33,302 nt of DNA from Candidatus Coatesbacteria bacterium (lineage in GTDB: Bacteria; JAFGND01): NCBI GenBank assembly GCA_016927185.1, contig JAFGND010000105.1, positions 1-33,302 on the forward strand, written 5' to 3'. Below, piece by piece: positions 1-33,302 of this stretch. Both the position numbers and the translations under genes were made by a program. The notes beneath the pieces are model-generated. The model worked only from the letters and a program-made list of their open reading frames with translations, was not told the origin of the DNA and ran no database searches. The first letter of the stretch is position 1. Each line of letters begins with the position of its first letter.

Positions 1-58
1 GGTCTGAGTATAATATTGTTATAGAAAATAACAATATTACAAGAAATGAATATTTCAT
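1..58 (-). CDS. 5' end of an exported protein (partial, runs off the window)
   Basis: AGGGAGGT RBS (63-70) upstream of ATG at 58; reads MKYSFLVILLFSITILYSD, a signal-peptide-like sequence; open to the window edge. Confidence 0.7.
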   Translation of the reverse strand, partial: MKYSFLVILLFSITILYSD

Positions 59-352
59 AACAACCTCCCTTATTTACTCTTCACAAATCCTGATCTATTC
101 AGCATTTCTAACATTTCATTAAGCTTAATAGAATAAAACTTCCTAATTATTTCCGTATAGTCAAAGAAAAAAAATAAAGTCAATCTTTTTCTTGATTTTT
201 CTTGTTTTTTGCTTTCACTACTTTTTTGCTTGAGATTAATAACAAACAACAGATTATCATAATGAATTAATCATTTATTATTGACTATAAAGTTGTTGGA
301 TGAAACCCTTGCATTTGGAAACTGGACTGGAAACTTCAGGAAGGAGTATCTC

Positions 353-2413
353 ATGTTGAAAAGTATAATGGAACCATCTTCCATAGCAATAATTGGAGGA
401 AGCTCAGAAATCCAGAAGCCAGGAGGAAAACTGGTCTATAATATAAAAAACCATGATTTCAAGGGAGATATATGGATAGTCAATCCGAAATCCCCTTCAG
501 TACAGGATCTTCCTACATTCAAAAGCATAAAAGATTTGCCTTCAGAAGTGGATCTTGGAATGATTACAGTGGCAGCTCCATTTGTAAAGCAATCCCTGCT
601 TGAGCTTATAGAAAAAGGAGTGAAAGGGGTAATAATTATTTCATGCGGTTTCGGTGAGATAGATGAAAAAGGCAAAAAAGAGGAACAGGAACTTGCAGAG
701 ATAGCTGCCAGGGCTAATATACCAATGATAGGTCCAAACTGCATGGGTGTTGCAACATTCAAGTATGCAGGAGTATTTGCAGGTCCTATCCCAAATCTCA
801 AGCCAAAAACAATAGACTTTGTGTCAGGGTCAGGTGCTACTGCAGCATTCATTCTTGAGCTTGCAATCACCCTGGGAGTTTCATTCTCCAGCGAGATAAC
901 CATTGGAAACAGTGCAATGATTGGCATAGAGGAAGTTCTTGAATACTGGGATGAAACCTTTAGTCCAGATACAAGCTCCAGGGTAAAGATGCTTTATATG
1001 GAAACACTGACAAAACCACAGAAATTTATAAAGCATTCAAGATCCTTGAGGGAAAAAGGCTGTCATCTTGTAGCAATAAAGGCAGGTGCCACTGAGGCAG
1101 GAACAAGAGCAGCTTCAAGCCATACAGGTGCAATGGCTTCTTCTGATACGTCAATTGACGCACTGCTCAGAAAAGCTCAGGTGATAAGAGTGCAGAGCAA
1201 GCAGGAACTTGTTTATACTGCAGGCATTCTCGAATCGTACAAACCACCTTCAGGAAAGAGAGCCTGCATCGTAACACATGCAGGAGGACCTGGTGTGATG
1301 CTTACTGACGAGCTTTCCAGGCAGGGCTTTGAACTTCCTAAGATTGCACAGGAAACTCATGACAAACTCCTTGCAAATCTTCTTCCAGGAAGTGCAGCTG
1401 GCAATCCGGTTGACTTCCTTGCAGCAGGAACTGCAGAAAATCTTGACTTCATACTGGAATCTCTACGTAATGAAGATTACATAGATTTTATCCCTGTCAT
1501 TTTCGGCTCTCCTGGCTTGTTTGATGTATGGCCTGTTTACAAGGTGATAGCAGACAAACTACCTGATTATCCGAAACCCATTTATCCAGTATTCCCCTCA
1601 ACAGTGACTGCAAAGGATGCGATTGACAAGTTCCTTGCAAGAGGTTATATGTGCATTCCAGAGGAAGTAAATCTCGGGAAAACACTGGGCAGGATTGCAG
1701 CTGTTCCATCTACGAGGCAGACTGAAAGAAAATTTTCAGATATTGATGAGAATGCTATTTCATCAATATTGAAAGAAGCTGAAGGAGAAAGCATAAAGCA
1801 GCTAAAGGCTGAAAAGATATCAAGTATACTGAAAGCATTGAAAATACCAATCCCATTCGAGGCAATAGCGAAAAGCAGATCAGAAGGACAGGAAATTGCG
1901 GAAAAGATAGGTTATCCAGTTGTAATGAAGGTTGTCGGTCCTGTCCACAAGTCTGATGTAGGTGGCGTATATATAGGAATAAAGAATACACAGGAAATGG
2001 AGAGTGCTTTAGACAAACTAATGCAGATAAAAGATGCTGAAGGAGTGCTTTTCCAGGAAATGGCAAAAGGGACTGAGGTTATAATCGGTGTCAGCAGGGA
2101 GGAAGGATTCGGACATTTGATAATGTTCGGTCTTGGCGGGATTTACACTGAAATCTTGAAGGATGTAATCTTTACGCTTGCACCACTTTCTTGTGAAGAA
2201 GCAGCAAGCATGATAAAATCCATAAAGGCATATAAGCTTTTGGAAGGAGTGAGAGGGAAGAAGGGCATGAATACAGAGATGCTTGCAGATATTCTTCTCA
2301 GAATCTCATTTCTTGTTCAGAAATTCCCCCAGATAAAAGAGATGGATATCAATCCATTAATGGGTTATGAAGACAGAATTCTGGCAGTTGACACGAGGAT
2401 AGAGATAGACTAG
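353..2413 (+). CDS. Acetate/acyl-CoA synthetase (ADP-forming), fused alpha-beta type
   Basis: CoA-binding N-terminus (PSSIAIIGGS, IGPNCMG), phospho-His motif ASSHTGA, NPVD, C-terminal ATP-grasp (GYPVVMK, HKSDVGGV, EMDINPL). Start moved to ATG 353 behind AAGGAG (341-346). Confidence 0.92.
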   Translation: MLKSIMEPSSIAIIGGSSEIQKPGGKLVYNIKNHDFKGDIWIVNPKSPSVQDLPTFKSIKDLPSEVDLGMITVAAPFVKQSLLELIEKGVKGVIIISCGFGEIDEKGKKEEQELAEIAARANIPMIGPNCMGVATFKYAGVFAGPIPNLKPKTIDFVSGSGATAAFILELAITLGVSFSSEITIGNSAMIGIEEVLEYWDETFSPDTSSRVKMLYMETLTKPQKFIKHSRSLREKGCHLVAIKAGATEAGTRAASSHTGAMASSDTSIDALLRKAQVIRVQSKQELVYTAGILESYKPPSGKRACIVTHAGGPGVMLTDELSRQGFELPKIAQETHDKLLANLLPGSAAGNPVDFLAAGTAENLDFILESLRNEDYIDFIPVIFGSPGLFDVWPVYKVIADKLPDYPKPIYPVFPSTVTAKDAIDKFLARGYMCIPEEVNLGKTLGRIAAVPSTRQTERKFSDIDENAISSILKEAEGESIKQLKAEKISSILKALKIPIPFEAIAKSRSEGQEIAEKIGYPVVMKVVGPVHKSDVGGVYIGIKNTQEMESALDKLMQIKDAEGVLFQEMAKGTEVIIGVSREEGFGHLIMFGLGGIYTEILKDVIFTLAPLSCEEAASMIKSIKAYKLLEGVRGKKGMNTEMLADILLRISFLVQKFPQIKEMDINPLMGYEDRILAVDTRIEID

Positions 2414-3190
2414 ATGAGAATATTACTTTTCCTTTTGCTACTTGCATTTCTGTTCTCATGCGGACAACCAGAGGATTTCTGGCAGGATGTGGATGAGGCA
2501 TACAAGAAGGATGATTTAAAAAAGGTTGAAAGAAGGATACTGAACAGGTTGAAGAATGAGGGGGCTGACGATACTGAAACCACTCTTGCATATGGTTATC
2601 TGGGGCTGATAATGCTTAAAGACAACAATGTGTCATATGCAGCTGAATCTTTCAAGAGATTCAGATCCCTTCGCATAAAAAAGAATCAGGAAGCATACAA
2701 CAAACTCAAGGAAAGAATTGACGAGGCAGTGAGGACTCATGACAATGATTTGTTGGTTAGAATAAAGCAGGAGGCTGGAAAAAAGAATTATATTCAGGCA
2801 ATAATGCTTTATGAAGAGATAATTCTTCTTGAACCTGAATCAGATACAATGAGGAAAAGCTACATCCAGTTCCTGACTGATTTGGGGCTTCATGAGAAAG
2901 CCTTGAGCATTGCAAGAGAATCTCCCAATACTGACAAGAAATCTCTCATTGACCAGATTGTGAAGGATCAGCAGACAAAGGAAAAACAGCTGTCACAGAA
3001 TTCAGTCAGGTTTGCAAGAGGATTCTGGATGATGCAGAAGGTAGAAAACAAGGATATAATAACAAAAACAAACATGATACTTGAAGCTTCAAAATCCACT
3101 GGACTTGGACCAAGGCAGTTGTCAGAAAAATGGTCAGATGTAATAAGATCCCCTAAAATCATTCTGCAATTATGGAATCAAGCTCCATAA
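2414..3190 (+). CDS. Lipoprotein with TPR-like helical repeats
   Basis: MRILLFLLLLAFLFSC lipobox; TPR-like segments (AYGYLGLIMLKDNNVSYAAESFK; YIQAIMLYEEIILLEP); abuts the upstream stop codon. Confidence 0.7.
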   Translation: MRILLFLLLLAFLFSCGQPEDFWQDVDEAYKKDDLKKVERRILNRLKNEGADDTETTLAYGYLGLIMLKDNNVSYAAESFKRFRSLRIKKNQEAYNKLKERIDEAVRTHDNDLLVRIKQEAGKKNYIQAIMLYEEIILLEPESDTMRKSYIQFLTDLGLHEKALSIARESPNTDKKSLIDQIVKDQQTKEKQLSQNSVRFARGFWMMQKVENKDIITKTNMILEASKSTGLGPRQLSEKWSDVIRSPKIILQLWNQAP

Positions 3191-5241
3191 ATGAACTGAA
3201 CAGGTCTTTTGCACTCATCCCTGTAACTGTCATAAAGGGAGTTGGGCAGAAACGGGCTGAAGACCTTCTGAAACTCAACATAGAGACAGTAAGGGATCTT
3301 CTTTATCATTTCCCCAGGCTTTATCTTGACAGGCAGAATATGTCTCCGATGAACAGGATAAAACCGGATGAGACGGTCCTGATTGAGGGAAATGTCATAA
3401 AGATATCTGAATCAGGGATGTTCCCTAAAATCAAGATAAATGTAGAGATAAGTGATGGAAAAGGCAGAATGCTCCTTGTATGGTTCAATCAGCCTTACAT
3501 GAAAAACCAGTTCGCATTAGGACAGAAAATTCTTGCCTTCGGAAAAGTGGTCTTCTTCAAGAACAGGCTTCAACTTATCAATCCCGAGATAGAGAGACCT
3601 GAGAAGGAAGACCAGTTCAGAAGGATAGTACCAATATATCCTTTGACTGAAGGAGTTTCCCAGAGATTTCTCCGTAATATCATTACAGAAGCACTTTGTG
3701 ATTTCCCTGAATGCATGATTGATCCTGTTCCTGAAGAAATAGCATCCAGACATGGCTTCCCTGCATACAAAGAATCACTTGAGAAAATACATTTCCCATC
3801 CTCAATTGATGAAACAGGCAAATACAGGAAAAGATTTGTTTTCGAGGAGTTGTTTCTGTTTGGCTTGATATCAGCAGTCAGAAAGAAGATTTCCCAGAAT
3901 GAAAATATCAAGGGTTTGTCCATAAGAGGTGAAATAATAAGGAAATTCACTGAGAAAATGCCATTCCAGCTTACAGATGGTCAAAGACAGGCGCTCAGAG
4001 AGATATATTATGACATGGAAAATGACGGCAGAATGATGAGGCTTCTTCAGGGAGATGTCGGCTGCGGGAAGACGCTGGTTGCATATATTGCTCTTCTCAA
4101 GGCAATAGAGAATGGCAGGCACGGCTTTTTCATGACTCCTACAGAAGTACTTGCAGAGCAGCAATACGAGCAGTTCAGGGAATGGTCATCAATGATAGAT
4201 TTACCTTGCTATCTCTATACAGCCGGTTTGTCAGCTGCTGCCAAGAGAGAAGTTGAAGAAGCAATAAGAAGCGGAACACCTGCAATAATCACTGGAACGG
4301 TTGCCCTCCTGAATCAGAGAATAGATGCAGGAAATACTGGACTTCTGGTTATTGACGAGCAGCATAAGTTTGGTGTGATGCAGCGTGCAAGGCTTGTTCT
4401 CAGGAGTAGCTCTAATTTGCTTGTGATGACAGCCACACCAATACCCAGAAGCCTGGCATTAACACTTTATGGTGACCTGGATTTGTCAGTAATAAAAGAT
4501 ATGCCATCTGGTCGCAAGAGAATTTCCACAAGAATAATTACGGAAGATGATTTGGTGAAGGTTTACAATGAAATAAGGGATGCAACTGCCAGGGGTGAGA
4601 AAACATTTTTCGTTTTCCCTGCAATAAGTGCTGATGAGGATTCTGATATCAAGGCTGCAATACAGGGTTACAGGCATCTCTTGAAAAATATCTTCCCTGA
4701 CAGGAAAGTGATATTGCTTCATGGTGGAATGAGCAGCATAGAGAAAAGGGAAGCCAGGCAGGAATTCACTTGCGGCAAGTGTGAGATAATGGCAGCAACA
4801 AGCATCATCGAAGTAGGTATTGATGTAAGAAAAGCTACCATTATTGTGATAATGAACGCAGACAGGTTTGGTCTTACCCAGATACATCAATTGAGGGGAA
4901 GAGTTGGAAGAAGTGACATTGAAAGCAGATGCTATCTTGTTGGAAGCAGAAAGATGACTGATGAGGCTAAAGAAAGATTGAATGCAGCAGTGAAATGCAA
5001 ATCTGGCTTCGAACTTGCAGAAGAGGACTTGCGTATAAGGGGTCAGGGAGATATTTTTGGATTAAGGCAGCATGGTTTCATCAAACTCAAGATAGCTGAT
5101 CTGCAGAAGGATTTTAACATGCTCAAGACAGCAAGGGAAGAAGCGTTTCTTGTAGCAGGGAAGGAAGCATATAAAAATCTTCCTGCAATGCTGCTTGTTA
5201 ATGAGAAACTGGATTATTGCTTCGGCACCGAGGGAGGCTAG
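3172..5241 (+). CDS. recG: ATP-dependent DNA helicase RecG
   Basis: IKGVG, DLLYHFPR, wedge OB domain (WFNQPY), RLLQGDVGCGKT, IDEQHKFGV, MTATPIPRSL, HQLRGRVGR, GFELAEEDLRIRG. Confidence 0.97.
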   Translation: MESSSINELNRSFALIPVTVIKGVGQKRAEDLLKLNIETVRDLLYHFPRLYLDRQNMSPMNRIKPDETVLIEGNVIKISESGMFPKIKINVEISDGKGRMLLVWFNQPYMKNQFALGQKILAFGKVVFFKNRLQLINPEIERPEKEDQFRRIVPIYPLTEGVSQRFLRNIITEALCDFPECMIDPVPEEIASRHGFPAYKESLEKIHFPSSIDETGKYRKRFVFEELFLFGLISAVRKKISQNENIKGLSIRGEIIRKFTEKMPFQLTDGQRQALREIYYDMENDGRMMRLLQGDVGCGKTLVAYIALLKAIENGRHGFFMTPTEVLAEQQYEQFREWSSMIDLPCYLYTAGLSAAAKREVEEAIRSGTPAIITGTVALLNQRIDAGNTGLLVIDEQHKFGVMQRARLVLRSSSNLLVMTATPIPRSLALTLYGDLDLSVIKDMPSGRKRISTRIITEDDLVKVYNEIRDATARGEKTFFVFPAISADEDSDIKAAIQGYRHLLKNIFPDRKVILLHGGMSSIEKREARQEFTCGKCEIMAATSIIEVGIDVRKATIIVIMNADRFGLTQIHQLRGRVGRSDIESRCYLVGSRKMTDEAKERLNAAVKCKSGFELAEEDLRIRGQGDIFGLRQHGFIKLKIADLQKDFNMLKTAREEAFLVAGKEAYKNLPAMLLVNEKLDYCFGTEGG

Positions 5242-5248
5242 ATTGAAT

Positions 5249-5285
5249 AAAAAAAGGACTTGCATTTTTTACAAGTCCCCTTTTT
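5249..5285. terminator. Probable bidirectional intrinsic terminator between recG and the convergent DUF4870 gene
   Basis: A-tract, GGACTTG stem, loop, CAAGTCC, then CCTTTTT; U-tract available on both strands. Confidence 0.7.
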
Positions 5286-5297
5286 CAAGAAATCAAT

Positions 5298-5636
5298 TTA
5301 ACTTACGTTAAACCAGCCTTTTTCCATGCAGAAATTTGTTACGAATGGAATCTCGAAAACCTCTCCCTTATGAGCTTTGAAAGCAACAATTATTGCATAT
5401 ATCCAGACGATAACACCTATGCAAACAGCAGACAGTATCATTATTGCTACTCCAAGTGCAACGGATTGAACTGCATGAAATCTCATGAAAGGATCATTTT
5501 TCTTGTCTTCTGTAACAAGAATGATTATTCCAATTAGTGGGCAAAACAAATAAGCTAATAAACTCCATAGTTTTGCATCACTTGAAACCTGATCAGGTGC
5601 AGGGATATTTAGAGATGAAAGATCAACATCTGCCAT
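5298..5636 (-). CDS. DUF4870-family small membrane protein
   Basis: LLAYL...FMRFHAVQS...AFKAHKGEVFEIPFV signature, three hydrophobic segments; GGAGGT RBS (5641-5646) before ATG 5636. Confidence 0.8.
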   Translation of the reverse strand: MADVDLSSLNIPAPDQVSSDAKLWSLLAYLFCPLIGIIILVTEDKKNDPFMRFHAVQSVALGVAIMILSAVCIGVIVWIYAIIVAFKAHKGEVFEIPFVTNFCMEKGWFNVS

Positions 5637-5773
5637 AACTACCTCCAATAACTAACAAAATAACAGTGTTATGAAATTATAAATAATTGATTCTTGTCAA
5701 GGAAAAATAAAGCATTTATCTCGCAAGTAAGAATATCAAATATCTGGACTTATTTTCAGTATTTGCAAGAGAT

Positions 5774-6754
5774 TTATATCTTGCTTTTCCTTTCTTCTAT
5801 GAATTCTTTCTGTTTGTCAGACAGATTTACGACTTCTTTGATAATATATAACGGTCTTTTCTTGCTTTCATCAAATATTCTTGCAATGTATTCACCAATT
5901 ATACCAAGGCAGATAAGCTGGATGCCACCAAAGAGGGATATCAGGATTACTGTTGATGTCCATCCCTGAACCAGCCCTTTTGCAAAAAATTTCACATAAA
6001 AAATGTACAATATATAAACGAGCGAAAAAAATGCCATGGCAAACCCAAAATAAGAAGCTAATTTAAGCGGGAGTACTGAAAAAGAAGATATACCATCCAG
6101 CGCCAGCTTCATCATCTTGCCGAAAGGATATTTTGTTTTTCCCCAATGTCTCTGATCCCTTTCATATTCGACTCCTGTCTGCCTGAAACCTATCCATGTA
6201 ACCAGACCTCTTATGTATCGGTTTCTTTCAGGGAGCTGACGAAGGCAGTCTATAACATATCTATCTATAAGCCTGAAATCCCCTGTATCAAGCGGAATAT
6301 TTATTCGTGTCACCAGATATAGCATTCTGTAGAATAATTTCGCAGTTATCAGTTTGAAAAAGCTTTCACCTTTCCTTCTCAACCGCTTTGCATAGACTAC
6401 ATTATATCCCTCTTTCCATTTTTCAATCATTTTGGGAATGAGAGAAGGGGGATCCTGCAAATCGCTGTCCAGTATAATGGCAGTAAGTCCTTGTGAAGCA
6501 TCTATCCCTGCAGTAATGGCAGTCTGATGACCAAAATTCCTGGAGAAACTTATTATCTTTATCCTGTTATCCTTGCTTGCGTATTCCTTAAGCATTTCAA
6601 GTGTCCTGTCGAAACTGCCGTCATTCACGAAAATCATTTCGAATTCATATTCATCCAGAGAATCAATAATTGATGTCGTTTTTTCATACAACTCATTAAG
6701 ATTTCCTTCTTCATTGTAAACAGGAAACACCAGTGAATGTAATTGTTTTTCCAT
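5774..6754 (-). CDS. Glycosyltransferase family 2, GtrB/DPM1-like polyprenol-phosphate glycosyltransferase
   Basis: PVYNEE, VNDGSFD, FSRNFGHQTA, DSDLQDPP, DTGDFRL, two C-terminal TM helices, GIIGEYIARIF..KKRPLY. Confidence 0.93.
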   Translation of the reverse strand: MEKQLHSLVFPVYNEEGNLNELYEKTTSIIDSLDEYEFEMIFVNDGSFDRTLEMLKEYASKDNRIKIISFSRNFGHQTAITAGIDASQGLTAIILDSDLQDPPSLIPKMIEKWKEGYNVVYAKRLRRKGESFFKLITAKLFYRMLYLVTRINIPLDTGDFRLIDRYVIDCLRQLPERNRYIRGLVTWIGFRQTGVEYERDQRHWGKTKYPFGKMMKLALDGISSFSVLPLKLASYFGFAMAFFSLVYILYIFYVKFFAKGLVQGWTSTVILISLFGGIQLICLGIIGEYIARIFDESKKRPLYIIKEVVNLSDKQKEFIEERKSKI

Positions 6755-6838
6755 ATTTCAAGTCATCAATTTAAATGAAATAATGTCAAGAGTTCTGTTT
6801 CAGATATAACTGTTTGCATAGATGAATCAATAAGGCTG

Positions 6839-9019
6839 TCATTTATTAGTTTTTATCTGCAATTCAGATTCCTCTGCCATCTTGTACCATGATTTATAGA
6901 GCTTGAAAAGTTCCCTGATTCTCTCATCCTCTATATTCTCCAGAGGATAGCTGTTTATAAGGAGTTTTGCGCTGTTCAAATCGTGTATATAAAGATAAAT
7001 CAAGAGTTTGTCTGCAGCTATTGCCTGTTTCTGATATGGAGTAAGTCTTCTGTCTATTTCATCAAGAATATTAGCTATCTTATTATATGCTTCCAGCATG
7101 TACAGGTATTTTATCATATCCAGCAATTGAGTGTTTTCCGAATTCGCAATAGATTCTGCAGCAGTAAGCCAGGAAGGAGTCCTGTTCAGGTATGCCTGTT
7201 TTGCCCTCCAAACCCATTCCTTGAATGCAGATTTGTTGTCATTTTGAAGATGAAAGGAAAGAATCAGTTTATATAATCTGTCTGATGAAGGCATGATTTC
7301 AAGCCCCTTTCTTACAAGTGCTTCAAAATCCTTCAGTTCATTCCTTTCCATCTTGTATTTTGCATAGTAATATCTCAGATAATCAGCTTCAAGACCTGTG
7401 TCAAATGACAGTTCTATATGCTCCCTGCCCTTTGTCTCATTTCCCTTTTGAATATATGACATTCCCTTGTAGAAGTGGTAATTTGCCCTTATATTACAGA
7501 AGGTGAAATCGTTCGTATCAACTGCGGGAGGAGGATTTATAAAGATGAATGGATCTGCTCCACTTGTCATAAAAGGCTGATAGACAAATCCTGAAATCCT
7601 GTAAACTATTCCTGGCAGATTGTGGGGATAACTCAGGCTTATCCCTGTATCCTTGAAATCCCTGAATACAAGATAATCCTTCAGCAATTGGCTTCTTCCC
7701 TTTTTGCTTTTCGGTCCGTAGTATTCAGATTGCAGGAAATATCCTGATGAATCAAGAATATTCACATCAGGTCTGAAAAACTCCCTCTTCTGCAAGTAAT
7801 AAAGTGGGAAAGAGCTTTGTGAGCCATATGCATACATTATATAAGTTCCCCTGAAATTCAATGAACGTCCAGTATCCTTTGCATATTTCACTGCAAGCGG
7901 ATACCTGAGTGGCAGCGATTTGTATACATTAACTCCGATAAGAAACAATGACCATGTATACAAACCGATTATAGCAAACATTGTCCACTTTTTTGATATT
8001 TCTCTTACTACGAAAGGGCAAAGGCATGCAATATAGACAAGGAAAGGAATAAAGAAAACCCCGTTTATGAATCTTGATACTGCAGGAGGTTCGAAATTTA
8101 TATACAGAGCGAGTAATGGTCCCCATAGAAATGCTGGCAGCATGAACAGCGATTTCCTGTGCTTGCCTGCAAGTCTTGCAGCAGGAAGTATCAATAGCAA
8201 TACAACAGGTCCCAGCTGTTTGGCAGAGTAAATTATCAGATATTTCAGCATTTTTATCCAAGCAGGGATTGACCAGGTGAATGGAGTATCCTGATAGGGA
8301 GTTCTTTTTATTAATTGCATGAATCTTGTGGAATTATCAGGCATACCCCAGAGTATTGTGCCTTTGTTTATAGAAATAAGCGGGAAATACAAGTGTAATG
8401 ATATTCCAAGAAGGAACATGAAAGAAATGAGTGACCAGAATTTCAGTCTGTTTCTGTATGGAGACAAGAAAGCTGCCCATAAAGCGAAGGGAAAGAAAAG
8501 CAATACAGTCTGATGTGCTCCAGTTCCAAGTCCTAAAAGATAAAATGCAATCAGGAAGGAATAAAAATTAGGTCTTGGTGTCCATAATAAATAAACAAGA
8601 ATTATAATAAAGAGTAGATTCAGGGAATATACTTCAGTTATTGAAGACTGGTCGAAAACCTCTGGAATTGATGTTACGAGAAGAAGTGTCATCAATCTGT
8701 AATTCACTTTCATTTTATATCTTTTCAAGAATGAACTTATGAAGAATAAAGCCATCATGAACATTGCAATAGAGAATAACGTGCTGGTAAGGATTGTCCT
8801 GTTCTGGAATATCCTGTGCCAGAAATTTGCCAGCAATACCCAGAGATGATAACCTGGAGGATGAGAAATACCTAATGTCTGGGCTGAAAGTGCTAGCTCA
8901 GCACAATCCTCGAATGTCAATGACTTAGGGGAAACAATAATGAGAAGCATTCCTATGAAGAAGATCAAAACGAAATCGAAAATCTGATCTTTTTTCTGCT
9001 TGCCAAGAAGGAAGTTCAT
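6839..9019 (-). CDS. DUF2723 / TMEM260-like multi-pass GT-C glycosyltransferase with C-terminal TPR-like region
   Basis: EDCAELALSAQTLGISHPPGYHL matches the DUF2723 D..E....LGI.HPPGY motif; ITEVYSLN, GLGTGAHQT, WG.PD; many TM helices. Start uncertain (ATG 9019 chosen; ORF open to 9094). Confidence 0.8.
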   Translation of the reverse strand: MNFLLGKQKKDQIFDFVLIFFIGMLLIIVSPKSLTFEDCAELALSAQTLGISHPPGYHLWVLLANFWHRIFQNRTILTSTLFSIAMFMMALFFISSFLKRYKMKVNYRLMTLLLVTSIPEVFDQSSITEVYSLNLLFIIILVYLLWTPRPNFYSFLIAFYLLGLGTGAHQTVLLFFPFALWAAFLSPYRNRLKFWSLISFMFLLGISLHLYFPLISINKGTILWGMPDNSTRFMQLIKRTPYQDTPFTWSIPAWIKMLKYLIIYSAKQLGPVVLLLILPAARLAGKHRKSLFMLPAFLWGPLLALYINFEPPAVSRFINGVFFIPFLVYIACLCPFVVREISKKWTMFAIIGLYTWSLFLIGVNVYKSLPLRYPLAVKYAKDTGRSLNFRGTYIMYAYGSQSSFPLYYLQKREFFRPDVNILDSSGYFLQSEYYGPKSKKGRSQLLKDYLVFRDFKDTGISLSYPHNLPGIVYRISGFVYQPFMTSGADPFIFINPPPAVDTNDFTFCNIRANYHFYKGMSYIQKGNETKGREHIELSFDTGLEADYLRYYYAKYKMERNELKDFEALVRKGLEIMPSSDRLYKLILSFHLQNDNKSAFKEWVWRAKQAYLNRTPSWLTAAESIANSENTQLLDMIKYLYMLEAYNKIANILDEIDRRLTPYQKQAIAADKLLIYLYIHDLNSAKLLINSYPLENIEDERIRELFKLYKSWYKMAEESELQIKTNK

Positions 9020-9034
9020 GAGAGACTTGTCTGT

Positions 9035-10081
9035 ATGATAAACTTCAAAATTCATAACAGGTGTAAAAGATTGAGATATATTGATTTTTGGCAACTATAT
9101 TTGATATTTCTGCTTATGTTTGCAAAAGGAATTTATGCAGAAAACTATGACAAGATGCTTATTGAAGCAGGTCTTAATTCATCCTATAAGGAACTCTGGA
9201 ACAAGTGGTTCAATCTTTTCAAGGATGGCAGGAAGGAACCTGACTTCCTTGCAGACTTCCTGAAACTTGCAGATAGAACTGATAACTGGGAACTTGTATA
9301 TAATGAAATATGGAAGGAATATGGGGATACTCTGAATCCGGATGATATAGCAAATGTCAGAGGTGAAAAAAGATGCATGCTTCTTCTTCTTCTTGGAAGA
9401 AGTGAGATGGTCAAGGGGAATTATGAACAGGCCTATGTTCTTATGTCTAAAGCGAGGTATTTCTATTCTGATGCATGGCAATGGTCATGGCTTATAGAAT
9501 CAGCAACAAAAGCCAGAAAGAAGAAGGATCTTTCATCCCTTATTGACAAGTCACTTCAGATCTTCCCCAACAATCAAGTCTTGCTATCTCAAATATGGGA
9601 GGCAAGAAAAATACTTGTAAATTCAAAAACCTATATAGAGCTTTTCAACAAGGATAAAAATCCTACCCCTAATGCATATTATCACGTGATGAGGCTTCTT
9701 GTAGCGAGAAGAAACAGGAATCAAGCTCTTCTGCTTTTAAACAAGTTCATAGACAGGTATCCAACAAGCTGGCATGCACAATTCTGGGCTGGATATCTTC
9801 ATTATTCCCAGAAGGAATATGGAGAGGCTGTTAAATATATGGATGCAGTGCTTGAGCAGAAACCCGGTAATTATGGGGCATTGCTTTACAAGGCTTTATC
9901 CCTGAAAAGCATGGGATTTTTGGATAAATCAAGGGAAACTGCAATGCTTCTGATAAAGTTGTTTCCAGACAAATACAGACCATATATGATTGCTGCGGAG
10001 ATACTGAGGAAACTGGAAGAAAACGAAGAGGCAGATGAATATTATCAGAAAGGTCTTAAGCTTAAGCAGGAGAAGAATTAA
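9035..10081 (+). CDS. Exported tetratricopeptide-repeat protein
   Basis: Hydrophobic N-terminus ending AKGIYA; TPR units (AQFWAGYLHYSQKEYGEAVKYMDAVLEQKP, ALLYKALSLKSMG, PYMIAAEIL...EEADEYYQKGL); start uncertain. Confidence 0.75.
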   Translation: MINFKIHNRCKRLRYIDFWQLYLIFLLMFAKGIYAENYDKMLIEAGLNSSYKELWNKWFNLFKDGRKEPDFLADFLKLADRTDNWELVYNEIWKEYGDTLNPDDIANVRGEKRCMLLLLLGRSEMVKGNYEQAYVLMSKARYFYSDAWQWSWLIESATKARKKKDLSSLIDKSLQIFPNNQVLLSQIWEARKILVNSKTYIELFNKDKNPTPNAYYHVMRLLVARRNRNQALLLLNKFIDRYPTSWHAQFWAGYLHYSQKEYGEAVKYMDAVLEQKPGNYGALLYKALSLKSMGFLDKSRETAMLLIKLFPDKYRPYMIAAEILRKLEENEEADEYYQKGLKLKQEKN

Positions 10082-10989
10082 GTTTCCCTGATTTCAGGCA
10101 TTCTTTCTTCAATAACTTTCCAGAAATTGTCGCTTTTAGTGAAATATAAATTCCAGATCGGTACTTTCTCGAAAAGACTGCCTGCAAAGTCAAAATAAAA
10201 CCTGTTTGTATCCCTGCCATAAGAAAGTGTCATTATTGAGGACAGCAATTCCCTGAAGCCATTTATTTTTTCAATTCTGTCGTCCCTGCTTTGAACAAGG
10301 AAGAATATTGCATGAAGGGGAGCTTCCATCTGGGGGGAATTCCTGTAATCCCCGAAAAAGGGGCAACCAAGAAGCATGGGATAATTCCCGTTCATGGAGA
10401 CAACAAGCAAATCATCGCTTATGACAGGAAATTGCTTGGAAAATCCTGACACAGTGCTTTTTCCTGCACCGCTTTTTCCAGTGAATATCAAACCCAGATT
10501 GTTTCTTATTATTCCAGCTCCGTGAATGAAAGTTTGATTGCATCTTGTGAACATGTATGAAAAGCATACTCTGAAGGAATTATCAAGCATCATACTGAAG
10601 GTTTTCAAGGAATTAACCATATCAGGGCTAGTATAAGGAAGAAGTCCATAATAGCATATGTTGTTTCTGCATACTCCAAAGACATTCCAGAGAAAGGTGA
10701 AGAAAGTTCCGTCAGGGAGATATCCAGTTCTTTCCTCCACTTCCCTTGTGCTTTCCCAGTTTTCAGGAAACGGGATCTTGAAGAAAAGGATTTCAAGCAT
10801 AGGTACTTCATTTGTAATGAAGGCACTGTATCTTGACAGATCAACGCTATCCAGCAGGTCTTTCTCTATACTTACTTTGAGCGTTGCATGTCCCAGAGTG
10901 AATGACCATGCTTCTGAAAAATCCCTTTTTCCTGACTGCTCGATAATCCAGTCAGCCCATTTGAAAAATCTCTCATCAGTATTATTCAT
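10078..10989 (-). CDS. HPr-kinase/PEPCK-like P-loop kinase
   Basis: IHGAGI...IFTGKSGAGKST Walker A plus ISDD acidic motif, then PFFG and APLHAIFFL, typical of HprK-related kinases; ATGA overlap with the upstream gene. Confidence 0.75.
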   Translation of the reverse strand: MNNTDERFFKWADWIIEQSGKRDFSEAWSFTLGHATLKVSIEKDLLDSVDLSRYSAFITNEVPMLEILFFKIPFPENWESTREVEERTGYLPDGTFFTFLWNVFGVCRNNICYYGLLPYTSPDMVNSLKTFSMMLDNSFRVCFSYMFTRCNQTFIHGAGIIRNNLGLIFTGKSGAGKSTVSGFSKQFPVISDDLLVVSMNGNYPMLLGCPFFGDYRNSPQMEAPLHAIFFLVQSRDDRIEKINGFRELLSSIMTLSYGRDTNRFYFDFAGSLFEKVPIWNLYFTKSDNFWKVIEERMPEIRET

Positions 10990-12560
10990 TTCTTCCTCAG
11001 CAAGTTGAGCAGACTGTCAATCAGATTTGATATGAAGCCTTTTTCTATCATCTGATTATAGCAATCCCTGCAAAATCTCCTGTGAGTATTATAAAATGAT
11101 GGGAAAACCAGGTTTCCGCATTTGTGACAGTATGCAGGTTGACCTTTTTCATACAAAGGCATTTCCCACAATCCCTTGCCCAGAAGGAGGATCTCATCCT
11201 TGTGGACTTCAAGAACAGCAGGATAGCAGACTGTTATCTTATATAGCATGTTCTTTACATCATATCTGTCAAGTGAGCCAAGAGCCTCTTCAACCTCTCT
11301 CCATTTGTTTTTCAGAACAAGAGTATTCTTCAGATTTGCAAGATTTCTGAAAAAATCTCTCAACACAGGATTCAGTGTTAAATCATCGTACATAACAGAG
11401 ATTTCCTTCTGATATGCCTGCCATTTCTTTATCTGATGCAGCCAGTAATTTATTCTCCTTGAAAGCATGAAGGTTATTGTCTCGCAATTGACTTTCACTT
11501 TCTGGAGAGCATAGAAAGCTGCATCAGGATTTGCCCTGAATGAATCCTCAAAAAGGTTTACATTCATGTTTTCCCCAGTATGCTCTGTATCGATTAGCTC
11601 TTCAAGTGCTTTTAATAATACATCCGGAAACAAGGGATCAGCAGAAAGATAGTCTATTTCCTTTCTTGATCTTGTTTTCCTCAATAATTCATTGAAACCC
11701 TCTTCATATGAGATGTTTGGCTTCTGGAGCGAGTAGATGCATTTGTAAAGTTCGTTTGCATAAGCCAGATCCCCTAACTCTATTATATAATTGAACAGTG
11801 GCTTGAAGTTTTCGGCAAAATGAAAGCACAAGGCAGGCGTGGAAGTCAGACTGAATCTTGACAGGACTTCCCTGAATTTGTCGAAATCTCCCATTTCAAA
11901 GCATATCCTTATTATATTGAAATAGAAATATGTATCTTCATAGGAAGGAGATTTTGACTTAACTACTTTCTTTTCCAGCATGTTTAATGCAGCATCATAA
12001 TGAGTATATTTTCTCAGGATATTTACATAATCGAAGAAGTATTTGATATTATTGGGATCCAGTTCGTATGCATATTTAAGTTCTTCCTCAGCCATTATTT
12101 TTTCATCAATTTCCTCAAACAGCATTCCCCTTGTATGCCTGAATTGGGGATTCTTTGGTTCGTATTCAATTGCCTTGTTTACCTGCATCAATCCCTGCCT
12201 GAAATTATTAATCCTGAGGAATGAAATGCCAAGGAAATAATGTAATTCGCCTATTTCCGGGCATAATACAATCAATTTCTTCAGGCAATTTATTGAGGAA
12301 TCATAGTTTTCCATATCGAAACTTTGCTTGGCTCTATCATACAGATCAAAATATATGTTTCCAAACTTCAATGTTGCATCATATGTTTTTCTGGTTACTG
12401 GATTTTTCAATGTCTCATAAGCTTTTCTCAATATCTTGAATTCCTCTGGAGATTTCTCTGGTGAGTATTTATGAAGAAGGTCAATATATGCCTTTTTTAT
12501 GGCAATTATATCTGCATTTCTGGATATATTCAGCAATGAATAATAATTATCGAAATTCAT
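10986..12560 (-). CDS. J-domain (DnaJ-like) + TPR protein with C-terminal CxxC...CxxC motif
   Basis: NYYSLLNISRNADIIAIKKAY...EEFKILRKAYETLKNPVTRKTYD J-domain; several TPRs; CHKC...CRDC. Start placed at ATG 12560, just after the kinase stop. Confidence 0.8.
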   Translation of the reverse strand: MNFDNYYSLLNISRNADIIAIKKAYIDLLHKYSPEKSPEEFKILRKAYETLKNPVTRKTYDATLKFGNIYFDLYDRAKQSFDMENYDSSINCLKKLIVLCPEIGELHYFLGISFLRINNFRQGLMQVNKAIEYEPKNPQFRHTRGMLFEEIDEKIMAEEELKYAYELDPNNIKYFFDYVNILRKYTHYDAALNMLEKKVVKSKSPSYEDTYFYFNIIRICFEMGDFDKFREVLSRFSLTSTPALCFHFAENFKPLFNYIIELGDLAYANELYKCIYSLQKPNISYEEGFNELLRKTRSRKEIDYLSADPLFPDVLLKALEELIDTEHTGENMNVNLFEDSFRANPDAAFYALQKVKVNCETITFMLSRRINYWLHQIKKWQAYQKEISVMYDDLTLNPVLRDFFRNLANLKNTLVLKNKWREVEEALGSLDRYDVKNMLYKITVCYPAVLEVHKDEILLLGKGLWEMPLYEKGQPAYCHKCGNLVFPSFYNTHRRFCRDCYNQMIEKGFISNLIDSLLNLLRKK

Positions 12561-12561
12561 T

Positions 12562-14550
12562 TCACTGGACGCATCTGAATCCAAGATCTCCAGCCTGGGT
12601 AGTGGGAGCTGTCTTGTTTCTAACAAAAACCTTTGCACTGAGGAAATGAGTCTTGAATGATCCTCCCCTTATGACTTTTTCCCTGCCCTTGTTCGGTCCT
12701 TTCGGATCCAGTCCGCTTGCCTTGGAGTAATAAGCAGGATCATACCAGTCATAACACCATTGCCAAACATTCCCTACTGGATCAAAGATGAAGTACTTGT
12801 TTGGATCAAGAGCATTTACTGGAGATCTCTTGTTATATACATCATCGTCTATCTTTCCGAGCAGGTTATAGTATCCAAGTCCCTGATGTTCTCCTTTTGG
12901 ATATGCCTTCTGCTCCAGTCCGCCTCTCATTGCATATTCCCATTCAGCTTCAGTTGGTAATCTTGTTCCTGCCCATTTGCAATAAGCAACTGCACCTAGC
13001 CAGCTAACCCCAACTACCGGGTATTTCTCCATTTTCTCTCTTACCTGCCATACTTTATCCTTGAACATTATGAAATACTCGTTTACTTCAAGGCTCAGAA
13101 GATCCTTTATTTCTTCCTCGTCAAGTCCTTCTTCATTAAGGAATTTTACATACTGGCTGCATGTAACCAGATGCTTGTAAATCCAGTAGCCATGCATATT
13201 AACTGTATGGATTGGTCTTGTATCCTCATCTCCCATGGAAGATCCCATTGAGAAACTGCCTGGAGAAGCTATCCAGCGCATCTCAGCTCCATCCTTTGTA
13301 TTGAATTTCGTATCTACTCCCTGAGGTGGTGGTATACTCTCTACATTAGAGAAATCAGCTTCAAAAGCGGAACTGTATGAGAAGAAAGTTGTATAAATAA
13401 TCGCAGATACTATGAATATCGCTGCAATCAAAAGCAGTCTCAGGGTGGACACCGGTTTTCCTATAGTCTTGCTTTGAAGCCATTCAAGGAACAAACTCAA
13501 AGTGAATTTGTTACCCTCACTATCTACCACTCTTGTCTGCGCAATTGTATCTCTTTCAGATCTGTATCTTATTGACAGAAGATAATCAGGAACTCTTTTT
13601 GATTCCAGTGAGAGCAAGAGCTCATGCATTGTAGAAAAACGTTTTGTTTTTTCCTTTGCAAGACATACCAGTACAATTTCATCTATAAGCCGGGGAACTT
13701 CCCTTCTGTGAAGCGTTATTGCGGTAGGCTCTTCATGAACCTGCTTGTAAAGTATAGTTGCAGCAGAATCTCCTGAAAATGGACATTTCCCGACAACCAT
13801 TTCATAGAATATTATTCCCATGCTGTAAATATCTGACCTGTTATCAACTTTTCTCAAGTCCTGCACCTGTTCTGGAGACATGTACTGGGGAGTTCCCATC
13901 TGATCCCCTGTCATTGTAAGTTTCTTTTCACCAGCGATTCCTGCTATTCCGAAATCAACAAGGTAAACCTCTCCCTGGTCGTCGAACATTATGTTTGCAG
14001 GTTTCAAATCCCTGTGGATTACCCCCTGATCATGAGCATAAGCAAGAGCTTCGCACATTTTCTTGAATATAGGGACTGCTTCATCAGGATAAAGTCTTCT
14101 TTTTTCCTTGAGAACGTCTTTTAATGTTCCACCTGATAGATAGTCCATCACGAAGAAATGATAACCCTTGTTGCTTCCTATTTCATGAATTGGTATGATA
14201 TTTGGATGCCTCAGTTTGCCGGCAATCTGTGCTTCCCTCTTGAATCTTGCGATAAGCTCCTCTTCTTCAGCATAGCTATCAAGAAGAACCTTTATTGCTA
14301 CCTTTCTGTTCAGTTCCTTATCAATAGCGAGGTAGACAATTGCCATTCCGCCAGATGCGATTTTTTCGACAAGATCATATTTGGGGGGAAGTGCTTCTTT
14401 CAAGGCTTGCGGAATTGCAGCTTTTTTCTGGGGGACTTTTACTTTTTCTTCTTCCTCTTTTGATACTTTTCTTCCGCAGTTGGGACAGAATACGAAGTTA
14501 TCAGAAACGCCCTGACCGCAGTGATTGCAAAACCTTGTCTTTGAATCCAT
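12562..14550 (-). CDS. Membrane Hanks-type Ser/Thr kinase with N-terminal zinc ribbon and C-terminal FGE-sulfatase (SUMF1/CLec) domain
   Basis: CNHCG..FCPNCG; GGMAIVY, VAIK, HRDLKPAN, DFG, GTPQYMSPE; one TM helix; FSMGS, RLPTEAEWEYA, GNVWQW, VIRGGSF, LGFRCV. Confidence 0.92.
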   Translation of the reverse strand: MDSKTRFCNHCGQGVSDNFVFCPNCGRKVSKEEEEKVKVPQKKAAIPQALKEALPPKYDLVEKIASGGMAIVYLAIDKELNRKVAIKVLLDSYAEEEELIARFKREAQIAGKLRHPNIIPIHEIGSNKGYHFFVMDYLSGGTLKDVLKEKRRLYPDEAVPIFKKMCEALAYAHDQGVIHRDLKPANIMFDDQGEVYLVDFGIAGIAGEKKLTMTGDQMGTPQYMSPEQVQDLRKVDNRSDIYSMGIIFYEMVVGKCPFSGDSAATILYKQVHEEPTAITLHRREVPRLIDEIVLVCLAKEKTKRFSTMHELLLSLESKRVPDYLLSIRYRSERDTIAQTRVVDSEGNKFTLSLFLEWLQSKTIGKPVSTLRLLLIAAIFIVSAIIYTTFFSYSSAFEADFSNVESIPPPQGVDTKFNTKDGAEMRWIASPGSFSMGSSMGDEDTRPIHTVNMHGYWIYKHLVTCSQYVKFLNEEGLDEEEIKDLLSLEVNEYFIMFKDKVWQVREKMEKYPVVGVSWLGAVAYCKWAGTRLPTEAEWEYAMRGGLEQKAYPKGEHQGLGYYNLLGKIDDDVYNKRSPVNALDPNKYFIFDPVGNVWQWCYDWYDPAYYSKASGLDPKGPNKGREKVIRGGSFKTHFLSAKVFVRNKTAPTTQAGDLGFRCVQ

Positions 14551-14598
14551 GAAGTAAAACCTTCAGTATGAAGCAATAATGTCAAGAAAAGAATTATG

Positions 14599-14727
14599 CT
14601 ATAGCCCCTTGAAATATTTAACTAAGTTATCAGGAAGCAAGAGAATTCTAATTACAAGATTGTTTATATGAAAAGATTCTTTCTTGATTCTCTCAATGAT
14701 AGAGGGATTGAGTTTATATACTCTCAT
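14599..14727 (-). CDS. Possible 42-aa small ORF or gene remnant
   Basis: GAAGGAATT then ATG; MRVYKLNPSIIERIKKESFHINNLVIRILLLPDNLVKYFKGL*; no recognisable family. Confidence 0.25.
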   Translation of the reverse strand: MRVYKLNPSIIERIKKESFHINNLVIRILLLPDNLVKYFKGL

Positions 14728-14780
14728 AATTCCTTCTTCTCTCTATTAGAAGTGGAGGAATGATGAGGGTTAGAAAGAGC

Positions 14781-14806
14781 AAAGCACAGGGGAAATCCTG
14801 CGCTTT
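14781..14806 (-). terminator. Intrinsic terminator after the propeller gene pair
   Basis: Minus strand AAAGCGCAGG-ATTTCC-CCTGTGCTTT (10-bp stem with one G-U pair) 5 nt after the stop at 14812, followed by a pyrimidine-rich tail. Confidence 0.65.
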
Positions 14807-14811
14807 TCAAT

Positions 14812-15012
14812 CTAGTTAATCTTTACAATCCTCTTTGTTTCCTTCCCAGCCTTCACTATATAAACTCCCTCTCTCCATTTGCTTGTATCAATAGAATGCT
14901 TGCCTTTATCGAGGTTCATAATCAGCTGACCGGTCAGGGAATAGATTGCTCCTGAAGTAGGCAGGGAGAGAGACAATCTGGAGGAGAAGGGGTTGGGGGA
15001 AATGGAGAAGGA
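14812..15012 (-). repeat. Sorting-domain repeat, copy 1 (201 bp)
   Basis: Differs from 16295-16495 at 14 of 201 nt by my count; colinear with 32930-33130. Confidence 0.95.
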
Positions 15013-15360
15013 CTGCCTTGGTAAATATTTACCTGATTTCTTACTTGTAATATCAAGAATATCAACTATTGAAAAAAAACTGTCACTTCTGTCAGAAGTT
15101 GTTCCATGCAAGTCAGTTACTTCAATAAGGCACCTGTTTGAATGAGTATTAGGTATAGTCCATTGATAAATACCCTCACCAGCCGGCACTTCAGCAATAT
15201 CTATCCATTGATTTCCAGCATCAGTACTATATTTTATTGAAACAGAATCAACATACATGCTTCCCCAAATAATGTCATGAACTGTGCCAATAAGCCATTT
15301 TTCTCCTCCGTTAGGAGTATCGACTTTAATAACAGTATCTCCTGGTTCCATTGTTTCTAT

Positions 15361-16210
15361 GGCATAAAGATAACCACTATCATAAACACCACCACTTCCA
15401 ATATAAACAACTCCATCTGAGACACAGGGAGAAGAGATCTGAGCTCCCTGCGTCTCAGATCTCCAAACCAGAACTCCATTTGAGCAGTTTATTGAATAAA
15501 TATATACTTTACCTTCAATATGTCTTTCACCATTTTGAACATAAACAACTCCATCTGAGACACAAGGAGAGGAGGAAATATAATCACCTGTCTCATATCT
15601 CCATTTAAGAGTTCCATCTGAACAGTTTATTGCATAGAGATAATTGTCACTACTTCCAACATAAACAACTCCATCTGAGACACAAGGAGAGGACCAAATA
15701 TTACCACCTGTAAGATATCTCCATTTAAGAGTTCCATCTGAGCAGTTTATTGCATAAAGATAATTATCAGTACTTCCGACATAAACAACTCCATCTGAGA
15801 CACAAGGGGAAGAATAAACAGTATTACCTGTCCTATATCTCCATTTAAGAGTCCCATCAGAGCAGTTTATTGCATAAAGGAACCAATCATAACTTCCAAC
15901 ATAAACAACTCAATCTGAAACACAAGGGGAAGAATAAACAGTATAAAGTATCGGGTATCTCCATTTAAGAGTTCCATTTGAACAGTACAGTGCATAAAGA
16001 TAACTGCCTTCATAAACACCAGCACTTGCAAGATAAACAACTCCATCTGAGACACAAGGTGAGGAGTAAACATAATCAACTGTCTTATAACTCCATTTAA
16101 GAGTTCCATCAGAGCAGTTTATTGCATAAAGATAATGATAAGCCCCAACATAAACAACTCCATCAGAGACACAAGGAGAGGATTCACTGTAAGCTGTCTG
16201 ATATTTCCAT
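15361..16210 (-). repeat. Intragenic tandem array of seven ~120-bp (40-aa) propeller-blade repeats
   Basis: ATAAACAACTC-anchored units at 15403, 15541, 15661, 15781, 15901, 16034 and 16150; units 15541-15660 and 15661-15780 differ at 12 of 120 nt by my count. Confidence 0.95.
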
Positions 16211-16294
16211 ATCAAATCCCCTGGAGCTGAAAAAAGAGAAGATGCTAATGATAGCAGAATTATAATAATTAAAAGATTTCTCATTTTAAACTCC

Positions 16295-16495
16295 TTAATT
16301 AATCTTTACAATCCTCTTTGTTTCCTTCCCAGCCTTCACTATATAAACTCCCTCTCTCCATTTGCTTGTATAAAGTTCATGCTTACCTTTATCTAATTTC
16401 ATAATCAGATGACCGGTCAGGGAATAGATAGCCCCTGAAGTAGGCAGGGAGAGAGACAATCTGGAGGAGAAGGGGTTGGGGGAAATGGAGAAGGA
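16295..16495 (-). repeat. Sorting-domain repeat, copy 2 (201 bp)
   Basis: Near-identical to 14812-15012, including long runs of identical synonymous sites. Confidence 0.95.
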
Positions 16496-17515
16496 TTTGG
16501 AAGGAAGCGATGAAGTTTTATAGTTACTATCAAAGTCTGTTTCCTGCAATGGACTGAAGGAAATTGACTCTATTGTCATATCAGAGTTATTCCTGAATGA
16601 TTTTATTAAATGACCGTCTGTTAAATCAAAGTAATTTGACTGGCGAAGAGTTCCTGAAAGACATTTGCTGCCATCAAAACTGATGGCAAGGCTAGACATT
16701 CAACTGCAATCATCCTTGAATTCGAAAATTTTCACTCCATCTGCTAATCTCCAGTAATAGAAAAAATCAAACTGTCCTCCAAGAGCGTAATTCCCGTCAG
16801 GGGAAAACAATACTTCATTGAAGCCACTTGCCCCTTCGAATTTCCGTAGTATGACACCATCTTCAAGTCTTCTGTAAATCATTGTTTTACTGTGATCACC
16901 TGAAAGCAGATATTTGCCGTCAGGACTTATTGCAATAGACATTATAGGGGAATCGTGCCCTTGAAAAGTCTTCAGGCAGTTTCCTGTTTCAATATCCCAG
17001 TACCTGATTGTCATGTCACCACTTCCAGATACTATATATTTTCCATCAGGGCTTATCTTTACTGAAATTATCATGTCAGTATGGCCTTCGAAAGTCTTTT
17101 CATTTGATGGATTTGCGATTTCCCAGTATTTCACTGAATGCTTGGAAGCATCCATTTTTGGATTGTCGCTTTCTCCTGAAGATGCAACAAACCTGTCATC
17201 TGGCGAGAAAACAGAACTCATTACATTATATTTATGACCTTTATATACAAGAAGGCACTTGCCATCGCTGAATCTCCAGTATCTAACTGTTCCATCAGAA
17301 CTTCCTGAAAGAATATATTCACCACATGAGCTGACATCCACTGACCAGACACTTGAGGAGTGACCTGCAAGAGTTCTTATGCATGCTCCATCACTTATCC
17401 TGTAACACCTGACAAAACCGGTTGAAGAACCTGTCACGAAATATTTAGCTTCTTCTGACTGAATGCCTGAGCTCAGCAATAGCAACATGATTGAAATCAA
17501 GATCCCCATTTTCAT
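16295..17515 (-). pseudogene. Secreted WD40-repeat beta-propeller + T9SS-type sorting domain; one frame with a single in-frame TGA (16700-16702); nonsense allele or recoded
   Basis: AGGAGG RBS before ATG 17515; signal peptide; GH...SGS.D.T.RYW WD40 repeats; the track ORFs 16700..17542 and 16295..16699 abut in frame and the last WD blade spans the TGA. Confidence 0.85.
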
Positions 17516-17544
17516 AATTAGAACCTCCTGATAATCTATCAAGT

Positions 17545-17574
17545 ATAATAGAAAACTTAAGCTTAATGAGTCAA
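17545..17574 (-). promoter_or_regulatory. Putative sigma-70 promoter for the WD40/PQQ gene pair
   Basis: Minus strand TTGACT-18 nt-TATTAT, about 30 nt upstream of ATG 17515. Confidence 0.5.
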
Positions 17575-17919
17575 GAGGAAAATGATTTTGGAATAATCTA
17601 GCCCCTAGACATCATGGACTGACTTATGGGGAAGTAATATTAATGGAAGTATTGGGAAAGGAAATGAGATATCTGGAACTTAAGGAAATAAAAAGTTGTT
17701 TCCACGATTAACTTTGAAAATTGTTTAACATAAACTCCCCATTCAAAAACCTATTTTTTAACTGCCCTATAATACTATATAAATCAATACTTTATATAAA
17801 ATATCAACAAAAGGTCACTTATAAAATATGGAAAGATGAAGAAAGGAGGTGAAAAAGGAGGGATACATCAATAGAGGATTTTACTTGAAAAAAATAAGCT
17901 TAATCTGAACCTGACAATC

Positions 17920-18912
17920 ATGATTTTTATTTGCACTTTGCTTCTGGCTGCAAGTATCCATTTGTCAGAACCAGTATTGATACTTTCTGCACAAACGTTT
18001 TTCGATATGAAGAAAGACTGCGAACAGGAGACAGTGCTTGTTGATAATATAAATCTCAACAGTGAAAAACTGCAGAAATCCTTAGGCAATGATTACAGGG
18101 AAATCATATATCGTTGCATGCCAATAAGAAAACAAGCTCATACACTGGGTGTTCTCCAGCAGACCTACTGGTACAGCACTGACAGCAAGGATAGAAGGAT
18201 TTTATGGAGCAGGCTTTACCCTATGCATGGTTTGCCACCAAGAGTGCGTGTAGAGGTTTTCGAGCGAGATAGCGTGCTTTACAGATGGGAGCAAATCCCT
18301 GGAATCCAGTGTCTTCTTGTTGCATCATATGATCTGAAAGTAATTGCCATTTCGGAACAGACTGAGCATAACAAATACAGGAAAAAGATATTTTCTTCGG
18401 TAAACAGCCAGTCGGTTTTTAATGAGACTTTTCCTGGAAAAATCTCGGAAGTAGATCCCAGACATCTGGTTATGCACCATAATAAGGTCTTTCATATAAC
18501 AAACAGCATTATTTATGAAGAGGAAAAAGAGGTTTTTAATCTGAAGAGTTTAAGTATCCCTGCAGGATCGCAAATGCTTCTGTATCCTTCTGATTACTGT
18601 ATAGCCTATGTTTCAAGAGACAAGGATAATGCTTTCATAAAATGCTACAACTGGAAAAGCAGATCCATGATGTTTTCAATACCAGTAAGCCAGGCTTCAG
18701 TAATCCAGTTCGCTTCAGATGATGATACTTTGTTCTGGCTGGAAAAGGACGGGACATTCAAGTGGTGCGACAGGAAAGGAATACTGAAAGGTCAGCTGAA
18801 ACCAAAAGGACGTTCGCTTGCTGGATGCGGTTTGATGAATAGAGACTTCTTTGCAACATGGTCACAGGATCAGACAGGTCAGAAAGTGCATAATCTCTAT
18901 TTACTTAAATAA
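17920..18912 (+). CDS. Hypothetical exported beta-rich protein
   Basis: 330-aa ORF with a hydrophobic N-terminus; no family recognised; start uncertain. Confidence 0.6.
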   Translation: MIFICTLLLAASIHLSEPVLILSAQTFFDMKKDCEQETVLVDNINLNSEKLQKSLGNDYREIIYRCMPIRKQAHTLGVLQQTYWYSTDSKDRRILWSRLYPMHGLPPRVRVEVFERDSVLYRWEQIPGIQCLLVASYDLKVIAISEQTEHNKYRKKIFSSVNSQSVFNETFPGKISEVDPRHLVMHHNKVFHITNSIIYEEEKEVFNLKSLSIPAGSQMLLYPSDYCIAYVSRDKDNAFIKCYNWKSRSMMFSIPVSQASVIQFASDDDTLFWLEKDGTFKWCDRKGILKGQLKPKGRSLAGCGLMNRDFFATWSQDQTGQKVHNLYLLK

Positions 18913-18945
18913 CAGTTGAATAAAATATTAGTCAAGGAGTATGAA

Positions 18946-19383
18946 ATGAAAAAGATGCTTGCTGGCATTTTAATGATAAGTGTAATATGTTTTATTGCAA
19001 GCAGTTGCCAGAATCTGGAGAAGAACATCAATAAAGAGGTAAAGAATATTTCTAAAGGTGCAGAGAAATTGGTTGGCAAGGCAGTTATAGAAAAACTTAC
19101 TGAGGAAGCCGGTTATAAATCAGGAAAGGATCTTGCAGACGCATTCGAAAAATTCGTTGACAACAAGAAGGAAGAAGCTGGTGACAAGATAGTTGATTTC
19201 CTGAAGGCAAATGGCACTGATACGGATCTGATGATAAAGGCATTGAGCAGTATGTCAGACGCACTTGTAAAGGCAAAAGCAGTCGAGGCAAAGGAATGGA
19301 AGGAGTTCATAGATTACATAAAAAAGAAGGACAGGGAACTTGCTTCAAAGAAGAATGATGGAAAAACGAAACAGGAAAAGTGA
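18946..19383 (+). CDS. Hypothetical helical lipoprotein
   Basis: AAGGAG RBS before ATG 18946; MKKMLAGILMISVICFIASSC lipobox. Confidence 0.75.
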   Translation: MKKMLAGILMISVICFIASSCQNLEKNINKEVKNISKGAEKLVGKAVIEKLTEEAGYKSGKDLADAFEKFVDNKKEEAGDKIVDFLKANGTDTDLMIKALSSMSDALVKAKAVEAKEWKEFIDYIKKKDRELASKKNDGKTKQEK

Positions 19384-20282
19384 TGACTTTGGAAAAAATC
19401 CTTAGTGACTTCAAGAAGATTGTTTCTGTAGATGCATTCTCAGGAGGAAGAGATGGCAAAGTCTTTTTCCTTAGCCATTATCATTCTGATCACAGACCCG
19501 GGCTTTATGAAGGCTGGAACAAAGGTCAGATAGTCTGCTCAGATCTTACTGGAAAGTTTCTTCGGAAATTATGCAAGATAAATGGTGAGAGTGTTTTGAC
19601 AGCGGATGAAAACTGCTGGTATGACTGTTTCAGTGATTTCGAATTCTGCACACATGATGCAAACCACTGCCCTGGTGCATACATGTTTCTTTTCAAATAC
19701 AAGCATAAGAAAATCCTCCATACTGGTGATTTCAGGCTGAATAAATCCATTGAGAAATGGTTAATTCAAAACAAGCCATATGATTACGTCATTGCAGATG
19801 ATACATATTATTCTGCCAAGGGGATTTATGATTTCCCGTCACAGGAATCCTGTATAAAAAAAGCAGTCCGCATTGCATGTGCAAACAAGGACAAGGAAAT
19901 TTTCATAGGCATATATACTTTGGGCAAGGAGAAACTTCTTTGTGCAGTTTCTGAAGCTCTTTCATGTCCCATATATGTACCAGACAAGATGAGAAAATGC
20001 TTCAAGATACAGGATCTGAAATATATTACTTCTGACAAGAAAATCACTAATATATATGCCTATGGAATGGGATATTTCAGTTCAGAGTGGTTCTTCTTCA
20101 ATCCAGACAATCATGTAGTAATAATCCCCACTGGCTGGCAGGGTACATTCTCTTATAACGAGCATTATCATTACATTCCGTACTCAGAACACTGCTCATC
20201 TAATGAATTCAAAAGATTCCTTGATATAGTGCTTCCTGCATATGTTTACGGTCATGTCTCTAAATTAATGCTTGCCAGATAA
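19380..20282 (+). CDS. Metallo-beta-lactamase/beta-CASP nuclease, SNM1/PSO2 (DCLRE1)-like
   Basis: LSHYHSDH, DANHCPGA.MFLF, ILHTGDFR, DDTY, FPSQE, YTLGKE, PTGW, IPYSEHCS. Confidence 0.85.
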   Translation: MMTLEKILSDFKKIVSVDAFSGGRDGKVFFLSHYHSDHRPGLYEGWNKGQIVCSDLTGKFLRKLCKINGESVLTADENCWYDCFSDFEFCTHDANHCPGAYMFLFKYKHKKILHTGDFRLNKSIEKWLIQNKPYDYVIADDTYYSAKGIYDFPSQESCIKKAVRIACANKDKEIFIGIYTLGKEKLLCAVSEALSCPIYVPDKMRKCFKIQDLKYITSDKKITNIYAYGMGYFSSEWFFFNPDNHVVIIPTGWQGTFSYNEHYHYIPYSEHCSSNEFKRFLDIVLPAYVYGHVSKLMLAR

Positions 20283-20409
20283 TTACCTCTGCTGTTAAAA
20301 GGCAGTATTTTTATACCTCACCCTGAATGAGGTACCTCATATGAGGCAAAAAGACTTGATGGAGTATTGGATAATTCAAGAAAACTTGTCTGAAAGAGCA
20401 TTTCATAAT

Positions 20410-20425
20410 TGGCATTAAATTTGCT
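20410..20425 (+). promoter_or_regulatory. Sigma-54 (-24/-12) promoter
   Basis: TGGCATTAAATTTGCT, exact GG-N10-GC spacing, 36 nt before ATG 20462. Confidence 0.65.
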
Positions 20426-20461
20426 CCAAACAAGTGTTTCATTAAAGTGAAAGGAGAGATT

Positions 20462-21181
20462 ATGAAGAAAACAGCAATAGGTATTCTTGGAGGATTGCTT
20501 GTTATATCATTTGCAGCAATACTGAACAGCGAGGATATAAAAGACAAGGTGATCCTTAAAGTATTGAAAATCAAGACAATAGGAAACAAGAATAATGAGA
20601 AGAAAGGTTCAATAAAGATTAACTTTACAGATGCTGATATGAAGAAGGGAAATATAATCGTAAATCTTTATAAGGAAAATGCTGATTTCGTTAAGGATGC
20701 TCCACTTGAAAGCAAGACACTGAAAGAAGGTGAATCTGAGATAGTTTTCGATAATGTTGAATATGGTGACTATAAATTGATTGCGTTTACTGACAAGGAT
20801 AAGACTGGCAAACTTACCCAGAAAATGCTTGATGTTCTGAATGAAAAGGAAATTCCAGGTAAGGATGCAGGAAGCAAACACAAGAAGATAATAATAAAGA
20901 GGGAAAATAATGATGTTGAGATAAATGAAGAAGGCACAAAGAAGATTATAATCGTGAAAGGTGATGAAAAGGAAAAGTATAATGATACAGAAGGTGAAGG
21001 AAAGAAATACAAGAAGATTATAATTATCAAGGAAGATGGAAATACGAAAAAGGAAATCAATATTGATGAAAAAGGCATGGAATTGAAGAAGTTACAGGAA
21101 TTGGGGAATATGAAACCTGGTATTCAGATACAACCTGAAGGCGATTTTTCAATAACATTCAAATACGTTGATATTCAATGA
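20462..21181 (+). CDS. Exported DUF2141-like protein with Lys/Glu-rich KKIII-repeat tail
   Basis: AAAGGAG RBS; signal peptide; GNIIVNLY...F...FDNVEYGDYKLIAFTDKDKTGKL resembles DUF2141. Confidence 0.65.
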   Translation: MKKTAIGILGGLLVISFAAILNSEDIKDKVILKVLKIKTIGNKNNEKKGSIKINFTDADMKKGNIIVNLYKENADFVKDAPLESKTLKEGESEIVFDNVEYGDYKLIAFTDKDKTGKLTQKMLDVLNEKEIPGKDAGSKHKKIIIKRENNDVEINEEGTKKIIIVKGDEKEKYNDTEGEGKKYKKIIIIKEDGNTKKEINIDEKGMELKKLQELGNMKPGIQIQPEGDFSITFKYVDIQ

Positions 21182-21185
21182 AATG

Positions 21186-21205
21186 GAAGGGAGTTGTCTC
21201 CCTTC
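21186..21205. terminator. Hairpin between convergent genes (probable terminator)
   Basis: GAAGGGAG-TTGT-CTCCCTTC perfect 8-bp stem in the 25-bp gap; U-tracts are short. Confidence 0.55.
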
Positions 21206-21206
21206 T

Positions 21207-22067
21207 CTATGCTATTGCTCCATAAGGACATGAATTTTTGCATTTACCACAAAGTATGCATTCTGTAGAACTTACTTTATTGCCTCTGGATATATAACTC
21301 ATGACATCTATATCCATGGGGCAGTTCTTGTTGCATAATCCACATTCCCTGCATGGAATATTAGAAGGCTTCATCTTTATAAGTGCAAGCCTGCTCTGAA
21401 GTTTCATTATCAGGGAGACAGGGCAGACAATCTTGCAGAAAGCTCTTTTCTTTCTGAAAACAAATGCCAGTATAACTGCTGCAAGATAATATAAACCATT
21501 TCCAGCAAGAAACCAGATTAGTTGATGGAGTTTTCCATTGCTTTCATCAATGTGAAGATTAATGTAATCGTATCCGCTCCATATGAATAGAAGGGGAACA
21601 AGGATGCCTGCAACAAGAACGGGAAACCTTATGTATGTCAATCGTTTAGGGATTTTATGATTCTCCTTCAGTGGAAGCCATTCAAGTAATGCAGCAGTCC
21701 AGCAAGCCCATCCACAGAAACCTCTTCCCCATATGAATGGACCGAGTATTTTCGCGATTGCGTAATGTATCAGTACTCTTGTAAATACACCATAACCCAG
21801 ATAGAATATTGTCTCTTCAAGTTGCAGGTTTTCTCTTTGAATTATGCCAAGAAATACAAGAAATACTGGTGATATGGCAAGAATGGCAATTCTTCTTCCA
21901 ATGTCTTTGTCTTTGGCTTTCAATAATATAGCAAGAATCTGACCTGCAGAAATTGAAAACCCAATCCAGGTGAAAATAAGAACAAATCCCCACCAGTGAG
22001 ACAGGTAATAAAGAAGAAGTGCTACGAAACAGCCTATGAATAAAGGGATTAGTAGAATCATGCTCAT
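21207..22067 (-). CDS. Membrane polyferredoxin, NapH/MauN-like 4Fe-4S binding protein
   Basis: About five TM helices; GRGFCGWACW, RAFCKIVCP, CRECGLCNKNCP, CILCGKCKNSCP. Confidence 0.85.
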   Translation of the reverse strand: MSMILLIPLFIGCFVALLLYYLSHWWGFVLIFTWIGFSISAGQILAILLKAKDKDIGRRIAILAISPVFLVFLGIIQRENLQLEETIFYLGYGVFTRVLIHYAIAKILGPFIWGRGFCGWACWTAALLEWLPLKENHKIPKRLTYIRFPVLVAGILVPLLFIWSGYDYINLHIDESNGKLHQLIWFLAGNGLYYLAAVILAFVFRKKRAFCKIVCPVSLIMKLQSRLALIKMKPSNIPCRECGLCNKNCPMDIDVMSYISRGNKVSSTECILCGKCKNSCPYGAIA

Positions 22068-22078
22068 TTAAAGTCTTG

Positions 22079-23449
22079 TCAGTTCTCCTTGTCAAGAGAA
22101 TAGCTTTTGATCTTGGCAATCAGGTTAACTCTTGATATACCAAGTATTTGTGCACACCTTGTCCTGTTGTTTTTGGTATATATCAGAATTTTCTTTATAT
22201 GCTGAGCTTCGATTTCTTTCAAGGTTTTCAAATCCTTTGCAGAGACTTCATCACTTAGGGAAAAATTCTGAAGGAAATACTGTGGAAGTGATTTCTTGTG
22301 AAGCTCATTTGATGTCTCTATTATTGTTGCGCTGTTTATTATATTCATCAATTCTCTTACATTCCCTGGAAAACTGTAGTTGTTCAGGAGGTCCAATACG
22401 GCAGAAGAAATCTTTGTTATGCTCTTGTTATTGAGTTCAGAAAACTTTTTCAGGAAATAATACGAAAGAACTTCTACATCTCCCTCTCTTTCTCTCAGTG
22501 GAGGAAGATATATTGAATTCATGTTGAGCCTGTAAAAAAGATCTTTCCTGAAATTCCCTTTCTTTATTTCCTCGAAAAGATCCTTGTTTGTTGCAGCTAT
22601 TATCCTGACATCAGCTCTTTGATTCTTTGTGGAGCCAACTCTGAAGAACTCACCTTCCTGAAGAAAACGCAACAATTTCACTTGTATCTGAAGAGCAAGT
22701 TCTCCTATTTCATCAAGAAACAATGTTCCACCATCTGCTTCTTCAAGCAGACCTTTCTTGTTGGCATCCGCTCCAGTGAATGCCCCTTTTGCATGCCCGA
22801 AAAATTCAGATGCAAACAGCTCGTTTGCAAAGACACCTGCATTTACTGCAATAAATGCCTTTTTGGATCTGCTACTTATCTTGTGTATTGCATTTGCAAA
22901 AAGCTCCTTCCCTGTGCCACTTTCACCCCAAATTAGAATTGTGTTATTTGTCTGTGCAAGTTTCTCTACAAAATGGAACAGCTTGATTATCTTGGGATTA
23001 CTCGTGATTATATCCGAGAAAGCTGATTGATTATATTCCAGCTCTGTTTTTCCATTGCTTACCTTTGACTTATCCTTGCTGAGATTGCCTCTTTCTATGG
23101 CAATACTCATTACCTTTAGAAGATATTGCTGATCAGCAGGTTTGGTTATATAATCATGCGCACCAAGTTTCATTGCAGAAACTGCAAGCTCAACATCCTC
23201 TACCCCTGTAAGGACTACAGTATTTATTTCTATCTTGTTGTCAAATATGAATTTAAGTATATCAAGACCATTCACTTTTGGCATATCCATGTCAAGAAGA
23301 AGAAGATCAAATTTTTCGTTCTGAAGCATGTCATATGATTTGCAGCTATCAGATAGTGTAACAGGTTGGTATTCACCGCTTTGCATGAGAAGTATACTCA
23401 AGTAATTAAGAACAGCCTTGTCATCATCAATAATTAAAACCTTATTCAT
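22079..23449 (-). CDS. Sigma-54-dependent response regulator (NtrC family; REC-AAA+-Fis HTH)
   Basis: IIDDD, LLDMDMP, GESGTGKE, GAFTGA, LFLDEIG, FRKDLFYRL, PGNVREL, C-terminal HTH. Confidence 0.95.
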   Translation of the reverse strand: MNKVLIIDDDKAVLNYLSILLMQSGEYQPVTLSDSCKSYDMLQNEKFDLLLLDMDMPKVNGLDILKFIFDNKIEINTVVLTGVEDVELAVSAMKLGAHDYITKPADQQYLLKVMSIAIERGNLSKDKSKVSNGKTELEYNQSAFSDIITSNPKIIKLFHFVEKLAQTNNTILIWGESGTGKELFANAIHKISSRSKKAFIAVNAGVFANELFASEFFGHAKGAFTGADANKKGLLEEADGGTLFLDEIGELALQIQVKLLRFLQEGEFFRVGSTKNQRADVRIIAATNKDLFEEIKKGNFRKDLFYRLNMNSIYLPPLREREGDVEVLSYYFLKKFSELNNKSITKISSAVLDLLNNYSFPGNVRELMNIINSATIIETSNELHKKSLPQYFLQNFSLSDEVSAKDLKTLKEIEAQHIKKILIYTKNNRTRCAQILGISRVNLIAKIKSYSLDKEN

Positions 23450-25521
23450 TTATTATCTCCTGACCTGAAAGGAAAACGAATTATGAAAACAGTACCATTA
23501 CCGACTTTGCTTTCTACATCTATCTTTCCTCCATGATCTTCTACAATTCCATATGCAATTGATAAACCTAATCCTGTTCCACCACTATTCTTTTTTGTAG
23601 TGAAAAAGGGATCAAAAATATTCTTCATTATATTTTCATCCATACCGATTCCGTTATCTGCAATTCTTACTATTATTTCCTCATTCCTGAAATCAGTCAA
23701 TGTTGTTATATTTATCTGACCTTGTTTCTGTATTGCCTGTGAAGCATTAAGAATTATATTAACAATAACCTGCTCTATTCTCTGCTTGCTCCCTATGAAT
23801 ACAGGAGTTCCCTCTTCAAGATTTGTGATTATTTCAGCATTTCTCTTTACCTGATTGTGAACAAGCCTTATGCAGCTTTCAATCACTTCATTTATGTCTA
23901 TTCGGTCTTCCTTCAATCCGTCATCACGCTTGGCAAACTTCCGCAAGTCTTCTACAATTGTTTTTATCCTGTTTGCACCATTAGCCATGTCATCAATAAG
24001 TATTAGTATATTTTCCTTGAATATTTCATAGTCCAGCCTTGCGATTTTCAAATCCTTCCTGCTTTCATAAACATCATCAAGCAAAGGTATTATGTCCTTC
24101 ATGGCCTCCTGGACAATTGCTATATTACCTCTTATAAAAGTGTTCGGATTATTTATTTCATGTGCTACACCGGATACCAAAAGACCAATAGATGCAAGCT
24201 TATCAGTCTGATACAGCTGCATTTCTATGCTTTTCTGTTTTGTTATGATCTTGGCAAATCCCAGTACGCTTTCCACTTCATTCTTTGAAGAGAATATAGG
24301 ATATGCCTGTACAAGAAAGAAATCATCACCCACCTTGATTTCCCTTGAGACCTCTTTCCTGTTCTTGAAAACAGCATCTATTGGAGATTCACCGCTTTCG
24401 GAATCAGCAAGGAAGATTTTCTTGAAATGATCAGCATTCTTCTTAATATCATCCCTGTTAGACATCTTTATGTTGAAATCCTTATCCATAAGAACAACAG
24501 TATCTGTTATTGCATTGAAGAGAGTCTGAAGCCTGTTCTTGCTCTCCTTCAGTTTCTCTGTTGCAAGAAGAAGATCATTATGTTTCTTCTCAAGCTGACT
24601 CTTCTTTGTCTCAAGATCCTTTGTCCTATCCCTGACAATCTTCTCCAGATTCTCATTCTGCTCTATCAGCCTTTTTTCAAGCTGCTTCCTGAGTTTTATA
24701 TCCTTGAAAACTGCTTCAATGCACTGTTCTCCATCCACATCTATTGTTATGAATGAACCTATTACTGGACATGGATTTCCATACTTGTCAACAAGTGTCA
24801 TTTCAAAACCTTCAAGAAAGCCATGTTTCTCAAGCTGACCTAGTATATATGGTCTCAATATGGAAATATTCTCGTATAATTTATCCTTCAGATAATTCAG
24901 GTTTACTGCTGGATCTATTGGGTATTGAAGCATTCTGTAGAAAGCCCTGTTGGCTTTTATTATCTCCCCGCTTTTCCTTGATATTGCCACTGCATCGGGA
25001 CCGTATTCAAACATGTGCTCGAACCGTTTCTTTGCCTTTTCTATTTCAAGTGTCTTGCTGGAAACCATTTCCTCAAGTTTGTCTACATAATTCTTAAGTT
25101 TTTCCTGAAGTTCTATCTTCTCTATGGATTTTGCAATCATCCTTGCAACTTCCTTCAGGAGTTTTGCCTCCTCAAAAAGGAATTCTGCTTTCCTTGTATA
25201 TGCAATTTCAACACTACCTCTTTTTGTGCCGTTTACAGTGATTTCTTCGCTCATGACGTGATTAAGCTTGTAATCTGGAATTTCAATTTTACTGTATATC
25301 TTTCCATCAAGAGTGAAAAAGGCAGTTGTTATCTCTGGAAACTGAAATCCCCTTACAAGATGTTCTGTTGAATTGAGAAGAATTGTTGCAAGGTCCTGAT
25401 TATACTCTATCTCATAACCGATATTATAAAGGCATTCCAGTTCTTTTATTCTCTCCCTTAATTCTATCTCTATCTTGCTTGTATTCGCCACTTTTTTATC
25501 CAGTGTTAAAATTCTTATCAC
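23446..25521 (-). CDS. Cytoplasmic PAS-domain sensor histidine kinase
   Basis: LRERIKEL N-terminus, PAS segments, H-box GVAHEINNP, N-box NIILNASQA, DNGIG, FDPFFTTK, GTGLGL; no TM helix; start uncertain. Confidence 0.92.
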   Translation of the reverse strand: MIRILTLDKKVANTSKIEIELRERIKELECLYNIGYEIEYNQDLATILLNSTEHLVRGFQFPEITTAFFTLDGKIYSKIEIPDYKLNHVMSEEITVNGTKRGSVEIAYTRKAEFLFEEAKLLKEVARMIAKSIEKIELQEKLKNYVDKLEEMVSSKTLEIEKAKKRFEHMFEYGPDAVAISRKSGEIIKANRAFYRMLQYPIDPAVNLNYLKDKLYENISILRPYILGQLEKHGFLEGFEMTLVDKYGNPCPVIGSFITIDVDGEQCIEAVFKDIKLRKQLEKRLIEQNENLEKIVRDRTKDLETKKSQLEKKHNDLLLATEKLKESKNRLQTLFNAITDTVVLMDKDFNIKMSNRDDIKKNADHFKKIFLADSESGESPIDAVFKNRKEVSREIKVGDDFFLVQAYPIFSSKNEVESVLGFAKIITKQKSIEMQLYQTDKLASIGLLVSGVAHEINNPNTFIRGNIAIVQEAMKDIIPLLDDVYESRKDLKIARLDYEIFKENILILIDDMANGANRIKTIVEDLRKFAKRDDGLKEDRIDINEVIESCIRLVHNQVKRNAEIITNLEEGTPVFIGSKQRIEQVIVNIILNASQAIQKQGQINITTLTDFRNEEIIVRIADNGIGMDENIMKNIFDPFFTTKKNSGGTGLGLSIAYGIVEDHGGKIDVESKVGNGTVFIIRFPFRSGDNK

Positions 25522-28500
25522 CTAAACATCAAGAAGCTTTTTTATTGTCAAGTTAAAGCTATTCTCTGATGCAATATAACTTATCTTCTGGGGTTTGAAA
25601 GTCTGCAAGCTTATCTTTATTGCATCAAGCATAATCATATCCTTCATGACTTCTTCAAGAGACAGAAACCCGGTTTCTTTATTCTTGTAACATCTGTTTA
25701 TAAAAGAGATTTCACTATTGATATCCTTTACACTCTTAAAAGAGGTTTTGCTGCCAAGCTTTTCATAAAGTCCAGTTATAACTTCCCAGTTTTCGTATTC
25801 ATTTTCAGGAGTTTTCACCCGGTTGAAATATTGTATTCTTCCATCGCAGGAAGTATATGAACCTGAAGATTCAAGAGGTATTGCCATAGGCAGGAATATA
25901 TCTGCTCTTTCTGTTGTAGCTGTCTGGAATATATCAGAAACCACCATGAATTCTATATTATCAAAAAACTTGATGTTAGAAACATCGCAAAGTGGGTCTT
26001 CCCCGAAAATGAGAGCTGCCTTTATTGCACCATTTAAAAGTTTTGCCTTGATATCATTCTTCCTGAAAATATCTGTCAGATTTGTTTCCCATTTATCTGA
26101 AATCTTTTTTATCCAGTCAGTCTCATCCAGTCCCACAAAACCTGGCAAATATTCTGTTGATACACCATTATTAAGCACACCAGTTGAATTGCAGTAATCC
26201 CTGACCACTATTATTCCATTTCCCTTCCTGCACAGGCTTCCCTTTATTGCATGAAGACTGGTAATAGCCTTTATATCATCAACTGACTTGTCTGCATATC
26301 TATCTATATTATATACAGTTATGAGATTCTTGTTGTCGCTTACCATATTGAAAAGCTTGTCCAGTTTTTCCCCATTTATCCCTGTCATTTCAAGTACATT
26401 TGAAGGGCTTATTCCTGAAATCGATTTCCTCAAGTTTTCATAACCTTCAGTTCTGTTCTTTATGAATTCCGTATCAGTCTTTTCCCTGTGCATGAGAGCA
26501 TTCATAAGCCCACAGAAAAGTGCAGTACTGGAACCTCTCTTCAGATCAATCCATAAATCAGCTGTCCTGCATATTGAAGTTTCTGATGGAGATAGTACTA
26601 TTAATTTTGCTCCCTTTTTCATTGCCTGCTTTATCTTGAGTTCCATCACGAGATTTTCACTGGCAAGATCAGTATTGACAAGCATTATCAGATCAGCATT
26701 TTCAAATTCATCTGTATTTGTTGTTGATGAAGTGAATCCCATGATTCTATCAAGGGAGTTAAGTCCAACTCCTTTGAGCAGATTGCTGAGACTTGATATA
26801 TTATTGTTCTTAAGGACAGTTCTAGTGAACTTCTGGAGAAGATAAAGTTCCTCATTAGTCATTCCAGATGATGCAAAAACAGCAATAGAGTCATTGCCAA
26901 AAGACTTCTGATAATGTCTTAGTTTCCTTGTGATTTCGTTAATTGCATTTTCAATATCTGTCTCTGCAAACCTACCATCCTTGTTCATGAGAGCTTTTCC
27001 ATTTCTCCTGTCATCAAGCATGTATCTGTAGCCGAATCTTCCTTTCACACAAAGATAGCCTCTGTTATGCGTATCCCCGGAAGCATTCTTTACAGTGAAA
27101 AGATCTTTACCCATTACTTTATATTTAAGATTGCATCCTGTTGAACAGAAACTGCATATACCGTCATATTCAATACCTCTGAACGGAGCAGGTTTTATTG
27201 CAGGAAGTCTCTCTGACAAGGCTCCTGTAGGGCATGTATCAATGCAATTACCACAGGATATACAGTTTGTCTCCTGAAGTTTCTTTTCCATTGCAGGCTT
27301 GACAACAGATCTGAAGCCCCTGTTTATAAAACCAAGTGCTGATACTTCAAGAATCTGGGAACAAGTCCTTACGCATCTTCCGCATGATATGCACTTATTG
27401 GAATCAATCAAAATGAAAGGATGGCTTTTATCAACCTTGTATTTCCTTACTTCACCCAGATACTTGCTTATATCTACCCCGTAATCATCAGCATATTTTC
27501 TCAAGCTACAGTCAAAATACTCATTACATCCGCATTCCAGGCATCTGCTTGATTCTCTTTCAGCTTGCTTGCTTGTATAACCTAGCTCCACTTCCTTGAA
27601 AGACTTGATCCTCAGTTCAGGCTCAAGCTCCTGCATCTCCTCTTTCTTCATTTTTTCAGTATTCTCGAATTCAAGCATTGAAATGTCCCCGAATGCATCT
27701 TTCCTGCTCAGAAACTCCCTTGCATTTCCTGAACCATTTCCTCCTTTCAGGAATCTGTCAATTGATTTGGCTGCCTTTAAACCATGAGCAATGGCATCAA
27801 TTGCTGCCTTCGGACCTGTTACTGCATCTCCGCCTGCATAAATCCCTTTCTCATCAGTTGAGAGAGAATTTTCATCAACAACTATGCCATTCCATTTCGT
27901 GGTTTTCAGAACGCAATCTTCCCTAATACCGCACAAATCTATATCCTGACCTATTGCAGAGATTGCATAATCGCAATCAAGATCATATTCTGATCCCTCT
28001 ATGGGTATTGGAGATCGTCTTCCTGACTTGTCTGGCTCGCCAAGTTTCATCTTTATGCACTTCAATGCTTTCAAGACGCCTTTCTTTTCTATTATCTCTA
28101 CAGGGGCTGACAGGTATCTTATATCAATTCCTTCATGCAATGCAGCATCTATCTCTATTGCGTTTGCAGGCATTTCCTCTCGCGTTCTCCTGTAAAGTAT
28201 TATCACTTCCTTCGCTCCAAGTCTTAGAGAAGTTCTTGCTGCATCAATTGCAGTATTTCCTCCTCCAATAACTACAACTTTTTTAAGTTTTTCAGATTTT
28301 CCCGTATTAACAAAGTCCCTCAAGAAATCAATTCCACCAACAATTCCTTTTATATTCTCTTCATTTTTTACTCCCATTTTCTTGGCTTTCTGCGCACCCA
28401 ATGCTAGAAAAATGGCATTATAACCGTCTTTCTTGAGACTCGATATGGTGAAATCCTTTCCAAGTTCCTTCCCTGTATAAACCTGAACTCCCATGTTTGT

Positions 28501-29256
28501 TATCCATTTTATTTCTTTGTCCAGCATAGATTTAGGCAATCTATATTCAGGTATTCCGTATCTGAGCATTCCTCCCAGATGTGGCATCTTTTCGAATATA
28601 ACAGGTGAATAACCTTCTTTTCTCAGGTAATAGGCACATGTAAGTCCAGCTGGTCCTCCTCCAACTATTGCAATCTTCATGCCATTCAAGGGCTTGAGAG
28701 ATGGTTGCCAGGGATCTTCTATATCCATGTCAGCAACATAGCGCTTCAGGAAATCTATCCCCAGGCCTTCATCCAGTATATTTCTTCTGCATGCAATCTC
28801 GCATTCCCTTACGCAAACTCGACCGCATATAAGAGGTAAGGGGTTTGTTTCCTTAATAAGTGCTATGGCTTCCTTGTATTTCTTGTTTGCGATCAATGCA
28901 ATGTAACCCTGTACATCTACACCAGCAGGACAGGTCTTCTTGCATGGGGCAATGCAATCAGCATAATGATTTGAAAGCAGAAGCTCAAGTGCCATTTTTC
29001 TTGCCTTCATTATCCTGTCGCTTCTGGTTATTACAGACATTCCCTTTGATACCTGACTGCAGCATGAAGGAACTAGTTTCTGCAAACCCTCCACTTCCAC
29101 AACGCAGACATAGCATGAACCATAGGGTTCTATTCTGGGATCATGACATAATGTTGGTATGTCATCAATCTTGTTTTCCCTGACTACTTCCAGTATTGTC
29201 TTGTCAGGTTCACATGAAACACTTTTACCATTTATCTTTATTTCTATTAATTCCAT
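25522..29256 (-). CDS. Large FeS-flavoprotein: 2Fe-2S + GltD/NfnB-like NAD(P)H:FAD module + 4Fe-4S clusters + degenerate NuoG/Fdh-like domain (Bfu/Nfn-type alpha subunit)
   Basis: IPTLC..GSCYVC; APCKKTCP, CGRVCVRECEIAC; GGGPAG, GGMLRYGIP, GGGNTAID, YRR; RCLECGC; CISCGRC, CISCGNC; CSFCSTGC...LCVKG; the position of the Fdh catalytic Cys/Sec-His reads ISSLSNLL. Confidence 0.85.
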   Translation of the reverse strand: MELIEIKINGKSVSCEPDKTILEVVRENKIDDIPTLCHDPRIEPYGSCYVCVVEVEGLQKLVPSCCSQVSKGMSVITRSDRIMKARKMALELLLSNHYADCIAPCKKTCPAGVDVQGYIALIANKKYKEAIALIKETNPLPLICGRVCVRECEIACRRNILDEGLGIDFLKRYVADMDIEDPWQPSLKPLNGMKIAIVGGGPAGLTCAYYLRKEGYSPVIFEKMPHLGGMLRYGIPEYRLPKSMLDKEIKWITNMGVQVYTGKELGKDFTISSLKKDGYNAIFLALGAQKAKKMGVKNEENIKGIVGGIDFLRDFVNTGKSEKLKKVVVIGGGNTAIDAARTSLRLGAKEVIILYRRTREEMPANAIEIDAALHEGIDIRYLSAPVEIIEKKGVLKALKCIKMKLGEPDKSGRRSPIPIEGSEYDLDCDYAISAIGQDIDLCGIREDCVLKTTKWNGIVVDENSLSTDEKGIYAGGDAVTGPKAAIDAIAHGLKAAKSIDRFLKGGNGSGNAREFLSRKDAFGDISMLEFENTEKMKKEEMQELEPELRIKSFKEVELGYTSKQAERESSRCLECGCNEYFDCSLRKYADDYGVDISKYLGEVRKYKVDKSHPFILIDSNKCISCGRCVRTCSQILEVSALGFINRGFRSVVKPAMEKKLQETNCISCGNCIDTCPTGALSERLPAIKPAPFRGIEYDGICSFCSTGCNLKYKVMGKDLFTVKNASGDTHNRGYLCVKGRFGYRYMLDDRRNGKALMNKDGRFAETDIENAINEITRKLRHYQKSFGNDSIAVFASSGMTNEELYLLQKFTRTVLKNNNISSLSNLLKGVGLNSLDRIMGFTSSTTNTDEFENADLIMLVNTDLASENLVMELKIKQAMKKGAKLIVLSPSETSICRTADLWIDLKRGSSTALFCGLMNALMHREKTDTEFIKNRTEGYENLRKSISGISPSNVLEMTGINGEKLDKLFNMVSDNKNLITVYNIDRYADKSVDDIKAITSLHAIKGSLCRKGNGIIVVRDYCNSTGVLNNGVSTEYLPGFVGLDETDWIKKISDKWETNLTDIFRKNDIKAKLLNGAIKAALIFGEDPLCDVSNIKFFDNIEFMVVSDIFQTATTERADIFLPMAIPLESSGSYTSCDGRIQYFNRVKTPENEYENWEVITGLYEKLGSKTSFKSVKDINSEISFINRCYKNKETGFLSLEEVMKDMIMLDAIKISLQTFKPQKISYIASENSFNLTIKKLLDV

Positions 29257-29270
29257 TAAAGTACTCTCCC

Positions 29271-31037
29271 TTAATCTTTTATGACAGCATTCAATTTACA
29301 AATATCAAAACATTTTCCGCATTTTATGCAGATTTCCTGATTTATGGAATGAGGTTTCTTTTTCTCTCCAGTAATCGCATTTACAGGGCAATTCCTTACA
29401 CACAACGTGCAGCCAATGCATTTTTCAGCATCTATTTTGTAATTGACAAGTGCCGAGCAGCTGTGTGCAGGGCATTTCTTGTTGAAGATATGAGCTTCAT
29501 ATTCTTCCCTGAAATACTTTATTGTTGTAAGAACCGGATTTGGAGCAGTCTGTCCAAGTCCACAAAGAGTATTATTCTTTATAGTGTCAGCAAGATCCAG
29601 CAGCAAATCAATATCATCCTTTTCTCCCCTGCCATCAGTAATGCGCTCAAGTATTTCAAGCATTCTCTTTGTTCCTATCCTGCAGAAAGTGCACTTGCCA
29701 CAAGATTCATTCTGAGTGAATCTCAGGAAGAACTTGGCCATGTCAACCATACAGGTTGTTTCATCTACAACAACCAGTCCTCCTGAACCCATTATGGCAC
29801 CAGTCTTGTTTATCTGCTGATAGTCTATTTCAAGAGCTCCCATTGATGATGGTATGCAGCCGCCAGATGGTCCTCCCATCTGCACAGCCTTGAATTTCTT
29901 GTTGCCTTTTATTCCCCCACCTATTTCATGAACTATCTCGTTTATTGTAATACCCATTGGCACTTCTACAAGACCACCTCTTGCTATCTTGCCTGCAAGA
30001 GCAAAAACCTTGGTTCCCTTGCTGTTGGGAGTTCCAAGAGAAGCAAAGGCTTCTGCCCCATTCATTATAATCCATGGCACATTGGCAAAAGTCTCTACAT
30101 TGTTTATATTTGTAGGTTTACCGAACAAGCCCTTGTTTGCAGGAAATGGAGGTCTTATTCTTGGTGTTCCCCTCTTGCCTTCTATTGAGGCTATCAATGC
30201 AGTTTCTTCGCCACAAACAAATGCTCCTGCACCTTCCTTTATCTTTATCTTGAAACTGAATCTGCTTCCAAGAATGTTTTTCCCAAGAAACCCTTTTTCA
30301 TGAGACTGCTTTATGGCATTTTTCAGTCTGTAGACTGCCCTGGGATATTCAGCTCTTACATATATATATGCTTCATCAGAACCTATTGCAAATCCACAAA
30401 TTATCATTCCCTCAAGAACTGAGTGGGGATCGCTTTCTAAAACGCTCCTGTCCATGAAAGCTCCCGGGTCACCCTCATCAGCATTGCAAATGACGTATTT
30501 CTTATCACTTTTTGCACCATGAGCAAATTGCCACTTCATTCCTGTAAGAAATCCTCCCCCACCTCTGCCTCTCAAGCCTGATTCCTTTATTGTATTAATA
30601 AGTTTTACTGGATCGGACTCTTTTAAAACAAGTTCCAGTGCCTTATAACCACCAGCATTTATGTATTCATCTATGGAAGATGGATTTATTACACCGCAAT
30701 TCCGAAGAACTATTCTCTTCTGTTTTGCGAAAAATGTGTCATCTTCCTTTGGTTTTTCATTCTTTACAATCCATTCTTCAACTGGCTGATTTTTCATGAT
30801 ATGATTGTTGATTATGCCTTTTATCTTATCGGAAGTGACTTCCCCATAGAGACTTGAAGTTCCATCTTCGTCAATGACTTCTACTAGAACTTCCTTGTAA
30901 CACATTCCCATGCAACCAGTTTCGCAAAGATCCACTTTCAGATTTTTCTCGCCTATTTCCTTCTCAAGTTCTTCATATACTTTCATTCCACCAGCAGAAA
31001 TACCACAGGTGCCCAGTCCAACCTTGATTTTCTTCAT
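29271..31037 (-). CDS. NADH-binding flavoprotein subunit, NuoF/HydB-like
   Basis: SGLRGRGGGGF, CNADEGDPGAFMDR, GAGAFVCGEET, NNVET, GGPSGG, ESCGKCTFCR, two C-terminal 4Fe-4S motifs. Confidence 0.93.
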   Translation of the reverse strand: MKKIKVGLGTCGISAGGMKVYEELEKEIGEKNLKVDLCETGCMGMCYKEVLVEVIDEDGTSSLYGEVTSDKIKGIINNHIMKNQPVEEWIVKNEKPKEDDTFFAKQKRIVLRNCGVINPSSIDEYINAGGYKALELVLKESDPVKLINTIKESGLRGRGGGGFLTGMKWQFAHGAKSDKKYVICNADEGDPGAFMDRSVLESDPHSVLEGMIICGFAIGSDEAYIYVRAEYPRAVYRLKNAIKQSHEKGFLGKNILGSRFSFKIKIKEGAGAFVCGEETALIASIEGKRGTPRIRPPFPANKGLFGKPTNINNVETFANVPWIIMNGAEAFASLGTPNSKGTKVFALAGKIARGGLVEVPMGITINEIVHEIGGGIKGNKKFKAVQMGGPSGGCIPSSMGALEIDYQQINKTGAIMGSGGLVVVDETTCMVDMAKFFLRFTQNESCGKCTFCRIGTKRMLEILERITDGRGEKDDIDLLLDLADTIKNNTLCGLGQTAPNPVLTTIKYFREEYEAHIFNKKCPAHSCSALVNYKIDAEKCIGCTLCVRNCPVNAITGEKKKPHSINQEICIKCGKCFDICKLNAVIKD

Positions 31038-31549
31038 GCGGTTACCTCTTTTATATTTTTCTTGTAGTTTCTGATTATATCCCTGGCCTTTGCTGGAGTA
31101 AGCCTGCCATATGTGTCTTCATTTATCATCATAACTGGTGACAGGCTGCAGCATCCAAGACAGGCAACAGAAAGAAATGTGAACATTCCATCGTCAGTAG
31201 TTTCATCTATTGTTATTCCAAGTTCATCTTCAATTGCCCTCAGAATGCTCTTTGCACCATTCACATGACATGCAGTGCCCTCGCATATCCTTATTAAATA
31301 CTTGCCGAAAGGTTTCAGCCTGAACTGCGAATAGAAGGTTATTACGCCATAAATCTCAGCTGAAGGGATTCCCACTATCTCGCTTATGCTGTCAATTGCG
31401 AACTCGGGAATATAACCATAAGTGTCCTGTGCTAACTGCAAAAGGGGGATCATTGCCCCCTTCTCTCCGTTATATTTCCATAACGCTGCGTTGAAGTCTA
31501 TAAAGTCTCGTTTTCCTATATCTTTTTCCTTTTGTTTTTCTCCTGTCAT
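31034..31549 (-). CDS. 2Fe-2S subunit, NuoE/HydC-like
   Basis: IPLLQ..Q..YGYIP, GVITFYSQF, CEGTAC, CLGCC. Confidence 0.93.
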   Translation of the reverse strand: MTGEKQKEKDIGKRDFIDFNAALWKYNGEKGAMIPLLQLAQDTYGYIPEFAIDSISEIVGIPSAEIYGVITFYSQFRLKPFGKYLIRICEGTACHVNGAKSILRAIEDELGITIDETTDDGMFTFLSVACLGCCSLSPVMMINEDTYGRLTPAKARDIIRNYKKNIKEVTA

Positions 31550-31561
31550 TTCCCCATCCTT

Positions 31562-32548
31562 TTAAATATTGAAAAGCTTTATTATTGGACATTCCTTAAT
31601 TCTCAGCACTCCATCAAGAGACTTGAAATTGTTGTTCACTATAGAATCTATTTCAGAGAAGCTGGTTCCTTTCATGAGAAGTACGAAATCAAAGCAACCT
31701 TTTGTATAATCGCAACTTACAACATTATCATTAAAGAACAAAGTTGGATATATATTTTCAAGTTTCTCTTTTTCAATCTCTATGAAAACGTATGATGAAG
31801 CGCTTCTTCTGAAATTCCTGTTAGTGCTTTCTATTGCCTCGTCTCTGCCTTTTCCAAGTACATCCTCAGCTGAGCCTATTATCTCATTCAGGACTTCGCT
31901 CAGTACTGGTCTCTCTATGTTGATGAAGCTGCAAGATTCCAATCCTTCAAGACTTAATATATTGTCTTTCATGAATTTATCAAGGCTGTCCTTGTCGCTG
32001 CATTGCATGAAAACAACTATATCGAAATCACCTCTTGTTGCATCACAATATAGTATGTTCTCCATGAAATACAGATTTTTGTAGGTTTCAACCATGTCTG
32101 CTTCTTTATTGAATCTAAGGAGAGCATAACCACCGACACTCTTCTCTGTTTTTACTTGCTTTTCTTCCTTTTTTGCAGAACCTTCTTTTTTCTGGATTTT
32201 TTCAAGCAGGTCAGCAAGATCTTCTACAGAGAATGGTTTATCCAGGAATGCATCCATTTCCTCGCCTTTTACTACTTCATTGCCATAACCAGTAATTATT
32301 ATAACAGGAAGGCTTGGGAATTTGCTTTTTATTATTTTCAGGAGTTTTGCCCCATCAATATCAGGAAGCCTGAAGTCAATTATTGCAAAGCTCAGATCTA
32401 CCTGCTTTTTTGAAAACAGATCAATTGCAGCAAGTGCTTTCATGCCATTTTCACATGGAATTGTGTCATAACCTTTCTGAAGCAAACCCAAAGAAACACT
32501 TCTTCTCAAGGAAGCTTCATCGTCGACTAATAAGATTTTACCGCTCAT
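31562..32548 (-). CDS. Response regulator with two tandem Lrp/AsnC-ligand-binding-like domains
   Basis: LLVDDE, IIDFRLPD, ITGY, KPF receiver; duplicated C-terminal unit CDATRGDFDIV / CDYTKGCFDFV; AAGGAG RBS. Confidence 0.8.
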   Translation of the reverse strand: MSGKILLVDDEASLRRSVSLGLLQKGYDTIPCENGMKALAAIDLFSKKQVDLSFAIIDFRLPDIDGAKLLKIIKSKFPSLPVIIITGYGNEVVKGEEMDAFLDKPFSVEDLADLLEKIQKKEGSAKKEEKQVKTEKSVGGYALLRFNKEADMVETYKNLYFMENILYCDATRGDFDIVVFMQCSDKDSLDKFMKDNILSLEGLESCSFINIERPVLSEVLNEIIGSAEDVLGKGRDEAIESTNRNFRRSASSYVFIEIEKEKLENIYPTLFFNDNVVSCDYTKGCFDFVLLMKGTSFSEIDSIVNNNFKSLDGVLRIKECPIIKLFNI

Positions 32549-32591
32549 TTTATCTCCTTTATTTTTTATTTTCTGATTTACACTATTCTAT

Positions 32592-32607
32592 AGCATGTAA
32601 TATGCCA
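32592..32607 (-). promoter_or_regulatory. Sigma-54 (-24/-12) promoter of the oxidoreductase operon
   Basis: Minus strand TGGCATATTACATGCT (GG-N10-GC), 43 nt upstream of ATG 32548; the operon encodes a GAFTGA activator. Confidence 0.7.
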
Positions 32608-32929
32608 AAAATGCAAACTATTGCAAATCAATAATTTAAGAGAATACCCCATCTGAGTCTTTCCTATTGGATTTGTAAAAAAAATTTATAGCAGTCACTT
32701 AATATGTTTATTGTCAATAAAATACAGCATCGTTAAAATTATTTACAGTTTACAGTGAAAATAGTGCTTTGAAATGAAAAAGATTTTTCATGGTAAAAAC
32801 CTCGGAATGGATTCTATGGCAGGGAATTATTTCAGCAAAAATCTTGATAAGATATGGTTGCACTTTGCTGAAATATTCAGTATTCTTTGTGCTAATCAGG
32901 GATTAGTGAAAGATAAATTGCTTGCCTCC

Positions 32930-33130
32930 TTAATTCACCTTCACTACTCTCTTGCTTTCTTTACCAGCCTTTACTATATAAACTCCCTCTCTCCAGCTGC
33001 TAGTATCAATAGAATGCTTGCCTTTTTCTAACTTCATAATCAATTGACCAGTAAGGGAATAGATTGCCCCTGATGATGGCAGGGAAAGTGTTAAGCGGGA
33101 TGAGAAGGGGTTGGGGGAGATAGAGAAGGA
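32930..33130 (-). repeat. Sorting-domain repeat, copy 3 (more diverged)
   Basis: Same length and colinear with copies 1 and 2, with mostly synonymous differences. Confidence 0.9.
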
Positions 33131-33302
33131 TGGGGAGGGAAGCTTGTTTGTCTTCTTGTTATCAGAAAAACCTGTCTTGTCTCCTATACAATATAGATAA
33201 CCATCCAAACCACACACATAAACAAAACCAGGATAACCTATAGTAATTGATGATCTGGTTTTGATTCCCAAATTAACTGCTTTATAACTTGCTGAAGAAT
33301 TA
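32930..33302 (-). CDS. 3' end of another PQQ-like propeller protein with T9SS-type sorting domain (partial)
   Basis: Frame open to the window edge; SSITIGYPGFVYVCGLDGYLYCIG blade followed by a SPNPF...GVYIV domain. Confidence 0.85.
   Translation of the reverse strand, partial: NSSASYKAVNLGIKTRSSITIGYPGFVYVCGLDGYLYCIGDKTGFSDNKKTNKLPSPSFSISPNPFSSRLTLSLPSSGAIYSLTGQLIMKLEKGKHSIDTSSWREGVYIVKAGKESKRVVKVN

Follow-up and report, generated by a model that had tools for sequence, protein, structure and literature searches.

The fdhF gene of Escherichia coli is the prototype of genes with a SECIS element inside the open reading frame, with an 11-nt spacing rule and a requirement for G-U in the loop. 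In a stretch of 33,302 nt from Candidatus Coatesbacteria (contig JAFGND010000105.1; the window hereafter) there is a gene that resembles these fdhF-type, SelB-dependent genes in its in-frame UGA, in the hairpin that follows 11 nt further on and in a small loop that starts with G-U. As in the fdhF-type system, SelA, SelB, SelD and tRNA-Sec form a complete set here, and the geometry is like that of the genome's own FdhA gene. The gene is unlike the fdhF type in that it encodes a secreted WD40 propeller and no oxidoreductase, and in that the proposed selenocysteine (Sec) would lie in a variable surface loop where Cys is found at 2/61 aligned paralogue positions. The protein also resembles T9SS type A cargo (Por_Secre_tail, TIGR04183-type), since it has an N-terminal signal peptide and a C-terminal PF18962 domain in a genome with SprA and two PorU, and it differs from such cargo by the proposed recoded UGA upstream of the sorting domain. 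A second gene, for a PQQ-like propeller, recalls the UGA=Gly code of SR1/Gracilibacteria (table 25), because its own in-frame TGA stands where six sister blades have Gly. Unlike in that code, TGA ends many genes here, no tRNA-Gly carries a UCA anticodon, and table 25 is a poor fit. We suggest that the UGA of the WD40 gene is read as Sec and that the UGA of the PQQ gene is a nonsense mutation, the two lying within one probable two-gene unit; we put the probability of this combined reading at about 0.6.

Both genes are on the minus strand. The WD40 gene (16295..17515; 406 codons including one TGA) encodes a signal peptide, a seven-blade WD40 propeller and a T9SS C-terminal sorting domain. The PQQ-like (BamB-type) gene (14812..16284; 490 codons including one TGA) encodes a signal peptide, a seven-blade propeller, a middle domain and a T9SS sorting domain. 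When the minus strand was translated with TGA as X, each gene proved to be a single frame with one TGA and with no further stop or frameshift, as had been reported from a sequence-only reading of this DNA. The WD40 repeats score 149 bits with Pfam PF00400, and the AF2 model of the protein has seven blades (residues 25-321, mean pLDDT 80.8). Its Por_Secre_tail, the T9SS type A sorting domain (16298..16528), scores 126.8 bits with a purpose-built HMM and is precomputed as PF18962 for the 134-aa tail P0123. The PQQ protein scores 126.1 bits with PQQ_2 (PF13360) and 34.1 bits with Por_Secre_tail (PF18962, residues 428-487). The sorting domains of the two genes are near-identical (94% over 200 nt), and both proteins have hydrophobic, signal-peptide-like N-termini as judged by eye. 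They belong to a family of about 135 gene segments with a T9SS sorting domain, secreted beta-propellers, in the 3-Mb genome, which also encodes the T9SS components SprA and two PorU sortases.

To the same reading the putative promoter, both ribosome-binding sites (RBSs) and the terminator had looked intact. The RBSs can be read directly in the sequence: AGGAGG (17524..17529) lies 8 nt upstream of the ATG of the WD40 gene (17515-17513), and AAGGAG of the PQQ gene (16291..16296) overlaps the WD40 stop TAA (16297-16295). The other two signals are consensus matches only. The sigma-70-like promoter match of the WD40 gene (17545..17574; TTGACT, 18 nt, TATTAT) agrees at 10/12 positions, in a 3.5-kb region where the scan found 27 such sites vs 12.0 expected from shuffles, and the terminator-like hairpin after the PQQ stop (14781..14806) has 10 pairs and then a T-rich tail. 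The two genes probably form a two-gene transcription unit.

NCBI table 11 suits the window, with 49 ORFs of >=100 aa vs 101 under table 25. A reassigned code (table 25 or 4) was rejected; table 25 joins neighbouring genes and opens spurious frames. TGA is the terminator of 19/132 stop-containing family segments, so it is used as a real stop. Aragorn found 44 tRNAs in the genome, and the sole UCA anticodon among them belongs to tRNA-Sec; a tRNA-Gly with this anticodon is absent from the 44. The selB product reaches 334.6 bits (cut-off 242.25) and that of selA 342 bits (cut-off 267.9), the latter from an intact but short ORF (383 aa, model positions 55-451). The Sec-type selD product scores 327.3 bits, above the curated cut-off, and the gene carries an in-frame TGA of its own. 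The search for sel genes and a UCA-anticodon tRNA, which had been put forward as a check, found tRNA-Sec, SelA, SelB and SelD, all of them present. The genome has the standard code together with complete selenocysteine machinery. Further in-frame TGAs are found in its genes for FdhA (CARL-U-HS) and HdrA (DCSI-U-IL).

The TGA of the WD40 gene is codon 272 (16700..16702), the proposed Sec codon, in a C-x-U context (KDDCS-U-M). The proposed SECIS hairpin, TGCCATCAGTTTTGATGGCA (16669..16688, minus strand), would have a stem of 8 (8-9) bp, the loop GTTT and a spacer of 11 (10-11) nt past the TGA. The folding energy over +8..+45 is -12.2 kcal/mol, and a fraction of 0.0042 of 1900 family background windows fold at least as stably. 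The hairpin sequence is unique in the genome, and the stem contains the rare GC-rich codons GCC (10%), ATC (14%) and GGC (12%). For comparison, the FdhA hairpin of the same genome has a spacer of 12, a stem of 6-7 and the loop GGUCU, the HdrA hairpin has the loop GGUC, and that of a beta-helix gene with a CGG-U motif has a spacer of 10-11 and the loop GUU. The predicted geometry of the WD40 hairpin is that of the genome's own Sec genes and of no known bacterial readthrough signal. Rfam gave no SECIS at the site; its 7 matches at E <=10 are all under the gathering score.

To place this hairpin in the family, a strict hairpin was defined by a spacer of 9-14, a stem of >=6 bp with <=1 G-U pair and a loop of 3-7. 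Such hairpins follow 1097/32,860 family codons (3.3%), and those whose first three loop bases include GU follow 141/32,556 (0.43%); genome-wide, the GU form comes after 469/142,046 TGA triplets. By these criteria, picked after the data had been seen though modelled on the genome's own FdhA, the strict hairpin is present at 4/5 in-frame TGAs of the family and the GU form at 3/5. The four hairpin-bearing TGAs are at four non-homologous positions. No hairpin was found when one was looked for at the family's single TAA lesion.

The in-frame stops come from a paralogue census of 15,284 junctions, of which 35 had a spanning alignment (17 TGA, 9 TAA, 9 TAG). From these, 5 TGA and 1 TAA were kept as in-frame stops of the propeller/sorting-domain family. 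The rest were judged by eye and dropped, either as members of other families (FdhA, HdrA and two papain-like genes), as artefacts (six short matches, out of frame, to the part of the C77 frame that extends upstream) or as too weak (the leftover alignments, which were gapped or had a single hit). A coding-score scan for in-frame stops gave mostly adjacent genes and antisense frames and served as a source of leads only. TGA makes up 5/6 of the in-frame stops, against an expected share of 31-36% (P = 0.013-0.025). The random mix of lesions that had been named as speaking against recoding is there by half, since the family also has 1 TAA and 2 frameshifts, so ordinary decay does happen in it. The lesion rate is about enough to account for one plain TGA nonsense mutation.

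Among proteins of 223-711 aa, the search brought up a single close orthologue of the WD40 gene product, P0004, which is encoded on a 2873-nt contig of a different assembly. It is 86% identical without gaps (39 differences in 271 residues) and, as seen from the protein alone, terminates at the codon of the WD40 TGA, its last residues before the stop being ...KDDCN. The same size range yielded no close form of full length that has a sense codon there, and among proteins of 73-235 aa the 134-aa tail has no relative other than the window's own protein. Within the genome, 46 paralogue alignments span the TGA. The aligned residues (n=61) are S 10, G 9, Y 6, V 5, A 5, N 4 and R 3, with 2 each of C, E, L, W, T, P and D, so the usual Sec/Cys signature is absent at this position. 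Trp or Gly had been said to be common here, which is borne out only in part (Gly 9/61, Trp 2/61).

Nucleotide comparison with 40 genomes from the same domain gave one chance match of 55 nt and no close relative, the 5 loci from the scan of JGI metagenome contigs are all distant, with 35-65% along short segments, and the scan of GTDB genome contigs for close relatives gave none. The query words were all but absent from the two metatranscriptome runs that belong to the same study. In the best-supported rows from contigs of relatives, the shared differences past the WD40 TGA (16694, 16621 and 16616) are two synonymous changes and one Thr/Ser exchange. None of the best-supported difference rows falls at 16700-16702 or in the hairpin, which is suggestive at most and was not counted.

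Three things come together in support of recoding in the WD40 gene: the complete Sec machinery, a SECIS-like hairpin and an orthologue, 86% identical, that stops at the same codon. Judged on these sequence features, the WD40 TGA is most likely a Sec codon, and SelB/SECIS-dependent insertion of Sec, as opposed to generic readthrough, is well supported. The programmed recoding that the sequence-only reading had proposed for both genes is thus supported for the WD40 gene and not supported for the PQQ gene, where the structure past the TGA is only what the sister blades have. Nothing was found in favour of the further proposal that recoding controls whether the sorting domain is attached. A WD40 product stopped at the TGA would be without part of blade 6, the whole of blade 7 and the sorting domain, so a dead end is likelier than an isoform.

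The TGA of the PQQ gene (codon 125, 15910..15912, minus strand) does replace a Gly codon as had been noted: six of six sister blades have GAT GGA GTT and the seventh has GAT TGA GTT. It is most likely a plain, recent GGA-to-TGA nonsense mutation in one dispensable member of the family. The alternative that both TGAs are Sec codons, the PQQ gene having a weak or non-canonical SECIS and the pair being an operon of two secreted selenoproteins, is in our view rather unlikely. It gains from the fact that UGA seems to be decoded as Sec at many sites in this organism, exported proteins included. In a papain-like T9SS gene the TGA aligns with Cys in 7/7 paralogues and is followed by an imperfect hairpin that the strict finder missed, so a strict hairpin is not required at every Sec site. 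Moreover, the PQQ frame stays open for 365 codons past the TGA, the 53 nt starting at the TGA have a folding energy of -10.2 kcal/mol (z = -1.87), and a weak 4-bp GGAA/UUCC stem, 12 nt past the UGA and with a loop that begins GUU, may be a poor SECIS. This stem is all that was seen past the PQQ TGA, where the strict finder gave no hairpin. Against a Sec codon in the PQQ gene, the folding energy past its TGA (-3.8 kcal/mol) is no different from that in 117 sister-blade controls with GGA (mean -3.82), the background fraction being 0.46. The aligned paralogue positions have Gly in 210/339 cases and Cys in none, and a search for an orthologue among proteins of 121-385 aa returned only the window's own genome and distant proteins.

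The opposite alternative is that neither TGA is more than a nonsense mutation, in a family that is redundant and evolves fast; the WD40 hairpin would then come from repeat codons, and the stop shared with P0004 would be an old lesion or the end of a genuinely shorter gene. The decay already seen in the family, the lack of Sec/Cys pairing at the WD40 position and the dependence on a single orthologue, of which the upstream part alone was seen, are all consistent with it. So is the finding that hairpins occur at 5/59 equivalent WD40 positions, above the 3.3% family background, without any TGA; they are commoner there owing to the repeat, whose Ala-Ile codons can pair with those for Asp-Gly. We still consider it unlikely, since the WD40 hairpin with its rare codons is the strongest of its class, with 0/59 equivalent positions as stable, and well-spaced hairpins at four of the five family TGAs stand far above background. 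The region upstream of the WD40 stop has also stayed open and gapless at 14% protein divergence, the 271-codon product would be without the last blade and the sorting domain, and TGA is over-represented among the family stops. UGA is generally the leakiest stop codon, and this would fit a SECIS-independent readthrough by a near-cognate tRNA (Trp, or Gly/Cys/Arg) that sets the ratio of truncated to sorting-domain-bearing product, as would the place of both TGAs upstream of the sorting domain. Such leakage is very unlikely here, because there is no suppressor tRNA beside tRNA-Sec, the truncated products would be incomplete propellers, and the hairpin is like those of the genome's Sec genes and unlike known bacterial readthrough signals. 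The metagenome-assembled genome is repeat-rich, many family genes lie at the ends of its 109 contigs, and the PQQ blades are near-identical repeats, all of which would be in keeping with an assembly or sequencing error. We give it hardly any weight, since a separate assembly of a relative ends at the same WD40 codon and the PQQ TGA recurs in an independently assembled 279-nt contig of run X1 (0 differences over 15784-16062, depth 15.2), a run that may be the source sample and whose portion read covers the PQQ TGA and not the WD40 TGA.

We return to the reading of a Sec codon in the WD40 gene beside a nonsense codon in the PQQ gene. In the mechanism that we propose, SelB with Sec-tRNA(Sec) would bind the GUUU-loop hairpin past the WD40 UGA and deliver Sec at codon 272, in competition with release factor 2. 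The model would place this Sec two residues past a Cys, in the top-face D-A loop of blade 6. The 406-residue protein would then be exported by the Sec translocon and after that by the T9SS. Ribosomes that end at the UGA would leave a fragment without a closed propeller or a sorting domain. The PQQ UGA would be a recent lesion outside this scheme, so that the PQQ half of the locus is probably ordinary gene decay.

A broader idea, which we regard as tentative and on balance doubtful, is that in this organism Sec has become an ordinary option at variable surface positions of these secreted, binding-type propellers, a huge family. Nonsense mutations to UGA would have been rescued where a few changes, most of them synonymous, built a new SelB-binding hairpin downstream, at four or more non-homologous sites, and the hairpin-less PQQ TGA would be an un-rescued first step.

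Nearly all selenoproteins have Cys homologues, according to a 2026 review (PMC13188914). Discovery of selenoproteins relies on Sec/Cys pairs and redox active sites. If the WD40 reading is true, methods of this kind would miss a secreted WD40 propeller whose Sec lies in a variable loop of the top face, and likewise its sister genes, in which Sec-like UGAs stand elsewhere. The selenoprotein reviews and the catalogue that were searched make no mention of WD40, propeller or PQQ, and words starting with 'secret' are missing from those of these papers in which they were looked for. The WD40 reading would also suggest that SECIS elements arise de novo fairly easily in Sec-rich anaerobes, and it would bear on why and how Sec is gained. 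In public protein sets the WD40 gene is present as two separate pieces of 271 aa and 134 aa; since gene callers split such genes, counts of secreted proteins and of selenoproteins in uncultured bacteria of this kind come out too low.

We suggest that the WD40 gene of the window encodes a new selenoprotein (probability about 0.8), with its in-frame TGA read by standard bacterial selenoprotein decoding. The gene (17515-16295, minus strand) has 406 codons for a hydrophobic N-terminus, seven WD40 repeats (Pfam PF00400, 149 bits) and a C-terminal sorting domain, Por_Secre_tail (PF18962); its TGA is codon 272 (16700-16702, minus strand). It adjoins, on the same strand, the PQQ gene (16284-14812), whose 490 codons specify a signal peptide, seven PQQ/BamB-type blades (PQQ_2, PF13360, 126.1 bits), a middle domain and again Por_Secre_tail, with a TGA at codon 125 (15910-15912, minus strand). 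A promoter-like site (17574-17545) and a terminator-like hairpin (14806-14781), both minus-strand consensus matches only, flank the pair. The ribosome-binding sites read from the sequence are AGGAGG before the WD40 ATG and AAGGAG before the PQQ ATG, the latter overlapping the WD40 stop. Translation of both frames bore out the claim of the sequence-only reading that each gene holds a single TGA and no other stop or frameshift, and that all six sister blades of the PQQ gene have GGA (Gly) at the equivalent position (6/6). An ATG lies directly 3' of the WD40 TGA (16697-16702), so gene callers give a separate 134-aa ORF with the sorting domain only, and this is the form stored in public protein sets.

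This organism uses TGA as a normal stop, since table 11 fits the window well and TGA terminates 19 of the 132 sorting-domain family segments that have a stop. Table 25 was rejected because, besides that count, it fused neighbouring genes and doubled the frames of at least 100 aa in the window (49 to 101). The genome (2.99 Mb, 109 contigs, 35.9% GC; the window is one whole contig) uses selenocysteine. The proposed check for sel genes and a UCA-anticodon tRNA was positive: selA, selB and selD each score above the curated cut-off in a profile search, selD has its own in-frame TGA, and the sole UCA anticodon among 44 tRNAs (aragorn) belongs to tRNA-Sec. The selA ORF (contig C83, locus L039, 1459-2610, minus strand) is intact but short, with 383 aa covering model positions 55-451; stops were flagged just upstream, so it may lack the N-terminal domain or have it split.

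Several other genes have in-frame TGAs, including FdhA (CARL-U-HS) and HdrA (DCSI-U-IL, with Cys in a paralogue). Those for exported proteins comprise a CGG-U beta-helix, a G-U-PYC thioredoxin-like protein, a U-C lipoprotein and a papain-like T9SS protein. In the last (Peptidase_C1 plus Por_Secre_tail; G000:C66:53393-55246, L047, G000 being this genome), the TGA aligns to Cys in 7/7 paralogues, and the gene likely encodes a T9SS-secreted selenoprotein with Sec at a Cys position. A relative on C43 carries a TGA plus a TAA. The beta-helix and thioredoxin-like candidates (G000:C68:81443-82174, L046; G000:C70:8836-9597) have a common C-terminal motif, WGGIK[KR]LY[RK], which may be a sorting tag.

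One close orthologue stops at the same codon as the WD40 gene. This protein, P0004, comes from a different assembly, has 271 aa, is 86% identical without gaps to the part before the TGA, and ends in ...KDDCN, where the window has ...KDDCS and then TGA. The Ser-to-Asn change agrees with two differences at 16703-16704 in a relative's contig from run X2, which has a different study and habitat label. P0004 was the only close relative of the pre-TGA part in a large protein collection; no close full-length homologue with a sense codon was found among proteins of 223-711 aa, nor close relatives' DNA in 40 same-domain genomes, JGI metagenome contigs and GTDB genome contigs. Among the differences listed, those common to the relatives' contigs 3' of the TGA are at 16694, 16621 and 16616; by our own reading two are synonymous and one is Thr/Ser. 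A stop at exactly codon 272, behind an open and gapless frame, appears older than about 13% nucleotide divergence.

The WD40 TGA is followed, after 11 nt, by TGCCATCAGTTTTGATGGCA, which folds into a GUUU loop on an 8-bp stem (spacer 10-11 nt and stem 8-9 bp in the hairpin search). At -12.2 kcal/mol it is more stable than 59/59 equivalent WD40 positions, and a fraction of 0.0042 of family background windows (n=1900) folds as well or better. Its sequence has one copy in the genome, and the stem codons GCC, ATC and GGC are rare choices, with shares of 10%, 14% and 12% within their codon families. Hairpins also follow the TGAs of FdhA (spacer 12 nt, stem 6-7 bp, loop GGUCU), the beta-helix gene (10-11 nt, 6-7 bp, GUU), the U-PYC gene (11 nt, 6 bp, AGUUAAG), HdrA (21 nt, 6 bp, GGUC), the U-C lipoprotein (17 nt, 6 bp, GUC) and three family genes, namely C29 WD40 (9-10 nt, 7-8 bp, GUC), C10 WD40 (13 nt, 6 bp, GGGA) and C6 PQQ (11 nt, 6 bp, CGUGU). 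The same search gave none for the window PQQ TGA or a TAA lesion on C47. A sixth propeller TGA, at codon 99 of a PQQ-type lipoprotein without sorting domain (G000:C94:27433-28602, L045), has the CGUGU loop of the C6 gene at spacer 18.

Under criteria fixed only after the sites had been seen (spacer 9-14, a stem of 6 bp or more with no more than one G-U pair, loop 3-7), hairpins follow 1097/32,860 family codons (3.3%), 6479/180,708 codons in a set of 400 long ORFs (3.6%) and 23/377 terminal TGAs. The stricter form, whose first three loop bases include GU, follows 141/32,556 family codons (0.43%) and, after TGA triplets, 469/142,046 genome-wide and 8/1594 in the window. By our own arithmetic with these post hoc criteria, hairpins at four of the five family TGAs have P ~6e-6 at the 3.3% rate, and the GU form at three of five has P ~8e-7 at the 0.43% rate. 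Equivalent WD40 positions exceed the family background (5/59), because Ala-Ile and Asp-Gly repeat codons can pair.

The sorting-domain HMM matched 135 stop-to-stop segments, partial matches to each of the two window proteins number well over a hundred across the genome, and the genome encodes the T9SS parts SprA and two PorU sortases. Interruptions were sought in the sequence upstream of each segment that was short or lacked a start, and from stops spanned by alignments to intact paralogues (35/15,284 junctions; 17 TGA, 9 TAA, 9 TAG). Five TGAs and one TAA were retained by eye as in-frame stops of the propeller/sorting-domain family; FdhA, HdrA and two papain-like genes were excluded as other families, six short off-frame matches to the upstream extension of one frame (C77) as artefacts, and the other single-hit or gapped alignments as too weak. 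Five genes have in-frame TGAs: the window pair and one each at G000:C29:2897-4183, G000:C10:1-1431 and G000:C6:1978-3288 (L042-L044; two WD40, one PQQ-type), the latter three at positions non-homologous to one another and to the window's. TGA is thus over-represented, at 5/6 in-frame stops against 31-36% expected of nonsense mutations from codon usage (P = 0.013-0.025), but the family also holds one TAA replacing a Tyr codon (G000:C47:5904-6818, L048) and two frameshifted genes (C34, C35), so ordinary decay does occur in it. With that many lesions, roughly one of the TGAs should be plain nonsense; the PQQ gene is the natural candidate.

The PQQ TGA is probably such an ordinary lesion. Codon 125 aligns to Gly at 210/339 blade positions and to Cys at none, and folding downstream equals that of 117 sister-blade controls (-3.8 kcal/mol against a mean of -3.82 for +6..+45; -6.9 against -6.5 for +0..+50; family-background fraction 0.46). 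Sec at this codon, through a weak SECIS, is unlikely. Programmed UGA recoding, as the sequence-only reading had proposed, therefore holds as probable for the WD40 gene, via Sec, and is not supported for the PQQ gene; of its alternative, recent parallel inactivation, only the PQQ half is probable. We lean towards this combination of Sec in one gene and nonsense in the other. Assembly error is unlikely for either: a 279-nt contig assembled independently from run X1, possibly the source sample, carries the PQQ TGA with 0 differences, which shows this codon to be genuine in the sample, and the orthologue's stop at the same codon with an open upstream frame argues against both an assembly error and a recently decayed WD40 gene. 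The orthologue comparison covers the WD40 gene, no PQQ orthologue being found among proteins of 121-385 aa. We saw no evidence that recoding regulates attachment of the sorting domain. In the last PQQ blade, 450 nt past the TGA, lies a 17-bp inverted repeat (15415-15460, minus strand; -31.7 kcal/mol, z = -3.9), one arm encoding the conserved SPCVSD and the other RSETQGA just upstream.

The WD40 family is not on the selenoprotein lists checked, as far as their accessible portions go: WD40, propeller and PQQ have 0 occurrences in those of a 2026 review (PMC13188914) and are absent from those of deep-Sep (PMC12013277), BSepDB (PMC13326102) and a 2022 review (PMC9312934), and the accessible part of the BSepDB supplementary file lacks these terms and papain, peptidase and repeat.

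In an AlphaFold2 model of the WD40 protein (U entered as C, 34 aligned sequences; mean pLDDT 80.8), seven blades span residues 25-321 and the sorting domain 352-402. Codon 272 falls in a loop between strands 261-267 and 273-278, which in WD40 proteins is a D-A loop on the top face. Paralogues vary here, with Cys in 2/61, and the site is unlike the classic Sec/Cys active-site pattern. The residue lies two positions past Cys270, with which it might form a selenylsulfide, or it might contact a metal or a ligand.
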